NCBI GenBank assembly: GCA_963774265.1 | Contig: CAVZDU010000007.1 | Span: 64,001 to 128,000, forward strand | Source of the DNA: an uncultured Chloroflexia bacterium | GTDB lineage: Bacteria; Chloroflexota; Anaerolineae; CG2-30-64-16 | Length of the DNA stretch: 64,000 nt | Direction: 5' to 3' | Shown here: piece by piece, positions 1-64,000 of the stretch | Layout of the letters: each line of letters starts with the position of its first letter | How positions within the stretch are numbered: position 1 is the stretch's first letter | The notes under the pieces: model-generated | Database searches by the model: none | The model's input: the letters and a program-made list of their open reading frames with translations, nothing else | Told to the model about the DNA's origin: nothing | Position numbers and translations under genes: made by a program

Positions 1-31
1 GACAGGCCAGGCAAGCGCGCCGCAGGAGGAT

Positions 32-676
32 GTGTCGGGCGCGGGCGGTGGCGACCTTATGGGGAGCCTCCTGGGCAGCCTGCTCGGGGGCGGCGGGACG
101 TCGGGGACGAGCCCCGCTCAGCAAGCGCCCGGCGCGGGCAGCGGCGACCTCCTGGGGAGCCTCCTGGGCAGCCTGCTCGGTGGCGGGATGACAGGAACGA
201 GTTCGTCTCAGCAGACTTCCGGCGCGGGCGGCGGCGACCTCATGGGCAGCCTTCTGGGCAGTTTGCTGGGCGGCGGCAGTGGCAGCAGTAGCGGCAGCGG
301 CAGCGGCGGCGCGGGCAGTTTGCTCGGCTCACTGATCGGCAGCTCGCAGGCCAGCAATAACGTTTCTCAGCAAACCGGTGTGGCGCCGAGCCTGGTTCAG
401 GCGCTGTTGCCGATGCTGATCGGCTTGCTGTTCCGTGGCGATAAGCGCTCCAGCTCACGCGGTGGGGGGATCGATATCGACGGCGATGGCATCCCGGACC
501 ACTCGGATGAACTAATGGCTCACATGCAGACCGTGCAACGGGGCGGCGACGTGGGTGTGAACGATGTCCGTTCCTCTGGTTACGTGCGTGCGCTTGCCAA
601 CCAGAGTGGATATCCTGTCGATGAGGTTGCCCCGGCGACCGTCAAGATTCTTCAGGTCCTGGCGCAGCAGCAATAG
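32..676 (+). CDS. Gly-rich repeat protein, DUF937/YidB-like C-terminus (probably 5'-partial)
   Basis: ORF with repeated GGGDLMGSLLGSLLGGG units, then VSQQTGVAPSLVQALLPMLIG and a DxDGDG motif; frame is open to the window edge. Confidence 0.6.
   Translation: MSGAGGGDLMGSLLGSLLGGGGTSGTSPAQQAPGAGSGDLLGSLLGSLLGGGMTGTSSSQQTSGAGGGDLMGSLLGSLLGGGSGSSSGSGSGGAGSLLGSLIGSSQASNNVSQQTGVAPSLVQALLPMLIGLLFRGDKRSSSRGGGIDIDGDGIPDHSDELMAHMQTVQRGGDVGVNDVRSSGYVRALANQSGYPVDEVAPATVKILQVLAQQQ
38..277 (+). repeat. three ~57-bp coding repeats at ~90-bp period
   Basis: ggcgcgggc(g/a)g(t/c)ggcgacct...ctgggcag...ggcgg at about 38, 131 and 221. Confidence 0.8.
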
Positions 677-722
677 GCAAGGTCCGCGAAAACTAAAGTC
701 ATCACACGATGAGACCTGACGC

Positions 723-757
723 AAGACCTTCGAGGTTTTAAATACCTCGAAGGTCTT
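723..757. repeat. perfect 14-bp inverted repeat (REP-like palindrome or terminator hairpin)
   Basis: aagaccttcgaggt-tttaaat-acctcgaaggtctt, intergenic. Confidence 0.7.
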
Positions 758-812
758 CGCATTTCGCGCCCGATTTTGGCTGACCTATAGCCGCGCGGTG
801 TATACTGGCCCG

Positions 813-2585
813 ATGACCAATCGCGAGTTCCGCCTCGAGCACGAGCATCGCTACGACCGCCGGGGGCCGGTCCGGTGGATCCTTTCACACCTCGCGCGCT
901 ATCCGCATTTTCCGCTCCTGGCGCTTCTCGCAGCCACCTTCAACAACTATTTCTACAGCCAGATCCAGGTCAACATCGGTCGGGCGTTCGACTTGATCTC
1001 GACGCCTGGTTGGTCGCGCGGCGCGCTCGCGAGCCTGGCGTTTCTATCGGTCGGCATCGCGCTCGGTCAGGGCACCACTGGGCTGTTGCGCAACTACTCG
1101 GTCGAGTTTGTCGCCGCGCGGATCGAGCGGGACGCCCGCGACGAATTGTATGCCAGCCTCTTGGGCAAGAGCCAGACCTTCCACAACCGCCAACGCATCG
1201 GCGACATTATGGCGCGGGCCACGAACGACGTGAAGATGCTGAACCTGATGTTCAGCCCCGGGTTGATGTTGCTGCTCGATTCGGCGATGGCGGTGGTCGT
1301 GCCGCTGGTTCTCATCGCGCAGATCGACACCCGGCTCCTGCTCGTGCCCGCGTTCTTTCTCGTGGGGCTTGGCCTGACCATCCACGATTATAACCGGCGG
1401 CTCAATCCGGTCAGCCAGGAGATTCGCGAGAAATTCGGCGTGATGAACGCAGGTCTGGCCGAAGCGATCGCGGGTATCGAGGCGGTCAAGTCGAACGTTC
1501 AGGAGCGCTACGAGTGGCTGAAGTTCACGGGCGACGCCCGCAAGGTGCGCGACCTGAACGTGCGCCAGGGCGAAGTGCAGGCACGATATTGGCCGACGCT
1601 GGTCTTTGCACTGGCGTGGGCCGCATCGCTGCTGCACGCGCTGTTGCTCTGGCGCGCGGGCGACCTGACGCTTGGCCGGGCCATCGCCTACCTGGGGCTG
1701 GTAGGCACGCTCCGGTTCCCGACGAACATATCGATCTTCAGCTTCAACCTCGTACAGCTTGGCGCCGCAAGCGCGAGGCGCATCCTTGAGACGATCAACA
1801 CCGAAACCGAGCTTGACGAAAACCCGCGGGGCGTGGCACAGCCGATTCGCGGGCAGGTGCGGTTCGAAGACGTGGGGTTTGGCTATGGCGCGAACGGCGT
1901 CGATGTGAACGGGGCGGTGTTGCACAACGTCAACTTCACCGCGCGTCCGGGCGAGACCATCGCCATCGTCGGGCAGACAGGCTCCGGCAAGTCGACGCTT
2001 ACCCGGCTGATCAATCGCATTTTCGACGTCGATCGTGGTACCGTCACCGTTGACGATATCGATGTGCGTGACTGGAACCTGGAATCACTGCGCTCCCAAA
2101 TCTCCTTCATCGAGCAGGATCCTTTCTTGTTCTCGCAGACGCTGCGCGAGAATATCGCCTTTGGCAGGCCTGATGCAACCGACGATGAGATCGTTGGCGC
2201 AGCCCAGGCTGCGCAGGCGCATGACTTCATCATGAGTTTCAAGGATGGCTATGACACGGAGGTGGGCGAGCGGGGGGTGACCCTTTCGGGCGGCCAGAGG
2301 CAGCGGATCGCCATTGCGCGGGCGTTTCTCACCGATCCGCGCATCCTGATCCTTGATGACAGCACCAGCGCCATCGATAGTGCGACAGAGGATCAGATCC
2401 AGCGCGCGATGCGCCGCATCAGCAGCGCGCGAACCACGTTTCTCATCACCCACCGGCTCAGCCAGATCCGGTGGGCGGATCGTATCCTTGTGCTGCGGCG
2501 GGGCGAACTGGTGGACCAGGGCACGCATGAGGAGCTCCTGGCGCGCTCGCCGGACTATTGCCGTATTTTTGCCAGGTGTAACTGA
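813..2585 (+). CDS. ABC exporter, fused permease/ATPase (heterodimer subunit 1)
   Basis: TM domain, Walker A GQTGSGKS, LSGGQ signature, degenerate Walker B ILILDD. Confidence 0.95.
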   Translation: MTNREFRLEHEHRYDRRGPVRWILSHLARYPHFPLLALLAATFNNYFYSQIQVNIGRAFDLISTPGWSRGALASLAFLSVGIALGQGTTGLLRNYSVEFVAARIERDARDELYASLLGKSQTFHNRQRIGDIMARATNDVKMLNLMFSPGLMLLLDSAMAVVVPLVLIAQIDTRLLLVPAFFLVGLGLTIHDYNRRLNPVSQEIREKFGVMNAGLAEAIAGIEAVKSNVQERYEWLKFTGDARKVRDLNVRQGEVQARYWPTLVFALAWAASLLHALLLWRAGDLTLGRAIAYLGLVGTLRFPTNISIFSFNLVQLGAASARRILETINTETELDENPRGVAQPIRGQVRFEDVGFGYGANGVDVNGAVLHNVNFTARPGETIAIVGQTGSGKSTLTRLINRIFDVDRGTVTVDDIDVRDWNLESLRSQISFIEQDPFLFSQTLRENIAFGRPDATDDEIVGAAQAAQAHDFIMSFKDGYDTEVGERGVTLSGGQRQRIAIARAFLTDPRILILDDSTSAIDSATEDQIQRAMRRISSARTTFLITHRLSQIRWADRILVLRRGELVDQGTHEELLARSPDYCRIFARCN

Positions 2586-4417
2586 TGGGTTTCATTCTGG
2601 ACGGCCTTGACAGCGAGGCCTACGACCGCAACTACAGCGACCGAGAGCTGGTGCGTCGCGTGCTCGGCTACTTCTGGCCGCATCGCAAGCGGCTGGTGCT
2701 GGTTGCGGCTGCGATCTCGCTGAACTCCCTTGCAGGCAGCGGTGGGCCGATCCTGATCTCAGCCGGCATCGACCTGATGGCGCGCAATCCGTCGACCGCG
2801 GCGATCGCGCTCCTGGCCCTTGGTGTGCTGCTTCTCGGCGCGGTGGCATGGGTCTTCAATTTCATCCAGCAGTGGTTCTCGGCGCGCGTTGTGGGCGATG
2901 TGGTTTTGAAGATACGCGAGGACGTGTTTGCGGCGACCATGCGGCACGATATGTCGTTCTATGACGAGCATCCCTCGGGGAAGGTGGTCAGTCGCGTCAC
3001 ATCGGATACGCAGGATTTGTCCGAGGTGGTCACACTGACCACGAGCCTCCTGAGCCAGATCATGCTGGTGCTGTTCCTGGCCGTGTGGCTGCTCACCATC
3101 AATGCGCGCCTGACGTTGCTGCTGTTGGTCATGGCGCCGGTTGCCGCGGCCTTTGCGTTGAGCTTTCGCCGGATTGCGCGCACGGTGACACAGCGCGCGC
3201 GGCGCGTCACCGCGAAGATCAACGCGCAAATCCAGGAGTCGGTGAGCGGGATCGTGGTTGCCAAGAGCTTCCGGCAGGAACGCGCGATCTATGCAGCGTT
3301 CGCCGCGAACAATACCCAGGCGTACGGCGTCGTGCTGCGCCGCGGGCTGACGCTGGACACGATCTTCCCGATCATCGGCGCGTCATCCGGAATTGGCGTT
3401 GGGGTGCTGGTCTACTTCGGTGGGCTGGCGACCCTGCCGCCCGGGAATATTTCCGTCGGCAATTGGTACCTGTTCATGCAGGCGGTGGGTTTCTTCTGGT
3501 GGCCGATCATCGGCATCGCATCGTTCTGGAGCCAATTCCAGGATGGGCTGGCCGCCGCAGAGCGCGTGTTTGCCCTGATCGATGCGGAGCCGAAGGTGGT
3601 TCAAACAGCAAATAACCCGGCTCCCCAGCTGAGCGGCCGCATTGAGTTCCGTCGCGTTCACTTTACCTACACGCCGAATGCAGAGGAGCAGCGGGGGGGC
3701 GAGATTGTCCTGCCCGACTTCAGCCTGCAGATCCGGCCCAAGGAGACGGTGGCGCTGGTCGGCCACACGGGCGCAGGCAAGAGCAGTGTGGCCCGGCTGA
3801 TCGCGCGCTTCTATGAGTTTCAAGGCGGGGAGTTGCTGGTGGACGGCCGTGATATTCGTTCGTTGGATCTTGCGGATTACCGCCGGCAGATCGGCATCGT
3901 GCCACAGGAGCCGTTCCTCTTTTCAGGCACGCTGCGCGAGAATATCCGGTATGGGCGGCCCGATGCGAGCGATCCCGACGTCGAAGCAGCCGCACGCCGT
4001 GTCGCCGGCGGCGAGTGGGTGGCCGACCTGCCGAATGGGCTGGACACCGACGTTGGCGAGCGCGGCGCCAGCCTGTCCATGGGCCAGCGGCAGCTGGCGG
4101 TGTTAGCGCGGGTGGTTCTCAAGGACCCAGCCATCTTCATCCTGGACGAGGCGACGGCCAGCGTCGACCCGTTCACCGAGGCGCAGATCCAGGACGGACT
4201 TGAGGAAATCATGGCCGATCGGACCGCCATCGTGATCGCCCACCGGCTGTCCACGGTTCAAGCAGCAGATCGCATCGTCGTCATGGACGGTGGGCGTATC
4301 ATCGAAGAGGGCAACCATGACTCGCTCATGGCTGGCGGAGGGCATTACGCCACCCTGTACGACACGTATTTCAGACACCAGTCCTTCGCGTACATCGAAA
4401 GCTCACGGCCCGGTTGA
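2585..4417 (+). CDS. ABC exporter, fused permease/ATPase (heterodimer subunit 2)
   Basis: Walker A GHTGAGKS, LSMGQ, FILDEAT, IAHRL; coupled to the upstream gene by TGATG. Confidence 0.95.
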   Translation: MGFILDGLDSEAYDRNYSDRELVRRVLGYFWPHRKRLVLVAAAISLNSLAGSGGPILISAGIDLMARNPSTAAIALLALGVLLLGAVAWVFNFIQQWFSARVVGDVVLKIREDVFAATMRHDMSFYDEHPSGKVVSRVTSDTQDLSEVVTLTTSLLSQIMLVLFLAVWLLTINARLTLLLLVMAPVAAAFALSFRRIARTVTQRARRVTAKINAQIQESVSGIVVAKSFRQERAIYAAFAANNTQAYGVVLRRGLTLDTIFPIIGASSGIGVGVLVYFGGLATLPPGNISVGNWYLFMQAVGFFWWPIIGIASFWSQFQDGLAAAERVFALIDAEPKVVQTANNPAPQLSGRIEFRRVHFTYTPNAEEQRGGEIVLPDFSLQIRPKETVALVGHTGAGKSSVARLIARFYEFQGGELLVDGRDIRSLDLADYRRQIGIVPQEPFLFSGTLRENIRYGRPDASDPDVEAAARRVAGGEWVADLPNGLDTDVGERGASLSMGQRQLAVLARVVLKDPAIFILDEATASVDPFTEAQIQDGLEEIMADRTAIVIAHRLSTVQAADRIVVMDGGRIIEEGNHDSLMAGGGHYATLYDTYFRHQSFAYIESSRPG

Positions 4418-4624
4418 TCACCGCGGAAAATCGAAATCCGAGTGGGCGAACTCGAGACCTTGAGACGGGTCTGCGTTTTCACTCGCGATCAGGGGACAGT
4501 AGAGTGGTGACAGGAGTGGGCTTACGTTTATGAGTGCTTTTGCCGTGACATCGAACGCGCCAGTCATGACCACAGCAAAGAGCATCAGGATGCAGGCGAA
4601 AATGAGGTTGCGTCGAGAAAGCAT
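4418..4624 (-). pseudogene. truncated N-terminal paralog of the TolB-like protein at 5001-6422
   Basis: MLSRRNLIFACILML...VSPLLSPLYCPLIASE resembles MLSRRGILSACTLVL...VSPLYIPMIAHD; ends after ~68 aa. Confidence 0.65.
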
Positions 4625-4810
4625 GTGGTTGGGTTCCCTTCTGTTTTGCAGCTTCATCATCCCCGCCGCTTTTGATATCCGGAGGGCGGGGATATTCCTC
4701 GCAACGCGCCTTTTCTTCACGCGTCGCTATCCACTTAGGACTAACGTGCAAATCGGCGCAAGGTAACTCTAGACGAGGCGATGAAGCGCGACCTCCCGCA
4801 TGCCTTCAAA

Positions 4811-4977
4811 CTATATGTGGCTTCCTCCGCTTTCCACCCACGCATCCGCCGTGCTGCGATCGTCGCCCAGGTGCAGATGGGCCATCGTGGCTTCCAGTGC
4901 CACCACGCGCGCCGTCAGGTGGCGGAAGAGCTCGTTGTTCGGATCAGGCAGGCGATCGTGCTGCAGGTCGATCCCCT
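4811..4977 (-). pseudogene. cysE: diverged duplicate of the cysE 3' end (167 bp)
   Basis: Encodes [54 protein letters not shown], colinear with 7563-7729. Confidence 0.9.
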
Positions 4978-5000
4978 TGGGTTGAATTCCTGGGGAAGCA

Positions 5001-6422
5001 CTACGGCACGTAGCGCCATTCTGCGACGGTCAAACGGGTATGTTCAAACGAACGCGGCATGGTCAACCTGGCGCCGGTGCGAGGATTGAGGAGCTGCAAA
5101 GTATCGCCGTTGGGGTCGTAGGCCCTCAGCCAGGGGGAGTGCGGAAGCCAGAGTGGGCTGCAGCTAGCTGGGTCCACCAGTTGATAGACGGGATTGATGC
5201 CATCCACGTTCGCCACGTACAGATCGCAATACCTCAGACGCGCTGTGACGCTGGTGACGAAGGTATAGGCGACCTGCCGACCGTCGTGGGACCACCCGCC
5301 GAAACCTATCGAGCCGAGAAACCAGGTGTGCACCGGTGAAATAGTCAGCGGGGTGAGACTGTCGGTGGTTTGCAGCTTGAGCTGATGATCACTACCAGAC
5401 GTATCCTCGTAGACGACAGCGGTTCCGTCCGGTGAAATGCGATGTACCGCCACACTATGTCCGGGGACGCTGGTTACGAAGGTCGTCGTCGCGCCGGACA
5501 CGGACACAAGGTCAAGAGCGCTTGTTTCGTTGCTTTCGTCGGCTACCCGGCTGACCAGTAGCCTGGCGCCGCCCTCAACCCAGCCGGCCGCGCGTTCGTC
5601 AGCAGGGGTGGTGGCGAGAGGACGCGTTTCGCTGCCATCGGGGCGGGATATGTATACATCCAGGTTCTCCGCACTTTTCTTCTCGTATGCCAGCCATGCG
5701 CCATCGGGCGACCAATCGGCGAACTGATTTATGTCCGATGCCACCAGGGTCACGTTTGATCCATCAGCGTGCGCAGTGTAGAGGTCATCTACGTAATCTT
5801 CATCTTCAGAGTACCTGACGAACGAGATATACTCGCCGGTGGGCGACCACTGGTCGTTCGTCAGGTTGACATCGCCAATCACTGGCGTGAGTGTCGATGC
5901 GGTCGGGGTCGTCACGTAGAGCGCGTTTCCCAGGCCAGCAGGAGCGTCCCGATCATAATTCCAGATGAGAATATTGTTGCCGGACGGCGACCATTGTCCG
6001 CCTTCCGAGCCGGGCAGGTTGCTGATATCGCGCGCATTCGAGCCGTCACTGTTCATCAGCCAGGTATCATTGTATACGCTTGAGGTACCCTTGCCATCGC
6101 CCTGGTTCCACAGAATTAACGTCCCGTCAGGCGACCAGCGTGGATTGGAATCCTGCCAGTCGTTGTCGGTCAGGCGGGTGAGACCGGCGCCGTCAGCACG
6201 GAGCGTGTAGATTTCCGCGTCGAGATCCGGGGGATCCCACGGGGTTAAAAACGAGTAACCTAGCCCGACTATCTGAGACAGGGCGGGTTCGTCGTGCGCG
6301 ATCATGGGAATGTAGAGTGGGCTCACTCCTGGTGCGTTTGCCGCGACGCCGTACGCGCCACTCGCAACCGCTGCCATCAGTACCAGGGTGCAGGCAGAGA
6401 GAATGCCGCGTCGAGAAAGCAT
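5001..6422 (-). CDS. secreted TolB-like/PD40 beta-propeller protein
   Basis: Signal peptide and repeated WSPDG/WSPSG/WSPTG motifs; GGAGG RBS. Confidence 0.85.
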   Translation of the reverse strand: MLSRRGILSACTLVLMAAVASGAYGVAANAPGVSPLYIPMIAHDEPALSQIVGLGYSFLTPWDPPDLDAEIYTLRADGAGLTRLTDNDWQDSNPRWSPDGTLILWNQGDGKGTSSVYNDTWLMNSDGSNARDISNLPGSEGGQWSPSGNNILIWNYDRDAPAGLGNALYVTTPTASTLTPVIGDVNLTNDQWSPTGEYISFVRYSEDEDYVDDLYTAHADGSNVTLVASDINQFADWSPDGAWLAYEKKSAENLDVYISRPDGSETRPLATTPADERAAGWVEGGARLLVSRVADESNETSALDLVSVSGATTTFVTSVPGHSVAVHRISPDGTAVVYEDTSGSDHQLKLQTTDSLTPLTISPVHTWFLGSIGFGGWSHDGRQVAYTFVTSVTARLRYCDLYVANVDGINPVYQLVDPASCSPLWLPHSPWLRAYDPNGDTLQLLNPRTGARLTMPRSFEHTRLTVAEWRYVP

Positions 6423-6533
6423 CGGATCGCCTCCTTTCGACTCAACGATGCCATTATCGCGCGGATTGCCCACGCAATCAATGCTTCTGGACTAAATGCA
6501 TCATCACCGGGTCGACGCCGCGCCTCGATGGCG

Positions 6534-7322
6534 TTACTGCCTCGTGCTGAAGTCCGCTGCCCCATATGCCGGTGTCTGCGGGAAACGCACCGTTACCCGG
6601 TCCTGGTAGTCGATGTCGATCGTCCCACCTTCGAGGCTGCACTCCAGCAGGTGGCCCGCGACCTGCCTGTCATCCGAGAGGAAATGCAGATGATATCCGG
6701 GTGCATTCAGCGAAGATAGATACTGCGGAAACCACCAGCCCACGAGGGTCCCGCGGATATCCCCCTGCTCCCAGGTGACCTGCTGGGCTATGACGTCAGC
6801 CAGTGGAGGAAAGGGCTCGCTCTGCCGGGGTATGCTTCGGAACTTGACATACGAGAACCTGCCGTTCAGCCTGATGGCATAGGGCCGGTTGGCCGGCGGC
6901 GCCACCTTTGCCAGATAGTCCTTGAGCAGGTCGTAGCTCGCCAGCGGCGCGGCCAACTCCAGGTGCTGCTCAGGCCAAAAGAAGGTCACGGTGGCGAAGG
7001 GCGTCTCCAGGCTGTTGCCGGCGACGAGCACAGACCCGTCGGAGCGCGCCTGATAGAACTTCCCGTCGAGCGCGATCATCTCGCCGTCCATACCGTCGAA
7101 TGTGCCGATACCAAAGTTGCCCGCCTGCGCCAGTTGGGCGTAGGTCACATCTCCGTCGTACAGCCCCCGCTCCAGCGCAGGGTAGGTGGAGATCTGCGTG
7201 ACCTCATTCGCGGGCGGTGGCAGCGCAGTGCAGCCGGCCAGCATGACCAGGGCGGCGGATAGGGGGATCAGAAATCTGCGCGAGGTGCTCCTGATCGACA
7301 GTCGTAGGGCGAGCTTCGGCAT
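6534..7322 (-). CDS. budA: alpha-acetolactate decarboxylase with lipoprotein signal
   Basis: GNFGIGTFDGMDGEMIALDG, GYHLHFLS and GHLL Zn-binding motifs; LAGC lipobox; GAAGGAG RBS. Confidence 0.9.
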   Translation of the reverse strand: MPKLALRLSIRSTSRRFLIPLSAALVMLAGCTALPPPANEVTQISTYPALERGLYDGDVTYAQLAQAGNFGIGTFDGMDGEMIALDGKFYQARSDGSVLVAGNSLETPFATVTFFWPEQHLELAAPLASYDLLKDYLAKVAPPANRPYAIRLNGRFSYVKFRSIPRQSEPFPPLADVIAQQVTWEQGDIRGTLVGWWFPQYLSSLNAPGYHLHFLSDDRQVAGHLLECSLEGGTIDIDYQDRVTVRFPQTPAYGAADFSTRQ

Positions 7323-7562
7323 TGGACCACTCCTTCTCCCTGACCCGGTGCTGTTGAAGGCGTCGTACGTGGTGGCCACAGGACGACCCCAGTGTAGAAC
7401 CGATGCCCCGTATGCACAAACTCCAGGCCATGCTCGCTCGTAGGTCAACTGGTGCGCGCCACGATTCATGGCCGTCATGAAGAAGGGGTTTGGCACTCAC
7501 TCAGGGGGGATTGAAGAAGCCTCTGAATCATGTTGTCCGTCCCAGATCGTCGCATCAGGCGG

Positions 7563-8261
7563 CTAAATATGGCTGCCGCCGCTCTCCACCCAGGCATCGG
7601 CAGTGATGCGATCGTCGTCCAGGCGCAGGTGGGCCATTGAGGCTTCGAGGGACACCACGCGCGCAGTCAGATGGCGAAAAAGCTCAGTGTTCGGGTCGGG
7701 CAGACGATCGTGCTGCAGGTCGATCCCCTCGTGTTCGGGCATATCGCCGTTGCGGCTTTTGATGCGGCCGGGTATGCCCACCACCACCGAGTACGCGGGC
7801 ACGTCCTTCACCACGACTGAGTTCGCACCAATGCGACTGTGCGCGCCGATGATAATGGGACCCAACACCTGTGCACCCGCACCCACGACGACGTGGTCCT
7901 CCAGCGTCGGATGACGTTTGACCTTTTCCCAGCTCACCCCGCCGAGGGTGACGTTGTGGTAGAGCGTCACATCGTCGCCGATCTCCGCCGTCTCGCCGAT
8001 CACGGTGCCCATGCCATGATCGATGAATAGACCGCGGCCGATCTGCGCGCCCGGGTGAATCTCGATGCCCGTCAGAAAGCGGGAGGCGTTGCTCACGAAG
8101 CGCGCCAGCCATTTGAAGCCGTTGCGCCATAGCGCGTGGCTGATGCGGTGCATCCACACAGCGTGCAGTCCCGGGTACAGGAAAACGATCTCCCAAACGG
8201 ATCGAGCGGCTGGGTCCCGGTCAATCACCGCCTGGATATCTTGGCGCATTGTTACTAACAT
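7563..8261 (-). CDS. cysE: serine O-acetyltransferase
   Basis: DPAARS...[27 protein letters not shown], hexapeptide repeats. Confidence 0.97.
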
Positions 8262-8317
8262 AGTCATCACCTCGGCGGCCTGGGGCAGGGCCCCAGGCCG
8301 AGTTACGAGATTGGAAC

Positions 8318-9277
8318 CTAACCTTCCAGGTCGGCGAACAGCACCGTGCTGAGATAGCGCTCGCCATTGGATGGAATGATCACCACGATGCGCTTGCCGG
8401 CGTTCTCAGGCCGGAGCGCGACCTGGATGGCCGCATGGACGGCAGCACCCGAGCTGATCCCCACCAACAAACCCTCCTCGCGCGGCAGCCGCCGTGCCAT
8501 GGCAATCGCCTCGTCATTTGTTACCTTCACGGTCTCATCAATCAGACTCGTGTCGAGGACAGCCGGAATGAACCCCGCGCCGATACCTTGAATCTTGTGC
8601 GGACCGGGTTGACCGCCGGAGAGCACCGGCGAGTCGGCCGGTTCCACCGCGATGATCTTCATGTTTGGCAAACGATCCTTCAGCGCCTGGCCCACACCGG
8701 TGAGTGTGCCGCCCGTGCCGACGCCCGATACCAGGAAATCGAACTTCCCGCCCGTATCGCGCCAGATCTCCTCAGCCGTCGTCCGGCGATGGATTGCCGG
8801 GTTGGCTGGGTTTTCGAATTGCTGCGGGATAAAATAGCGGCTGTCTGCATCTGCAAGCTCGTTCGCCTTGCGGATTGCACCCTTCATGCCCTCGCTGCCC
8901 GGTGTCAGGATCAATTCGGCGCCGTAGGCACGCAGCAGCTTGCGCCGCTCCAGGCTCATTGTCTCCGGCATCACCAATGTGCAGCGGTAGCCTTTGGCCG
9001 CAGCCACCATCGCCAGGCCGATGCCCGTGTTGCCGCTGGTTGGTTCGAGAATGATCGTATCCGGCCCGAGCTTGCCCGCGGCTTCGGCCGCCTCGATCAT
9101 GCTGAGTGCAATACGATCTTTCACGCTGCCGCCCGGATTCTGGAACTCCAGTTTGGCCAATACCTCGGCGGTGCTATTTTTTGTGACGCGGTTCAACCGC
9201 ACCAACGGCGTATTGCCGATCAATTGCGAAACGTCACCCACGATGCGGGGGGCAACGGTGGTTTCAATAGCTGACAT
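8318..9277 (-). CDS. cysK: cysteine synthase A
   Basis: [11 protein letters not shown] (PLP lysine), PTSGNTG, GVGTGGT, HKIQGIG, ERYLST. Confidence 0.97.
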
Positions 9278-9327
9278 GAGTGGTCTCCTTCACGTTACAG
9301 TCTTGTGTTTGAGTTTCGGATGCAGAC

Positions 9328-9404
9328 AAATAAAAAGACTCACCTGGGCGGATGCGCCCTGCGATGAGCCTCTAGCGACCATGCTATCCGGGTCAGGTGA
9401 GGTC
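9328..9404 (-). terminator. attenuator terminator in the cysK leader
   Basis: Minus strand: GACCUCACCUG ... CAGGUGAGUC followed by UUUUUAUUU, ~50 nt before the cysK start. Confidence 0.65.
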
Positions 9405-9503
9405 AGTCCTCGCCTTCGCCCTCTAACGGTTCAGCCTTGTTTCAACGCGACCCATCGCAGCCTGCCGCGGTGGTTCAGCGGACGTGGGTGGCGCCCTGCC
9501 AAC

Positions 9504-9563
9504 TCACGCCCGCTCAAGACACGAGCACGCGCGTGCAACGGTTTGCTGAACGGTATTTTTCAC
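9504..9563 (-). CDS. putative cys leader peptide MKNTVQQTVARACSCLERA
   Basis: AAGG RBS, GTG start, 19 codons including TGC-TCG-TGT; lies between promoter and terminator. Confidence 0.65.
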   Translation of the reverse strand: MKNTVQQTVARACSCLERA

Positions 9564-9582
9564 AGTTTTACCTTGTGAAAAT

Positions 9583-9611
9583 ATCCTACCCGACGATGCG
9601 CCAGAAGTCAA
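9583..9611 (-). promoter_or_regulatory. sigma70-type promoter of the cys leader/cysK-cysE operon
   Basis: TTGACT-N17-TAGGAT. Confidence 0.75.
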
Positions 9612-9618
9612 GTAAGAA

Positions 9619-10020
9619 TTACACCATGTTGACGTCGAGGTCATTATAGCGGAAGGCGTTGAGTGTGGGTTGGCTTCGGTCGGCCAGGCTGCAAATCAGG
9701 TAAACTGCGTCGGGATAGGCGGCACGCTCGATATCGGTCTCTGAGGGGACGGCGGGACCTTGTGGGTGGGAATGGTAGATCGCGACGAGCTCCAATCCAG
9801 CTTCCTCAAATTCGATCTGTTTTGCCAGCGTTTCGATGTCGAGTTCGAAGGTAGCGCGCGGCGTGGCAGAGACGTTACGACCGGCATGTACGGTCACGGC
9901 GACGCCATCTATTCCCGAGACAAGGCCGCAGACTTCCTCAGGATAGCCTGCCTGCGCGTGAGCGATGATCTGCTCAGCCAATTCGGGTGACAGATAGAAT
10001 GAGCCTGCGTTCGTCACCAA
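9619..10020 (-). CDS. JAB/Mov34 (M67) metallopeptidase, Mec-like
   Basis: PEEVCGL and IYHSHP...PSETD JAMM motif. Confidence 0.9.
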   Translation of the reverse strand: MVTNAGSFYLSPELAEQIIAHAQAGYPEEVCGLVSGIDGVAVTVHAGRNVSATPRATFELDIETLAKQIEFEEAGLELVAIYHSHPQGPAVPSETDIERAAYPDAVYLICSLADRSQPTLNAFRYNDLDVNMV

Positions 10021-10655
10021 GCCCTGCCGGTCAGATGGGGATTCGTCTGCCGTTCAGCTCCCACAGTGCTACTCTCACCATGCCCTGACAGGATGACATA
10101 ATCGTCAGGGAGGGTCAGGATTTCCCTCCGGATGCCGTTCAAGAGCGTATCAAGGTCGCCACCATGGAGGTCAGAACGGCCGATGGAGCCGGCAAACAGC
10201 GCATCACCCGTGAAGGCGCGGCGGCTCGCGTGGTCCACCAGGGTGACGCCTCCGGGGGAATGGCCTGGCGTGAGACGCACTTCGAGGGCGATATCACCAG
10301 CTTCAACCGTTTCGCCCGGTTTCAGGTCCTTGTCGATCGTGGGCGCTTCGCCCGGATCGTAGCCCAGCCAGGAGATGCAGGTGCGCCGCATGGCCACGAC
10401 CAGGGGGAGGTCGGCATGGTGAAGATAGAATGGTGCGCCCGTCTCCTCTTGCAGCACGCGACAAGCCAGGAGGTGATCGAAGTGACCGTGGGTGCCGAGG
10501 ATGCGCGCAAGCTTCAAGTCGTGGCGTCTGAGGCTGGCAAGGATGGCGTCCGGCTCGTCGCCAGGATCGATGACGATGGCTTCGTGCGTGCGCTCGCAAC
10601 CAAGCATGTAGCAATTCGCCTGCAGCATACCAACGGGCAGCGTATCGAGTATCAA
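10014..10655 (-). CDS. MBL-fold metallohydrolase (glyoxalase II-like)
   Basis: THGHFDH, TPGHSPG, FTGDALF, GHG. Confidence 0.92.
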   Translation of the reverse strand: MILDTLPVGMLQANCYMLGCERTHEAIVIDPGDEPDAILASLRRHDLKLARILGTHGHFDHLLACRVLQEETGAPFYLHHADLPLVVAMRRTCISWLGYDPGEAPTIDKDLKPGETVEAGDIALEVRLTPGHSPGGVTLVDHASRRAFTGDALFAGSIGRSDLHGGDLDTLLNGIRREILTLPDDYVILSGHGESSTVGAERQTNPHLTGRAW

Positions 10656-10675
10656 ATCAGCGTCTCCTGTTTGGC

Positions 10676-13156
10676 CTACGGTTTCTCAATCTTCACGGTG
10701 CCCAAATATGCACTGCCTGCTTCAGTCTCTTCGTCGGGCAGGAGTGTCAAGCTGAGCCGGTAAGTATCGGGCTGAAGGTCGGCGGGAATGGGCAGATCGT
10801 GTTCTCCCCGGACGATTTCGTCCTGCTGCCACAGTGTACTGAGATAAGTCACGCTCACCAGCGGTGCAGTCAGGCTGGCGACCGTATTGCCGCCACCATC
10901 GCTCAGTGTGAGCGCAAACCACCAATCCGCACGTGGTGCTACATTCGCGCGCCAGTAGAACGTGACGTGGAGCAAGTCGCCGGGTGCGATGGGCGTTTCA
11001 GGCGCGTGGCCAAAGCCGCGCTTGTAGCGGTCATGGCCTATCAGGCTGATCGCGCCAAAATCGAAGCTCTGGCGATACTGCATTTCTAACGCGTCCAGGG
11101 GCGGCGGTGTCTTCGCGCGCTGCACATTGATCGGCGGCAGGCTGATGAAATCGCTCCCATCGGATAGCTGCAGTCGATCCAGCGTCTCCGCATCATACAT
11201 GCCTACGATACGGCGGTAGCTGCCGGGTGGGGTGCCGGGCGGGATGAGGAGGCCGTGGTTGTCGAGCACCATTTCGCCGGGCTGCCAGGTGGTCGTTGGG
11301 CGGCTTTCACCCGAGGGCTGGGCGTCGCGCTGTGCAATAACCTGGTCGCGCGGGTCCAGCAGTTGCAGAAATACCTTGTAGGGGCGCGCCGGCGTCTGGT
11401 CCGCGCGCCATATGAGCTGTAACTGGGTGACCTCGCCCGCGGCCGGGGACAGATTCCAGCCCAGGTAACCCACCAGGCTGATCTGGTCGCCCAGCCTGAT
11501 ATCCAATGCGTCGACGATCTCATCCGCCGCACGACGTTCGGGCATGACATACACCGCCAGTCGCACGTTGCCATGCCACTGATCCAACGTTTTGTAGCCT
11601 CGCTGGTCCAGCCAATGTTCGATGATGCTCTGCGGGTCAGCCTCCGCCGCGGCCCAGTAAAGGACATAAATCTTCTGGTGCGCCAGCAGCGCATCGAGGT
11701 CCGACTGGGTCTGGACAGGATCCAGTGGCCGTTGGCGGGGCAGCGGGTAAATTGGCAAGTCACCCTTGTAGTAGTAGCTGAAGACCTCGCTCTGGCCCGG
11801 CGCAGTGAGCACGATGGCATCGGTGGGTTGGGCAGTTGCAACAATGAACTGGCTCATCCCCCGGTAGTCATCGCGTGCGACGTTAGGATCGTCGTAATAG
11901 CGCGTCAGGGATGCGGCTGACGTTGCGGTGATGAATGACAGGGCGATCAGGACCCATGCCACAGCGCCGAGTCCCCTGAACAATCGCTCTCCCTGGACGG
12001 CTCTGCCCGTTTCCGCGGATTCCGCGCCCCCAACAGGCGGTTCACTGCGGGCCAGCAGCCATTCGGCAGGCCCCAGGGTGATCCGTGAAAGCAGCAGCGC
12101 AAAGGCCGGGCTGCCGATGACCAAGAACTTCAGGTATGAGCCCCGGAATAGTCCCAGGCCCAGGATCATCAGGATAGGCGCGAGCATCCATGACAGAGGG
12201 AGGATCATCCGGACCCAGTCCATGCGCGGTGCGCCACACTGCTTTGCGCGGCTGAAGTAAGGCCACGGCAGTGCCCCAAGCAAGGCCAACAGGAAAAGGA
12301 CCCACGCCCAGGGCTGAGACGGTTCAAGCGGCACCGGGCCGAACACCAGCGTGGTGACAAGGATGTTGATTTGTGCGGCGAAGCTGGCGGCTGTGACGGG
12401 TGCCGGCCAGGAGGTCAACTGGTGCACCGCGACGCTGAGCCAGGGCGCGTACAGGCCGAGCGTGAGCACCAGGAAGAGCAGCCAGCGGATGATGCGCGGC
12501 CAAACACACCCGCGACGCCCGGTGATGATCAGCCACAAGGCGTAGAGGCCGGTGCAGAGCGCAATGATCAGCGCAAAGGCGTAGTGGGTGTAGAGGCCGG
12601 CCGCCCAGACAAGCACCAGCAGTTGACCTGAAAAGGGCAGCCAGCGCACCCGGGCTTTGGCCACACCCTGGCAAGGCAGGCGGCGGTCTTCCTGGTTCAA
12701 CAACCACCAGAAGAGCAACATGGTCAGCGCGGCTTCGAGCGCCACCAGGATATACATCCTTGTTTCCTGGCCATAGTAGATCTGGAAAGGCGCCAGCGCA
12801 GCGATGAGGCCCGCCGCGAGTCCGCCCGCGTTATGGTAGAGGCGGCGGCCCAACTCAGCCGTGGCCAGGACGAGCAGCACGCCGAACATGACGCTCAGCG
12901 AGCGCAGACCGGCTTCCTCATGCCCGAAAATGCCTGTCCAGAGGTGCAGCAGCCAATAGTAGAGAGGAGGGTGAATGTCGTTCGCGGCGTCTTGCACGAT
13001 GACGGCAAGAGAGCGGGTGGCCAGGGCCGCACTGTTGCCTTCATCCGCCCACAGGCTTTGCGCCTCCAGGTTGTAGAAGCGCAAGGCGGCTGCGATTCCC
13101 AGGAGGAGCAGCAGCACGAGGATGAGCAGGCTGGCGTCGCGTCGCGATTGCCTCAC
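10676..13156 (-). CDS. GT-C membrane glycosyltransferase (PMT/family 39-like) with C-terminal extracellular domains
   Basis: SLWADE, DIHPPLYY, QETRMY, multiple TM helices. Confidence 0.85.
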   Translation of the reverse strand: MRQSRRDASLLILVLLLLLGIAAALRFYNLEAQSLWADEGNSAALATRSLAVIVQDAANDIHPPLYYWLLHLWTGIFGHEEAGLRSLSVMFGVLLVLATAELGRRLYHNAGGLAAGLIAALAPFQIYYGQETRMYILVALEAALTMLLFWWLLNQEDRRLPCQGVAKARVRWLPFSGQLLVLVWAAGLYTHYAFALIIALCTGLYALWLIITGRRGCVWPRIIRWLLFLVLTLGLYAPWLSVAVHQLTSWPAPVTAASFAAQINILVTTLVFGPVPLEPSQPWAWVLFLLALLGALPWPYFSRAKQCGAPRMDWVRMILPLSWMLAPILMILGLGLFRGSYLKFLVIGSPAFALLLSRITLGPAEWLLARSEPPVGGAESAETGRAVQGERLFRGLGAVAWVLIALSFITATSAASLTRYYDDPNVARDDYRGMSQFIVATAQPTDAIVLTAPGQSEVFSYYYKGDLPIYPLPRQRPLDPVQTQSDLDALLAHQKIYVLYWAAAEADPQSIIEHWLDQRGYKTLDQWHGNVRLAVYVMPERRAADEIVDALDIRLGDQISLVGYLGWNLSPAAGEVTQLQLIWRADQTPARPYKVFLQLLDPRDQVIAQRDAQPSGESRPTTTWQPGEMVLDNHGLLIPPGTPPGSYRRIVGMYDAETLDRLQLSDGSDFISLPPINVQRAKTPPPLDALEMQYRQSFDFGAISLIGHDRYKRGFGHAPETPIAPGDLLHVTFYWRANVAPRADWWFALTLSDGGGNTVASLTAPLVSVTYLSTLWQQDEIVRGEHDLPIPADLQPDTYRLSLTLLPDEETEAGSAYLGTVKIEKP

Positions 13157-14982
13157 TGCTTGACACCCCTCCATAGGCGGCGACGGGGGTAAACTGGCGG
13201 CTCGTCAGATGGCGGTGGTGGCGGGGGCGGTGGCGCTTTGGGTTCGCGCCGCACACGGACCTGCCGCGCGACCTGGGCGAATACCAGACACAGGAGTGCG
13301 ACAGCGGCTGCCGCGAGCGCTGTCCATCGCAGCCAGAGTGGCGCCTCGCGGCGCACTGTGATCGCACTCACGCCTGCACGACCTCCGATAACCTGGATTT
13401 GCACCAAATGCTCGCCATTCGGGAGCCCACGCGCCATCGTGGTCATCCCCGCGGTGCCGGTCAACATCACTGGCTCGTTATCATCCACGATGACCTGTAA
13501 ATTGCCGTCACACGGAGAACCATCTCCACAGCCTGGCTCGATGCCCAAAGCCGTACCCTTGAAAACGAAACGTAACGTCGCGCCGGGTGCGGCCACACGA
13601 ACGCTGGCGTAGGGCGACTGAGAAGCAACCGCGCTCTCCCACTCACCGTTTTCCGTCACAGCCCAACCCAGGGCCTCGTGCATGCCTGGGTGAAGCACTG
13701 GCGTCACCGAGGTCATATAGGTCTTCAGGCCGTTGTAAACGGGCTGGAGCGTGAAGTCCGGGTCGGCCAGTCGAAAGTATCCTTCAGGACGCTTCGCCTG
13801 CAGCCATTCGTCGGTCGCGCGCTTGAAATACCAGGTGTTGACCACGCCGGCCCACGGCCACTCGGACCCTGCACGTTCGTAGGCCAGCGGCGTGTAACGC
13901 GCTTGCTGTTCCGGCGTAACCCTGCCGAAACGCTGGTCGGGCGCATCGGCCGGGACAGTATTCCAACCCATCTCGCTGATCCAGATTGGCTTGTTCGCGT
14001 CGCCGTTCGTCACCATCACATCGCGCACGAACTGAGGCCGGCCGAAGTTCATCACTCTCGGGTGCATCCGGTGATCGGTCGGGCCGGACCACAGCCCATA
14101 GGCCTGCACGGCCATGATATCGAAATAAGGCGCGGCCCCCGCGTCATACATACGCTGAAGGTAGATCAAGTCGTTGAGTGCGTTGCCCGGCGGCGCCGCG
14201 TCCGGTGACAACTCGATGGTGCTCGCAAGCGCGCCGGCAATAATGACGACGTTGGGATCTGCCTCGCGGGCGCGCGTGGCGCCGGTTTTCAGGAGACGAG
14301 TATAGTCTTCGGGGCTAATTGGATAGGCGCCCCACTCCGGATAGATATTCGGCTCGTTCCAGAGCTGATAGAAACGGATGCGTCCTCTGTAGCGATCGAC
14401 GAGCGCGTATACAAAATCGCCGAAATCGTCGTAGTTGTCAGGCGGTGCAAATGTCCCCACTTCGTCGCCGCGGTCACGACTCCACGCCGGCGGCGTGCTG
14501 ACCCGGACGATCAACTCCATGTCGTACTGGTCGGCCAGGTCGACGATTTGGTCATACTTCTCCCATGCGGGGCGGGCTGGGGAATTGCGGCGATCCTCGA
14601 AATCGCCTTTAGCGTGGATCTCGATGTCCTGCCAGGGGAACTCTTGCCGGAGCCAGTAGAAGCCGGCTTCCTTTGCCAGTTTCACAGTCTGCTCTCGCTT
14701 GGCGGATTCGACTTCCTCGTTGAGGAAGACATTTACGCCGAAGGGATTGAGGTTCGCGTACTTGACCGGCGCTTCGGGCGCAAGATTGAGCCGGGGACGG
14801 AGCAAGTCGGCCGACAGGTCGGTGAGTCCCTTTAGCTGCGAGAGTAGATTCTCTTCGCCGGTGAGGTTAACCAGGGCGCCGCGCAGCGCGTCGCGGCCTT
14901 CGTAGCCAGCCAGCACGACAATGGCGGCGAGGATGAGCCAGGCCAGCCAGCTGCGGCGCGACCTTCGGGGGGAACGTGTCAT
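13153..14982 (-). CDS. membrane-anchored clan GH-A glycoside hydrolase (GH5/GH39-like)
   Basis: QLWNEPN acid/base and IWISEMGW nucleophile motifs; N- and C-terminal TM helices. Confidence 0.85.
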   Translation of the reverse strand: MTRSPRRSRRSWLAWLILAAIVVLAGYEGRDALRGALVNLTGEENLLSQLKGLTDLSADLLRPRLNLAPEAPVKYANLNPFGVNVFLNEEVESAKREQTVKLAKEAGFYWLRQEFPWQDIEIHAKGDFEDRRNSPARPAWEKYDQIVDLADQYDMELIVRVSTPPAWSRDRGDEVGTFAPPDNYDDFGDFVYALVDRYRGRIRFYQLWNEPNIYPEWGAYPISPEDYTRLLKTGATRAREADPNVVIIAGALASTIELSPDAAPPGNALNDLIYLQRMYDAGAAPYFDIMAVQAYGLWSGPTDHRMHPRVMNFGRPQFVRDVMVTNGDANKPIWISEMGWNTVPADAPDQRFGRVTPEQQARYTPLAYERAGSEWPWAGVVNTWYFKRATDEWLQAKRPEGYFRLADPDFTLQPVYNGLKTYMTSVTPVLHPGMHEALGWAVTENGEWESAVASQSPYASVRVAAPGATLRFVFKGTALGIEPGCGDGSPCDGNLQVIVDDNEPVMLTGTAGMTTMARGLPNGEHLVQIQVIGGRAGVSAITVRREAPLWLRWTALAAAAVALLCLVFAQVARQVRVRREPKAPPPPPPPPSDEPPVYPRRRLWRGVKQ

Positions 14983-15021
14983 GGCTGTTGGGCTGATGCC
15001 GGTATGCTAGAGATCGCAGAA

Positions 15022-15048
15022 GACCGGCATCCGCACAGGATGCCGGTC
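15022..15048. terminator. hairpin after the SH3 gene
   Basis: gaccggcatcc-gcaca-ggatgccggtc. Confidence 0.55.
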
Positions 15049-15064
15049 CTCAAGACACAAACTA

Positions 15065-16000
15065 TCAATCACCCACGAAGGTGATGCCGGTGCATTGCAC
15101 GCCTTCGGTCAGAGTGCGTACGAACTTGTCGGACACAGGGGCGGGGGGACCGTTGAACTGATTCTGTTCCCCGCCGGTGACTCCATCGCAGCTCACGACG
15201 TAGATTTCAACCTGGCCGGTTGGCGGCGCGCCTGGGCCAAATGGTGCTAAGCCCCAAACGCCGTCGCCCACGCCGTTGCAGCCACTGCATTTGGTCTGGC
15301 GGGGTCCGTAGAACGCGATGTGTACGCACACGCCGTTGCGAGGCGAGTTGTCACGAAAGCGGATGAAACCGTTGAAGTAGGTCGTGCCCGCGTTCGGTTG
15401 ACAATCAGCGGAGCCTTGCACATAGGTGAATGGGTATGACGGCGCGGGCGGTGCGGGCGGGCTGGTCGGCTGCGGCACTGCGGTGGGCTGAACCGGTCGC
15501 GGGCGGGCAGTAGGCTGCGGCCGCGCGGTCGGCACCGCAGGCGCCATCGCCACTTCTACACCTTCCAGATCGCCACTGATGCGTACGAGTGTCGATGTGA
15601 CCCAGCCGTCCTGGCCGTTGAGGTCGAACTTGATCCAATCGCCGGCATCGTTGCGACCGGTGATATCGAAGGACTGCCCGAGGGTGAGCCGGCCGATGCT
15701 TGGGTAGGCGGTACCCGGTCCACTGCGCACGTTGACGTTTTGATTCGCAGTCAGTTGCGCCGGTGGGACAGGTGTCTCGGTCGGGACGGCCGTCGCGGTG
15801 GCTTCGGGCGTCGGCGACGCAGGAGCTGCCGTGGCGGTTGGGATTACGATAGAGGTCGGCGTCCAATCGGGCGTCGGCGTGAAGGTCGGCTTGGGCGTCT
15901 TAGTCGGCGGCACGGGCGCCGGTGCAGGCGCCGATACGCACCCGGCAGCCAGCGCGACGACTAAGATTGCAAGGGAAAGAGCAACTAACTTCCTGGACAT
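15065..16000 (-). CDS. SH3b-domain lipoprotein with Pro/Thr linkers
   Basis: LAAGC lipobox, NVNVRSGPGTAY...GWV SH3 motif, Cys-containing C-terminal domain. Confidence 0.85.
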   Translation of the reverse strand: MSRKLVALSLAILVVALAAGCVSAPAPAPVPPTKTPKPTFTPTPDWTPTSIVIPTATAAPASPTPEATATAVPTETPVPPAQLTANQNVNVRSGPGTAYPSIGRLTLGQSFDITGRNDAGDWIKFDLNGQDGWVTSTLVRISGDLEGVEVAMAPAVPTARPQPTARPRPVQPTAVPQPTSPPAPPAPSYPFTYVQGSADCQPNAGTTYFNGFIRFRDNSPRNGVCVHIAFYGPRQTKCSGCNGVGDGVWGLAPFGPGAPPTGQVEIYVVSCDGVTGGEQNQFNGPPAPVSDKFVRTLTEGVQCTGITFVGD

Positions 16001-16209
16001 TGAAACGTACACCTCGAATGAGATTGGAGATCATATGACCCGGGCACGTGAATGGCTGGCCGGGACCTATGCTACGGCCATCAGACCGGCAGGTTTGATG
16101 ATTCTAGCACAAAATGATGTTGGGTCCTAACATACCCCCTATCGCATGCATTCTGAACGGAGTCCGCAGGCGCAGTCGAAGGATCCATGCGAGACCGAAG
16201 GATTTCCTC

Positions 16210-17334
16210 TCACTTACTTTGGCATCGCCTGATCCCGTCTTGCGCGGGCTTGGAGTCGGGGTTCAGCACAAGCGCCTGCTCGAACCACTTGATCCCCTTA
16301 GCGCAGTCATCAAGATACGAGTAGGCGAGGCCCAATTCATAGTAGTACTCCTCGTTTTTCAGGCCCAGATCAAACGCCCGGGTGAAACTCTCGATGGCCG
16401 ATTCCCAGTTGAGCTGCGTATAGTACAGCCGCCCCAGGTGAGCGTGCGCGGGCGCATACTCCGGGTCCAGATCGATGGCCTTGTTCAGGGTGGCCTTGCC
16501 CAGGTCCGGATCACCGTTCAACGCGCTGGCATGACCGAGCGAATCGTATCCGGTTGGGATGTCGGGATTGACCTCGACGGCTTTCTGGAACTGAGCGATG
16601 GCGTTGTCGTACTCGTTCAGCGCCATGTGAATGTTGCCGGCGCTGATGTAAATGTACCCCAGCTTAGGCTCTAATTCTGCCGCACGGGCATACTCTACCA
16701 AGGCTTCTTCGTATCGACCTTGCATCGACAAAACATAACCGAGGTTGCGGATCACGTACGCGCTGTTCGGATCCAGCGTTTCGGCCTGCCTGGCTTCTTC
16801 GAGCGCACGCTGCCAGTTATTGCGATCCGCATAGACCTCGCCCAAGGTCGCGTGGGCCTCCGCGGATAGCGGGTCGGCATCGACAGCCTTCAACGCGGTC
16901 TTGATCGCTTCGTCGTACTCGCTGTTCCAATCCTGCGCCATGGCGAGGATGGATAGATTCTCGGCGTCCGGCTCGATTTGGACGGCCTGTTGCGCTGCTT
17001 TGACCGCGCGTTCGGGATGACCCCTCAAGATCCAAAGCCACGCGACGCGATTGAGGGCCTCGTGATTCTCCGGTTCAAGTTGCACCATTCGATCGTAGCT
17101 CTCGGCGGCTTTGGCGAAAAGGCCGGCCTGATAGGCGTCCTCGGCCTCGGCCAGGTAGCTCACGGCGGAACGCGTCGGTGTGGCGGTCGGTGCGAGCGGA
17201 TTAAACGGGTTCTCAAAGAAGCGCGTGCGCGTGGCCAGGAGATACACGCCAGGCATCAGGATAATGGCGATCAAAAAGATGATCGGCCAGGGGGAGCGCC
17301 TGCGGCGCCCGCGATACCGGCGGTCGATCTGCAT
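16210..17334 (-). CDS. tetratricopeptide-repeat membrane protein
   Basis: N-terminal TM helix and multiple TPR patterns. Confidence 0.88.
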   Translation of the reverse strand: MQIDRRYRGRRRRSPWPIIFLIAIILMPGVYLLATRTRFFENPFNPLAPTATPTRSAVSYLAEAEDAYQAGLFAKAAESYDRMVQLEPENHEALNRVAWLWILRGHPERAVKAAQQAVQIEPDAENLSILAMAQDWNSEYDEAIKTALKAVDADPLSAEAHATLGEVYADRNNWQRALEEARQAETLDPNSAYVIRNLGYVLSMQGRYEEALVEYARAAELEPKLGYIYISAGNIHMALNEYDNAIAQFQKAVEVNPDIPTGYDSLGHASALNGDPDLGKATLNKAIDLDPEYAPAHAHLGRLYYTQLNWESAIESFTRAFDLGLKNEEYYYELGLAYSYLDDCAKGIKWFEQALVLNPDSKPAQDGIRRCQSK

Positions 17335-18189
17335 CAGCCGCGCTCCACTCCAGCCATGCCTGCAGTGATGATCTGCGCGGCGACGTCCGCGACGATGCGC
17401 TCGATCGCCTCGCGGATGACCGGCTGGCCGTTGCCGATGATTAGCGTGGTGCTGGTGAGATGTGCAGGGGCCCCATCGTACTGCGTGAGAAGGCCGCCGG
17501 CTTCCTCAACCATCACCCAACCGGGCGCGAAATCCCAGGGCTTCAGTCCGGTCTCCCAGTATGCCTCCAGGTGACCTGAGGCGACCCATACCATCGTCAT
17601 CGACGCGGCGCCCAGGCGGCGAACGGACTGAGTCAGGTTGTCAAGGATCGAGAACTCCGTGTGACGCGCACGGCCCGCCTCGGTTCGCGGCGTACTGGAA
17701 GCCGGTGGCCAGGATTGCGCTGCGCAGTTCATTGACCCCAGAGACGTGCAGCCGGGTCTCAGTGTTCCCTTCTTGTCGCCATGCGCCCTGGCCACGGACC
17801 GCCCAATACGTCCGATTGTTCGCGGGTTCATGGGTCACGCCCAGGACGGGGTAACCGTCATGTGCGAGAGCGATGTTGACGCCGTAGATCGGGAGGCCGT
17901 GTGCGAAGTTAGTCGTTCCATCCAGGGGGTCGACAATCCACACCCATTCAGCGTCGGAGAAACGTTGGCTCGTCTCCTCTGAGATGATGCCGTAATGGGG
18001 AAATGCCGCGCGTAACTCGGACAGGATGAACCGTTCCGAGGCAAGGTCCGCTTCGGTCACGATGTCAAAGTGACCCAGCTTCTGACGGATGGTCTCCTGA
18101 TTGAGCCCGCGTTCGCGGATGCCCAACAACAAATCTCCCGCGCGTTGCGCCAGGTCGATGGCAAAATCACGAATTGCATTGTCCAACAA
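17334..18189 (-). CDS. suhB: inositol monophosphatase family protein (frameshift near 17680)
   Basis: DIVTEAD, WIVDPLDGTTNFAHG; second frame has RRLGAA and LKPWD..G. Confidence 0.85.
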
Positions 18190-18193
18190 TAGT

Positions 18194-18916
18194 TCACCCT
18201 ACCTTGGTGTGATCCAACCCCAGGCGCAGAAGGTTCGCGCGCACCTGGCGACCGTAGTCCGACCCGAGCAAGCGCAACATCTCCTGCACCTTCGCCCGCC
18301 GCGAATTGTCGCTGCGCGGGCAACCAGGCGGCGGAGGTGGAAACTCACGCGCGCGGGCGAAGCGGGCGATCTCGCTTTCGGGCGTGTAGATGAGCGGACG
18401 AATCAGGCGAAAGCGGCCGCGAAAGTAACTCGCCACCGGCGCCAAAGTATGGACGCTGCCGACGTACAAAAAGTTCAATAATGTCGTCTGCGCCACATCG
18501 TCCGCGTGGTGTGCGTAGGCCAGCACGTTGCAGTTCAGCGCGTCCGCCGCAAAAAACAGCGCCTTGCGCCGCAGCCAGGAGCATCGTTGGCATTCCAGCG
18601 GCGCTGCGTCGCCGGCATTCAGCTCCGGCGCGATGCTGCGATAGGGCAGACCGGCCGCAGCCAGCCAATCTTCCAGCGGTTGATGTGCTGCGGTGACACC
18701 AGTCGCATCCCCGCGCACGTGGATCGCTGCAAGGTCGTAGGTTACGTTCGCGAGGTGACGATAGCGGCCGAGTAAATCCAGTAGTGCCAGGCTGTCCTTC
18801 CCGCCGGATACCGCCACGGCCACCCGGTCGCCATCCCGCAGCATCTCATATTCACGGTCAGCCTTGCCCACGCTGCGCAGCAGAAAGTGAGCTTGTCGCT
18901 CAGCAGTGGCTGCCAC
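18194..18916 (-). CDS. ttcA: tRNA 2-thiocytidine biosynthesis TtcA family protein
   Basis: PP-loop SGGKDS, CQRC..LRR, HHADD, LIRPL. Confidence 0.85.
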   Translation of the reverse strand: MAATAERQAHFLLRSVGKADREYEMLRDGDRVAVAVSGGKDSLALLDLLGRYRHLANVTYDLAAIHVRGDATGVTAAHQPLEDWLAAAGLPYRSIAPELNAGDAAPLECQRCSWLRRKALFFAADALNCNVLAYAHHADDVAQTTLLNFLYVGSVHTLAPVASYFRGRFRLIRPLIYTPESEIARFARAREFPPPPPGCPRSDNSRRAKVQEMLRLLGSDYGRQVRANLLRLGLDHTKVG

Positions 18917-19763
18917 GGGCGACCCTTCTCTCCTTCAACCTTCGCACAGCTTTCATGGGCACGTAAACGCCCCCAAGATCCGACTCGCCTGGGCGGACGC
19001 CGTGGAAGTCGGTGCCTCCGGTGACGATGAGGTGATGACGTCGCGCAACCCCAAGAAGCTGTTCGATCGTGATGGCATCGTAGCCGTTATAGTAAACCTC
19101 GATGCCCGCGAGGCCCTGCGAGATCATCTCCGGCAGCAGGCCGGACTCGTCGAACCGTTCCTTGATCTTGCCATACCGGTCGAAGAAGACCGGGTGCGCG
19201 AACACGGGTAGGCCGCCGGCGCGGCAGATCAGCGCACACGCCTCAGCGGGCGTGAATTTTTCACGCTCGACATAAGCAGGACTGTTCCGGCCGATATATT
19301 GATCGAATGCCTGTCCGTAGCTGGAGACGTGGCCTGCCTCAACCAGCGCTTGCGCCACGTGCGGCCTGCCCACCGAACCCTCGCCAGCAATCTCAAGGAT
19401 GCGTTCGAAACGGATCGGTGCACCCATGCCGGTCAGGACTTCGGCCATTCGTTTGGCGCGACCTACTCGACCCTCGCGGATGAGGGCAAGCCTTTCGTTC
19501 AACTCTTCGTGGCGGTGATCGACGAAGTAGCCGAGCACATGAACTTCGGCCCCGGGCACATCAGTGTTGATCTCGACGCCCGGGATGATTTCCACGCCGT
19601 GGATAGCGCCTGCGGCGAGTGCTTCCGGGATGCCTGCCACGGTGTCGTGGTCGGTGATGGCCAGCACCTTCAGGCCCAGCCGGCTGGCGCGCTGCACGAG
19701 CTGAGCGGGTGCCAGAGTCCCGTCCGACGCCGTGGTGTGGGCGTGCAGATCGACCTGGTTCAT
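18900..19763 (-). CDS. PHP-domain phosphoesterase (TrpH/YciV-like)
   Basis: DLHAHTTASDG, ITDHD, GRPH, AHP, GGTDFHG. Confidence 0.93.
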   Translation of the reverse strand: MNQVDLHAHTTASDGTLAPAQLVQRASRLGLKVLAITDHDTVAGIPEALAAGAIHGVEIIPGVEINTDVPGAEVHVLGYFVDHRHEELNERLALIREGRVGRAKRMAEVLTGMGAPIRFERILEIAGEGSVGRPHVAQALVEAGHVSSYGQAFDQYIGRNSPAYVEREKFTPAEACALICRAGGLPVFAHPVFFDRYGKIKERFDESGLLPEMISQGLAGIEVYYNGYDAITIEQLLGVARRHHLIVTGGTDFHGVRPGESDLGGVYVPMKAVRRLKERRVARGSHC

Positions 19764-21790
19764 CCCACCGCATCCGTGCCGCTGAGCTTCAGCAGCCCTG
19801 CCTCAGCCAGGAGCTTGAAGTAGGCCAGTGTGTGCTCATCGGCTTCGCGGCCCAATTCCAGCCACGCGAGCTCGCCGATCTCAGCCACGGTGTGCTGGCC
19901 GTCCGCCCAATATTGAAGCACCGGCTCGTAGTCGTGGGCGACGTGCCCGAATACCTCGTTCAACGCCCACAACCGCGGGAGGAGATCGGGTCGATCCGCC
20001 TGGAGGTTCATCGGGACGTCGATCGGGCCGGGGAAGATGCGATTTGGCGTGAGTCGCGCCGCTTCTGCCTGCCACGCTGCGCCGGGGCTTGACGTTTCGA
20101 CATCCTCTGCGGTGCGGATCAACCCCTCCAGGGCGGCCTCGGCCCACCTTTCCTCGTCGGCAGCTGCTGCCGTGACGCGCTCACACCAGGCCGCGTTGCG
20201 GGGCGCAATCCCAGGGTCGACGCGCGTCAGTTCTGCGAGCGCGCTCCGCATGCGTTCGGCACGGAAGGAATTGGTCTTGCGATAGCGCACCCAGGCTGCC
20301 TGTCGTGCTTCGGCTGTAGTCGCGCCTCGGATCACCTCAACGGCCTCCGAAGCCGCGTGGCTGGCCCACGCGGTGAAGCGTGACACCATCCAATGGCCGA
20401 GCCATTCCGCCTCAGCCGCGCCGGCTGTCGCGAGCCAGTAGGCGTAGACGGCAGCCAGCGCGCCGCTGCGCGCCAGGCTGTCCGGGCTCACCTTTTCGGG
20501 AGTGTCCTCCGATGTGTGGTAAAACTTGTCCGGCCAATGGATGATCATGGGCGTCGGGATGCCCACGGTCGGATCGGAGAGGATGTAGTGGTCCGAACCC
20601 GCGCTGAAGGCCGTTTCGGTGTGTCGGATGTTGCCGAGGAATGGCTCGCGCAGAGAGGCCAGAAGGTGATCGGCAAACGACGCCGCGGCCTGGGGCAGGT
20701 CCACCAGTTCCCATTGGCCGCCGGTGCGCGCCTGATCCGCTCCGACCATATCCAGGTTCAGCCCGGCCAGCCATCTTGCACGGCCTCCGTTCGGCGTCTC
20801 TTCTTCTCCTGCGCGAGCGGAGGCTGAGCTTTCGGCCAGGTAAGCGAAGGTGCCGGTCATCTCGGGCGGCCAGATGAAGCGGATGCCGCGGCGTGGGGCG
20901 GGCAGCCTACCGTCAGCCACCAGGCGCGCCAGTGTCACCGCGGTTTCAATGAGCGCGGCTGCGCCGGACGCGTTGTCGTGCGCTCCCGGCTGGGGATGGC
21001 ACAGGTGGCTGACGAGCAGAATCTCCTCCTCGTTGGTCATCTCGTCGCCGGGCAGCAGCGCCTCGACGACCTCCATCGCCCCCGGGTACAAGCTGCTGTC
21101 GATCGATGCGCGCACCCGCAGAGTTTCGCCCTTTTCCAGCCGAGCGCGCAGGGCGCGACCCTGGCGCGGGGAGATTACAAAGCCCCATGCATCCGGCTCC
21201 ACCTGGCCGGGCCACCAAAAAGACGTGTACTGGAGTGCATCGGGGAGGTCAAGTTCGGTCCGGCCTCCGGCCTCCATGCCGTCGAAGAGGATGCCGGCCG
21301 CGCCGAGCTGGCGCACGGCCAGGCTAACAACGCGGGCGGCGGGCTTCTTCGTCAGCACCACCTTGCCCGCAACGTCCAGTCCTTCATAATCGGCCAACTC
21401 GATGCCGCCCTTGCCCCCCGGCGCGACAACTTCAAATTCTCCCTCCACCGCGATGCTGCGCTGGATGAGGCTGGTCGGTGTGGCGGAGAAATCGCTAAGC
21501 AGCGTCGGGCTGCTGCCGACGGCAGGGGCGAGCAGGTGTAAGGTCGCGGACTCACAAGACCATTCGAGGAAGGACGGGCTCGACCAAAAGCGGGTGACCC
21601 CATCGGCCTGGTAACCGAGCACCCGCACCTCCAGGCCCGCGCCGTCCAGTTGCTCCGCGACGTAATTCGCGGCCGAGCGGAAGCCCGGGCTCGCCTGGAT
21701 CCGGTGGAAGCCGCTGATGGCCGAGACGTGCCGGTGGGCCATGTCATCCCGATAGGCGGCGCGAATGAGATCTGTATAGCTATAGGACAT
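19760..21790 (-). CDS. M28-like aminopeptidase (DUF4910-like)
   Basis: SHLCHP, HDNASG, NLDMVG, GSDH, YHTSED. Confidence 0.85.
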   Translation of the reverse strand: MSYSYTDLIRAAYRDDMAHRHVSAISGFHRIQASPGFRSAANYVAEQLDGAGLEVRVLGYQADGVTRFWSSPSFLEWSCESATLHLLAPAVGSSPTLLSDFSATPTSLIQRSIAVEGEFEVVAPGGKGGIELADYEGLDVAGKVVLTKKPAARVVSLAVRQLGAAGILFDGMEAGGRTELDLPDALQYTSFWWPGQVEPDAWGFVISPRQGRALRARLEKGETLRVRASIDSSLYPGAMEVVEALLPGDEMTNEEEILLVSHLCHPQPGAHDNASGAAALIETAVTLARLVADGRLPAPRRGIRFIWPPEMTGTFAYLAESSASARAGEEETPNGGRARWLAGLNLDMVGADQARTGGQWELVDLPQAAASFADHLLASLREPFLGNIRHTETAFSAGSDHYILSDPTVGIPTPMIIHWPDKFYHTSEDTPEKVSPDSLARSGALAAVYAYWLATAGAAEAEWLGHWMVSRFTAWASHAASEAVEVIRGATTAEARQAAWVRYRKTNSFRAERMRSALAELTRVDPGIAPRNAAWCERVTAAAADEERWAEAALEGLIRTAEDVETSSPGAAWQAEAARLTPNRIFPGPIDVPMNLQADRPDLLPRLWALNEVFGHVAHDYEPVLQYWADGQHTVAEIGELAWLELGREADEHTLAYFKLLAEAGLLKLSGTDAVG

Positions 21791-21918
21791 CGGTCAAATC
21801 CCGGATGCGTGTTTCGATAAGGCATCACATCATAGCACAGCGCCAGCCGCGGCGGAAAATCACGCGACGCATGGGCGCTCCGTTGCGACGGACCGTCTGC
21901 CTGTGGTATAGTGCCGCC

Positions 21919-22560
21919 ATGCTCAACCAGCTCACTCATGTTTTGCGCCGGCACATCGTACTGATGCTCGCACTCGTTGTCGTCAGCATCTCTACGGCGG
22001 CCTGCGCTTCGGTTCCGCTCAATCCACAGTCAGGAGCTGCGACGGTAGGCGCACAAGCCGCCCGACCTTCGGTGACTTCGACGCGCGAGCCGCTGGCGAC
22101 TGGAATCGCGGCGAAGGTGACCGCTGCAGCCACCAGGCAGGCGACAGTGACTGCGACGCCCAAGGAGCGAGCCGCCAAGCAGCCGTCAGCTACTGCGACG
22201 CCCAGGCCGCGAGCCACGAAGCAGCCAACCGCCACACCCACCGCACCGCCGGCGCGTCGGGCCACGTCGAGCCCGGATGACGGTCTCCCCACAGTCGCAC
22301 AGGCCAGGCTGCCCCGCGAGGCGCGCGAGACGATCCGGCTGATCGAGCGAGGCGGCCCGTTTCCCTACGACAGAGACGGCGCGACGTTCCAAAACCGGGA
22401 GGGGCTGCTGCCGAAGCAGCCATCAGGCTATTACCGAGAGTACACCGTGATCACACCTGGCTCATCTGACCGAGGTGCGCGCCGGATTATTGCCGGCAAG
22501 GGTGGCGAGCTATATTACACGGACGACCATTACGATAGTTTCAAGCGGGTGATCCCATGA
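21919..22560 (+). CDS. guanyl-specific ribonuclease (RNase Sa/barnase family), lipoprotein with Ala/Thr/Pro linker
   Basis: GGPFPY.RDG..FQNREGLLP...YYREYTV.TPG..DRGARRI...YYTDDHY; TAAC lipobox. Confidence 0.93.
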   Translation: MLNQLTHVLRRHIVLMLALVVVSISTAACASVPLNPQSGAATVGAQAARPSVTSTREPLATGIAAKVTAAATRQATVTATPKERAAKQPSATATPRPRATKQPTATPTAPPARRATSSPDDGLPTVAQARLPREARETIRLIERGGPFPYDRDGATFQNREGLLPKQPSGYYREYTVITPGSSDRGARRIIAGKGGELYYTDDHYDSFKRVIP

Positions 22561-23015
22561 CACAAAACCTGAAAGCCGTGCTCGATGGCGATGCTGTCGC
22601 GCAGGTGTTCCGCCTGCAAGCGCGCACGAGTGCACGGACGATTGAGCACCTGGCCGAAGCCGCGGGCTGGCATTTCCTGCACCTGGACGGTGCACGCGTG
22701 GACACCAAGGCGGAGTTCTTAACGACTGCCGGCAAGGCGCTGCGCTTTCCAGGGTGGGCCGGACGGAATTGGGACGCATTTGAGGAGCTGGTCAATGGTT
22801 TGTCATGGCTGCCGCCTGCGAAGGGGTACCTGATGCTCTTCGAGCGGGCGAGCCGATTGGCCGGCGCGCAGCCTGAGACGCTTTCAGTCGCGCTCGACAT
22901 CCTTGAGACAGCCGCGCAAAACAGGGTTAAGGCTGGCATTCCACCGCTGGCCGTCCTCGTGCGCGGAGCAGGGCGGATCGCTGCCGGGTTGCCACTGGTG
23001 ACCATCGGCAAGTGA
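22557..23015 (+). CDS. barstar-family RNase inhibitor
   Basis: LRFPGWAGRNWDAFEE motif; ATGA overlap with the RNase gene. Confidence 0.9.
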   Translation: MTQNLKAVLDGDAVAQVFRLQARTSARTIEHLAEAAGWHFLHLDGARVDTKAEFLTTAGKALRFPGWAGRNWDAFEELVNGLSWLPPAKGYLMLFERASRLAGAQPETLSVALDILETAAQNRVKAGIPPLAVLVRGAGRIAAGLPLVTIGK

Positions 23016-23036
23016 AATCCTGGCCGGGGTGAAGAT

Positions 23037-24779
23037 GTGAGAAACTACTTTCTGGTCCTGGTCATTCTGGTGCTTACGATCGCAGGCTGCACCCCGCCCC
23101 CCATGGCCCTGCGGGAGATGGCGCCTGCTGCTGCGTCCACAGCGGCGCGGGCGCCGGAGGTTGCCGCGTCACCGACTGTCATGGCCGCACCGATCGCGAA
23201 CGCTGCGACCGCCGCCGCACCTCTGACAGGAGCAGTCGCAAGCCCCTCCCCTACAAGCGTCGCGACCGTTCAGATGACGGGAGTGCCGGTGGCCAGCCCA
23301 ATGGGCGCGGCAGCAGGAACGCGTGAACGCGTTGGGGTCCAGCCAACGCGCCCGCCCCCGGCCGCGGCGCCTGCGACTGCCACTCCTTTACCCATCTTGC
23401 GTGGCTCCGAGGTGATTACCCAGACTCAGCGCGGGGCCACAACCTATCGCGTAACTGAGATCACCCTGCCGACCTATCCCTATGCGCCGCTGTTGGTGCA
23501 GACGACTGATCCCGATCGAGCCGGCTATCCGGTCTTCACCCTGGACCGCGCGGCGTACGAGGCGAGCAATCCACAGCCTGCACCGAAGAGTTATCGCCTG
23601 TTGGTGGTCGAGAATCGCTACCTGCGCCTGGGGATCCTGCCCGATCTGGGCGGCCGCATCTACGAATGCATCTTCAAGCCGACGGGCGCGAACGAGTTCT
23701 ATTCGAACCCCGTCATCAAGCCGACGAAGTGGGGACCGCCCAGCGCGCCCTATCCTGCGGGCGCATCGTGGTGGCTGGCCGCGGGCGGGATGGAGTGGGG
23801 TTTCCCGGTTGAGGAGCATGGCTATGAGTTTGGGACGGCCTGGGGGTTCGATCATGTCGCGCAGCCCGACGGTGGGGTGATGATCACCGTGTTCACCAAG
23901 ACCGGCCCACAGGCGCCCTACGCGGTGGTGGACATCATCCTGCCGCCCGAGACAGCATACTTTCTCATCAAGCCGCGCATCGTCAACCCGCTGGGCGCGG
24001 CGTTCCGCTTCAAGTGGTGGGCCAACGCGATGCTGGCCCCCGGTCCGGCGAACAGCGTCTCGGCCGACCTGCGCATCATCCTGCCGGTCAGTGAGGTGAC
24101 CGTGCACAGCACGGGCGATACTTCATTCCCCCTCCCAGGGCAGCCGATGCCGTGGCCCGTGTATGGCGGCCGGGATCTATCGCGGCTGGGCGCATGGCAG
24201 AATTACGCGGGCTTGTTTGCCCGGCCGGACGCCGCGGGAATCTTCGCTGGCGTGTATGATCCCAGCGCGGATGAGGGGATGGTGCGCGTGCAGCCGGAGG
24301 GTGTGGCGAAGGGGTTGAAGGTGTTCGCACCGCGCGGATCGAACGGGCTGGATCCATCGCTTTGGACCGACGACGGCTCAACCTACGTCGAGCTGCACGG
24401 TGGGCTGACCGCCACCTTCTCCGATTGGTATGAGCTTGAGCCGGGCAGTGCGGTGACGTGGACTGAATACTGGTATCCCGTTGCGAAGATCGGCGGGGTG
24501 ACCTTCGCCGACGAGGCCGCGGCCGTTTCGTTGATCCCTTCATCCGGCGGATTGCGACTGGGCGTGTTCCCCACGACGGCCCTCAGCGGCCGGCTGACGA
24601 TCAGCTTGCCCGGCGCGGAGCCGCTCACGCTCGATGCGCAACTCAGCCCGGAGCAGCCCTTCGTGCGTGAGTTGGTGCTACCGCAAAGTGCGCCCAGCCA
24701 GGGGCAAGTCGCGATCACCCTGGCGGATGGCGGGGGCGCGATCGTATTTGAATGGCAGGGGCCCGCCCAGTTGCGGTAA
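23037..24779 (+). CDS. DUF5107-like lipoprotein
   Basis: IAGC lipobox; ENRYLRLGILPDLGGRIY, GGMEWGFP, WWANA. Confidence 0.75.
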   Translation: MRNYFLVLVILVLTIAGCTPPPMALREMAPAAASTAARAPEVAASPTVMAAPIANAATAAAPLTGAVASPSPTSVATVQMTGVPVASPMGAAAGTRERVGVQPTRPPPAAAPATATPLPILRGSEVITQTQRGATTYRVTEITLPTYPYAPLLVQTTDPDRAGYPVFTLDRAAYEASNPQPAPKSYRLLVVENRYLRLGILPDLGGRIYECIFKPTGANEFYSNPVIKPTKWGPPSAPYPAGASWWLAAGGMEWGFPVEEHGYEFGTAWGFDHVAQPDGGVMITVFTKTGPQAPYAVVDIILPPETAYFLIKPRIVNPLGAAFRFKWWANAMLAPGPANSVSADLRIILPVSEVTVHSTGDTSFPLPGQPMPWPVYGGRDLSRLGAWQNYAGLFARPDAAGIFAGVYDPSADEGMVRVQPEGVAKGLKVFAPRGSNGLDPSLWTDDGSTYVELHGGLTATFSDWYELEPGSAVTWTEYWYPVAKIGGVTFADEAAAVSLIPSSGGLRLGVFPTTALSGRLTISLPGAEPLTLDAQLSPEQPFVRELVLPQSAPSQGQVAITLADGGGAIVFEWQGPAQLR

Positions 24780-24808
24780 GAGGGCCTTTCGAGTATACTC
24801 TGGGTGTT

Positions 24809-24883
24809 CGGGGCGTAGCGCAGCCAGGTTAGCGCGCTTGATTTGGGTTCAAGAGGTCCGGAGTTCGAATCTCCGCGCCCCGA
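24809..24883 (+). tRNA. tRNA-Pro(TGG)
   Basis: Cloverleaf with CGGGGCG/CGCCCCG acceptor, cttga-tttgggt-tcaag anticodon arm, TTCGAAT T-loop; CCA not encoded. Confidence 0.97.
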
Positions 24884-24917
24884 TGTGAGACAGGCCAGTA
24901 CACAAGTGCTGGAATGA

Positions 24918-25553
24918 TTAAATACACACCAATATATATCTAATCTGGTAACGTTTCAAACCATACAAAGTATGCGATATCTGATCTTCCAGATCTCCCA
25001 CTTCAAGTATCTTGAATTCCTCAAAGTGGATCTTCAAATCATCCAGCGTAAAAAAGTGGAGAATTTTATCCGGCTGAACCGCAAAGGTATTCTCCTCAAC
25101 TTCTTCACCTTGTCCAAAGGAAGCATCTTGGTCTGAAATACCGGTAAAGAACATGAACCCCTTGGGAGACAATAGCTGTGCACTCTTCTGGACGAAACGG
25201 ATGCGATCAGGCTTAAGGAAAAGTTGAAGGACATTGAAACAATAAATCCCCTGATATGGACCTTGAACGAAATCGTTCTCAAGAAATGACCCATTATAGA
25301 GTTTTGTGGCTGGATCATACTCTTGGGCCAGGGCACAAGCCTCTTCTGATATTTCTATACCTGTCACATCAAAACCAGATGTCGAAAACAATTTACTGTT
25401 TCGACCATATCCAGAACCCGGAACCAGAATCTTATTAATCTTATGCTTACGAAACAGCGATAATGCAATCTCGGCAGATTTGCTATGCGTTTCCCCCCAG
25501 ATATGGTTATATTTAGAGAATTGTGTGTTCCAGTAGTTTTTGTTATTAGCCAT
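24918..25553 (-). CDS. class I SAM-dependent methyltransferase (low GC, probable integron cassette)
   Basis: ILVPGSGYGRN, GIEIS; strongly AT-rich; begins just after attC. Confidence 0.88.
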   Translation of the reverse strand: MANNKNYWNTQFSKYNHIWGETHSKSAEIALSLFRKHKINKILVPGSGYGRNSKLFSTSGFDVTGIEISEEACALAQEYDPATKLYNGSFLENDFVQGPYQGIYCFNVLQLFLKPDRIRFVQKSAQLLSPKGFMFFTGISDQDASFGQGEEVEENTFAVQPDKILHFFTLDDLKIHFEEFKILEVGDLEDQISHTLYGLKRYQIRYILVCI

Positions 25554-25590
25554 CGTTTCATCCAATCAAAGAAATTGTTCTCGACGAGCC

Positions 25591-25653
25591 GCCCAACGCT
25601 CCGGTTCAGCGGGGGGCCGCTTACGGGCCGTCCGCTGCAACCGGTTGTTAGGC
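25591..25653 (-). mobile_element. integron attC site (63 bp)
   Basis: Minus strand GCCTAAC-AACCGGTTGCAGCGGACGG...CCGCTGAACCGGAGC-GTTGGGC: RYYYAAC/GTTRRRY ends, imperfect palindrome with extrahelical base; 4 nt after a stop codon. Confidence 0.9.
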
Positions 25654-25657
25654 CACC

Positions 25658-26296
25658 TCACTCACGCACATAGCGCAAGTGTGTGGCGGTTGGACTATCG
25701 AAGACCTTATCAATTCGAAACTGCGGCACGGCCTCGTGCAGGTTCTCGAACAGACGTCTCCCACCACCGAACAGCACGGGTGCCAGGGCGATTTCTAGCT
25801 CGTCGATGACTCCCATGTTCAAGTACTGCTGGATCACGTCCGCTCCACCCGAGATGCGAATATCACGACCGCCCGCAGACTCTCTAGCCTGCTCAAGGGC
25901 GCTCTCCGGGCCGTCGTTGACGAAGTAGAATGTCGTCCCGCCCGGCCGGACCCAAGGTTCGCGCTTCTCGTGGGTAAGAACGTATACTGGAGTGTGAAAC
26001 GGAGCCTCCTCTGGCCATGAGACCTCGCCTTGCTCGAACATTCGCTTGCCCATGATGTTGGCGCCGATGCGCTCCGTGGTGTTACGAACCATGTCATTGA
26101 CCGGACCGGTCTCTCCCCCTGGTCCGAGCTTGAGGTTCTCGCGGATGTACTGCTGATTAATGATCCAGGCCATCAGCTCACCCCACTTGGCACCCCAGTT
26201 CTTGTACTCAGGCTTCTCCCAATTCTCAATGGTCATCCCTTCCGGCGCCATGTAGCCGTCAAGGCTAAGTCCGATGTTCACGAAAACTTTGGTCAT
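25658..26296 (-). CDS. RibD-C/dihydrofolate reductase family protein (integron cassette)
   Basis: SLDGYMA, IMGKRMF, ISGGAD, IDEL, PVLFGGG. Confidence 0.9.
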   Translation of the reverse strand: MTKVFVNIGLSLDGYMAPEGMTIENWEKPEYKNWGAKWGELMAWIINQQYIRENLKLGPGGETGPVNDMVRNTTERIGANIMGKRMFEQGEVSWPEEAPFHTPVYVLTHEKREPWVRPGGTTFYFVNDGPESALEQARESAGGRDIRISGGADVIQQYLNMGVIDELEIALAPVLFGGGRRLFENLHEAVPQFRIDKVFDSPTATHLRYVRE

Positions 26297-26372
26297 GATG
26301 CATCTCTCCTGATTCTGAAATGGGTTATACAATCCTTTGATCTCTTATACAAGTCCTCGGAGCTTAAAAGTA

Positions 26373-26426
26373 AGGGAAAGCCGCCCCCAAAAGCTCCTGG
26401 ACCAGGTGCGCGATGCCATCCGAGTC
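26373..26426 (+). pseudogene. intI: integron integrase N-terminal remnant
   Basis: ESRPQKLLDQVRDAIRV matches the typical IntI N-terminus (KLLDQVRxxIR); divergent from the cassettes; start codon reads AGG and the rest of the gene is missing. Confidence 0.7.
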
Positions 26427-26555
26427 GAACTGCGCCAGATTTTACTCCCATCGTGCTGCCGGCATCTCGATGATATTGGAGCGCACAATGCGGAATCTTC
26501 CCACATCAGGCGGATAATCAGTATTCAATTGAAGCGCAAAAATCGTGAGGGAAAC

Positions 26556-27791
26556 ATGAACGAGAGACTGGAAACGATCATCATCGGTGGCGGACAGGCT
26601 GGCCTGGCAACCAGCTACCACTTGAAACGGCAAGGTCGTGAACATGTGGTTCTTGAACAAGCCGCACAAGCGGGCAACGCGTGGCGCAATGATCGGTGGG
26701 ATTCCTTTACGCTCCTGACCCCTAACTGGTCCTTTCGATTGCCCGGCGCGGAATATCAAGGAGACGCTCCCGAGGATTTCATGCCGCGGGATGAGATCGT
26801 CGCTCGCTTCGAACGGTATGTCGAAGGTTTTCATCTTCCTGTACGCTATCAGACTTCAGTCACCTCGGTCGAGCAAGACGCAGATGACCGGAGCTATCTG
26901 GTCAGAACCGATGAGACAATGATGCACGCCAGAAACGTAGTGATCGCCACCGGTCTCTTTCAGCGCCCAAAGATGCCATCGTTCAGCACCGATCTGGCCG
27001 CCCATATCGTACAGCTTCACTCGGGCCAATACCGCGACCCTCGATCGCTCCCCGCGGGTGCGGTCCTGGTGGTTGGCAGCGGACAGTCTGGTTGTCAGAT
27101 CGCAGAAGAGTTGTATCAAAGTGGGCGCAAGGTCTATCTGTGTGTGGGAAGCGCCGGGCGTGCCCCCCGCCGGTATCGGGGGAAGGATATCTACGAATGG
27201 TTGCAGCTCAGCGGGTTCCTCGACCGGACGGTGGACCAGCTCCCCTCGCCGAAGGCCAAATTCGCGGCCAATCCCCAGGTGTCTGGTCGCGATGGCGGAC
27301 GAACTCTCAATCTGCATCAGTTTGCGCGAGATGGCGTGGTGCTGTTGGGGCGCGTGCAGGGGGCGCGCGAGAGCCGAATCTGGCTGGCGCCCGACCTCAA
27401 AGAGAACCTGGCCAAAGCCGACAAATTCGAAGCGGAGATCGTCGGACTCATTGACGCGTTTGTCGCACGCACCGGACTGAATGTGCCTTCCGAAAGGCTA
27501 CCTGAACTGCGCGATGGTTACGAGGCAGAAGAGATCGCCGACTTAGATCTGCACTCGGCCGGCATCACGACCATCATCTGGGCGATGGGTTATGGGTTTG
27601 ACTTCAGCCTGGTCAAGCTGCCGGTCTTTGACAGTGACGGATATCCGGTTCAGAAACGTGGTGTGACTGATTACCCCGGGTTGTTTTTCGTGGGTTTGCC
27701 TTGGCTCTACAAGCAAAAGTCCGGGCTGATTGTCGGTGTAGGAGAGGATGCTGATTATATTGCGTCTGCGATTACTGCCGGAGCGTCATAG
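26556..27791 (+). CDS. flavin-containing monooxygenase (CzcO/ArsO-like)
   Basis: IIGGGQAG, WRNDRWDS, QLHSGQYR, VVGSGQSGCQIAEEL, PGLFFVG. Confidence 0.9.
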   Translation: MNERLETIIIGGGQAGLATSYHLKRQGREHVVLEQAAQAGNAWRNDRWDSFTLLTPNWSFRLPGAEYQGDAPEDFMPRDEIVARFERYVEGFHLPVRYQTSVTSVEQDADDRSYLVRTDETMMHARNVVIATGLFQRPKMPSFSTDLAAHIVQLHSGQYRDPRSLPAGAVLVVGSGQSGCQIAEELYQSGRKVYLCVGSAGRAPRRYRGKDIYEWLQLSGFLDRTVDQLPSPKAKFAANPQVSGRDGGRTLNLHQFARDGVVLLGRVQGARESRIWLAPDLKENLAKADKFEAEIVGLIDAFVARTGLNVPSERLPELRDGYEAEEIADLDLHSAGITTIIWAMGYGFDFSLVKLPVFDSDGYPVQKRGVTDYPGLFFVGLPWLYKQKSGLIVGVGEDADYIASAITAGAS

Positions 27792-27960
27792 GACTTAAGT
27801 TAATTATGCCCATATGCCGCTTGGCAAGTACGGATCCAGCCAGAAATTCGCCTGGGTCGACGATAAATACCGCGTTTCATGGCGGTTAAATTGGGCTTAA
27901 ATGTACTTTACAAACACGGTCGTATAGTTGACACTAATGATACGACATGGAGGCTGCACG

Positions 27961-28521
27961 ATGTCCAAACTGATCTACTTTACGCCTACGTCGCTGGATG
28001 GCTTTATCGCGGGTGAAACGGACAGCATGGATTGGGCGGTGCCGAACGAGGAGGTATCCGCTTTCATCAACGATCGGACTCGCCCCGTCGGCACATATCT
28101 CTATGGACGCAAGATATATGAGACGATGAAGGTTTGGGACACGCCAGATGTCATTCCCGGTCTGACGCCGGACATGATGGACTTCGCGCGGATCTGGCAA
28201 GCGGCCGATAAGATCGTCTATTCCAAATCGCTGGAGACCGTCTCTACACCGAAGACACGTCTTGAGCGGGAATTCGAACCGCAGGCGATTCGCGACCTGA
28301 AGGCTCAATTGCCTCACGATATTTCGGTGGATGGCACGAACCTAGCCGCACAGGCGATCCGGGCCGGGCTTGTCGACGAGTATGAACTGCTCGTCGTACC
28401 TGTTATGCTTGGCGGCGGCAAGCGGGTTCTGCCCAGCAACGTAGGCGTCAAGCTGGATCTCTTGGACGAGCGCCGTGTTGGTAATGGATGGGTCTATCTT
28501 CGCTATCGCACGCGGGTCTGA
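27961..28521 (+). CDS. RibD-C/dihydrofolate reductase family protein
   Basis: SLDGFIA, LYGRKIYE, GLVDEY, PVMLGGGK. Confidence 0.9.
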   Translation: MSKLIYFTPTSLDGFIAGETDSMDWAVPNEEVSAFINDRTRPVGTYLYGRKIYETMKVWDTPDVIPGLTPDMMDFARIWQAADKIVYSKSLETVSTPKTRLEREFEPQAIRDLKAQLPHDISVDGTNLAAQAIRAGLVDEYELLVVPVMLGGGKRVLPSNVGVKLDLLDERRVGNGWVYLRYRTRV

Positions 28522-28585
28522 TGGAGGCAGCGGTCAAAGAGGGTATTCGGTGCTAATGTGTTATGGGTCGCGTGGGGAGCGGAAT

Positions 28586-28614
28586 TTGACTTGTGGCCGC
28601 TTGGAGGGTATCCT
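28586..28614 (+). promoter_or_regulatory. sigma70-type promoter upstream of tRNA-Gly
   Basis: TTGACT-N17-TATCCT. Confidence 0.7.
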
Positions 28615-28664
28615 TTAGAGAGTCTGCTCTTCGTGTTCTTAACAATTCCGATCAGCCGTCCAGA

Positions 28665-28710
28665 CTACGATATGTAGGGGTTGATGGGACTGGGGACACT
28701 AGATATTGTG
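28665..28710. promoter_or_regulatory. tandem NrdR-box-like sites
   Basis: ctaCgAtATgTaGgg (28665) and acaCtAgATaTtGtg (28696), 31 bp apart; NrdR consensus acaCwAtATaTwGtg. Confidence 0.6.
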
Positions 28711-28720
28711 TCAAAAAGAT

Positions 28721-28792
28721 GCGGGTGTAGCTCAGGGGTAGAGCGTCTGCCTTCCAAGCAGAATGTCACGGGTTCGAATCCCGTTACCCGCT
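28721..28792 (+). tRNA. tRNA-Gly(TCC)
   Basis: GCGGGTG/TACCCGC acceptor, tctgc-cttccaa-gcaga anticodon arm, TTCGAAT. Confidence 0.97.
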
Positions 28793-28919
28793 TTGCATCT
28801 TATGCGTCCTCCCGTTCATCCCATTCCACAGCGAACGCCCCAGGATGCGCGCTGAGATAGCCGTAACGTTCGAGCCGATGGCGTCTCCATACCATTTCGT
28901 TTGACGGTGTTTTGACAGG

Positions 28920-29438
28920 TTACGGAACTGGCTCCGGCGCGGCCAGCAGCCCGGCGAGCGCCGCGCTGTGCCGGAGCATGTAGCGCTCGCGAAAGTCGTC
29001 GTACTCCTCCGCGGTCATCTCATCCCCCCGCACGATCTTCCAGTTTGGCAGTGGACCTTCGGGCAGCGGCGTCCGGTCTTTTGGGCCCGCGATCTCCAGC
29101 CGTGCGCCCATTTGGCGCAGCACGTACAGCATGCCGAACAGGGCATGCGCCGTGTCCCGCGGATAGGCCGCCTCCAACAGCAGCATCCAGCGGCTGCCGT
29201 CGCCCTTCAGATCGGGCCGCGGGTCGGTCCAGGGCGGGTCCGGGTCGGGCCGGATGTGCACGGTGAACTTGCCGGCCAGGTAGTCGAGCAGGCCCGACTT
29301 CTGCGCTGCGATGGTCGCGGCCAGCTCCGGCGTATGGGCGCTCTCCGCCGCGTTAATCTCCAGGCGGCCGCCGTCCGCGCTGATGACCACGCCCAGATCG
29401 CACAGCACGGCCAGCAGGACCCCCAGATCCTCGATCAT
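28920..29438 (-). CDS. hypothetical protein with TubC N-terminal docking-like domain (primase-associated)
   Basis: LCDLGVVISADGGRLEINA...TPELAATIAAQKSGLLDYL pattern; coupled to the primase gene. Confidence 0.55.
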   Translation of the reverse strand: MIEDLGVLLAVLCDLGVVISADGGRLEINAAESAHTPELAATIAAQKSGLLDYLAGKFTVHIRPDPDPPWTDPRPDLKGDGSRWMLLLEAAYPRDTAHALFGMLYVLRQMGARLEIAGPKDRTPLPEGPLPNWKIVRGDEMTAEEYDDFRERYMLRHSAALAGLLAAPEPVP

Positions 29439-31559
29439 ACGTAGAACACCACCCTCTTCTCCGTAGGCGAGTCCGTCAGTCCGTCACTCATTTCGGGGGG
29501 GATAACCAACAAATATTTTTTTCTCAAGTCATGGGGGCTCGGCAGGACGTTCGTCTCCGCGGGCATGGGTTCGCCGGTCACCAGCCGCGTCGTCTTCCCG
29601 TAGTGCTTCTTCCTGCCCTGTGGATCGCCCTTTTCGTTGGCCAGGTCGATCAGGTACTCCGCGTCCAGCGCGACGCGGACGCGGCGCCTGGCCGCGGAGT
29701 CGTCGATGCCCAGGCGGCCGGCCAGCTCCTGGATCGAGACGGCCTTTTCGGTCTCCCCGTAGATCTCGGCCACTGCGTCGACGGCCGCGCGCACCGCGGG
29801 CGACACGCTCGCCTTGACGCCCTCGTTAACCGTTCCGATCGCCAGGTCATAGACGGCCGCGTAGTCGTCCAGAGTCGCAATGATGCTGCCGTGCTCGTTG
29901 CGCTCGCGCGTCGCCTGGTGCAGGATGGCATGGCTGCGGACCAGGCTCAGCACCGCGCTCGAAGTCGCGGCGGATGCGCACCGCGCGCGGGTCGCTCAGG
30001 CTGGCCAGCTCGGCCGCATAAGGGATCGTGACCTCATGGCAGCCGGCGATGGCCAGCCACGTCTGCAGCGCGTGCCAGGGCGCCAGGTCCACAGTCTGCG
30101 GCTCGCGGCCGCTGGCCCGGTCTGCCAGGGTCCGCAGGATGCCTGCGGTCTGCACGCGGTCGTCGCGGACCGTCAGCGACAGCATCCGGGTCTCGTTCTC
30201 CGGGTGGATCGCGTTCCAGGTCGTCGTGAGCAGCAGGCCAGTGGGTCCGGCCCGCTCTATGAGCTTCGGCTTCAGGCCGTCGTTGGTCTTTTCGACCGTC
30301 AGGTAGCGCAGGCACGCCTCGGACAGCAGGCTGCGCAGCAGGTAGGTCGCCAGCTCGCCGCCCACGCCCGCGGCTTCGTAGATGACCAGGAAGCGGTGGG
30401 CCAGCGGCTCCTCATCGTAGGCCAGCGCGCGCTCGCTCATGCTGGACAGCGTATAGTAGGCATCCGGCGGAAAGCACTTCAGCACGGTCTCGACCGTGAA
30501 GCTCTTGCCGCCCGAAGAAGGCCCCTTCACCGCGACGCTGACCGGGCGCTCCAGAAAGCGCGAGACCAGGGCCAGGTAGAGCAGCTTGGCGTTGTGCTCC
30601 TCACCCACCAGGCCCAGGCGCCCGCACAGGGCGCCGAACTCGTCCAGGATGGACGGCGCCTTCAGCAGACCACCGGCAGCGCGCGCGGCGCCCCTGGCGG
30701 TCTCGTCCAACGTCTCGGCTCGCAGCTCCGCGTAGGGTTGGCTGGTGGCCTTCAGGCGGGCGATCAGCGCGGGCACATGCTCGCCGGCGATGTGCGCGGC
30801 CGAGATGTCCTTATAGGCCGCGGGCGCCGCGATCACGCGCAGGTGAGGGACATCCGCGCCGATCCTGGCGATGAATTTCGCGCCGGCCTCGTCGGGCTCC
30901 TGCCAGGCATAGACGGTGCGGCCCGCGATGTGCTGCGCCCATTCCCCACGCCAGTTCGCCGCGCCCGGCACGCCCAGGGCCGGGATGCCGTGATAGACGA
31001 GCGTCTGCGTGTCGCTTTCGCCTTCGACCAGCAGCACGTCCTCCGCGTCCTTGTCCAGCCGCCAGAGGCCGTACAGGTTCAGCTTGCTGCCGGCCGCCAT
31101 GCGAAACTTGTCCCGGCCGTCGAGTGCGATGCGAAGCCTGACGCACAGCTCCGCGCCCTCCTTGTCCAGGTAGGGCATGCGCAGGCTGGAGGTCTGATTA
31201 TGCTTGCGCTCGCTGACGTTGAAGACGGTCCGGAGGAACTCCTCCGGCAGGTGCTTCGCCGCCGCGTACGCGGCCAGGGAAATATTTTTATCTGCTATCC
31301 CCCCCGAAACGAGTGACGGACTGACGGACTTCAGGTCGACCTCGAGGCGCCGGGCCAGCTGGACCAGCCCGCCCTTTGCCTGGCAGCTGAAGCACATGTA
31401 GCCGTGTTCCGACACCGTGAAGCTGCCGGTATGCGAGTCCGCGTGAAAGGGGCACAGCGGCCAGTATTCGCCCTTGCGGTCCGGCCACCTGGCAGGCGGC
31501 GCGTCGCCGCGGTCCAGGCGGGGCAGGATGGCGTCAAGTGCGGCTTTGGCATCAAACAT
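29435..31559 (-). CDS. primase-helicase fusion (CHC2 Zn finger, TOPRIM, P-loop ATPase, C-terminal wHTH); frameshift near 29955
   Basis: CPFHAD...CFSC, LLVEGESD, EPDEAG, GPSSGGKS. Confidence 0.85.
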
Positions 31560-31595
31560 GATCGACTCCTTTGCTATGTTCAGGCGCCGGCCGCG

Positions 31596-31958
31596 TCACC
31601 GCGGCAGCACCTCCTGGGCTCTGTGCCACCATCCCCCGTCATCATTGATGCCGGTCAGCACCACGATCCGGACGAGCCGGCCGGCGAGCTCCTCGCTGTC
31701 GAAGTCCCAGTTGTTGGGGATCGCCCAACCGCCGAGCGCGGCCTGGGTCCAGCGGTACAGTTTGGTCCTGGGGGAGAAACGGCAGTTCGTCCGTCCGCTG
31801 ACGCTGCGGCCCTTGTGCTCGCCCGTCTGGATCGTGAACCTGAAGCGGAGCTGCTCGCTGAACTGCCCGGGCACCTGCTCGATGCTCTCGATGCTTGCCA
31901 CATACTCGCCCGCCGGCATGCGTTCGATAACCGCGGTCTGCTTGATCCGGATGCCCAT
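31596..31958 (-). CDS. phage-type ssDNA-binding/replication protein (putative)
   Basis: PAGEYVASIESIE...LRFRFTI...SPRTKLYRW pattern; strong RBS; directly upstream of the primase. Confidence 0.55.
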   Translation of the reverse strand: MGIRIKQTAVIERMPAGEYVASIESIEQVPGQFSEQLRFRFTIQTGEHKGRSVSGRTNCRFSPRTKLYRWTQAALGGWAIPNNWDFDSEELAGRLVRIVVLTGINDDGGWWHRAQEVLPR

Positions 31959-32012
31959 CGTTGCCTTCCTTTCCTCCCGCGTCTGCCGTGATCGATACAA
32001 TAGTTCTGCTAC

Positions 32013-32042
32013 ATCATAAGGGCAAAAGAACACACGTGTCAA
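32013..32042 (-). promoter_or_regulatory. promoter of the replication module
   Basis: TTGACA-N18-TATGAT. Confidence 0.7.
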
Positions 32043-32085
32043 TGGGTTTGAAGGGGGTTTTTGAGAAAAGTGGAGAAGTCAAGAG

Positions 32086-32127
32086 TGTACACTTATTAAC
32101 TCTGTACAGTTATTAACTCTGTACAGT
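32086..32127. repeat. 17-bp tandem direct repeat
   Basis: ttattaactctgtacag at 32093-32109 and 32110-32126; TGTACA recurs three times at a 17-bp period. Confidence 0.9.
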
Positions 32128-32255
32128 CTTGTTCTAATAGGCGCGGGTCGGCGTCCGGGCGATTGACCCGCGCGGCCGACCATGCTAAAATCGCTGCCAG
32201 AACACACGGCAAATCGCCAGATAGCGTTAACCAGCCACCACACCGTGAGGCGCCG

Positions 32256-35200
32256 ATGACGTCATCGCCGATGACCGCTCCCGCCGAGATCGTCCAACTC
32301 GTCGAGCTCTTCAAGAGCAACTGCGACCAGTACCATTCCCCCGCGTTCAGCGAGGCGGCGGTCCGCCACCAGTTCATCGACCCCTTCTTCGCCAGCCTCG
32401 GCTGGGATGTAAACAACATGCAGGGCTATGCGGAGCAGTACAAAGAGGTGGTCCACGAGGACAAGGTCAAGGTGAGCGGCGCGACCAAGGCGCCCGACTA
32501 CTCCTTCCGCATCGGCAAGGAGCGCAAGTTCTTCGTCGAGGCCAAGAAGCCCGCGGTGGACATCCAGACCGAGATCGAGCCCGGCGTACCAGCTCCGCCG
32601 CTATGCGTGGAGCGCCAAGCTGCCGCTTTCGATCCTCACCGACTTCGAGGAGCTGTCCGTCTACGACTGCCGCTCCAAGCCGGACTGAGACCGACAAGGC
32701 CTCCGCGGGCCGCATCCTGCTGCTGAACTACCAGGAGTATCGCCAGCCGCTGGGACGAGATCGCGGGCGTGTTCGCGCAAGGCTGCGGTGTGGCAGGGCG
32801 CGCTGGACAAGTTCGCGGAGGCCAAGGCGGGCAAGCGCGGCACCGCGGAGGTGGACGACGAGTTCCTGGCCGAGATCGAGCGCTGGCGCGAGCTGCTGGC
32901 GCGCAACCTGGCGCTGCGCAACCCCGCGCTGAGCGGCCGCGACCTGAACTGGGCCGTCCAGCAGATCATCGACCGCATCGTCTTCCTGCGCATCTGCGAG
33001 GCGCGCGACCTGGAGACGTTCGAGCAGTTGCGCGCGCTGCTCAACGGCGGCGCAGACCTACGAGCGGCTGCAGGAGCTCTTCCGCCACGCGGACATGCGC
33101 TACAACTCCGGGCTGTTCCACTTCGAGCACGAGAGGGACCGCGCCGAGGCGCCCGACACCCTCACCCCGGGCCTGGCCATCGACGACAAGGTGCTCAAGG
33201 ACATCATCGAGCACCTCTACTACCCGCGAGAGCCCCTACGAGTTCTCCGTGCTGCCCGCCGACATCCTGGGCCAGGTCTACGAGCGGTTCCTGGGCAAGG
33301 TCATCCGCCTGACCCCGGGCCGGCAGGTGAAGATCGAGGAGAAGCCGGAGGTGCGCAAGGCGGGCGGCGTCTTCTACACGCCCACCTACATCGTGGACTA
33401 CATCGTGCGGCAGACCGTGGGCCCGCTGCTGGAGGGCAAGACGCCTGCGCAGGTAGGGGCACGCCTGCGGGGCCCCCCGGAGCGGGTGCCGCACACGCGA
33501 CGGCGCCGCGACCGCAGGGTCGCCTCTGCGCATCCTGGACGCGGCGTGCGGGTCCGGCTCGTTCCTGCTGGGCGCGTACCAGTTCCTGCTGGACTGGCAC
33601 CTGGCGCGAATACCTCAAGGACCCCGACCGCTGGCTGAAGGGCAGGCGGCCGCCGCAGCCGGCGAGCGGCGACAGGAGCGACCGGCGGCGACGTGGCGGC
33701 TGACCATCGAGCGAGCGCAAGCGCATCCTGATGAACAACATCTACGGCGTGGACATCGACCCGCAGGCCGTGGAGGTGACCAAGCTCTCGCTGCTGCTCA
33801 AGGTGCTGGAGGGCGAGGAGGCTGGCCAGCGCAGCATGTCGTTGCTGCCCGAGCGCGTGCTGCCCGACCTGGGGCGCAACATCAAGTGCGGCAACTCGCT
33901 GATCGGGCCGGACTTCTACGACGGGCAGGCTGGCCCTGCCGGACGAGGAGACCGTGCGTCGCGTCAACGTGTTCGACTGGAGGGCGGAGTTCCCCGAGGC
34001 GATGGCGGCGGGCGGGTTCGATGCGGTGATCGGGAATCCGCCGTATATCCGCATCCAGACGCTGCAGGAGTGGGCGCCGCTGGAGGTGGAGTACTACAAG
34101 CGCGCTACCGCGGCGGCGAGCAAGGGCAACTACGACATCTACGTGGTGTTCGTGGAGAAGGGGCTGCAACTGCTGAACGAGCGCGGCCGACTCGGCTTCA
34201 TCCTGCCGCACAAGTTCCTGACAACGGACTATGGTCGGCCACTGCGAGAAATCATCACTGACAGGAAAGCGTTGGGCGCAATTGTGGATTTTGGGCATCA
34301 TCAGGTTTTCGAGCAAGCCACGACCTATACCTGCTTGCTCTTTCTGACTGGCTCACCAAGCAAGGCCCTTCTTTATGTGAGTGCAGAACCGAGGCCGGAG
34401 AACCTCGGTCAAACACTTGAATACCGAACGCTAGCAACCGATGCTTTCGACGGCGACTCTTGGGTTATCACCGGTGATGCCTCCCCCGCCATTTACGAAC
34501 GACTGTCCAGCAAAGGGGTTGCTCTTCTGAACCTGCCTGCAGAGATGAGCAGAGGTTCGAGCACGGGCGACGATAGTGTTTTCGTTCTCCATGTCACCGA
34601 TCAGGAAGGCGTCTACCGTACTGGAGATGGAGAAACAATCGAGATTGAGGCTGGCGTTTTGAGGATGCCCATCTTCGCAACCGACTTCGGACGTTATCGC
34701 TTCAATCCGCATAATGGAAAGGCTATCGTCTTTCCATATGGTAATGACGCCCAACTGATACCTGAGGATAAACTGCGCTCTCAATTTCCCAAGGCGTTCA
34801 GATATCTGACTGCACGACGACGGTCACTCGAAAAGCGTAAACAATTCAAGGCATGGTACGGGTACAGCGCCCCACGCAATCTGATCCTCCATGATTCGGC
34901 ACACTTCGTTGTACCACTTCTTGCTGACCGGGGTCTCTTTGCGGAATTGCCGGAGACGCTGAACAGGCTATGCCTCATGGCCGGCGGTGGCTTCAGTATC
35001 ACGCTTTCCAACGCCACAGGGCTGAACACACGATACGTCCTAGGCCTCTTGAATTCCCGCTTGCTCTTCTGGCGACTTAACGCGATTAGTAACAAGTTCA
35101 GAGGCGGCTGGATTACGTGCACGAAGCAGTACGTCGGAACCCTTCCCATCCGCACCATCGACTTCGCGGATCCTGCTGACGTCGCGCGGCACGACCGGAT

Positions 35201-35381
35201 GGTCGCGCTGGTCACGCAGATGCTCGACCTGTACAAGCGGCTGGCCGCGGAGGGCGCACCTCCCGAGAAGGCCGCGCTCCAACGCCGCATCGAGATGACG
35301 GACCGGCAGATCGACGCGCTGGTGTACGAGCTGTACGGGTTGACGCAGGAGGAGATCGTGGTGGTGGAGGGGACAGGGTAG
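32256..35381 (+). CDS. type IIG restriction-modification enzyme (HsdR_N-like nuclease, N6-adenine MTase, Eco57I/TaqI-C TRD); multiple frameshifts
   Basis: PDYSF...FFVEAKKP nuclease, GVFYTP, ILDAACGSGSFL, IYGVDID, IGNPPY, IDALVYELYGLT. Confidence 0.9.
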
Positions 35382-35638
35382 GGACGAAGCATTCCACGGG
35401 GCGATCGTCCTGTGCTGTGTGAGGTTCATGGGAGGTTAGCAGTGCCTGCAGGTTTGCGTTCGGCGCAAGCCATGAGCGCCGCCCGCAAAGCGGGCCTCGG
35501 CCCCGGGTGAGCGGAGAGGGAGCCGCGCGCCAGGCTGAACAGCACGGCGCCTATTGCATTCACACGCGTGTCAGGTGCCCGCATAGCGATAGGTGACAAG
35601 CGTCTTTGGAGAGACACCTTCACCCTCTTTGGCCAGAG

Positions 35639-35670
35639 GGGAGGACGACTTACTGTCGCCCTCCTTTTTT
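35639..35670 (+). terminator. intrinsic terminator
   Basis: ggaggacgac-ttact-gtcgccctcc followed by tttttt. Confidence 0.6.
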
Positions 35671-35685
35671 CATCCCATCCATCTC

Positions 35686-36583
35686 TCAGAGAGCGACCCC
35701 GGCCGGCACGATAAACCGCGCCGCACCCGGCAGCACCCGTGCGTGCACCGGCCCGGGCGGCAGCACCTCACCATCGACTTGCACCGGTTGCACCGGCGTG
35801 GCCTCGATCCGCACCTCTCGGCCCTGCCAAAGGTCGTAGGGCGCGGCCTGCTCGTCGTGGAGCACCACAGCACGCGGCCAGGGAGACGAGCGCGGGCAGG
35901 CTTTTGCTGTGGAAGATCAGCAGTCCCAGCGTGCCGCTGCTGAGGGTGATGCTGGGAGCGACCGTTACGCCGGGGATGCCAAATTGGCCGGAATTCAGGA
36001 GCAGACAACTCACTCCCTCCGTTTCGAATGACTCACCGTCAAGCGTGACCTTGTACTGGACCGTCGCCGCGTTGTGCAGCGCCTGGATCGATGAGAAGAA
36101 GTAGGCCAACACACCCAGCCTGTTCTTCAGCTCCCGATCTGCGGTCTCCGCCATCTCACCTGGGACTCCGATGCCCACGCCGACCAGGAAGCACTCGTCA
36201 CCCAGCATGCCTACGTCGACCTGGCGCACGCTGCATTCGTCGCACGTCAGCAGACGGGCGGCGGCAGCCAGATCCACGGGTACGTCGAGGGCCACTGCTA
36301 CGGCGTTCGCCGTGCCCCCGGGCAGGATGAGGATGGGGATCTCCGTTCGGAGCAGGCCGGTCGTCACCTCGCGCACCGTCCCGTCTCCGCCATACACCGC
36401 AACCGCGTCAACGCCCTTCGCAGCGGCCGCGCGCGCGAGCCTCGTGCCGTCGCCAGCTTCCTTGGTGAGAAACATCTCCCACTCGATGCCGGCATCGCGA
36501 AAGACAGAATTGAGCGTCTTCAGGATCGGCCGGTCTTGACCCGACGCGGGGTTAACGATAACGTGGATGCGCTGGAATTTCAC
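35686..36583 (-). CDS. diacylglycerol/lipid kinase (YegS/DAGK family); frameshift near 35870
   Basis: IVNPASG, GGDGT, PGGTAN; VQVDGE in the second frame. Confidence 0.88.
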
Positions 36584-36615
36584 GGTACGCTCCTGTCACA
36601 TTTTGGCGGGCCGAC

Positions 36616-38007
36616 CTACACCAGCGGCTCGAACCGCGCCTGGAAGAAACGCAGATACTTCGGCTCGACCACCATCTTCAGCCCGCGCGTGCCCGCCCGC
36701 GCGTCGTAGACGGCCTTCACCGCCTCCGCGGTGACATCCATGTGCGCCTGGGTGTACACGCGGCGCGGGATGGTCAGGCGCACCAGCTCCAGCTTGGGCC
36801 GGTTGTGGTCGCCCGTCTGCGGGTTGCGGCCCGCGCTGACGATGCCACGCTCCATGGCGCGGATGCCGCTGTCAAGGTACAGCTCCGCGGCGAGGGTCTG
36901 CGCGGGGAACTCATCCTGCGGCATCTGTGGGTAGAACCGCTTCGCATCCAGAAAGATCGCGTGCCCTCCGATGGGCCGCACGATCGGCACATCCCAATCC
37001 GCCAATAGCTCGCCCAGGTAGCGCACCTGGCCGATGCGGGATCGCATGTGATCGTCCTGCACCTGTTCCTCGATCCCGATGGCCAGCGCCTCCATGTCGC
37101 GGCCGGCCATGCCGCCGTAGGTGTGCAGCCCCTCGAACACCACGACCCAGTTCGCCGCGATGTCATACACATCCTGGCTGTTCACCGCCAGCCAGCCGCC
37201 GATATTGACCAGGCTGTCCTTCTTCGCGCTCATCCATGCGCCGTCAGTATAGGAGCAGAACTCCTTGAGGATGGCTGCGATGGGCATATCCGCGTAGCCC
37301 GGCTCGCGTTCCTGGATGAAGAACGCGTTCTCCGCCATGCGCGTCGCGTCCAGGTAGAGCGCGATGCCGTACTTGTCGCACAGGCTTCGCACCGCGACCA
37401 CGTTCTCCATGCTGACGGGCTGCCCGCCGGCCATATTGACCGTGCCGGCCAGGCTGACGTAGCGCACCTTTTCCGCGCCCCAACGGTCGATCACGGCTTG
37501 CAGCTTCCCGAGGTCGACATTGCCCTTGAACGGGTGCTCGTTTTGCGGCTCGTGCGCTTCGTCGATGATAACGTCGACGAACGTGCCGCCCTGCAGCTCT
37601 TGATGGGCGCGCGTCGTGGTGAAGTACATGTTGCCGGGGATCACGTCGCCGGGCTGGATCAGCGCTCGGCTGATCAGATGCTCCGCGCCGCGGCCCTGGT
37701 GCGTGGGCACAACGTACTTGTACCCGTAGTATTTCCGGACGTTGGCTTCGAGATGGTAGAAGTTGCGGCTGCCGGCATACGCTTCATCGCCCAGCATGAG
37801 ACCGGCCCATTGGCGGTCGCTCATGGCGCTGGTGCCCGAGTCAGTAAGGAGGTCGATGTAGACATCCTCGGATTTGAGCAGGAAGGTGTTGTAGCCGGCG
37901 TCGCGGATGGCGCGCTCGCGCTCCGGCCGGGTGGTCATCTTGATGGGCTCGACCATCTTGATCTTCCACGGTTCTGCCCACGAGCGCCTGCCGAACTGCT
38001 GGCCCAT
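36616..38007 (-). CDS. tpl: tyrosine phenol-lyase (true start may be 38033 with an indel)
   Basis: DLLTDSGT, MSAKKD (PLP lysine); TPL-type YFTTTR, MERG and LRFF rather than tryptophanase FDTT/LRHF. Confidence 0.9.
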   Translation of the reverse strand: MGQQFGRRSWAEPWKIKMVEPIKMTTRPERERAIRDAGYNTFLLKSEDVYIDLLTDSGTSAMSDRQWAGLMLGDEAYAGSRNFYHLEANVRKYYGYKYVVPTHQGRGAEHLISRALIQPGDVIPGNMYFTTTRAHQELQGGTFVDVIIDEAHEPQNEHPFKGNVDLGKLQAVIDRWGAEKVRYVSLAGTVNMAGGQPVSMENVVAVRSLCDKYGIALYLDATRMAENAFFIQEREPGYADMPIAAILKEFCSYTDGAWMSAKKDSLVNIGGWLAVNSQDVYDIAANWVVVFEGLHTYGGMAGRDMEALAIGIEEQVQDDHMRSRIGQVRYLGELLADWDVPIVRPIGGHAIFLDAKRFYPQMPQDEFPAQTLAAELYLDSGIRAMERGIVSAGRNPQTGDHNRPKLELVRLTIPRRVYTQAHMDVTAEAVKAVYDARAGTRGLKMVVEPKYLRFFQARFEPLV

Positions 38008-38175
38008 GGTGCGGGGGTGTTCTCGTCGTTCATATTCGCTCCTTACGCCGTCGTAGGTGAGGACATGAGGATAGCAGGTGCAGCCCTGAGTGTGCAAATT
38101 GAAGATTGAAGATCAATCCGGACTCCGGTATCTTGCCGAAAAACCGCTTCGTGTGATAGAGTGTTGAGGTGGTAA

Positions 38176-38543
38176 GGGCCCCTAGCTCAGCGGTTAGAGC
38201 GGCCGGCTCGTGACGGACGGTCCGTCAAGGGCTGCCCGGCGGGTGACTGCCGGGTGATTACCTGCCAAACTCGGGGAAGCCTAAGTCATTCTGGTATGGT
38301 GATCCCGAGCCAAGCCCCTTCACAGGGGAAGGTGTAGAGACTAGACGGCAGGCGCCCGACGGGGGCGGCATTAATCCGACCCCACAGGGTGAAGGGATAG
38401 TCCAGCCCACAAACTCGTTTCCGGTTGCGTCTGGGGTTTCCATCTTGTGTGGAGCTCCCCGGTCGAACGGGAGTCGCGGGGCGGCGAAAGCCGTAGTGGG
38501 AAGCATAACCGGTTGGTCCTGGGTTCGAATCCCGGGGGGCCCA
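38176..38543 (+). tRNA. intron-containing tRNA-CAT, probably tRNA-Ile2 (exons 38176-38208 and 38504-38543)
   Basis: Joined exons give a complete 73-nt cloverleaf: GGGCCCC/GGGGCCC-A acceptor, gccgg-ctCATaa-ccggt anticodon arm, TTCGAAT. Confidence 0.93.
38209..38503 (+). ncRNA. group I self-splicing intron, 295 nt, no ORF
   Basis: Follows U and ends in G; P AAACTCGGGGAA, Q ATCCCGAGCCAA, R GTAGAGACTAGACGG, S AAGGGATAGTCC; P3 cctgcc/ggcagg, P7 gacta/tagtc, P2 with GUGA tetraloop. Confidence 0.93.
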
Positions 38544-38545
38544 CT

Positions 38546-38578
38546 AAAAGCGAAGCCGCCAGCGCTTCGTTTTTATTT
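38546..38578 (+). terminator. terminator after the tRNA
   Basis: aaaagcgaagc-cgccagc-gcttcgtttttattt. Confidence 0.65.
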
Positions 38579-38590
38579 AAGGAGTCTTTG

Positions 38591-39877
38591 TTGAGCAAGA
38601 GTAAGGTTGCGATCCTGCGTACGTCGCCAGCCACTGTCCTGGCAGACTATCACCGGCTGCTGAACCTGGCAGGTTACCAGGACGTGGTGGCCAAGGACGC
38701 GGATACGGCGCTGAAGGTTAATATCTCCTGGCACTTTTTTTATCCCGGAAGCTCCACCACGCCGTGGCAGCTCGAGGGCGTGATCCGCGCGATGAAGGCG
38801 GACGGGTACGATCCGAACCTGATCCACGCGTGCCACAACCGCACAGTGGTTATTGATGCGCACCTGGGCGAGCGCGAGAACAAGCAGCTCAACGTGATCG
38901 AAGCACACGGGTTGCGCAACATCCACCTGTACGAGGGCGAGGAGTGGATCCCCGTCCGTGAGGCGGTGGGCGATTTGGCGAAGAAGTTCCTGGTGCTCAA
39001 TGACGTCTACCCCGATGGGTTTATGATCCCCAAGCGGTTCATCGGCGAGAACATCATCCATCTGCCCACGGTCAAGACGCACATCTTCACGACCACCACC
39101 GGCGCGATGAAGAACGCGTTCGGCGGGCTGCTCAACGAGCGGCGTCACTGGACGCACCCGGTGATCCACGAGACGCTGGTCGACCTGCTGATGATCCAGC
39201 AGAAAATCCACCGGGGCATCTTTGCGGTCATGGATGGTACCTTCGCGGGTGACGGGCCGGGCCCGCGCTGCATGCTCCCCTACGCGAAGAATGTGATCCT
39301 GGCCTCGGCCGACCAGGTGGCCATCGACGCGGTGGCCGCCAAGCTGATGGGCATGGATCCCCTGTCGATCAAGTTCATTCGCCTGGCACACGACCTGGGG
39401 CTGGGCTGCGGCGACCCGCGCGAGATCGAAATCGTCGGCGACCTGGATGCCGCGGCGGAGAATTGGCGCTTCGCCGGTCCGTTCAAGAAGATGACCTTCG
39501 CCTCGCGGATGCAACACAAGATTTATTGGGGCCCGCTGAAGAAGCCCGTCGAGTGGTCGCTGAAGACCGTGCTGGCGCCTTGGAGCTACCTGGCGTCCGT
39601 CGCGTATCACGACACTATCTGGTACCCGTTCGTCGGCGCGCCGCGGGTGAAGGCCGCGTTCCGCAGCGATTGGGGCCGGCTGTTTCGTAATTGGGAGACC
39701 GTACGGCCCGATCCACTCGGCCAGGGCTACCCCGATGTGGGCCGGGAAACGCTGGAGCTGCAGCGCTCAGGCTCGTCGGTCTTCTGGCGCTCGTTCGGCG
39801 TGTTGGGCACGGCGGTCAAAGAGGCGCCGGAGTTTGCGGCCAGCCGCCGCCGCGCGGCGGTCGAGCGAGGCAAGTGA
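38591..39877 (+). CDS. DUF362-domain protein
   Basis: LKVNIS, LPTVKTH...TTGAMKNAFG, VMDG...GDGP, DQVAIDAV; AAGGAG RBS before TTG. Confidence 0.85.
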   Translation: MSKSKVAILRTSPATVLADYHRLLNLAGYQDVVAKDADTALKVNISWHFFYPGSSTTPWQLEGVIRAMKADGYDPNLIHACHNRTVVIDAHLGERENKQLNVIEAHGLRNIHLYEGEEWIPVREAVGDLAKKFLVLNDVYPDGFMIPKRFIGENIIHLPTVKTHIFTTTTGAMKNAFGGLLNERRHWTHPVIHETLVDLLMIQQKIHRGIFAVMDGTFAGDGPGPRCMLPYAKNVILASADQVAIDAVAAKLMGMDPLSIKFIRLAHDLGLGCGDPREIEIVGDLDAAAENWRFAGPFKKMTFASRMQHKIYWGPLKKPVEWSLKTVLAPWSYLASVAYHDTIWYPFVGAPRVKAAFRSDWGRLFRNWETVRPDPLGQGYPDVGRETLELQRSGSSVFWRSFGVLGTAVKEAPEFAASRRRAAVERGK

Positions 39878-40220
39878 AAGGTAGGGGGCGGATGGTTTTT
39901 CGTCCCGTGTCATAAATAGACTAAACCTGACCTGAATGAAATCTTTACGGAATCCATGATCATTAACGCGATCTTGTTGGTTGCGTTTCAACGGCGATGA
40001 TACAGGCTGATGCGAGGCCCGATCCGGCCAGCAGGTTTGCAGGCCTGCTTCAGAAAGGCCGACCGGTCTTTCAAATGGCGCGCTCTCGCATCAGTTCGCC
40101 GGGAGTCAGGGAGGCCGCGACTGTGCTCTTGTTGAGCCCTCTCAACCGCGTCCGAATTTCGTTGTCCATCTCCTCGAATTTGCGCGATAATTGCTGTACG
40201 CGGTGAAAGGAGGTCAGGCA

Positions 40221-41695
40221 ATGTTACGCAAAGTTGCGACCGCATGGGTGGTTCTTCTCCTCGCAGGGAGTTTCTGGGCGGCGTGTGTTCCTTCGGTATC
40301 CGCCGCCACGCCTGGTACTGGCGCGGACACCGCGCTACCTATACCGTCTGGCACCGTGACTCTGGCTCTTGGCCAGCGCATTTGGTATGGTTTTCAGTAT
40401 TCCGGAGACGGTTCGTCCATCCTGATCGATATGAGCGCTGAGCCGGGAGGCAGCGCCAATTTCGGCGTCTGGACGGCCGGCGATGTCCGCAATTGGGCCG
40501 CGGGCCAGGGCGAGCAGCCGACGGGCAGGGGCAGCGAGCAGACGATGACCCGCCGCCTGGCCGGCGGTGCGGTTGAAGAGATCAAGCTGTATGGCGGCGA
40601 CCTGATCTGGAGCGGCAGCTTCCGATCGGCCGGCGTCTACTACGTGGTCGCGGACCAGGCCGGTCCCAGCCCCGCGACCATCAACCTGAAGGTCACAGGC
40701 TCGGGCGTGTCTGCCATTCCGGGACCTGCCGCGCCGACTGCTGCGGTCCGTGCGCCGGCCAAGGCCGCTCCTGCGCGGGCCGCATGCACCCCGGCTGTGG
40801 CTCTCAATCTCCCGGCGGGGGCGCGGGCAGCGCGCCGGGCCAGGCGTTGGCGCTGCCGTCGACCGCCGCGTACCTGCTGCCGGTGGGCCAGGCCGCGTGG
40901 TATGCCTTCCGCTACGCAGGGGACGGCTCGCAGATCCTGATCGATTTGCGCGCCACGCCCGAGGGCAGCGCCCGGTTTGCGGTCTACACGCCAGGCGACA
41001 CCGGGACGCCGGTTGGACGGGGCAGCCAGCAGACGATGACCCGCCGGCTGGCCGACGGCACGGTTGAGAAGACGGAGCTCTATGGCGGCGACCTGATCTG
41101 GAGCGGCAGCTTCCGCTCGGCCGGCGTCTACTACGTTGCGGTCAGCCAGACCGGGGCCAGCCCCAGCACGATTACTTTCGGCATCAGCGGCAGCGGCGTG
41201 AGCGGCGGCCAGCCCGTCTCTGCGCTGCCCGGCAATTCGGAGCCGCCTGTCTGTGCACTGCCGGCAGCCGCGTCGCCGGCCGCGGTGACGCTCTCGGCTG
41301 GGGGTGCGGGCAGTGCGCCTGGCCAGGCGCTGGCTCTGCCGTCGACCGCGGCGTACCTGCTGCCCGAGGGCCAGGCCGTGTGGTTTGCCTTCCGGTACTC
41401 CGGCGACGGCTCGCAGATCTTGATTGACCTGCGCGCCACACCTGAGGACAGCGCCACGTTTGCCGTGTATACACCTGGCGACACCGGGACGCCGGTCGGG
41501 CGAGGCAGCCTGCAGACGAAATCTCGCCGTCTGGCCGATGGCACGGTCGAACGGACCAAGCTGTACGGCGGCGACCTGATCTGGAGCGGCAGCTTCCGCT
41601 TAGCTGGCGTCTACTTTGTTGCGGTCGATCAGACCGGTCGCAACCCCAGCACGATCACGCTGAAGATCGCAGGCACGGGCGTGTCCACGCCCTGA
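40221..41695 (+). CDS. secreted protein with three ~120-aa beta-sandwich-like repeats (frameshift near 40815)
   Basis: Signal peptide; three copies of W(Y/F).F.Y.GDGS.ILID...GRGS.QT..RRLA.G.VE...LYGGDLIWSGSFR.AGVY. Confidence 0.8.
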
Positions 41696-41915
41696 CCTCG
41701 CCGGATGCACGTGGGTGGGCAGAGCGGATCTGTCCCCCCACGTCTCTGGGCGGACGCCCATCGGTCCACGGTGCACCCACGTCCTTCTGAGTGCCGATCC
41801 AAGCCTACTCTGCAAGTCTTCCTGCCGGTCCCCACACAAGCCTGCCAGGCTCGCAACCCGTCCGATCAACGTCCCATTTTTCTTGTATCAACCCTGCTCA
41901 TTTTTTGGTATTTTC

Positions 41916-41976
41916 TTTATTGAGATATCAATAAATCGAAAATATGTATTGACAATATTGAGACATTCGTGATATT
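41916..41976 (+). promoter_or_regulatory. palindromic operator and promoter for the MFS gene
   Basis: tttattga-gata-tcaataaa at 41916-41935; TTGACA at 41949. Confidence 0.55.
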
Positions 41977-42006
41977 GTCTCCTCAGGATTTTGAGAGGAG
42001 CGGGAC

Positions 42007-43320
42007 ATGACATCTCCAAGCGATCGAGAGGCGGCGCGGCCCTGGGCGCGACGCTTTTTTGCGATCTGGGCCGGGCAGGCCTTTTCGCTGTTGGGCAGTA
42101 TGCTCGTCCAGTTTGCACTGGTGTGGTGGTTAACCAGTACGACCGGCTCGGCGACGGTCCTGACCACGGCGACGATCTTCGCGATCCTGCCGCAGGTGTT
42201 TATCGGACCCTTTGCGGGCGCCCTGGTCGACCGCTGGGATCGCCGCAAGGTGATGATCGTCGCGGATGGATCTATCGCGTTGGTCACCCTGGGGCTCGTG
42301 ATATTGTACGCGGCAGGCGGCATCCAGGTCTGGCACGTGTACGCTGCCATGTTGCTGCGCGCCGCCCTGGGTGCATTTCACTTCCCCGCCATGCAGGCGT
42401 CCACTTCGCTGTTGGTTCCCGACAAACAACTGGCGCGCGTCAATGGGCTGAATCAGGGTCTCCAGGGGCTGATGAATATTGTTGCACCCCCCCTGGGCGC
42501 ACTTCTTTTGGGCGTCATGTCCCTGCATCAAGTTCTGATGATCGATATCGTTACGGCTCTTTTGGCAATCCTCCCGCTTTTCTTTGTCGCCATACCGCAT
42601 CCTCCATTCCGCTCCGTTGCAGCCGACGCGAACCTCGTCAGGGCAGTGCTGATCGACATGCGCGAGGGTCTTCGCTACGTACGGGCCTGGCCGGGCCTGC
42701 TGATCCTGATACTGGTCGCCATGGCCCTCAACTTCGTTCTCGTCCCGTCAGGTTCACTTATGCCGCTGCTGGTCACCGAGCATTTTCGAGGCGGCGCGTT
42801 GCAGCTTGGGTGGTTGGAGTCGGCCATGGGAATCGGCGTGGTCAGCGGTGGGATTCTCTTGGGCGCATGGGGTGGTTTCAAGCGCCGCGTCCTCACCTCG
42901 ATGATGGGGGTGGTCGGCATCGGCCTGGGCACCGCGTTGATCGGTGTAACTCCTGCCGGCCTGATTGGAGTCGCGCTGGCCGGCATGTTCATCACCGGCT
43001 TCATGGGCCCCATGGCCAATGGGCCCCTGTTTGCCCTCATCCAATCGACCGTGGAACCTGGCATCCAGGGCCGCGTCATGTCGCTTATCGGCAGCGGCGC
43101 GGGCGCGATGATGCCCCTCAGCCTGCTCCTGGCCGGTCCGCTGGCAGACGTTGTAGGGGTCCGGACGTGGTATGTCCTGGGCGGCGTGATATGCGTCGTG
43201 ATCGCCGTGGCTTGCATTGCGGTGCGTCCCCTCATGGAGATTGAGCGGAACGGCCATACCCAGGCTGCGGCAGATGCCCTGCCTGGGAGGCTGGTGTCCG
43301 ATCCCCTCGCCGGCGACTGA
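42007..43320 (+). CDS. MFS transporter (DHA3/macrolide-efflux-like)
   Basis: IWAGQAFSLLGS, GALVDRWDRR, ~12 TM helices. Confidence 0.9.
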   Translation: MTSPSDREAARPWARRFFAIWAGQAFSLLGSMLVQFALVWWLTSTTGSATVLTTATIFAILPQVFIGPFAGALVDRWDRRKVMIVADGSIALVTLGLVILYAAGGIQVWHVYAAMLLRAALGAFHFPAMQASTSLLVPDKQLARVNGLNQGLQGLMNIVAPPLGALLLGVMSLHQVLMIDIVTALLAILPLFFVAIPHPPFRSVAADANLVRAVLIDMREGLRYVRAWPGLLILILVAMALNFVLVPSGSLMPLLVTEHFRGGALQLGWLESAMGIGVVSGGILLGAWGGFKRRVLTSMMGVVGIGLGTALIGVTPAGLIGVALAGMFITGFMGPMANGPLFALIQSTVEPGIQGRVMSLIGSGAGAMMPLSLLLAGPLADVVGVRTWYVLGGVICVVIAVACIAVRPLMEIERNGHTQAAADALPGRLVSDPLAGD

Positions 43321-43369
43321 TCCTTTTGGTCGAGTTTCGGGTACAATGGCAGGCGTTTGGAGCGCCTTA

Positions 43370-44596
43370 ATGTTTTCTCGCTTGCGAAACCTGGGTGCGA
43401 TGTATCCCAGGCAGTTCTGGGTTTTGTTGTGGGGCATGCTGCTCACCAGTATCGGCGGCAGCATGTGGTGGCCTTTCATCACCATCTACATGCGCGAACG
43501 GCTCAATGTGCCGTTGACGCAGGTCACGCTCCTGTTCACCCTGTACTCGGCTGCAGGGCTGATCGCCACTTCGTTGGTGGGTCCCGCGGTCGATCGTTTC
43601 GGCCGCCGCAGTGCCATGATCGCAGGCCTCGCCATCCCGGGCCTTGCGCTCGGCTCGATGGGTCTTGTGCACGGCCTCGGGCCATGGGCGATCGCCTTGA
43701 CAGTCATGGGGATGTTCGCGCCGATGTACCGCGTCGGCGCCGACGCAATGGTCGCGGACCTCGTCCCCGCGGACGAGCGCGTCAAGGCTTACTCAGTTCT
43801 CCGCATGGGCAATAACGTGGGCGTCGCAATCGGCCCCGCTATCGGTGGGTTCGTTGCAGCCGTGTCGTACGATCTCGCGTACTTCTCCGCAGGCGCGGCC
43901 AACCTGGTCTTCGCGCTCCTTGTTTTCCTGCTGGTGCGCGAGACGATGCAACGAACTGGCGAGACGAGTCGCACATCTGAGGCGGCAGGCTATGGCCCAG
44001 TGCTGCGGGACCGGCGATTTCTTGCCTTCTGCCTCGTCATGGTGATCGCCACGATCCCGTCTCCCCTGCTGTGGATGTTGATGCCGGCATATGCCAAGGA
44101 GCACTTCGGTGTGGTAGAGTCGCAGATAGGATTCATCATGTCGATGAACGCCGTGATGGTCGTCGTGCTCCAGGTGATCGTCACACGCTGGAGCTCACGC
44201 CGTCCGCAGCTGCGCATCCTTGCCCTGGGTGCGCTGCTCTACGGGCTTGGCGTGGGCAGCGTCGCACTGGGTGCGGGCTTCTGGGCCTTTATGATGAGCA
44301 TGATTGTCCTGACGTTTGGCGAGCTGCTGCTGGCGCCAACGGGCACCGCGTTTTCCGCCAATGCCGCACCCCCAGAGATGCGCGGCCGTTACATGGGGTT
44401 ATACGGCCTTACCTGGAGCGTTGCGTTCGGCATCGGGCCGGTGCTGGGCGGGTGGCTGAATGACAACGTCGCGCCGGTCGCCACGTGGGTCGGCGGGCTG
44501 GCTGCCGGACTGATCGGTGTGGCGGGGTTCCTGGCGCTGCAGCGAGTGATCACACGGCGCGCCCGAGTGCGCGGGGCGCAGCCGACCACGGGATGA
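43370..44596 (+). CDS. MFS transporter
   Basis: GPAVDRFGRR motif A, ~12 TM helices. Confidence 0.9.
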   Translation: MFSRLRNLGAMYPRQFWVLLWGMLLTSIGGSMWWPFITIYMRERLNVPLTQVTLLFTLYSAAGLIATSLVGPAVDRFGRRSAMIAGLAIPGLALGSMGLVHGLGPWAIALTVMGMFAPMYRVGADAMVADLVPADERVKAYSVLRMGNNVGVAIGPAIGGFVAAVSYDLAYFSAGAANLVFALLVFLLVRETMQRTGETSRTSEAAGYGPVLRDRRFLAFCLVMVIATIPSPLLWMLMPAYAKEHFGVVESQIGFIMSMNAVMVVVLQVIVTRWSSRRPQLRILALGALLYGLGVGSVALGAGFWAFMMSMIVLTFGELLLAPTGTAFSANAAPPEMRGRYMGLYGLTWSVAFGIGPVLGGWLNDNVAPVATWVGGLAAGLIGVAGFLALQRVITRRARVRGAQPTTG

Positions 44597-44790
44597 GGCC
44601 AGTTATTGGTTACCCGTTTTTGCGATCCAGTGCAAGGGCCACACCCATAGCCGCAGCGATTCGTTCCTTATGTTAAGGAATCGTGGTCGGCCGGCTCTCT
44701 GAGCGCAATGCGCGGAACACCCGCAGTCCTGGTTGCGTCTCATTGGCAAGCGGAACCACGTATCTGTCCCACCAGTCACGGAGATGAGCC

Positions 44791-47700
44791 ATGAAAGCTC
44801 GCTATCCAATAATCGGCCTGGTTGTATTGCTAGTTTTGCTCGGGGGCTGCGCCGGTCAGTCGCCGCGGCCGCCGGCAATGACACCCACCGCCCCCGCCAC
44901 ACAACCGGCTCCAGGGGCAACTTCGGCTCTAATTGCGACCCCTCTGCCTTCGGCTGATGTTGCGCCGGCGGCGGCCGCGGCGCCCACGACGAGCCCCCCT
45001 GCCCTCAGCACGACGAGCAGCAAGGTGTTCAATATCGGCCTGCCCGCTGGCGATGCCTACAGCCCAATGAGCGTGGCCATCGACGACGTGCAAGGCATCG
45101 CCTACGTCTATCATGGCGACTCAACCGAGCGACGGCCGGTCATTTCGGTCGTCGACCTTGCCGGCGGGCAGGTGACTCGCTTGATCCGGCTTGCGGAGAC
45201 CACTCCGAGCGGAGGAGGCCGGTTGCTCATGGCGCCGGACCGCAAGCAGCTCTACCTCATCAGCTTCCAAACCTGGTCACTGACACCCGTCAATGTGGAG
45301 ACCGGGGTGCTGGGACAGCCGGTGTCCGGAATTCACGATGGTGTGCTGAGCGAGGATGGACGAATCCTCTATTCGCTTGGCGCGACCGGCCTGCGCCGCG
45401 CATGTGCTGGTGGACCTGCTAGGCGGGAATGACCATCCACTTTGGCAAGTGGAGGATGTGCGCTTTGTGCACCTGGCTCTGAACGGCGAACGACTGGCGG
45501 CCGGCGCACTCGACCCCGAGCGCAGTCTTATCAGTTTCGACGTGCGGACCGGAGCGGAGATCGCTCGCGTTGCACTAACCGACTATCTGGGTGGCCTGGC
45601 CGCGGGACCGGATGGTGGCTGGGCGGCCACGGTGACTGGCGAGAAAGCCGTGTTGATCCGTTACGACGCGGCGCTCAAAGCGATCGGTGAGACTCCCATT
45701 CCGTATGCCTATGAGTTGACATATGACTCCCTGCGCCAGCAATACCTGGTCGCCGGGTATATGCCGGGCCACGAGAGCGACGCACTCCCCGTTATCCTCG
45801 GCTTTAGCGCGGACGATTTGGGGCGCGTCGCCATTCAGGATTGGCCGGATCATGAGGCGCCGACGGCCTTTCTGCCATGGGGACGCGACATGCTGGTCGG
45901 CTTTACCCCTGCCGGGACTGCACGCCTTTCGCTCTTTGATGCCGCAAGCCTGGCGCCGCGTGGACGCATCGTGACCGGCGTCCGGGCCACCGACATTGCA
46001 CTTGATGACGGGTCGGGCACGCTGTACGTGGCCGATGATCATGAGCGCATCCACGTGCTGAGGCTGCCGGAGGGCCGGGAGATCGACCTTTGGGAGGGTG
46101 GGTCGCCCCTGGTGCTGGACCCAGCCAACCGGCGACTGTATGCAGATACGAACGCGGGCGTTCGGGCATTGGACATGGGCACCGGCGAGGTGGTCGCTTC
46201 CTACTCTCAGAGTGGCTACGCCGCGCCCGATCCGAACCGCGACCTCGTCTACATCGCCCAACGTGGCGTGACGATGTTCGATCGCAGCGGAAAGCAACTT
46301 GGTAAGCTGGATACGACCTTCCCCGTTGAGGGCGGCTTCGTCCCGAATGCCTACGCCTACGCGGCCATCGTCAACCCGGTCACCGGCCATGTCGGCATCA
46401 TCCTGAACAACGGCACTCCTGGCTCGAACAACGGCAGCTTCCTGCGCATTTATCCGCCCGAGTCCGACATGCCGGTCGAGGTGGGCGGGCCGCACAGCTT
46501 TGTTCTGGATGTGCTCACCGACCACAGCGGCAACTGGCACGTGGCGTACAGTCCCGCGCGGAATCAGGAAGCGATCCAGGTGCTCAGCCCCAGCGGGGAG
46601 GAGCTGCGCCGTTTGAATGGCCGGACGGGCAACATGGTCTTGGACGAAGCGAATGGGCGCTTATATCTGCTGCTCGAGGGCACGGTTACCATTCTCGATG
46701 CGTCGTCGTTGACGCCGAAAGACTTCTACATCGGACCCGAACACATCGATTCGATGGCGTTCAGCCCCAGCCGGCGCGCGCTCTACATCGCCTCCGGTGA
46801 CGGCCCCCGCGTTGAGACGTGGAGCCTCAACAGCCTCCGGCACATGGACCTGCGACCCCAACCAGGGTCCCCTGCGCAGCAATCGTCGCATTATGCGAAT
46901 TCTGGCTTGGCAGTCACCGGTGGCGGCCGGTCGAGCTGGGTCGTGGCAGCGTTCGACGACCTGTACCGCACGCGCGACGGAGCGATGTGGGAAAAGCTGC
47001 CGGTCGGGGTGCAATCTCATTGGGGGTACGTCACGACTGCTGAACCGAACACGATCTTTTTTGCAGGTCAAGGCTCACTTGGCGCGGATGGCGTATGGCG
47101 CAGCACCGATGCCGGCGACACGTGGGAGCTGTTGGCCGCGGGGTTGACGGACCTGCGTCCGTCCGGCCCCGTCCTGGCCCGGGGCCCGGATGAAGCGTAT
47201 TTCCAGAACCGGAGCCAGGGGCTGCTGCGCTGGGATTCAGCGGGACGCACATGGCAGGAGGTCGGGGCGAAGCCTGAGGATGGCGATTGGGGCACGCTTT
47301 CGCTTGCGCCGGATGGCGTCTTGTTCCGCGCCGGTACTGATCTGCTGGCGCGCAGCGACGACCAGGGCGAAAGCTGGGAAATGTTGAAGCCACCGGGCAA
47401 GAGCGGAGAGATCATCGGTTTCACTCCCCTCTATACGGTGACGCACACGCTTTTCGGGATGTGGGGCGATCTCGATCGGCAGCTGCTGCGCTCGCGGGAC
47501 GCTGGGGAGACCTGGCAGCCGGTGACCGGCATGATCGACTTTACCCCAGACAGCTACACCCCACAGATGGTGACCGGTTTCGGTGAAATGGTTATGTTGG
47601 TGCGCCGATCCATCAACGCGCCGCTTCTCCTCCGCTCAACCGATCTGGGGGAGACGTGGCTGGTCGCGCCGGCCGAGATAGCCGCCGGCGCGGAGAACCT

Positions 47701-48355
47701 GGCAGTGGATCCCCTTAATGGGCGACTTTGGCTGGGCGTTATGGGCGGGGTGCGCTCGATCATGCTGGACGATGTGCTGCCGTGGCTTCCGACCTCAAGC
47801 ATCACCCAGACCGCGACCACGACGCCCGTCCCCGCGGGGACAGGCGTTCCGGCGATCAAGGCGACACCGGGGTCATCGCCAGAGTCGCGCGGCCTCCAGC
47901 CCACCGCGACCGCGGGCCCCTGCGAGCAGCCATTGACCGGCAATGATGTGGAGCTGAATGCGCGAGGACTTGGTCTCGGATGCCCGCGTGGGACGGCCAC
48001 TCCGGTGCCCGCGGCACGCCAACACTTCCAGAACGGCCAGATGATCTGGCGCGGGGACCAGCGATGGATCTACGTCCTCTACAATGACGGGCGGTGGGAG
48101 GGGTACAGTGACAAGTGGGTCGAGGGTGATCCCGCGGACGATCCTGCGCTGACGCCGCCCGAGGGCCTGCAGCAACCCGTGCGTGGTTTCGGCAAGGTGT
48201 GGCGTGAGAGCCTGGGCGGAGCAAAGGCCGCGATCGGCTGGGCGCAGGAAAAGGAACAGGGCCAGTCCGCGCAAATCCAGGACTGGGACTATGGCACCGT
48301 ACTGCAGTTCGGCGGCGAGTTCATTGTGTTGCTCGATCGCGGCGCGTGGCGCTAG
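44791..48355 (+). CDS. large lipoprotein with beta-propeller and BNR/Asp-box repeats (frameshift near 45395)
   Basis: LGGC lipobox; RSTDAGDTW, RSDDQGESW, RSRDAGETW; C-terminal PVRGFGKVW domain. Confidence 0.8.
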
Positions 48356-48446
48356 GCTTTCCCCTGCAGTCGGAATTGTTGCAACCGTGGGCGGCCTTTC
48401 TGCGTAGAATCGGGTGTAGTAAGGAAGTAAACGCAAGGAGGGCATC

Positions 48447-49178
48447 ATGTCCACGACGGTACGGATTTTTGGAGTGCTGCTGGTCTTGGCCATGCTGGCT
48501 GGCTGCACAACGACGATGGGGGGCGCAGTGATCACAGGTTCAGGTCGGGCGACCACGCAGGAATATGACTTCAGCGGATTTTCTAAGGTGAACGTGAGCA
48601 GCGCGTTCAGGGTGGCGATCAACCGTGGGGAGAGCTTCGGCGTGTCGGTCACGATCGATGACAACCTGGTCGAGTACCTTGACGTGCGCGTCGAGGGCGA
48701 TACGTTGCGCATCGGCATGAAGCCGCGCGTCAGCCTCGGCTTCCGCAACACGACACAGAAAGCGGAAATCACGATGCCCGATCTCGAAGGCATCGAACTG
48801 AGCGGCGCCACACAAGGCGACGTGTCCGGCTTCGAGAGCAACAAGCCATTGGGGGTCGAAATTTCGGGCGCGAGCCGGCTGCGCGGCGACATTACGGCGG
48901 GCGAAACGCGGATGCGGGTGTCAGGTGCGAGCATCGTCGAGATCGGCGGCAGCGCGAGCGGCCTGGATGTCGGGGCCTCAGGTGCGAGCAGCGTGCGCCT
49001 GGATGGCTTTACCACCCAGGATGCGCGGGTGGACGCCAGCGGCGCAAGCAACATCACCGTGAATGCGAAGGGCCGGGTGACCGGCTCCGCAAGCGGTGCA
49101 TCGACAGTGCATTACATCGGCGAGCCTGAGTCAGTGCGCGTGGACAGTTCCGGCGCGTCGAACGTGCGTCAGAAGTAG
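48447..49178 (+). CDS. head GIN-domain (DUF2807) lipoprotein
   Basis: LAGC lipobox, DDNL, repeated SGAS. Confidence 0.88.
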   Translation: MSTTVRIFGVLLVLAMLAGCTTTMGGAVITGSGRATTQEYDFSGFSKVNVSSAFRVAINRGESFGVSVTIDDNLVEYLDVRVEGDTLRIGMKPRVSLGFRNTTQKAEITMPDLEGIELSGATQGDVSGFESNKPLGVEISGASRLRGDITAGETRMRVSGASIVEIGGSASGLDVGASGASSVRLDGFTTQDARVDASGASNITVNAKGRVTGSASGASTVHYIGEPESVRVDSSGASNVRQK

Positions 49179-49198
49179 CTTTTCTTCCGGATTCTCGT

Positions 49199-49230
49199 CG
49201 AAAAGCCCGGGCTAGCGCCTGGGCTTTTCG
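49199..49230. terminator. bidirectional terminator
   Basis: cgaaaagcccggg...cctgggcttttcg between convergent genes. Confidence 0.75.
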
Positions 49231-49238
49231 TTTCTGAA

Positions 49239-49442
49239 TCAGTCCTTCGCGATCATGACCTCGGTGGCCTTGATCACCGCGCGGACCTCGTCGCCCACCT
49301 TAAGGCCGAGCGACTCCGCAGAGCCGCGTGTGATGGCTGCGACGACCTCAACACCAGCGACCTCGACGACAACCTCTGCCATGACTGCACCGAGCTTGAT
49401 TGACTTGATAGTTCCTGCGAGTTGATTGCGTGCGCTAAGCAT
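49239..49442 (-). CDS. molybdate-binding TOBE (Mop/molbindin) protein
   Basis: SARNQLAG...AAITRGS...VIKATEV. Confidence 0.92.
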   Translation of the reverse strand: MLSARNQLAGTIKSIKLGAVMAEVVVEVAGVEVVAAITRGSAESLGLKVGDEVRAVIKATEVMIAKD

Positions 49443-49663
49443 ATTTCTCTCCTTTTTGAGTAATGGGTGGTTCAGTGGCTTAATTGTGGGCGCAAATGCC
49501 GCGGCTGTCAACGGGGCATCCTCACAATGCGCGGTTCTTCACGGATTCTAATCTAACTTTAATGGCCATTTGGCCGCATTATGCGTATAATACGGGCGCG
49601 CCTGGACTTCTGTCCGGGCGCGGTTTCTTGTTTACATCATCCTTTCTTTGAGGCGCCCAAGAT

Positions 49664-50587
49664 ATGATTGAAGTTTCTGAACTCAAGAAATCGTATGGCG
49701 CGGTTGAAGCTCTGCGTGGCGTCAGCTTCGACATTGCGCCAGGGCAGATCGTCGGGCTGCTCGGCCCAAACGGTGCAGGCAAAACGACGATCATCAAAAT
49801 CCTCACCGGTTATCTGCAACCTGATGCTGGCGGGGTGACGGTCGATGGGCTGGATGTAATGACACATACGCGCGAAGTGCAGGCCCGGATCGGCTACCTG
49901 CCCGAGAACGCGCCGCTCTACCCGGAGCTTTCGGTGCAAGGCTACCTGAAGATGATGGCGGAGCTGCGTCAGATTCCCGAGGGGAACCAGATCGCGCGAA
50001 TCTCCGAGGCGGTGTACGCAACGGGCCTGACCGAGCATCTCACACGACCCATCGCAACCTTATCGAAGGGCTTCCGCCAGCGGGTCGGCCTGGCCCAGGC
50101 CATCCTGCACCAGCCCAAGCTTCTGATCCTCGATGAGCCGACCGTCGGCCTTGATCCCACGCAGATCGTCGAAATCCGCCGCCTGATCCACCGGTTGGCC
50201 GACCAGTCGACCATCCTTTTCTCCACCCACATCCTGTCCGAGGTGGAGGCGCTGTGCGACCGGGCGATCATCCTGATCAATGGCCTGGTCAAGGCGGATG
50301 CCCGGCTGGCGGACCTGGAAGAAACCGCAGATGCGGTGCTCGTGCTGGGCGGGAAGACCGACGGCGTAGAGCGCGGCGCTGCGATCATTGCCGCGGCGTG
50401 CGCGGCATTGAACCGCTGCGCAGCAGCGACGGCCATCCCGTCCTACCGCATCATGGGTATGGGCGATGTGGATTTGTGCCCGGCCATGTATGACCTGGCC
50501 CGGACAGAAGGCTGGCCCGTCCGTGAGCTGCGCCGCGACGTGCGTACGCTCGAAACGGTCTTCAACCAGCTTGCGACGGGGGCATGA
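49664..50587 (+). CDS. ABC-2 ATP-binding protein (GldA-like)
   Basis: GPNGAGKT, LSKGFRQR, LILDEPT. Confidence 0.92.
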   Translation: MIEVSELKKSYGAVEALRGVSFDIAPGQIVGLLGPNGAGKTTIIKILTGYLQPDAGGVTVDGLDVMTHTREVQARIGYLPENAPLYPELSVQGYLKMMAELRQIPEGNQIARISEAVYATGLTEHLTRPIATLSKGFRQRVGLAQAILHQPKLLILDEPTVGLDPTQIVEIRRLIHRLADQSTILFSTHILSEVEALCDRAIILINGLVKADARLADLEETADAVLVLGGKTDGVERGAAIIAAACAALNRCAAATAIPSYRIMGMGDVDLCPAMYDLARTEGWPVRELRRDVRTLETVFNQLATGA

Positions 50588-50589
50588 CC

Positions 50590-53501
50590 ATGAAACAGAC
50601 GCTTTCCATCACTCGCAAGGAACTCTCAGCGTACTTTGGCTCGCCCATGGCTCTGATTTTCGTCGGGGCCTTCCTGGCGGCGACGCTTTTCACCTTCTTC
50701 TGGGTCGATACCTTCTTCGCCCGCGGCATCGCGGACGTTCGGCCCCTGTTCCGCTGGATGCCGATACTGATGATCTTCCTGGTCGCTGCGCTCACCATGC
50801 GGCAGTGGAGCGAAGAACAACGCTCGGGCACGCTGGAGGTGCTGCTGACGTTGCCGGTCAGCAAGGTGCAGCTCGTCCTGGGCAAGTTCCTGGCCGTCAT
50901 GGCGCTGGTGCTCCTCGCGTTGGTTCTGACCCTCTTCCTGCCGATCACGGTGTCGCTGCTCGGCAACCTGGACTGGGGACCGGTCGTCGGCGGTTATCTG
51001 GCCGCCATCCTCATGGCCGCCGCGTACACGGCGATCGGGCTGTTCATTTCCTCACGCACCGACAACCAGATCGTCGCGCTGATCTTGAGCGTGCTGCTGT
51101 GCGGCGCCCTTTACCTGGTCGGCTCGTCGGTCGTCACCGATTTCGCGCCAGGCGCCTTGGGTGAGATTCTGCGTGCCGTTGGTGCGGGCAGCCGGTTCGA
51201 GAGCATCGAACGCGGGGTGATCGACCTGCGCGACCTGGTCTACTACTGTCACCGTAACCGGCATCTTCCTGACCCTCAATGTGTTGTCACTGGATCGTAA
51301 GCGATGGAGCACCGGCGCGCGCACGGTGAGTTACCGCCGCGGCATCGTTCTGACCTCTGCGCTAGTGGTGGCGAACCTGATCGTCACGAACATTTGGCTC
51401 TACCCCCTTAACGGGCTGCGGCTGGATCTGACTGAACAGCGCGAATACAGCCTGTCGCAGACCACCAAGAATCTGCTCCAAGGGCTGGCGGAGCCGTTGA
51501 CAATTCGAGCGTATGTGAGCGAGAAGACGCATCCCTTGCTGGCGCCGCTCCTGCCACAACTGGCGGATCTGCTGCGCGAGTACGAGATCGCAGGACGCGG
51601 CAAGGTGGACGCGGAGGTGATCGACCCCACCACAAACGCCGACGTCGAAGTCGAGGCGAACCAGACGTACGGCATCCAGCCCACACCGTTCCAGGTGGCG
51701 GGGCGCTACGAATCGTCGGTCATCAACGCCTACTTCGACGTGCTGGTGCGCTACGGCGACCAGAGCGAGGTGCTCAACTTCCGTGACTTGATCGAGGTGC
51801 AGTCGAAACCGCGACGGTACGGTCGATGTGCGCTTCCGCAACCTGGAGTACGACCTGACGCGCGCGATCAAGACGAGCGACGTCTGGGTTTCAGAGTGTG
51901 GATAGTTTGCTTGCCTCGCTCAACGGTGCGACCAAGCTGACGCTTTTCGTCACACCCAACAGCCTGCCGGACTCAGTTGAACGGATGCGCCGTCGACTAT
52001 CCAGAAGGTGGGACAGGAGCTGGCCGAGCAAATCTAACGGCAAGTTCACGTTCGACGACGATGGACCCGGACGCGGCAGGGCGCGACGGTCACGCGGGCA
52101 GCAAATGCTGGAGACCTACAAGCTGCGCCCGATTGCCGTCTCGCTTTTTTCGGATCAGACCTACTACCTCGACCTTATCCTGGAGACGACCGATGCAGAC
52201 GGCCAGGCATCCGTCTCAGTTGGTGACTCCGTCCGGCGACCTGAGCGAAACCAGCATCCGCTCGGCCATCGAGTCCGCACTGAAGCGCTCATCGACCGGC
52301 TTCCTGAAGGTTATTGGCCTTTGGACGCCATCGGAAATGCCGACGCAGAACATGTTCGGCCAGCAGCAGGCGGCTCTGCGCACCTGGCAGCGACTCCGCG
52401 CAGCAACTTGGCCGCGACTACACCGTGCGCGACGTTGACCTGGCGAGCGGGCAGGTTCCTGCGGACATCGACACGTTGCTCATTGTCTCGCCGGAAGGTT
52501 TGGATGAAAAGGCGCTTGTACGCGGTCGACCAATACCTGATGCGCGGGGCGCGGTGATCGTGGCTGCGGGCAACTACAGTGTTTCCGTGGATCAGATGGT
52601 CGGCGGATTGGCGCTGAATGCCACCGAAGGCGGGCTGGGCGACCTGCTCGAACACTACGGCATCAAGGTTGAGAAGTCGTTGGTGATGGACCCGCAGAAC
52701 GAGCCATTTCCGTCGACGGTGAAGCGAAATGTGGGCGGGATGGTCGTCCAAGAGGTGCAGGCGCTGAACTACCCGTTCTTCGTGGACGTGCGCGCTGACG
52801 GCATGGACAAAACCAGCGCGATCGTCAGCCAGCTAAACGCGGTGACTCTGAACTGGGCTTCACCGGTCATAGTTGACGAGGCCAAAAACCAGGGCCGGCA
52901 GACATCTGTGTTGCTGAAGTCTACGGCACGCTCCTGGCTGCGCACGAGCCTCGACATCAATCCGGACTTGGAGAAGTATGGGGACATCGGCTTCGCGGTC
53001 GAAGGCGAGCAATCATCGCGCCCGCTGGCAGTGGCTGTGCGCGGCAGCTTCGAGAGCTATTTCAAGGGCAAAGCATCTCCGCTGCTCCAGTCAACGGAGA
53101 CGGCAGCAGAAGGCCAGCCGACTCCAACGCCGGTTGCTCAGACCGGCAGCACGATCGAGAGCTCTCCGGACACAGCTCGGCTGGTGGTGTTTGGCAGCGG
53201 CGAGTTCCTGACCGATGTTATCTTCCAGGTTTCGGCCAGTATGTCAGGGGATCGCTACCTGAACAGCCTTCAATTGGCACAGAACGCGGTCGATTGGACG
53301 GTGGAGGACCTGGACCTGCTGAATATCCGCACCCGCGGTACATCGACGCGTGTCCTGGATCCACTCACAGAAGGCCAGCAGCGATTCGTTGAGTTCCTCA
53401 ACTATGGGTTGGCGCTCGCGGCGCTAGTCATCATCGCCGTGCTGTGGAACTTGCGGCGGCGTAATGAGAAGCCCCTGGTGTTGGTCGGAGAGAAACGATG
53501 A
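50590..53501 (+). CDS. GldF-GldG-like ABC permease/auxiliary fusion (several frameshifts)
   Basis: EEQRSGTLEVLLT, RLDLTEQREYSLSQTT, VDQYLMRG, QNAVDW across successive frames. Confidence 0.8.
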
Positions 53502-54481
53502 ACAAGTGGCAGCGTATCCTGATAATCGTTTTGGGGCTCCAGTTAGCGCTGGGCGTGTTTATCTTCTGGCCGCGGCCTGCAGTCAGCAGCGCCGGTCAGC
53601 CGTTGCTGGGCGATCTGAAGGCCGAAGAGATCACTGGGCTGACGATAACCGATGAACAGACCTCCACGAAACTGGCGAAGAGCGGGGATGGGTGGACAGC
53701 ACCGGATGCGGGGGCCTATCCCGCGGACGCAGCGAAAATCACGCCCGTGCTGGAGAAGTTGATCGGCATCAAAACCGGCAGGCTGATCGCACAAACCCCG
53801 GCGAGCCAAACTCAGCTGCAGGTGGCTGACAACAAGTTCGTGCGGAAGTTGGAGCTGGCGAAGGCTGATGGGACCGTGCAAACGGTGTACCTGGGCTCCT
53901 CCGGCGGCAGTCAGGCAGTGCACGTGCGGCTGGGCGGCAAGAATGAGGTGTACCTGGCCGGCGGCCTGGCGACGTGGGAGGTCAACGCGGATTTATTGTC
54001 ATGGGTCAATCCCATTTACCTGACCGTCACGACGGCGGATATCACGAGCTTTACGCTCAAGAACCAGAATGGCGACTTCACCTTAACAAAGGATGCGCAG
54101 GGCGCGTGGCAGTTGGCTGGCCTGGGCAGCGGCGAGATTCTGGATGCAAACAAGGCGGCGAGCCTCGTCAACAGTGTCACCTCGCTGCGCATGACGAAGC
54201 CGCTCGGTAAGTCCGAAGACGCCGCCTGGGGCCTGGCTCAGCCTGGTGCGACGGTCACGATGCAGGTCAAGAGTGGGGATCAGGCCAAGACGATCACGCT
54301 GACCGTCGGCGCAAAAGATGCGGCGGATAACTCGTACGCCGTGAAGTCATCCGAGTCGGAGTACTACGCACGCGTAGCTGAGTCTTCCGTGCAGGAGCTG
54401 GTCGGTCGGGATCGGGCGGGCTTCCTGGCGGCCGCGCCGACGCCGGCAGCGACGTTACCAGCCGGCACGCCCGCGCCCTGA
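53498..54481 (+). CDS. DUF4340-domain protein
   Basis: N-terminal TM helix, YPADAAKI; usual position after GldG. Confidence 0.8.
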   Translation: MNKWQRILIIVLGLQLALGVFIFWPRPAVSSAGQPLLGDLKAEEITGLTITDEQTSTKLAKSGDGWTAPDAGAYPADAAKITPVLEKLIGIKTGRLIAQTPASQTQLQVADNKFVRKLELAKADGTVQTVYLGSSGGSQAVHVRLGGKNEVYLAGGLATWEVNADLLSWVNPIYLTVTTADITSFTLKNQNGDFTLTKDAQGAWQLAGLGSGEILDANKAASLVNSVTSLRMTKPLGKSEDAAWGLAQPGATVTMQVKSGDQAKTITLTVGAKDAADNSYAVKSSESEYYARVAESSVQELVGRDRAGFLAAAPTPAATLPAGTPAP

Positions 54482-54618
54482 GCGTGACTGAGAGCATCTT
54501 GCGCCGGTCGTGATGCCAACCTGATTATCATCATTTTCACCCGGTGCAAGGCGTGCTACACTGTCGTCGGCGTCGGTGCGGCGCCTGAATCTGTTTTGTG
54601 CTATGCGGAGGAAAGAAG

Positions 54619-54819
54619 ATGTACGTCATTACTGTTGACGTAGACAAGTGTGAAGCATGCAGCGACTGCGTCGATGCTTGCCCGAACGAACTGATGGCAT
54701 TGGTCGAGGAAGGTGGGAAGAAGTACGCGATGTATAAGGGCGATCCGGACGATTGCATCGGCTGCTATTCGTGCGAATCTTCCTGCGAGCAGGGCGCCGT
54801 CACCATTACTGAGCTCTAA
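54619..54819 (+). CDS. 2[4Fe-4S] ferredoxin
   Basis: CEACSDCVDACP and CIGCYSCESSC. Confidence 0.93.
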   Translation: MYVITVDVDKCEACSDCVDACPNELMALVEEGGKKYAMYKGDPDDCIGCYSCESSCEQGAVTITEL

Positions 54820-54894
54820 TCGACGTTTCGACTCACTGACAAGAACGAGGGACGGCCATTCGCCGCCCCTCGTTGCGTTTAAGCGCAAGTAAGG

Positions 54895-56379
54895 TCAGAC
54901 AGTTGCCGAAGGCTTGAAGCCGGACGCAGCCCTCTTAGGGGCGGCGACGCCGCGCAGCGCCACCACAGACACCAGGAACATGACTCCGTAGATTGCGAAG
55001 AGCAGGACGTAGCCTGCCCCTGGCAGGTCAGGCAGCCGCACGGTGACATAGTCTGCAATGGGCCCGCCAATATAGGCGCCCACCGCCCCTGCACCGGCCC
55101 CAGCCAGGTTCGAGATGCCCAGATAGCGGCCGGCTTCGGCCTTCGGGACGATCCGCGTGCCAAGCGCCCAGTTCGCGGTGAAGAAAAAGCCGGTGGCGAT
55201 CCCGATCAAGCTGCCGCCAGCATAGATGATATTCATGCCGGGGGAGAGCAAGACGACCAACACACCCAGGGCCGCCACAAACCCACTGATGAGCACCAGC
55301 CGTTTGTGTCCGAAGCGATCTCCCAGGAACCCGCTGGGGATGGCTGCCACGAGGATGAATACGCCGATCACGGTCATCAGCAGCGCCGCCGGCCCCACGG
55401 CTTTTTCGCGTTCGAGGCCCAGCCGGGCCTGCAAGAAGTAGACCGCGAAAGTTGACAGGTTCGTCGTGCCGACAAAGAACGCCAGCCGGTTTACGACCCA
55501 CCAGGTGAAGGATGGATTGCCCTGGGCCGCGCGGTTGCCGATGCTGATCCGGACGCTGATCCATACGCCGGCCGCAACAGCCACCACGATGGCCAGTACC
55601 CCGATGATGCCGATGAGAGGCAGCAGCAGGGCTGGTGAAGTAATTCCCGAAAGCAGGTCACTCAGGAGGCGGATTCCTGCTCCCAGGCCAAGAATGATTG
55701 CGGTGAAGATGGCGGTCATCACCACCAGGCGCAAGATCGGCGCCCAGTCCAAGGGAGGGGCCTCTTCTTTGGGCAGCGGCCGCTCCGGCGCCAGCATGGC
55801 GAATCCCATGGAGATCAACAGCACAGCCATCGCCAGCCCCAACCCCAGCCAAAGGTTCCCCGCGCTGATGAAGCGTGCGATCGTGAACGACACCAGGATC
55901 AGGGGGAGGGGAACTTCGAGCACAGCTTTGACCGCCGAGAACCGTCCGCGCTGCTCGTCAGGGACGAGGTCGGGGATGAGGCCTTGCTGTGCGCCGTGGG
56001 CCGTGTTGGCGGCGACCGCCTGGAGGACTGCAACGGCGAAAAGAAACCAATAGCCTGCCATCCCCGTCAGGCCGGGTGCGAAGCCGGTCAGGACGATGAA
56101 GACGGTCATCGCCAACGAACCGATGAGGATGAACGGGCGTCGCCGCCCCAGGTGAGAGGTGTTGCTGTCGGACAACATGCCCATGAGGGCTTGCCACAGG
56201 AGCGCGACCATGAGGCTCCACAGCCTCAATTCGCCGAGGCGCGCGCCCTTCGTCGCCTCGCCCACGAAGTTCTGGACCAGCAGCGGGAAAACTAACCCGT
56301 TGGTCTGCGACAGCGTTGTGAGCGCGAGGAAGAAGATGTTAATGGTGATAAGATCGTACCAGCGCAACTGTCGGGACAT
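54895..56379 (-). CDS. MFS transporter (SLC45/sugar-type)
   Basis: GMLSD...LGRRRPF, GFLGDRFGHK. Confidence 0.88.
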   Translation of the reverse strand: MSRQLRWYDLITINIFFLALTTLSQTNGLVFPLLVQNFVGEATKGARLGELRLWSLMVALLWQALMGMLSDSNTSHLGRRRPFILIGSLAMTVFIVLTGFAPGLTGMAGYWFLFAVAVLQAVAANTAHGAQQGLIPDLVPDEQRGRFSAVKAVLEVPLPLILVSFTIARFISAGNLWLGLGLAMAVLLISMGFAMLAPERPLPKEEAPPLDWAPILRLVVMTAIFTAIILGLGAGIRLLSDLLSGITSPALLLPLIGIIGVLAIVVAVAAGVWISVRISIGNRAAQGNPSFTWWVVNRLAFFVGTTNLSTFAVYFLQARLGLEREKAVGPAALLMTVIGVFILVAAIPSGFLGDRFGHKRLVLISGFVAALGVLVVLLSPGMNIIYAGGSLIGIATGFFFTANWALGTRIVPKAEAGRYLGISNLAGAGAGAVGAYIGGPIADYVTVRLPDLPGAGYVLLFAIYGVMFLVSVVALRGVAAPKRAASGFKPSATV

Positions 56380-56465
56380 ACGCCTCCTTATAGGCTGGTG
56401 ACCGTGCATGGGTTTGGCGTGTGAAGATGGAGTTTGACAGCGGTTCTATGCCGCATTGTCAGGCC

Positions 56466-56811
56466 TCAAGGGAGCAATGCGATTTCCGGCAACCAGTGTT
56501 TTGCGAGACGACAGACCATCGTATAGGCCGGGTCGTAGATGTTGCCCAGGTCGTAGTCGACGCATTGGCCCAAAAGAATGCTGGCCTCAGACACCGTCAA
56601 GCCGTAGTCCTCAGTCAGCCAGCGGAGCATTTCGGTCGTTGCGTGCTGGACAGCCTGGTCCAGCGGCCGCGCGTTGCCGGTCGTGACAATCCAACCCAAA
56701 TGCATCGATCGTGGTCGTGATGATTGTATCGCCGTCCGCAACGGTGAGGGCCGGCGGATGCGAGCCAATGGTGTTGTAGTACCGGGTGGGCTTGAAGTGA
56801 TGGGTTGTCAT
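56466..56811 (-). pseudogene. acetamidase/formamidase family gene with a large internal deletion
   Basis: N-terminal SHPPALTVADGDTIITTTIDA joined out of frame to C-terminal GNARPLDQAVQHATTEM; only ~345 bp. Confidence 0.8.
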
Positions 56812-56816
56812 GTGGT

Positions 56817-57794
56817 CTATCCCCAATTCTGCCGGGCCACTTCGGCCGCGAAGGCAGCGTTCGTCTCGCGCAGCGCGCTCTCCGACTCGACGCCGCGAGC
56901 CATGGCCCATGCAACCAGGTCGAACAGCACCTGGCCCAGCACTTCCGGCGCAACGGTTTCGTCTGGCGACAGATTCGCCAACGCAGCCCAGGGCTCGGCG
57001 GGTGGGCGAGAGGGACGCAGACGCGACATGCGATCCAGGTAGGATTCAGCTTGTGCGAGCGCGGGCAGGCCAGGCGGGATGCTCGCCAAGGGTGAGCGTT
57101 TTTCGCCGTTCTCCGCGCGCTCGGCAGCCTTGATCGCCTCCCAATTTGCCAGAACCTCGTCCGTGCCGCTGACGGCTACTTCACCGAAGACATGCGGGTG
57201 GCGGCGGATCAACTTGTCGACGATACGCTCTATGACCTGTGGGAAACGGTACTGCCCGTTTTCCGACGCGATTTGAGCCTGGAGCGCGATCTGCAGCAGG
57301 AGGTCGCCCTGCTCTTCGAGTACCTTTTGCGGATTGCCCGCGTCCAACGCTGCCAACAACTCGTAGGTCTCCTCAAGCAGGAACGGCCGCAGCTTTTCCC
57401 ACGTCAGCTCACGGTCCCACGGACAGCCATCCGGCGCTCGCAGCCGGGCCGAGACGTTTTGCAGAGCGGAGAAAGATCCGGGCGTGGACAGGGCCGGCAC
57501 GAAGAGCGCGCGAGCCGCTGATCCCTCCTGGCTAAGCTGACCCAGGGGCACGGTTGCTGCGGTTTCGGTAAGAAGCATCAGCTCATGATGGGGATCATAG
57601 GTTTGCAGCAACACATCGCGGATGCGATCCAAGGTGAGCTGATCCAGCCCCAACACCAGCGTCGGGCTGGAAGGGTCGAGCAGGGGATAGTACTGCCGCG
57701 CCAGCGTCGCGGCATCGACCAGTTGCAGAGTATCAAAAGCGGGTTGCCCCAGCGCCTTCAGCGCCGCGCTCACCTCAGATAGCGAAATAGCCAT
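56817..57794 (-). CDS. mazG: nucleoside triphosphate pyrophosphohydrolase (YabN-like)
   Basis: LRAPDGCPWD, LLEETYE, EEQGDLL, KLIRRHPHVFG, NWEAIK. Confidence 0.9.
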   Translation of the reverse strand: MAISLSEVSAALKALGQPAFDTLQLVDAATLARQYYPLLDPSSPTLVLGLDQLTLDRIRDVLLQTYDPHHELMLLTETAATVPLGQLSQEGSAARALFVPALSTPGSFSALQNVSARLRAPDGCPWDRELTWEKLRPFLLEETYELLAALDAGNPQKVLEEQGDLLLQIALQAQIASENGQYRFPQVIERIVDKLIRRHPHVFGEVAVSGTDEVLANWEAIKAAERAENGEKRSPLASIPPGLPALAQAESYLDRMSRLRPSRPPAEPWAALANLSPDETVAPEVLGQVLFDLVAWAMARGVESESALRETNAAFAAEVARQNWG

Positions 57795-57865
57795 GCATTT
57801 ATGCCTCCGGCGGCGATTATACCTTGCCCTTTCTTCTTGCCCAAGGAGCGCCTGTATCCGGAAAC

Positions 57866-57895
57866 AAAAATCCACCGGCCATTTCGCCGGTGGAT
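57866..57895 (-). terminator. intrinsic terminator
   Basis: atccaccggc/gccggtggat with a U-run on the minus strand. Confidence 0.7.
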
Positions 57896-57917
57896 CAAGG
57901 GTGAGTTTTTCTGGCGA

Positions 57918-58289
57918 TTACATCTCACCGCCAAGGGCCATCTGTACGTGTTCGGCGTGCATGATCAGATGCTCTGCGCACGTGGCGTCAATGGTGATTC
58001 CCGCCTGCGCCTCGACCTTCATAATGAACACATCAAGCTGCTGAATGGCCTTTTCGGGTTGTCCCGCCTGCCCGAAGCTCTGAGCACGGGCGAGAGTAGC
58101 TTGCAGGCTCGTGTAGACGCCCTGGTTATTGATGTGGGCCATGTCGTACGCGTGATGGACATGCATGTCGAGTGAGGCTATCGTGGCCTCATGGACCATC
58201 TCGTGATCGCACGCCTCCATGGCGAACGCAGGTGAGGCGGTGAGCACAACGATCACAACCAGGAGCAGGGAGACGAGAAAACGTTTCAT
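57918..58289 (-). CDS. small secreted His/Met-rich helical protein (FIMAH-like)
   Basis: Signal peptide ending AFA; HINNQGVYTSL...VEAQAGITI...AEHL. Confidence 0.65.
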   Translation of the reverse strand: MKRFLVSLLLVVIVVLTASPAFAMEACDHEMVHEATIASLDMHVHHAYDMAHINNQGVYTSLQATLARAQSFGQAGQPEKAIQQLDVFIMKVEAQAGITIDATCAEHLIMHAEHVQMALGGEM

Positions 58290-58513
58290 GCGAAACCTCC
58301 GTGAATGTAGCAGCACGTTCTGTGCTGATAGTCTCATTGTAAGCCCAGCACAGAGCCAGGGCGAGCGCTATGTGGCGTGTGTTGACCGCGCCATTTGACC
58401 CATCCGGCGACAGCGCCGTCAGGCTCGCTGCGATAGGTGCAACTCTGCCGAACTGCCGAAGCATGATATGATTCAGATTGCTTCGGCACGCTGTTGAATG
58501 CGAAGGAGGAATC

Positions 58514-59572
58514 TTGAACGAAGGGAAAGAGTTCTTGCTCTATGGGGCGACAGGATACACAGGCGCATTGACCGCGCGCATGTCTGTGCAGCAGGGGCTG
58601 CGGCCTCTCCTCGCCGGGCGTAATCGTGAGAAGGTTGAGGCGCTGGCGGGTGAACTGGGGCTGCCGTGGCGCGCGTTCGGGCTTGATGACAAGTTGGCGC
58701 TGCAGTCCGCTCTTAGCGAGGTCGCCGTCGTTCTGCATTGCGCGGGCCCATATTCGCAAACCTACCCGCCCATGGTCGAGGCATGTCTGCGAACGGGAAC
58801 ACACTACCTGGACCTCACCGGGGAGATGGCCGAGCACGAAGCCCTGGCCGCGCGGGATGCTGAGGCAAAGGCCGCGGGGGTGATGGTGCTGCCCAGCGTT
58901 GGCTTCGACGTCGTACCGTCAGACTGTCTCGCCGTGCACGTCGCGGGGCGACTCCCCTCTGCAACCCACCTTGCCCTCGCTTTCAGTTCCGCTGGGGGCT
59001 GGTCGCGTGGGACTATGATTTCATCGATGGAAGCGGCCGCGCATCCGGGAATCGTGCGGAGAGCCGGAAAGCTGACGCGGGTGCCGGCGGCGTACAGATC
59101 ACGTAAGATAGATTTCGGGAGCGGGCCGGTGAATTGCGTGACGATCCCCTGGGGTGACGTGGCGACCGCATACTACTCGACAGGCATCCCGAACATCGAA
59201 ACTTACATCGCATTGCCCGGGACGCTGCAACGTGTGCTGCGCAGCGCAGATGCCGTTGCACCGTTCGCGACGAGCAAGCTGGGCCAACGTGTGCTTAAGG
59301 GTTTGGTCGGCCTGCTGCCTGCAGGGCCGGACGAAAAGTCGCGCGAGCAAGGCTACGCGTTGCTGTGGGCCGAGGCGAGTGATGAAGCTGGGAGACGGGT
59401 TGTGTCGCGGATGCGCACGCCCCACTCTTACACGCTCACCGCGCTGACGGGGTTAGACATCGTGCGTCGTGTACTGGCAGGCGATGTGCACCCTGGGTAT
59501 CAGACGCCGGCAAAGGCGTATGGGCCGGAATTGGTGATGGAGATCGCAGGGGTGACGCGATGGGATGAGTAG
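58514..59572 (+). CDS. saccharopine dehydrogenase family protein
   Basis: YGATGYTG, AGRN, CAGPY, YLDLTGE, GFDVVPSD. Confidence 0.9.
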   Translation: MNEGKEFLLYGATGYTGALTARMSVQQGLRPLLAGRNREKVEALAGELGLPWRAFGLDDKLALQSALSEVAVVLHCAGPYSQTYPPMVEACLRTGTHYLDLTGEMAEHEALAARDAEAKAAGVMVLPSVGFDVVPSDCLAVHVAGRLPSATHLALAFSSAGGWSRGTMISSMEAAAHPGIVRRAGKLTRVPAAYRSRKIDFGSGPVNCVTIPWGDVATAYYSTGIPNIETYIALPGTLQRVLRSADAVAPFATSKLGQRVLKGLVGLLPAGPDEKSREQGYALLWAEASDEAGRRVVSRMRTPHSYTLTALTGLDIVRRVLAGDVHPGYQTPAKAYGPELVMEIAGVTRWDE

Positions 59573-59576
59573 CTCC

Positions 59577-59909
59577 TTACGGGGCAAACTCCCGGTAGAA
59601 GCATGTCTCCTTCCCTGAGTGACACGCGGGTCCTGCCGGCTCCACCTGCACCAACAACGTATCGCCATCGCAGTCCACGCAGATGCTCAGCACGCGCTGG
59701 ATGTTGCCCGACGTATCCCCCTTGTGCCACAGCTCCTTACGACTGCGGCTCCAGAAGTGGGTCTGGCCGGTTTCCAGCGTTTTGCGGAGTGACGGCTCGT
59801 TCATCCACGCCATCATCAGCACATCACCAGTCGAAGCATCCTGCACCACAGCCGGAATGAGGCCCTGGTCGTTCCACTTCAACTCGCACCAAGCGACTTG
59901 CTCTGCCAT
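59577..59909 (-). CDS. hisI: phosphoribosyl-AMP cyclohydrolase
   Basis: [30 protein letters not shown]. Confidence 0.96.
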
Positions 59910-59964
59910 CGCTCCTCCTTCCCGTAAATATACACTTTATGCCCCAGATTACAAAATAAATGGC

Positions 59965-60939
59965 CTATCGTCGCCGGCCGGGTAGGATGTAGGGATAGGG
60001 ATGCTGGCGCAGCAGGCAGACGCGGCGATCGACACGGCGCAGGAAGAGATAGGTGCGCCAGATGAAAGCGTCCCGCCGATGGAAGCGTCGCACCTCTTCA
60101 AGCGTGACCGGCCGGAAGTGATGCTCGCGGCGTTCGGCGAGGAAGTACCAGTTGACCGCATCGATGATGCCAGGCACCAACTCGGATCGGCCCTCCTGGT
60201 GGATCTTTGCCACCAGGTCCATGGCGACCCGGCGAAAATCGTAGAAACGTGTCAGGAGCTCCGGGAGGAATGTGCGGCGAATGATGGGCACTAGCACGGT
60301 GGGTGCAGCCCGGAGGAAGGGTTCCGGATCCACCTGCTCCACACCATACCGGCGCATAAAGGGAACATTGGTATGGAGATAAACGAGTTTAAGCCGATCG
60401 GGCAGTTCGCCTTTGTCGGGATCGAAGCCCAGGAGCGCCCAATTGGAGATTTCGCTGTCGATGCCCAGTTCGAGATCCCCCTGGTGCACCCGGTTCAGGT
60501 CGAAGACCTTCGCCGTTTCCCCGAGGATGGCCATCACCAGCCGGCTTACGTCTGGGGGTGACAGCCGGTAGGTGGCCATGTGACAGATCGTGTCCTCAGG
60601 GAGTAGCTCCTGGACAATGTAGACCACGACATAACGGTGGGACGCATCCGGCAACTGCACCGTGGTAGAAGACGCCACGCGCACTCCTGCCCGCTCGCCA
60701 AGGGTCTTGATGTACCGCCGGTGCAGCGTCTCGTACTTACCCGCATCGTCTGTTCCCAGAAAAACTGGAAGGCGCTTGTAGACCAGTGCCGGTGCGCCCT
60801 TGCCGCCTATGGTCATAATGGTGCTCGTCTCGCCGTAATCGAGGACGCGCGCGGGGATGACGCCATGCTCGGGACGACGCGGATCCAGTCCCGCTTCGAA
60901 GCGAGAAAGCAGTTGCAGGTCGATTGAGGTCCCAGTCAT
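59965..60939 (-). CDS. hypothetical protein (DUF6206-like)
   Basis: VLDYGETS, YKRLP, GIDSEISNW, YPYILP. Confidence 0.6.
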   Translation of the reverse strand: MTGTSIDLQLLSRFEAGLDPRRPEHGVIPARVLDYGETSTIMTIGGKGAPALVYKRLPVFLGTDDAGKYETLHRRYIKTLGERAGVRVASSTTVQLPDASHRYVVVYIVQELLPEDTICHMATYRLSPPDVSRLVMAILGETAKVFDLNRVHQGDLELGIDSEISNWALLGFDPDKGELPDRLKLVYLHTNVPFMRRYGVEQVDPEPFLRAAPTVLVPIIRRTFLPELLTRFYDFRRVAMDLVAKIHQEGRSELVPGIIDAVNWYFLAERREHHFRPVTLEEVRRFHRRDAFIWRTYLFLRRVDRRVCLLRQHPYPYILPGRRR

Positions 60940-60958
60940 CTTCGGAACGGGATCCAGG

Positions 60959-61852
60959 CTAGGGCATATACTCCGGGCGGACCCGCCGCACTACCTCCAG
61001 CGAGGCCATTGCTTCCGGCACAGTCAACTCGAACACCAGCGGACCGCCGTATCCCGACCGGTGCAGGTGGTCGAGGAAGCGGCCCAGGTCCAGGTCGCCA
61101 CTGCCGAGGGCCTGATGGTCCTTGCCGTAGACAATATCTGTGCCGGGCATCCAGTGCGGCGAGTCGTGCAGGTGAATGTTGGCCAGCCGTGGCAGCAGCC
61201 TGTCGACTGCATCGAATAAGTCGATGGCGCCTGAAAAGCCGGACAACACGTGTCCGGTGTCCAGGCAGTACGACAGATCCAGCGCCTCGACCAGCTCCAT
61301 GGTCAGCTCAAACGGGAACTCAATTGTCTCCACCGCGAATTTGCGTGGGGCGACACCCGTCTCTCCGGCAAGCATCTTGAGGCTTTCCAATGCCCGGCCC
61401 TGGAATAGCTTCAAGATGACGAACCGTCCCACCTCGGGCAGGGCCATGCGATAGAACTCAGCGGCCAGCGAGCCGGTGGCGTGGACGACGTAAGCTTCGA
61501 CATCCAGCGGTTGCGTGGCGCGTACGACCTGCACCATCGACGCCACAGAGCCAAGGCGCACAGGCTCCAGCAGCGCGGACGGCTCGATCGACCAAAGGGG
61601 CAGGTGGACGGTGTACTTCACGCCTGTTTCGGCCTGAAGCGCCGCCAGTTTTTCGATGGCAGGCGGTGCATAGGTGTGGGGCATAAACATCACCAGGTCG
61701 CCGCCCAACTCGACCGGGTTGAATCCGTAACCGTGCAGCCGCCGGACGAGTGCGGCATGATCGAAGCCGGTGATGTGGGCCGGGATTTGAGCAGGGGCGA
61801 CGTCAGTCGGGATCAACGCGCCGATCTGCATAGCCATGATGCCAAAACGCAT
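60959..61852 (-). CDS. AP-endonuclease-2/xylose-isomerase TIM-barrel protein (CbiR-like)
   Basis: TVHLP, VVHATG, CLDTGH, IHLHD, DH..LG.G, LVFEL. Confidence 0.75.
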   Translation of the reverse strand: MRFGIMAMQIGALIPTDVAPAQIPAHITGFDHAALVRRLHGYGFNPVELGGDLVMFMPHTYAPPAIEKLAALQAETGVKYTVHLPLWSIEPSALLEPVRLGSVASMVQVVRATQPLDVEAYVVHATGSLAAEFYRMALPEVGRFVILKLFQGRALESLKMLAGETGVAPRKFAVETIEFPFELTMELVEALDLSYCLDTGHVLSGFSGAIDLFDAVDRLLPRLANIHLHDSPHWMPGTDIVYGKDHQALGSGDLDLGRFLDHLHRSGYGGPLVFELTVPEAMASLEVVRRVRPEYMP

Positions 61853-62075
61853 GGGTTGCCTCGCTGCAAAGCAGCCTGGGCTGCCGTGGATAGGCAAATT
61901 ATAGCACAGACTCCAATTTGACGTTGCATGGCCTCCCGGCGAGTATCTGCCCTGACGCGCGGACATTCTCCTTTGAGCGTTTGTAATCAGCATACTTGCT
62001 AGCGTTTGTGCGCTTATGGTATTCTCCTTGTGCCATTCTTCGAAAGGCAACATTCGGTAGTGCTCAGGAGGCACG

Positions 62076-63016
62076 ATGTCCACGATGAGAGCCGTACGTA
62101 TTCATAAATACGGCGGCGTTGAAGTTCTGCAACTAGAGGACGCGCCGCGTCCTGACTTCGGTGAGGGCGAGGTACTCGTTCGCGTCTTTGCCACCTCGGT
62201 CAATCCTTTTGACTGTGCTGTCCGCGCAGGTTATATGGCTGCGTATCTCAATAACACGTTACCCTTGATCCTGGGGACAGATCTTTCCGGAGTCGTGGAG
62301 GCGGTCGGGCCCGGCGTGACGGCGTTCAAGCGCGGCGATCAGGTCTATGCGCGCGGTGGGGTGGTCCGAGACGGCGCCTACGCTGAGTATGCAGTCGTGC
62401 CAGACTCCGCCGTGGCCATGAAACCGCAGTCCCTCGATCACATCCATGCGGCGGCGCTTCCGCATGTGAGTCTTACGGCGTGGCAGGCGCTGATCGAACA
62501 GGCCAAACTAGCGGCAGGCCAGACGGTCCTGATCCATGGGGCGGCGGGTGGGGTCGGGCACGTGGCCGTGCAACTTGCCAAGGCGCGGCGGCGCGCGTGA
62601 TCGGCACGGGCTCCCGGAATCTCGATTTTGTGCGCGAACTCGGTGTGGATCAGGCGATCGATTACTCGGTCACCCCGTTCGAGAACGTCGTGCAGGATGT
62701 GGACGTCGTGCTGGACACGGTTGGGGGTGATACTCACGACCGTTCGTGGGCCGTGCTCAAGCCTGGCGGCATCCTTGTCTCGGTCATTCAGGCGCCTTCG
62801 CAGGAAGCTGCCGAGGCCCATGGCGTGCGCGCAGCGATGGTCGCCTCTTCGCCACCGATCGGGAAAGTGCTAACGGAACTGGCCGAAATGGTCGACAGCG
62901 GGAAGATCCGGCCGCACGTCTCGGTCATCTTCCCCCTGGAGCAAATGCGTGAAGCTCATCGCACTGTCGAAGGTAAGCACGCTCGCGGCAAGGTCGGCAT
63001 CCTGGTAAACCAGTAA
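62076..63016 (+). CDS. NADP-dependent quinone-reductase-like MDR oxidoreductase (frameshift near 62590)
   Basis: SVNPFD, ILGTDLSG, LIHGAAGGVG; second frame ends in HARGKV. Confidence 0.88.
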
Positions 63017-63138
63017 TTCCCACGTCGCGAAATCGTGCGCTTGCGGGCCCGAACAGGCCTTGCAGGCGCACGATTGATGTTATTGGGTGCGGTCCTCGAT
63101 CTCCCAGGCGTGATCGAGCGCGTCATTCGCTGCCACTC

Positions 63139-63600
63139 CTATCCGCCTGACCGCTCGCGCCATTTCAATATCGCCCTGGCGTGAATCGGGTAGTGGCTGT
63201 ACGAATCGAACCTGAGGCGACGCCTGAAGCGGGTCTCCTGGGTAAATTGCTCATCGGGCGCATTTCGGACGTAATCGACGAGCCGGCCGTGGGTCTCATC
63301 CAACTGACGCAGCACCTCGAGGAGTGAGAGGCTGCGCTTCTGTTGGGTCATCTGCGCGTTGAACGCATCGATGCCGCCGTACTTCACAGAATAGCGGGGT
63401 GGTCTGCCTCCTTCGTTGATGAGCGGCAGATACTTCAGCGCCTCCTCCTCCCATGTGGTGACGTGCGCCAGGATGTCCCTAACGGACCAATCCCCCATGA
63501 TACCCGGCTCAATCAGTTGCGAGTCTGATAAGCCGGCGTACGATTCTTTCAGCGCTGTCCAGGCCTTATCAAGCCGTTTGAGAAGTTGCTGCTTGTCCAT
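63139..63600 (-). CDS. DinB/ClbS/DfsB-like four-helix-bundle protein
   Basis: WSVRDILAHVTTWE...HYPIH. Confidence 0.85.
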   Translation of the reverse strand: MDKQQLLKRLDKAWTALKESYAGLSDSQLIEPGIMGDWSVRDILAHVTTWEEEALKYLPLINEGGRPPRYSVKYGGIDAFNAQMTQQKRSLSLLEVLRQLDETHGRLVDYVRNAPDEQFTQETRFRRRLRFDSYSHYPIHARAILKWRERSGG

Positions 63601-63770
63601 GATATAGGTCTTGCCTCCCAAACTCGGGCTCGAGATAACGGTGAACTTGTTACGCTCTATTATATCACCAAATTAGTCCAATAATGGCACGAGTCCCAAG
63701 GAATCTGTGGCGCAAATGAGTCTGACGCGGGGACTCTTCACTCATCGGTGCCAGACGAGAGACTAAATGG

Positions 63771-63806
63771 AGACCGGGGCGGCTCACTGACAAGCCGCCC
63801 CGGTCT
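63771..63806. terminator. hairpin terminator
   Basis: agaccggggcggct...agccgccccggtct. Confidence 0.65.
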
Positions 63807-63837
63807 GGTGTCAGGTTAGGGGTTTCGCTCCCCAGAC

Positions 63838-64000
63838 TTACTTATCGGGGACGGTGGGCTTGTCGTTGTCGGTCTCGGGTGAGCCGGCGACCGGATCGGT
63901 CCAGAGCTTGCCGGCCAGATAGTCGGCCAGGTTCTCCGGGGTGACGACGACGGAGGGGGTCAGGATGATCTCGGGCACGGTTCTCACCGGCGAGGACCTT
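63838..64000 (-). CDS. C-terminal end of a probable sugar ABC substrate-binding protein (partial)
   Basis: [27 protein letters not shown]...DK*, open to the window edge. Confidence 0.6.

Follow-up and report, generated by a model that had tools for sequence, protein, structure and literature searches.

In an uncultured Chloroflexia bacterium, the leader of the cysK-cysE genes probably works as a classical ribosome-mediated transcription attenuator with Cys-tRNA as its signal. A short upstream open reading frame (uORF) with two Cys codons is folded against an intrinsic terminator and the arrangement is conserved in related Chloroflexota; thus, the leader very probably turns the two genes on at cysteine shortage.

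Architecture of the leader

All features are on the minus strand of the window, the 64-kb stretch of DNA that was analysed. They are listed below in the direction of transcription.

9583..9611, minus strand: predicted sigma-70-type promoter, -35 box TTGACT at 9611-9606 and -10 box TAGGAT at 9588-9583, spacer 17
9571..9574, minus strand: weak Shine-Dalgarno (SD) sequence AAGG, 7 nt 5' of the GTG; duplex with the anti-SD -4.0 kcal/mol
9504..9563, minus strand: leader uORF with a GTG start, MKNTVQQTVARACSCLERA, 19 sense codons and then TGA
9519..9527, minus strand: uORF codons Cys TGC (9527-9525), Ser TCG (9524-9522) and Cys TGT (9521-9519)
9520..9541, minus strand: segment 1 (anti-antiterminator), uORF codons including Cys-Ser-Cys; pairs with segment 2 at 9469-9452 (MFE fold, RNAalifold helix)
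9477..9514, minus strand: hairpin P, nested between segments 1 and 2, with the uORF stop codon in its 5' arm
9449..9469, minus strand: segment 2; the 5' part pairs with segment 1, the 3' part CUGCGAUGGGUC (9460-9449) with the 5' arm of the terminator, forming the predicted antiterminator
9373..9448, minus strand: variable spacer from segment 2 to the terminator, not alignable among relatives
9328..9372, minus strand: intrinsic terminator, a bulged G+C-rich hairpin at 9372-9335 (segments 3 and 4, -21.7 kcal/mol) followed by UUUUUAUUU (U5AU3) to 9328
8318..9277, minus strand: cysK (ATG at 9277), O-acetylserine sulfhydrylase with a PALP domain (E 2.7e-82), the first regulated gene
7563..8270, minus strand: cysE, serine acetyltransferase with Hexapep and SATase_N matches, the second regulated gene

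A previous sequence-only reading had placed the promoter, the ribosome-binding site, the GTG-initiated uORF, the hairpin over its stop codon, the 12-bp pairing and the terminator, and sequence inspection, scans and folding recovered all of them at the same coordinates. The promoter is also recovered by a consensus scan, which reports 2 promoter-like sites in 1.4 kb (shuffle mean 0.6), and the end of the predicted -10 box is 20 nt from the GTG start codon. Two alternative in-frame starts that would lengthen the ORF, an ATG 106 nt 5' of the GTG and a TTG within the -35 box, were rejected, because they are located upstream of or inside the predicted promoter. Two of the 19 uORF codons encode Cys; over 32 long ORFs of the window, the share of Cys codons is 0.71%.

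The entire leader folds better than its shuffled versions (z = -3.0, 0/200). The duplex of segments 1 and 2 has a predicted energy of -26.2 kcal/mol, and the 5' arm of hairpin P starts 5 nt past the second Cys codon. The predicted antiterminator, CUGCGAUGGGUC (9460-9449) paired with GGCUCAUCGCAG (9370-9359), was identified by hand and with RNAduplex; it contains 12 bp, two of them G-U, and its energy of -21.9 kcal/mol is equalled by 6 of 200 shuffled leaders. An automatic scan of the region reported no terminators, since its rule (uninterrupted stem, loop of 3-8 nt) is unfit for a bulged stem. The SD of cysK is found approximately 40 nt past the terminator and is unpaired with the leader, which makes translational control by sequestration unlikely. 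The JAB gene upstream of the leader is co-directional, and the scan shows no terminator-like site between it and the promoter; read-through transcripts may therefore also enter the leader.

Conservation among related loci

We compared 80 cysK loci picked by CysK similarity, and the distribution described here rests on these. Chloroflexota-type names are carried by 17 of them. A Cys-x-Cys uORF followed by a hairpin and a terminator is present in 13 of these 17 loci, with one further locus doubtful, and in none of the 63 loci without such a name. Loss of the uORF or of its Cys codons among relatives had been named as grounds for refuting the sequence-only reading; the opposite is seen, as both are kept 5' of cysK, and in the different operon of L007 as well. 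The uORF types include CSC (L001-L005, L009), CTCIC (L007), CMC (L014, L021, L080), CLC (L020), CLLCVC (L012) and CAC (L044). The Ser codon had been read as a link to the substrate of CysE. This link finds no support: relatives carry CMC, CLC, CVC, CAC or CTCIC, and since Met, Leu, Val, Ala or Thr/Ile stands in the place of Ser, we reject the Ser codon as a meaningful feature.

The uORF was compared across 15 leaders. An in-frame start precedes any stop in the Cys frame of all 15 leaders versus 16 of 30 for the other two frames, and an SD duplex at least as stable as -4 kcal/mol is found in 11 of 15 versus 7 of 30. The SD is weak in four leaders, namely the window (-4.0), L007 (-3.7), L020 (-3.6) and L044 (-2.1 kcal/mol). 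A promoter of the form TTGAC-N17-19-TAnnnT lies 5' of the uORF in 13 of the 14 leaders examined and was not found in L001. The peptides are 11 to 36 codons long with nothing kept beyond C-x-C; they contain two or three Cys arranged as C-x-C(-x-C), and a third in-frame Cys codon occurs in L007, L012, L080 and L030. Codon choice is also fixed, the first Cys codon being TGC and the last TGT in 14 of the 15. This choice is kept despite TGT being the rarer Cys codon (26/102 in the window), which shows an RNA-level constraint beyond coding.

At the nucleotide level, short blocks are conserved. The exact motif TGC-N3-TGT-N4-RGCRGG is found in 12 of the 80 loci (12 of the 17 Chloroflexota-named, 0/63 others), and the GCGGG 5' arm of hairpin P is kept in 12 of the 80, every one Chloroflexota-named, while the loop of this hairpin varies in sequence and length. 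Two leader groups can be distinguished by their architecture 3' of the Cys codons; C-x-C is common to both, and UGC-N3-UGU together with the GCGGG arm is invariant even across them. In group 1, the GCGATG of segment 2 and, in the terminator alignment, the CTCATCG and GATGAG of the terminator are invariant in all eight leaders, and the distance from the GCGAUG block to CUCAUCG ranges from 90 to 170 nt. The terminator is kept in 8/8 group-1 leaders (its U-tract is poor in L009), and five of six group-2 leaders have a clear U-tract. These blocks are conserved across genomes with CysK only 72-84% identical and with unalignable spacers.

Within the 64-kb window, the motif matches exactly once, and allowing at most one mismatch gives five matches versus 1.98 expected. 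The one-mismatch match at 29167-29185 was dismissed, as it falls within a 172-aa ORF that does not read it as Cys codons; no second copy of the element was found in the window. A covariance model of the 5' domain strongly recovers only its eight training sequences, with L020 scoring 18.8 bits (E 0.006). The remaining weak matches were antisense or in non-Chloroflexota loci and were dismissed.

The leader is linked to cysteine genes in two operon types. The window CysK is up to 84% identical to Anaerolineae CysK, and among 16 Chloroflexota loci examined, 15 encode a Hexapep protein 3' of cysK, six of them with a SATase_N match too. L007, from a Caldilineales genome, has a carbonic-anhydrase-like ORF, not a Hexapep protein, 3' of cysK, and its leader heads an operon of ThiS, ThiF/rhodanese, a CysM-like PALP gene and cysK. 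The gene 5' of the leader varies among loci (JAB, Mrr, subtilase or M20). The same leader before the L007 operon and the differing upstream neighbours indicate that the element travels with cysteine synthesis genes.

An Rfam scan of window positions 8800-10200 at E values up to 10 returned only a meaningless match to NEAT1_2 (E = 6), and a scan of 14 related loci at the gathering score returned no leader match. Given the absence of Rfam matches in the leaders, we rejected assignment to a known leader family as well as T-box and riboswitch readings. A check for the UGGN of T-boxes showed that segment 2 contains UGGG in only three of eight leaders and UGCG or UGAG in the rest. Away from the leaders, two of the related loci carry SAM riboswitches (Rfam, gathering score).

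Alternative pairings and the proposed switch

The earlier model contained no anti-antiterminator. We add this element, the helix of uORF positions 9541-9520 with 9469-9452, which is supported by covariation. RNAalifold pairs alignment columns 31-39, which hold the Cys codons, with the columns of segment 2 and adds an outer helix. By RNAalifold and covariation counts, both the helix between the uORF and the antiterminator segment and the hairpin nested in it covary. The OFF-state structure has 90% of cells paired versus 32-46% with partners slid by 1-3 columns, and 12 pairs changed on both sides versus 0-5 when slid, with 0/500 shuffles as high; this structure was derived from the same eight sequences on which it was tested and is therefore favoured over the slid controls. 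In hairpin P, helices 4 and 5 have 92.5% and 84.4% of cells paired, and five pairs have changed on both sides.

For the antiterminator helix both partners are invariant, hence it shows no covariation. In six of the eight leaders, the segment that pairs best with the terminator 5' arm overlaps the GCGAUG block, and the duplex of segments 2 and 3 is clearly above shuffles in five (0-6 of 200 shuffles as good), the exceptions being L004 (70/200), L002 (117/200) and L003 (121/200). When the second Cys codon is covered by a 28-nt ribosome mask, the full-length MFE structure changes from terminator to antiterminator in one of the eight leaders (L004). In transcripts ending after segment 3, mask-dependent pairing of segments 2 and 3 was seen in 0/8 leaders, and this pairing forms only in the window leader, both with and without the mask. 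As masked equilibrium folding rarely flips the structure, the argument for the switch is based on folding order rather than on thermodynamics. In six more distant leaders, the alternative pairings examined are heterogeneous and no better than shuffles (10-182/200). In L014 the terminator 5' arm pairs best with the 3' arm of the post-Cys hairpin, with 31 of 200 shuffles equal; this pairing would mean a plain four-segment design.

We infer the following sequence of events, in which translation of the uORF, stalling of the ribosome, folding order and response to cysteine are deduced from the layout of the leader. Transcription would start approximately 13 nt upstream of the 19-codon uORF. During elongation, segment 1 (UGC-UCG-UGU included) is predicted to pair with segment 2 around hairpin P and thereby to sequester the GCGAUGGG block. 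When Cys-tRNA is abundant, the ribosome would clear both Cys codons, terminate four codons on and depart; the helix of segments 1 and 2 would stay or re-form, segments 3 and 4 would fold as the terminator, and the transcript would end at approximately 9328, ahead of cysK-cysE. When Cys-tRNA is low, a ribosome stalled on the Cys codons would cover segment 1 and the 5' arm of hairpin P. Free segment 2 could then pair with the terminator 5' arm (12 bp) once this is transcribed, blocking the terminator, and cysK-cysE would be transcribed.

Several other readings of the same region were considered. The RNA alone could be the sensor, hairpin P and its flanks binding a ligand or a protein (a riboswitch or protein site) on the same antiterminator/terminator platform, with the uORF incidental or auxiliary. 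We regard this as unlikely: all 15 leaders have an in-frame start and four of them extra in-frame Cys codons, conserved bases are confined to helices or Cys codons, the loop of hairpin P is variable, and neither an aptamer-like multi-stem junction or conserved bulge nor any Rfam match (T-box included) was found. The difference in downstream architecture between the groups while C-x-C persists also argues against it. On the other hand, the invariance of UGC-N3-UGU and the GCGGG arm across both groups with synonymous codons fixed, the weak SD in four of 15 leaders and the MFE left unflipped by the ribosome mask in most members speak for this reading. Chance, by which an unremarkable 5' UTR, a meaningless short ORF and a hairpin would have come together, is a very improbable explanation. 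DNA of about 60% G+C is indeed rich in short ORFs and G+C-rich hairpins, and the automatic scan reported no terminator, but helices that covary, blocks kept across genomes with 72-84% CysK identity and unalignable spacers, and a motif that matches exactly once in the window and in 0/63 non-Chloroflexota-named loci are all against it; the same level of identity speaks against a set of near-identical strains.

The uORF might also be translated in a leader that is not specific to cysteine or not based on termination, for example a general translation sensor or an element of mRNA stability or processing, with the terminator acting as a constitutive partial stop. That there are only two regulatory codons, that alternative pairings are not significant in several members, and that the JAB gene is co-directional with no terminator-like site before the promoter would all fit such a leader. 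We nevertheless consider it improbable, given that the cysteines are the sole conserved residues of the peptide, that every regulated operon makes cysteine, that the Cys codons are within the helix sequestering the antiterminator, and that the cysK SD is free of pairing with the leader.

Novelty and relation to known systems

Regulation of cysteine synthesis is known for few bacterial lineages, through CysB, CymR, T-box and S-box systems and the Cys uORFs of mycobacteria. A literature search for Cys attenuators returned only the mycobacterial Cys uORFs, which are without terminators, and one on the regulation of cysteine synthesis in Chloroflexota returned nothing. The chances are about even that we describe the first terminator-based cysteine leader-peptide attenuator and the first leader-peptide attenuator family in Chloroflexota, one that is common to Anaerolineae-like and Caldilineales genomes and controls both the CysK/CysE route and the sulfur-carrier route (CysO/ThiS, MoeZ-like, CysM-like). 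Its signature would be UGC-N3-UGU followed by the GCGGG hairpin, nested in the helix of the uORF with the antiterminator. The proposal includes a possible second layer: a programmed polymerase pause or a slow-decoding site, provided by the invariant hairpin and the fixed rare UGU, may adjust how sensitive the two-codon sensor is.

If correct, this proposal would provide a concrete regulator for cysK-cysE in Chloroflexota, a large and mostly uncultured phylum, and would extend leader-peptide attenuation to a new phylum and to a new amino acid with a true terminator. With the signature, the cysteine regulon could be mapped across metagenome-assembled genomes, and unannotated ORFs of 11-36 codons that gene callers miss would be flagged.

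Cys-specific T-box and S-box (SAM) leaders control sulfur-amino-acid genes in Firmicutes, and these RNAs sense uncharged tRNA or SAM directly, without a uORF. The Chloroflexota leader would similarly place cysteine and sulfur genes under a terminator/antiterminator choice in the 5' leader; unlike those systems, it has no T-box or SAM match.

The mechanism of leader-peptide attenuation has been described (PMC1262725), and the case of ilvB1 is covered in another paper (PMC13236596). Leader-peptide systems were at one time known only from Proteobacteria and Actinobacteria, to which Firmicutes were added, according to PMC2965389. Like the classical attenuators (trp, his, leu, thr, ilv and phe in Proteobacteria; trp and ilvB in Actinobacteria), the Chloroflexota leader has a short uORF in which the pathway's end product is encoded, and an intrinsic terminator ahead of the first structural gene; anti-antiterminator, antiterminator and terminator helices that would exclude one another, as in those systems, are predicted. 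It differs from them in its amino acid (cysteine), its phylum, the C-x-C in place of a codon run, the conserved hairpin inside the helix of segments 1 and 2, the spacer of 90-170 nt between segment 2 and the terminator, and the absence of an Rfam leader family that matches it.

Cys leader peptides have been predicted in Mycobacterium, P. acnes and B. longum (PMC1262725), and polycysteine leaderless sORF attenuators are reported from mycobacteria (Canestrari et al., bioRxiv 10.1101/834739). According to these two sources, the mycobacterial ORFs are leaderless, have consecutive Cys codons and affect translation, the SD of the following gene being unmasked; no terminator hairpins were found for them. 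The sequence-only reading had named actinobacterial Cys uORFs as a known precedent; this was correct, although they are translation-acting and without terminators (bioRxiv 10.1101/834739, PMC1262725). Both kinds of element combine a Cys-codon uORF before a cysteine-metabolism operon with a proposed stalling on Cys codons that would melt a duplex of the uORF. The Chloroflexota leader is set apart by a predicted promoter 20 nt before the start codon and an SD-like AAGG where the mycobacterial ORFs are leaderless, by C-x-C in all 15 leaders where those have runs of at least two consecutive Cys codons, and by a conserved intrinsic terminator and an unsequestered cysK SD in place of an SD-masking duplex. 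Poly-Cys uORFs 5' of cysK were seen in our set only in L053, L055 and L067. The Chloroflexota and mycobacterial Cys uORFs apparently evolved independently, and if our reading is correct the two share the same sensor logic, with transcription as the output here versus translation there.

The leader and its gene neighbourhood

The sequence-only reading had placed a promoter, a uORF with closely spaced Cys codons, a hairpin over its stop, an antiterminator segment and a terminator before cysK-cysE, and on reading the sequence we found all of these parts on the minus strand, at the positions given.

Parts of the leader in the window
9611-9606 and 9588-9583, minus: promoter, -35 box TTGACT, 17-nt spacer and -10 box TAGGAT (sequence and consensus scan)
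9574-9571, minus: AAGG (read in the sequence)
9563-9504, minus: uORF with GTG start, encoding MKNTVQQTVARACSCLERA
9527-9525, 9524-9522 and 9521-9519, minus: uORF codons TGC, TCG and TGT
9514-9477, minus: hairpin P, holding the TGA stop codon of the uORF
9460-9449 and 9370-9359, minus: CUGCGAUGGGUC and GGCUCAUCGCAG, with 12 complementary positions, 2 of them G-U
9372-9335, minus: terminator, a bulged G+C-rich hairpin (-21.7 kcal/mol) followed by UUUUUAUUU
9277, minus: cysK start codon ATG

In Pfam searches cysK matches PALP (E 2.7e-82) and cysE matches Hexapep and SATase_N. None of 200 shuffles folds as well as the leader (z = -3.0). A simple terminator scan of the leader region listed none, because its rule disallows an internal bulge. 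The spacer sequence CUCACCUG (9394-9401, minus strand) is perfectly complementary to CAGGUGAG (9339-9346) in the terminator 3' arm, a possible additional competing pairing. Hairpin P and the terminator also share GCAGGGCGC on the minus strand, at 9499-9491 (loop region of the hairpin) and 9362-9354, respectively.

Directly upstream of the leader (9619-10655, minus strand), Pfam matches identify genes for a metallo-beta-lactamase-fold protein and a Prok-JAB protein, and the same pair precedes two related leaders (L002:1499-2580 and L003:1576-2582). JAB/Mec-type proteins are connected with CysO-dependent cysteine synthesis in mycobacteria, and for this reason the neighbourhood may be functional. 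Only 7 nt separate the JAB stop codon from the -35 box in the window, and the terminator scan listed no terminator-like site between them. The upstream neighbour varies among other loci (Mrr in L005, subtilase in L004, M20 peptidase in L009). Downstream, the gene after cysK encodes a Hexapep protein (cysE-like) in 15 of 16 examined Chloroflexota loci, with SATase_N matched as well in 6. An alpha-acetolactate decarboxylase-family gene (6534-7496, minus strand) lies after cysE on the same strand, across a 66-nt gap.

Spread of the element and translation signals

Scanning species-representative genomes with the CysK protein yielded 80 loci (L001-L080). The closest CysK matches (72-84% identity) are from Anaerolineae, Anaerolineales, Caldilineales and other Chloroflexota MAGs, and the remaining loci are mainly from Betaproteobacteria and Actinomycetota. 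Chloroflexota-type names are carried by 17 loci (L001-L009, L012, L014, L020, L021, L030, L036, L044 and L080). At each of the 80 loci, short ORFs with C-x-C were sought in the 630 nt upstream of cysK.

C-x-C uORFs upstream of cysK
L001: ..LICSCL, stop
L002 and L003: ..NTCSCL, stop
L004: ..ARACSCFERA, stop
L005: ..FTCSCLERV..
L009: ..HACSCL, stop
L012: ..CLLCVCTGRG..
L014: MLTCMCLGRGM, stop
L020: ..TCLCLRRAL, stop
L021: ..LNCMCPGRGR, stop
L030: ..QCLCS, stop (doubtful)
L044: ..RCACPRRG..
L080: ..ACMCICLGQGRR..

The nucleotide pattern TGC-N3-TGT-N4-RGCRGG, derived from these uORFs, occurs exactly in 12 of the 80 loci, all 12 Chloroflexota-named, and its single occurrence in the 64 kb window is the uORF. 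Searches of the upstream regions of L006, L008 and L036 (the last with only 287 nt) did not find the element.

The uORF peptides are 11-36 codons long and have in common only C-x-C and the next codon or two; a third in-frame Cys is present in 4 of 15 leaders. Across 32 long ORFs in the window the Cys share is 0.71% of codons, and TGT is the rarer Cys codon (26/102). A start codon precedes any stop in the Cys frame of 15/15 leaders, against 16/30 for the other two frames, and anti-SD duplexes at least as stable as -4 kcal/mol were found in 11/15 against 7/30. Upstream of the uORF start, at a distance of 19-99 nt, 13 of 14 leaders have a promoter of the form TTGAC-N17-19-TAnnnT. The L005 uORF (L005:2675-2785) has no stop after CSCLE.. 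and continues through hairpin P for 36 codons to a TGA within the invariant GCGATGAG block, so that a ribosome terminating there would cover the antiterminator, just as happens in the trp leader.

In L007 (Caldilineales), one of the 12 exact-pattern loci, the motif lies 2.7 kb ahead of cysK within a complete leader (promoter, uORF MLPVVSVCTCICL with stop, hairpin, GCGAUGAG block and terminator with U6). The genes that follow (L007:238-3951) encode a ThiS-family protein, a ThiF/rhodanese protein, a second PALP protein (CysM-like) and CysK, with a carbonic-anhydrase-like ORF, not a Hexapep protein, after cysK. The arrangement resembles a cysteine pathway of the sulfur-carrier (CysO) type under a leader of the same kind; judged by gene content, the element therefore goes with cysteine synthesis rather than with any single gene order. 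SAM (S-box) riboswitches (84 bits) lie near cysK in L012 (2418-2573, minus) and L080 (5021-5140, plus), and these genomes are therefore predicted to use both riboswitch and Cys leader for sulfur amino-acid genes.

Predicted competing helices

We aligned the 5' domains of the window's leader and its seven closest relatives (alignment A1). Both Cys codons, the hairpin 5' arm, some of its 3' arm and, within segment 2 (9469-9449, the antiterminator segment), GCGATG-G stand in invariant columns. Unguided RNAalifold paired the Cys-codon columns (segment 1) with segment 2 around the nested hairpin, and an outer helix joined the uORF start with sequence after segment 2. This structure has 90% of its cells paired, and sliding the partners by 1-3 columns lowers the share to 32-46%; pairs with changes on both sides number 12, against 0-5 after sliding. 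None of 500 shuffles reached the observed pairing and covariation values, for a structure derived from the same eight sequences.

CTCATCG and GATGAG are invariant in the terminator alignment, and segment 2 (GCGAUGRG) thus mimics the terminator 3' arm (G/CGAUGAG), at sequence level the signature expected of competing helices. The antiterminator helix (2:3, segment 2 with the terminator 5' arm) shows no covariation in the eight aligned leaders, because all three partners are fixed. With RNAduplex, the best partner of the terminator 5' arm falls on the GCGAUG block in 6/8 leaders. Duplex energies range from -16.3 to -24.2 kcal/mol (2:3) and from -15.9 to -28.4 kcal/mol (1:2), and terminator energies from -13.5 to -25.5 kcal/mol. 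The 2:3 duplex is unusual in 5/8 leaders (0-6 of 200 shuffles equal or better) and not in L004 (70/200), L002 (117/200) and L003 (121/200). In the six more distant leaders, too, a hairpin begins some 5 nt past the last Cys codon, and five of them have clear terminators; the alternative pairings of these six leaders are heterogeneous and no better than shuffles.

A stalled ribosome was mimicked by masking 28 nt at the second Cys codon. The minimum free energy fold of the masked full leader retained the terminator in 7/8 cases, switching to the antiterminator only in L004, and among transcripts ending after segment 3 only the window's leader formed 2:3, with or without the mask. Modelled in this way, thermodynamic folding therefore does not demonstrate the switch.

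Proposed mechanism and relation to known systems

As in other attenuators, the case for a switch would rest on the order in which the segments are made. Segment 3 would appear only 90-170 nt after the 1:2 helix has formed, and segment 2 would stay free only with a ribosome positioned on segment 1. The trp leader hairpin is a polymerase pause site that couples ribosome to polymerase, and by analogy the invariant hairpin just after the Cys codons may play the same role. The cysK SD is unpaired with the leader, which speaks for transcriptional rather than translational control. The leader is quite probably a ribosome-mediated transcription attenuator sensing Cys-tRNA, for which we infer translation, stalling, folding kinetics and physiological response; the sequences supply the parts, their conservation, the OFF-state covariation and the association with cysteine operons. 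Comparative evidence supports, with corrections, the Cys leader-peptide attenuator proposed earlier.

Rfam 15 contains no family matching the window's leader at E up to 10 or the leaders of 14 relatives at gathering score. The literature searched in full text describes no cysteine attenuator in Chloroflexota and no terminator-based cysteine leader peptide in any organism. For Mycobacterium, P. acnes and B. longum, PMC1262725 predicts Cys leader peptides that lack terminators; PMC2965389 adds Firmicutes to leader peptides earlier known only from Proteobacteria and Actinobacteria, PMC4833913 names Chloroflexi only as having too few genomes, and PMC13236596 still cites cysteine genes as translation-attenuated. 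Mycobacterial poly-Cys leaderless sORFs work by unmasking a Shine-Dalgarno site (Canestrari et al., bioRxiv 10.1101/834739). Poly-Cys uORFs about 200-360 nt upstream of cysK in two Mycobacterium records (L053, ..DCCCCCCR; L055, ..HCCCHCC) and one 'uncultured Actinomycetota' (L067, ..DCCCRCC) match this published actinobacterial type. Membership of the window's leader in that class was rejected.

In its predicted working the leader resembles a classical attenuator: four of five sequence-level hallmarks were found, and the fifth, the antiterminator, is present in the window itself, with a 2:3 duplex better than shuffles in five of the eight leaders. For an understudied phylum it is a clean candidate regulator that lends itself to testing, and it leaves the general understanding of attenuation unchanged.

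Follow-up and report, generated by a model that had tools for sequence, protein, structure and literature searches.

How does a bacterium read AUA codons when the only gene detected for the task is interrupted in the middle of its anticodon loop? The question is raised by a locus in a 64,000-nucleotide stretch of bacterial DNA that was analysed as a whole and is referred to here as the window. Read from the sequence, a tRNA(CAU) gene occupies window positions 38176–38543 on the plus strand, and a 295-nt group I intron interrupts it after U33. The original prediction had taken this for a tRNA-Ile2 gene and supposed that its intron might be a new combination of site and host. Four classical types of bacterial tRNA intron are recognised, Leu.3Ug, Arg.5Ug, fMet.2Ug (after U33) and Ile2.5Ug (after U36), to which Williams 2020 (bioRxiv 10.1101/2020.01.27.920355) added 17 further types, raising the number from 4 to 21, in 5,292 genes. 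By that account the prediction had rightly given an Azoarcus site 3′ of the anticodon and a cyanobacterial fMet site at U33. A 2014 review (PMC4033280) gives cyanobacteria and alpha- and beta-proteobacteria as the only known hosts of such introns. Our full-text search of the literature, with the running text of Williams 2020, returned no paper in which an Ile2 intron at position 33/34 is named. We consider it very probable that the locus is the single detected tRNA-Ile2 gene of its genome and that it carries a bacterial tRNA-type (IC3-like) group I intron between U33 and C34.

The exon and intron boundaries fall exactly where they had been placed, and the features of the locus are collected in Table 1. 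The 3′ exon ends at the discriminator base A73, with no CCA in the DNA. Downstream, a terminator scan flagged the hairpin at 38551–38569 but assigned it to the minus strand; the T-run on the plus strand was read from the sequence. Upstream of the gene, the promoter scan found no sigma-70-type promoter at its threshold. A weak TTGCCG-18-TAGAGT element with an upstream TG (38133–38162) falls below that threshold, and a promoter role for it is only a guess.

Standard annotation tools pass over the gene. ARAGORN in its default mode did not report it, and an Rfam scan at gathering thresholds did not list the intron. When the exons were joined by script, ARAGORN returned a normal cloverleaf tRNA(cat), the outcome the prediction had anticipated for the spliced sequence. 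With introns allowed, the program found the gene but placed the 295-nt insert 3 nt downstream, and this shift leads it to call a tRNA-Thr(cgt), i(37,295). Against the Rfam model RF00028 (Intron_gpI), the window gave a match at 38212–38420 that spans the full model (1–253) with 48.1 bits (E 4e-11), just under the gathering score of 50; hence the absence from the default Rfam list. Both misses thus show thresholds at work and not an absence of the gene.

Table 1. Features of the interrupted tRNA gene, in window coordinates. Pairing figures and row counts refer to an alignment of 15 introns described in the text.
Feature	Position	Strand	Details
5′ exon, tRNA-Ile2(CAU)	38176–38208	+	33 nt; tRNA positions 1–33; ends GGCU, last base U33; from the sequence and ARAGORN on the joined exons
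P1, 5′ strand (exon C29–U33 and intron nt 1)	38204–38209	+	pairs with 38229–38234; U33 with G38230
Group I intron	38209–38503	+	295 nt; first base C, last base omega-G; from RF00028, the alignment and orthologous introns
Internal guide sequence GGGCUG (P1, 3′ strand)	38229–38234	+	GGGCU invariant in 15/15 rows; covaries with exon nt 31 across phyla
P2 hairpin	38235–38254	+	8 bp; GUGA (GNRA) loop 38243–38246; 100% of cells paired; compensatory changes in 5/8 pairs
P3 and enclosed elements	38261–38352	+	38261–38266 with 38347–38352, around P4–P6 (38270–38332) and the P7 5′ strand (38337–38343)
P8 hairpin	38353–38391	+	5 pairs; 100% paired; 1 compensatory
P7, 3′ strand	38398–38403	+	pseudoknot with 38337–38343; bulged A38338; 6 pairs, 100% paired
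P9 domain, three-way	38406–38500	+	~95 nt; closing helix CCCAC/GUGGG; P9a; P9b with GAAA loop (38481–38494)
omega-G, final intron nucleotide	38503	+	G in 15/15 rows
3′ exon	38504–38543	+	40 nt; tRNA positions 34–73 (C34 A35 U36 ... A73); starts CAUAA
Hairpin then UUUUUAUUU, probable intrinsic terminator of the tRNA gene	38551–38578	+	starts 8 nt past the gene

Three tRNA species can carry a CAU anticodon here, and the exons were assigned to one of them by their discriminating positions. Silva et al. 2006 (PMC1635315) state that G3/A3 or C70/U70 exclude Met and fMet, with G3-C70 a complete negative discriminator, that C4-G69 and C5-G68 are frequent in Ile2, and that A11-U24 and G12-C23 are signs of an initiator. 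In the window tRNA the corresponding pairs include G1-C72, G3-C70, C4-G69 and C5-G68. Initiator marks are missing from it, the bases being C11-G24, U12-A23 and C29 G30 G31. The traits on which the prediction had set the initiator aside (G1-C72, C4-G69/C5-G68 and no G29-G31) can all be read directly in the sequence. Aligned with the annotated E. coli ileX, metT and metU, the window tRNA has C4–C6 and the variable loop UGGUC in common with ileX. The genome's only intron-free CAU genes are of a different, GGCGACG type, one at C9:102941–103014 and a 5′-truncated duplicate at C9:114241–114310. This C9 tRNA has C3-G70, and it shares with metT six of the seven acceptor pairs and the variable loop GGGUC.

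The best-surviving alternative exchanges the two roles, making the interrupted gene an elongator tRNA-Met and the tRNA(CAU) at C9:102941–103014 the real Ile2. In a BLAST search against E. coli genomes, nucleotides 8–60 of the C9 tRNA do match chromosomal tRNA-Ile (ileX) at 81.5%, in 5,492 of the 5,495 matching E. coli records. They do so because the 3′ strand of the anticodon stem, UCGCU, is common to both. The determinants of Met and Ile2 are, moreover, lineage-variable and not universal, according to Silva et al. (PMC1635315). The window-type tRNA for its part gave 21 full-length matches in the E. coli collection, all 21 under tRNA-Ile features, as were the 6 rows listed. As a test of isotype the E. 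coli BLAST proved indecisive and partly misleading, and it was replaced by the ileX/metT/metU alignment together with the published discriminators. Overall similarity does not cleanly separate the two tRNAs, so it is the acceptor stem and the variable loop that carry the Ile2 assignment. There, the G3-C70 pair, which by Silva et al. excludes Met and fMet, and the Ile2-like C4-G69 and C5-G68 of the window tRNA oppose the exchange, as do C3-G70, the metT-like acceptor and the GGGUC loop of the C9 tRNA; we regard it as improbable.

With the gene taken as Ile2, we asked whether its insert has the architecture of a working ribozyme. Fifteen introns were aligned, 13 from Ile2 genes and 2 from initiator genes, and the canonical group I structure was written onto the alignment by hand, giving 63 pairs in P1–P9 including the P7 pseudoknot. 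In this structure 98.8% of cells are paired, against 34–48% when the partners are slid by 1–3 columns, and 16 pairs show compensatory changes on both sides. None of 500 shuffles matched the observed values in four of five measures, and 4 of 500 did so for the count of further pair types. The splice-site U:G pair of P1 is present in 14 of the 15 rows and a C:G pair at the first intron nucleotide in all 15. P3 is paired in 100% of cells and P4/P5 in 98.7%, with two compensatory pairs in P6a, and an A:U pair of P7 is swapped to U:A in both fMet-type rows. Every element the prediction had named, from the P1 U.G pair through the GNRA-capped P2, P3 and P7 to the P9 hairpin and the ~95-nt P9 region, is present in this structure. 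Its statement that the intron holds no homing endonuclease also stands as judged by size, since 295 nt is too short for such a gene. RNAalifold, given the alignment alone, recovered P2–P6, P8 and P9; it also paired the guide sequence with the 3′ strand of P7, a pairing set aside for the canonical P1 and P7, in agreement with the pair counts.

The P9 domain folds with a minimum free energy of −50 kcal/mol (z −3.92), equalled by none of 200 shuffles. Within it, a P9a insertion of ~60 nt (about 38417–38477) is particular to the genus of the window and its nearest relatives; in relatives with short introns, P9a has a GAAA cap instead.

To follow the intron beyond this genome, 40 relatives, 24 of the same family and 16 of the same class in other families, were searched with the 368-nt stretch. 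Within the family, the gene is interrupted in 12 genomes and intronless in 7 (called where the exon matches overlap); in 1 more the locus runs into a contig end, and 4 gave no match. The prediction had proposed such a survey for the U33 site, and half of the same-family genomes are thus positive. Among the 16 other-family genomes, none has the intron, 10 are intronless (exon matches adjacent or overlapping), 3 showed a single exon piece only and 3 gave no match. Six of the seven relatives in the same genus carry it. Orthologous introns were mapped in 11 relatives and measure 206–355 nt; the twelfth intron-bearing relative (G018, locus L013) has the intron core and an intact 3′ exon but an unrecognisable 5′ exon, which may reflect a degenerate gene or an assembly problem. 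The window intron is vertically conserved in one Anaerolineae-type family. The Chloroflexota host that the prediction supposed is borne out by introns in public Chloroflexota genomes that are identical to those of two relatives in the genus.

Scores against RF00028 vary across these loci. Of 16 intron-bearing loci scored, four pass 50 bits (L013 75.5, L040 61.3, L015 54.3, L014 51.1), ten lie below it (35–49.4) and two have no match at E 1e-4. Among the orthologous Ile2 introns, 10 of 12 fall under the gathering score, at 35–49.4 bits. The best score of all belongs to L013 (G018:C321, 575–850), despite its unrecognisable 5′ exon.

The genome also appears to need what the gene would supply. TilS is encoded at G000:C10:366634–367239, in a 524-aa open frame that scores 196.6 bits against TIGR02432 (cut-off 93.6), and ATA occurs at ~2.7 per 1000 codons in a rough count over 1024 long open frames made without gene calls. 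ARAGORN called 49 tRNAs in the genome, but neither a further Ile2 gene nor a tRNA-Ile(UAU), and BLAST of the genome found no second copy of the window exons. The search for an intron-free tRNA-Ile2 that the prediction had called for therefore leaves the window gene as the only Ile2 detected. The assembly is only 84% complete and may lack a second Ile2 gene. Other calls of the same ARAGORN run are tRNA-Pyl(cta), tRNA-SeC(tca) and a tRNA to which no type was assigned; tRNA-Lys(UUU) was not among the calls in this 84%-complete assembly.

A second RF00028 match in the genome, partial and at 32.3 bits, marks a 277-nt group I intron at C9:102470–102746. Its host gene, G000:C9:102438–102790 (locus L002, 1366–1716), is an initiator tRNA-fMet and has all four initiator marks: C1xA72, A11-U24, G12-C23, and G29-G31 with C39-C41. 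This intron too lies after U33 and before CAUAA, and its guide sequence is the same GGGCUG as in the Ile2 intron. The gene is the only initiator gene detected in the genome, at the same 84% completeness.

Evidence at the RNA level came from the contigs of four metatranscriptomes, aligned at 90% likeness or more, which derive from relatives of the window genome (word shares of at most 0.10 in the runs). Their cover excludes 38100–38175 and, in three of the four runs, 38556 onward. RNA contigs cover the intron of relatives. One (record 24), from a relative with 14 differences, is unspliced across the 3′ splice site. Another joins 38208 to 38504 exactly; record 17, which reaches only 26 letters into the exon at the 5′ splice site, was not counted as bridging. 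An intronless relative would yield the same joined contig, which therefore does not set spliced RNA apart from such a relative; splicing in vivo, lysidine formation and charging with isoleucine remain inferences.

A second alternative is that the intron is a decayed remnant that no longer splices and the gene a pseudogene. Such decay would account for an Rfam score slightly under the cut-off and for the unrecognisable 5′ exon of L013, and it is compatible with a splicing reaction known only by inference. A remnant would not be expected to keep 98.8% pairing with 16 compensatory pairs, nor a guide sequence, P7 core and omega-G that are invariant across a family-level clade. It would also leave without its only detected Ile2 gene a genome in which TilS and AUA codons are present, and the window exons match an intronless orthologue exactly. 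Decay is accordingly very unlikely in our estimation; the window intron is real, functional-looking and well conserved.

The position of the splice junction follows from intronless genes. Six intronless orthologues, five of the same family and one of another family of the class, read ...GGCUCAUAACC..., giving GGCU/CAUAA, where the slash marks the splice site. One of them (G021, locus L017) matches the joined window exons letter for letter, in the 5′ half and the 3′ exon alike; each of the remaining five departs from them at a few sites. Since the intron and the 3′ exon both begin with C, the DNA by itself is compatible with two cuts, of which only that between U33 and C34 has U at −1 and G at omega. 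The first base of the intron is C in all 14 alignment rows with a mapped 5′ junction and its last base is G in all 15, while the two bases before that G vary. A junction elsewhere, such as the one 3 nt downstream that ARAGORN reports with introns allowed as tRNA-Thr(CGU), can be dismissed as extremely improbable, for the intron would then end in U instead of G and lack a P1 partner, the intronless orthologues have CAU as anticodon, the introns of relatives begin CGA, CAG or CAA and would give orthologous genes differing anticodons, and two tRNA-Thr(CGU) genes already exist in the genome.

Having placed the intron between U33 and C34 of an Ile2 gene, we turned to the claim that this arrangement is new. 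Public genomes, one per species, were scanned with a pattern made of the common 3′-end motif of the introns followed by CATAA; at least 120 stretches matched, and 80 loci among the matches were listed. The 80 listed loci that were parsed comprise 35 credible Ile2-type genes by the position 3/70 rule, 25 initiators, 3 initiator-like genes, 2 acidobacterial genes of open type, 2 misparsed and 13 unresolved. The script had labelled 36 loci Ile2, of which L074, with a mis-found 5′ exon, was moved to the misparsed; it and L043, which had the same fault, were dropped before counts were made. The 13 unresolved loci stop at a contig end, contain an N run or have a 5′ exon that did not parse, and two of them, L079 and L096, lead into sequence that is not tRNA-like.

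Among the matches listed, therefore, at least 35 Ile2-type genes have an intron at U33/C34, and they come from six phyla: Pseudomonadota (at least 10), Planctomycetota (at least 9), Chloroflexota (at least 6), Verrucomicrobiota and Bacillota (at least 4 each) and Armatimonadota (at least 2). Among the listed Pseudomonadota are cultured isolates: Halotalea alkalilenta DSM 17697, Paracidovorax cattleyae DSM 17101 and Pseudacidovorax intermedius NS331. One metagenome-assembled genome labelled Pseudomonadota groups with Armatimonadota. Three listed Chloroflexota introns are identical to those of the relatives G024, G007 and G006. The novelty claim thus fails, since the same site in the same host tRNA is seen in six phyla including Chloroflexota, besides the family survey above. 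The kind of intron, the site and the host-tRNA combination are all abundant in public data, and this is not a new arrangement.

The listed loci also bear on how the intron recognises its exon. All 65 usable genes have U at −1; the omega-G of this wide scan is not independent evidence, because that G belonged to the search pattern. Across the 65 parsed introns among those listed, the guide follows exon nucleotide 31: with A31 it is GGGUU in 18 of 24 cases, whereas with G31 it is GGGCU in 29 of 41 and GGGUU in only 2 of 41, counts in which related genomes are not independent. RF00028 did not match the proteobacterial Ile2 introns of Halotalea alkalilenta (L047) and Paracidovorax cattleyae (L092), whether the loci (E 1e-4) or the whole genomes (E 1e-3) were searched, so surveys based on Rfam would miss them. 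Introns of 600–660 nt occur at U33/C34 in several phyla (L025, L039, L041, L063, L064, L065 and L098 from fMet genes, besides L102 and L051); these have room for an open reading frame such as a homing endonuclease.

To relate these introns to one another, we built a tree with IQ-TREE from 79 introns and 5 cyanobacterial outgroup introns (two Leu-type, two Arg-type and L150) over 223 columns. All U33/C34 introns fall in one clade, with support of 98/93. Within it, the fMet introns (all 27) form a subclade with the 3 initiator-like introns (99/96); its only other row is a misplaced outgroup, L150. That position was disregarded: L150 is a crudely trimmed Thr-like cyanobacterial intron on a branch of length 6.5. 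The Ile2 introns of Planctomycetota, Verrucomicrobiota and Pseudomonadota make a separate clade (98/84), with an exon ending ...GGACU and a GGGUU guide, and the fMet subclade joins those of Chloroflexota, Bacillota and Armatimonadota with support of only 86/81. The window intron lies within a clade at the level of the family (100/99 and 98/90), apart from the fMet intron of its own genome, and the distance between them marks the two as old paralogues and not a recent copy.

On this topology, rooted with the outgroups, the classical fMet introns fall inside the diversity of Ile2 introns and, with the target GGCU/CAUAAC common to both, look derived from them, as far as a moderately supported node and a motif-chosen sample suggest. 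Such a move from Ile2 to fMet would link two tRNAs that have that target in common. The wider proposal, that the Ile2 introns at U33/C34 are an old, widespread lineage largely missed by standard annotation and the ancestor of the cyanobacterial tRNA-fMet introns, is a tentative one, and we rate it as some way short of likely. If it holds, the only initiator and the only AUA decoder detected in this genome would both depend on guanosine-dependent ribozyme splicing.

Among known systems, the window intron is close to the cyanobacterial tRNA-fMet intron (fMet.2Ug), for which we parsed that of Trichodesmium erythraeum (L040). The two have in common the U33/C34 site, the loop CU/CAUAA, the core and the 3′ end of P9; the guide GGGCUG is common with the Chloroflexota forms, and the clades are sisters. 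They differ in host, the window tRNA being Ile2, in P7 (A:U against U:A in fMet), and in P6a and the peripheral P1 and P9 extensions, and the fMet introns form a separate clade. The window intron is probably IC3-like, given the clade it has in common with cyanobacterial fMet introns, which are marked IC3 in the database cited by Williams 2020. With the Azoarcus tRNA-Ile(CAU) intron (Ile2.5Ug), compared by description only, it shares the host tRNA species and the character of a small ORF-less group I intron in the anticodon loop, but the Azoarcus insertion point follows U36 (position 5), 3 nt downstream. Close too are the Ile2-type introns at U33/C34 in other phyla, with the same tRNA type, site, 3′-end motif and exon-matched guide; the branch of Planctomycetota, Verrucomicrobiota and Pseudomonadota is set apart by its exon and guide given above.

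We propose that splicing would proceed by the canonical route. As the pre-tRNA folds, exon C29–U33 and the first intron base would pair with GGGCUG to form P1, with U33 opposite G at the splice site. Free guanosine would attack after U33, the terminal intron G (38503) would then enter the G-site in P7, and ligation of the exons would give the loop CUCAUAA. Only after ligation could TilS modify C34, producing a lysidine-AU anticodon that reads AUA, and could IleRS charge the tRNA.

The practical consequence concerns annotation. The gene is invisible to default tRNA finders, so genomes of the same family would appear to have no AUA decoder and, here, no initiator tRNA either. The locus would further add a well-supported case of an essential single-copy tRNA that depends on ribozyme splicing before TilS modifies the base adjacent to the splice site. 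For intron evolution it offers a testable picture of transposition between CAU tRNAs with a common loop sequence. The understanding of how group I introns function is unchanged.

Several further features were seen along the way. The outgroup intron L150, from Floridaenema evergladense (G042:C75:810–1072), is a group I intron with 71.9 bits against RF00028, lies in a gene that ARAGORN calls tRNA-Thr(UGU)-like, and is of a type outside the four classical tRNA introns. On C9 of the window genome, the elongator tRNA-Met at 102941–103014 has its near-identical, 5′-truncated copy 11.3 kb downstream, including ~30 nt of 3′ flank, and the pair resembles att repeats from an element that has integrated into a tRNA gene. 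Lastly, tRNA-Pro(UGG) at 24808–24884, tRNA-Gly(UCC) at 28721–28792 and the Ile2 gene are spread over 13 kb in the window. In five relatives (L012, L017, L019, L021 and L022) the same trio lies within ~300 nt, so DNA seems to have been inserted between the tRNA-Pro, tRNA-Gly and Ile2 genes.
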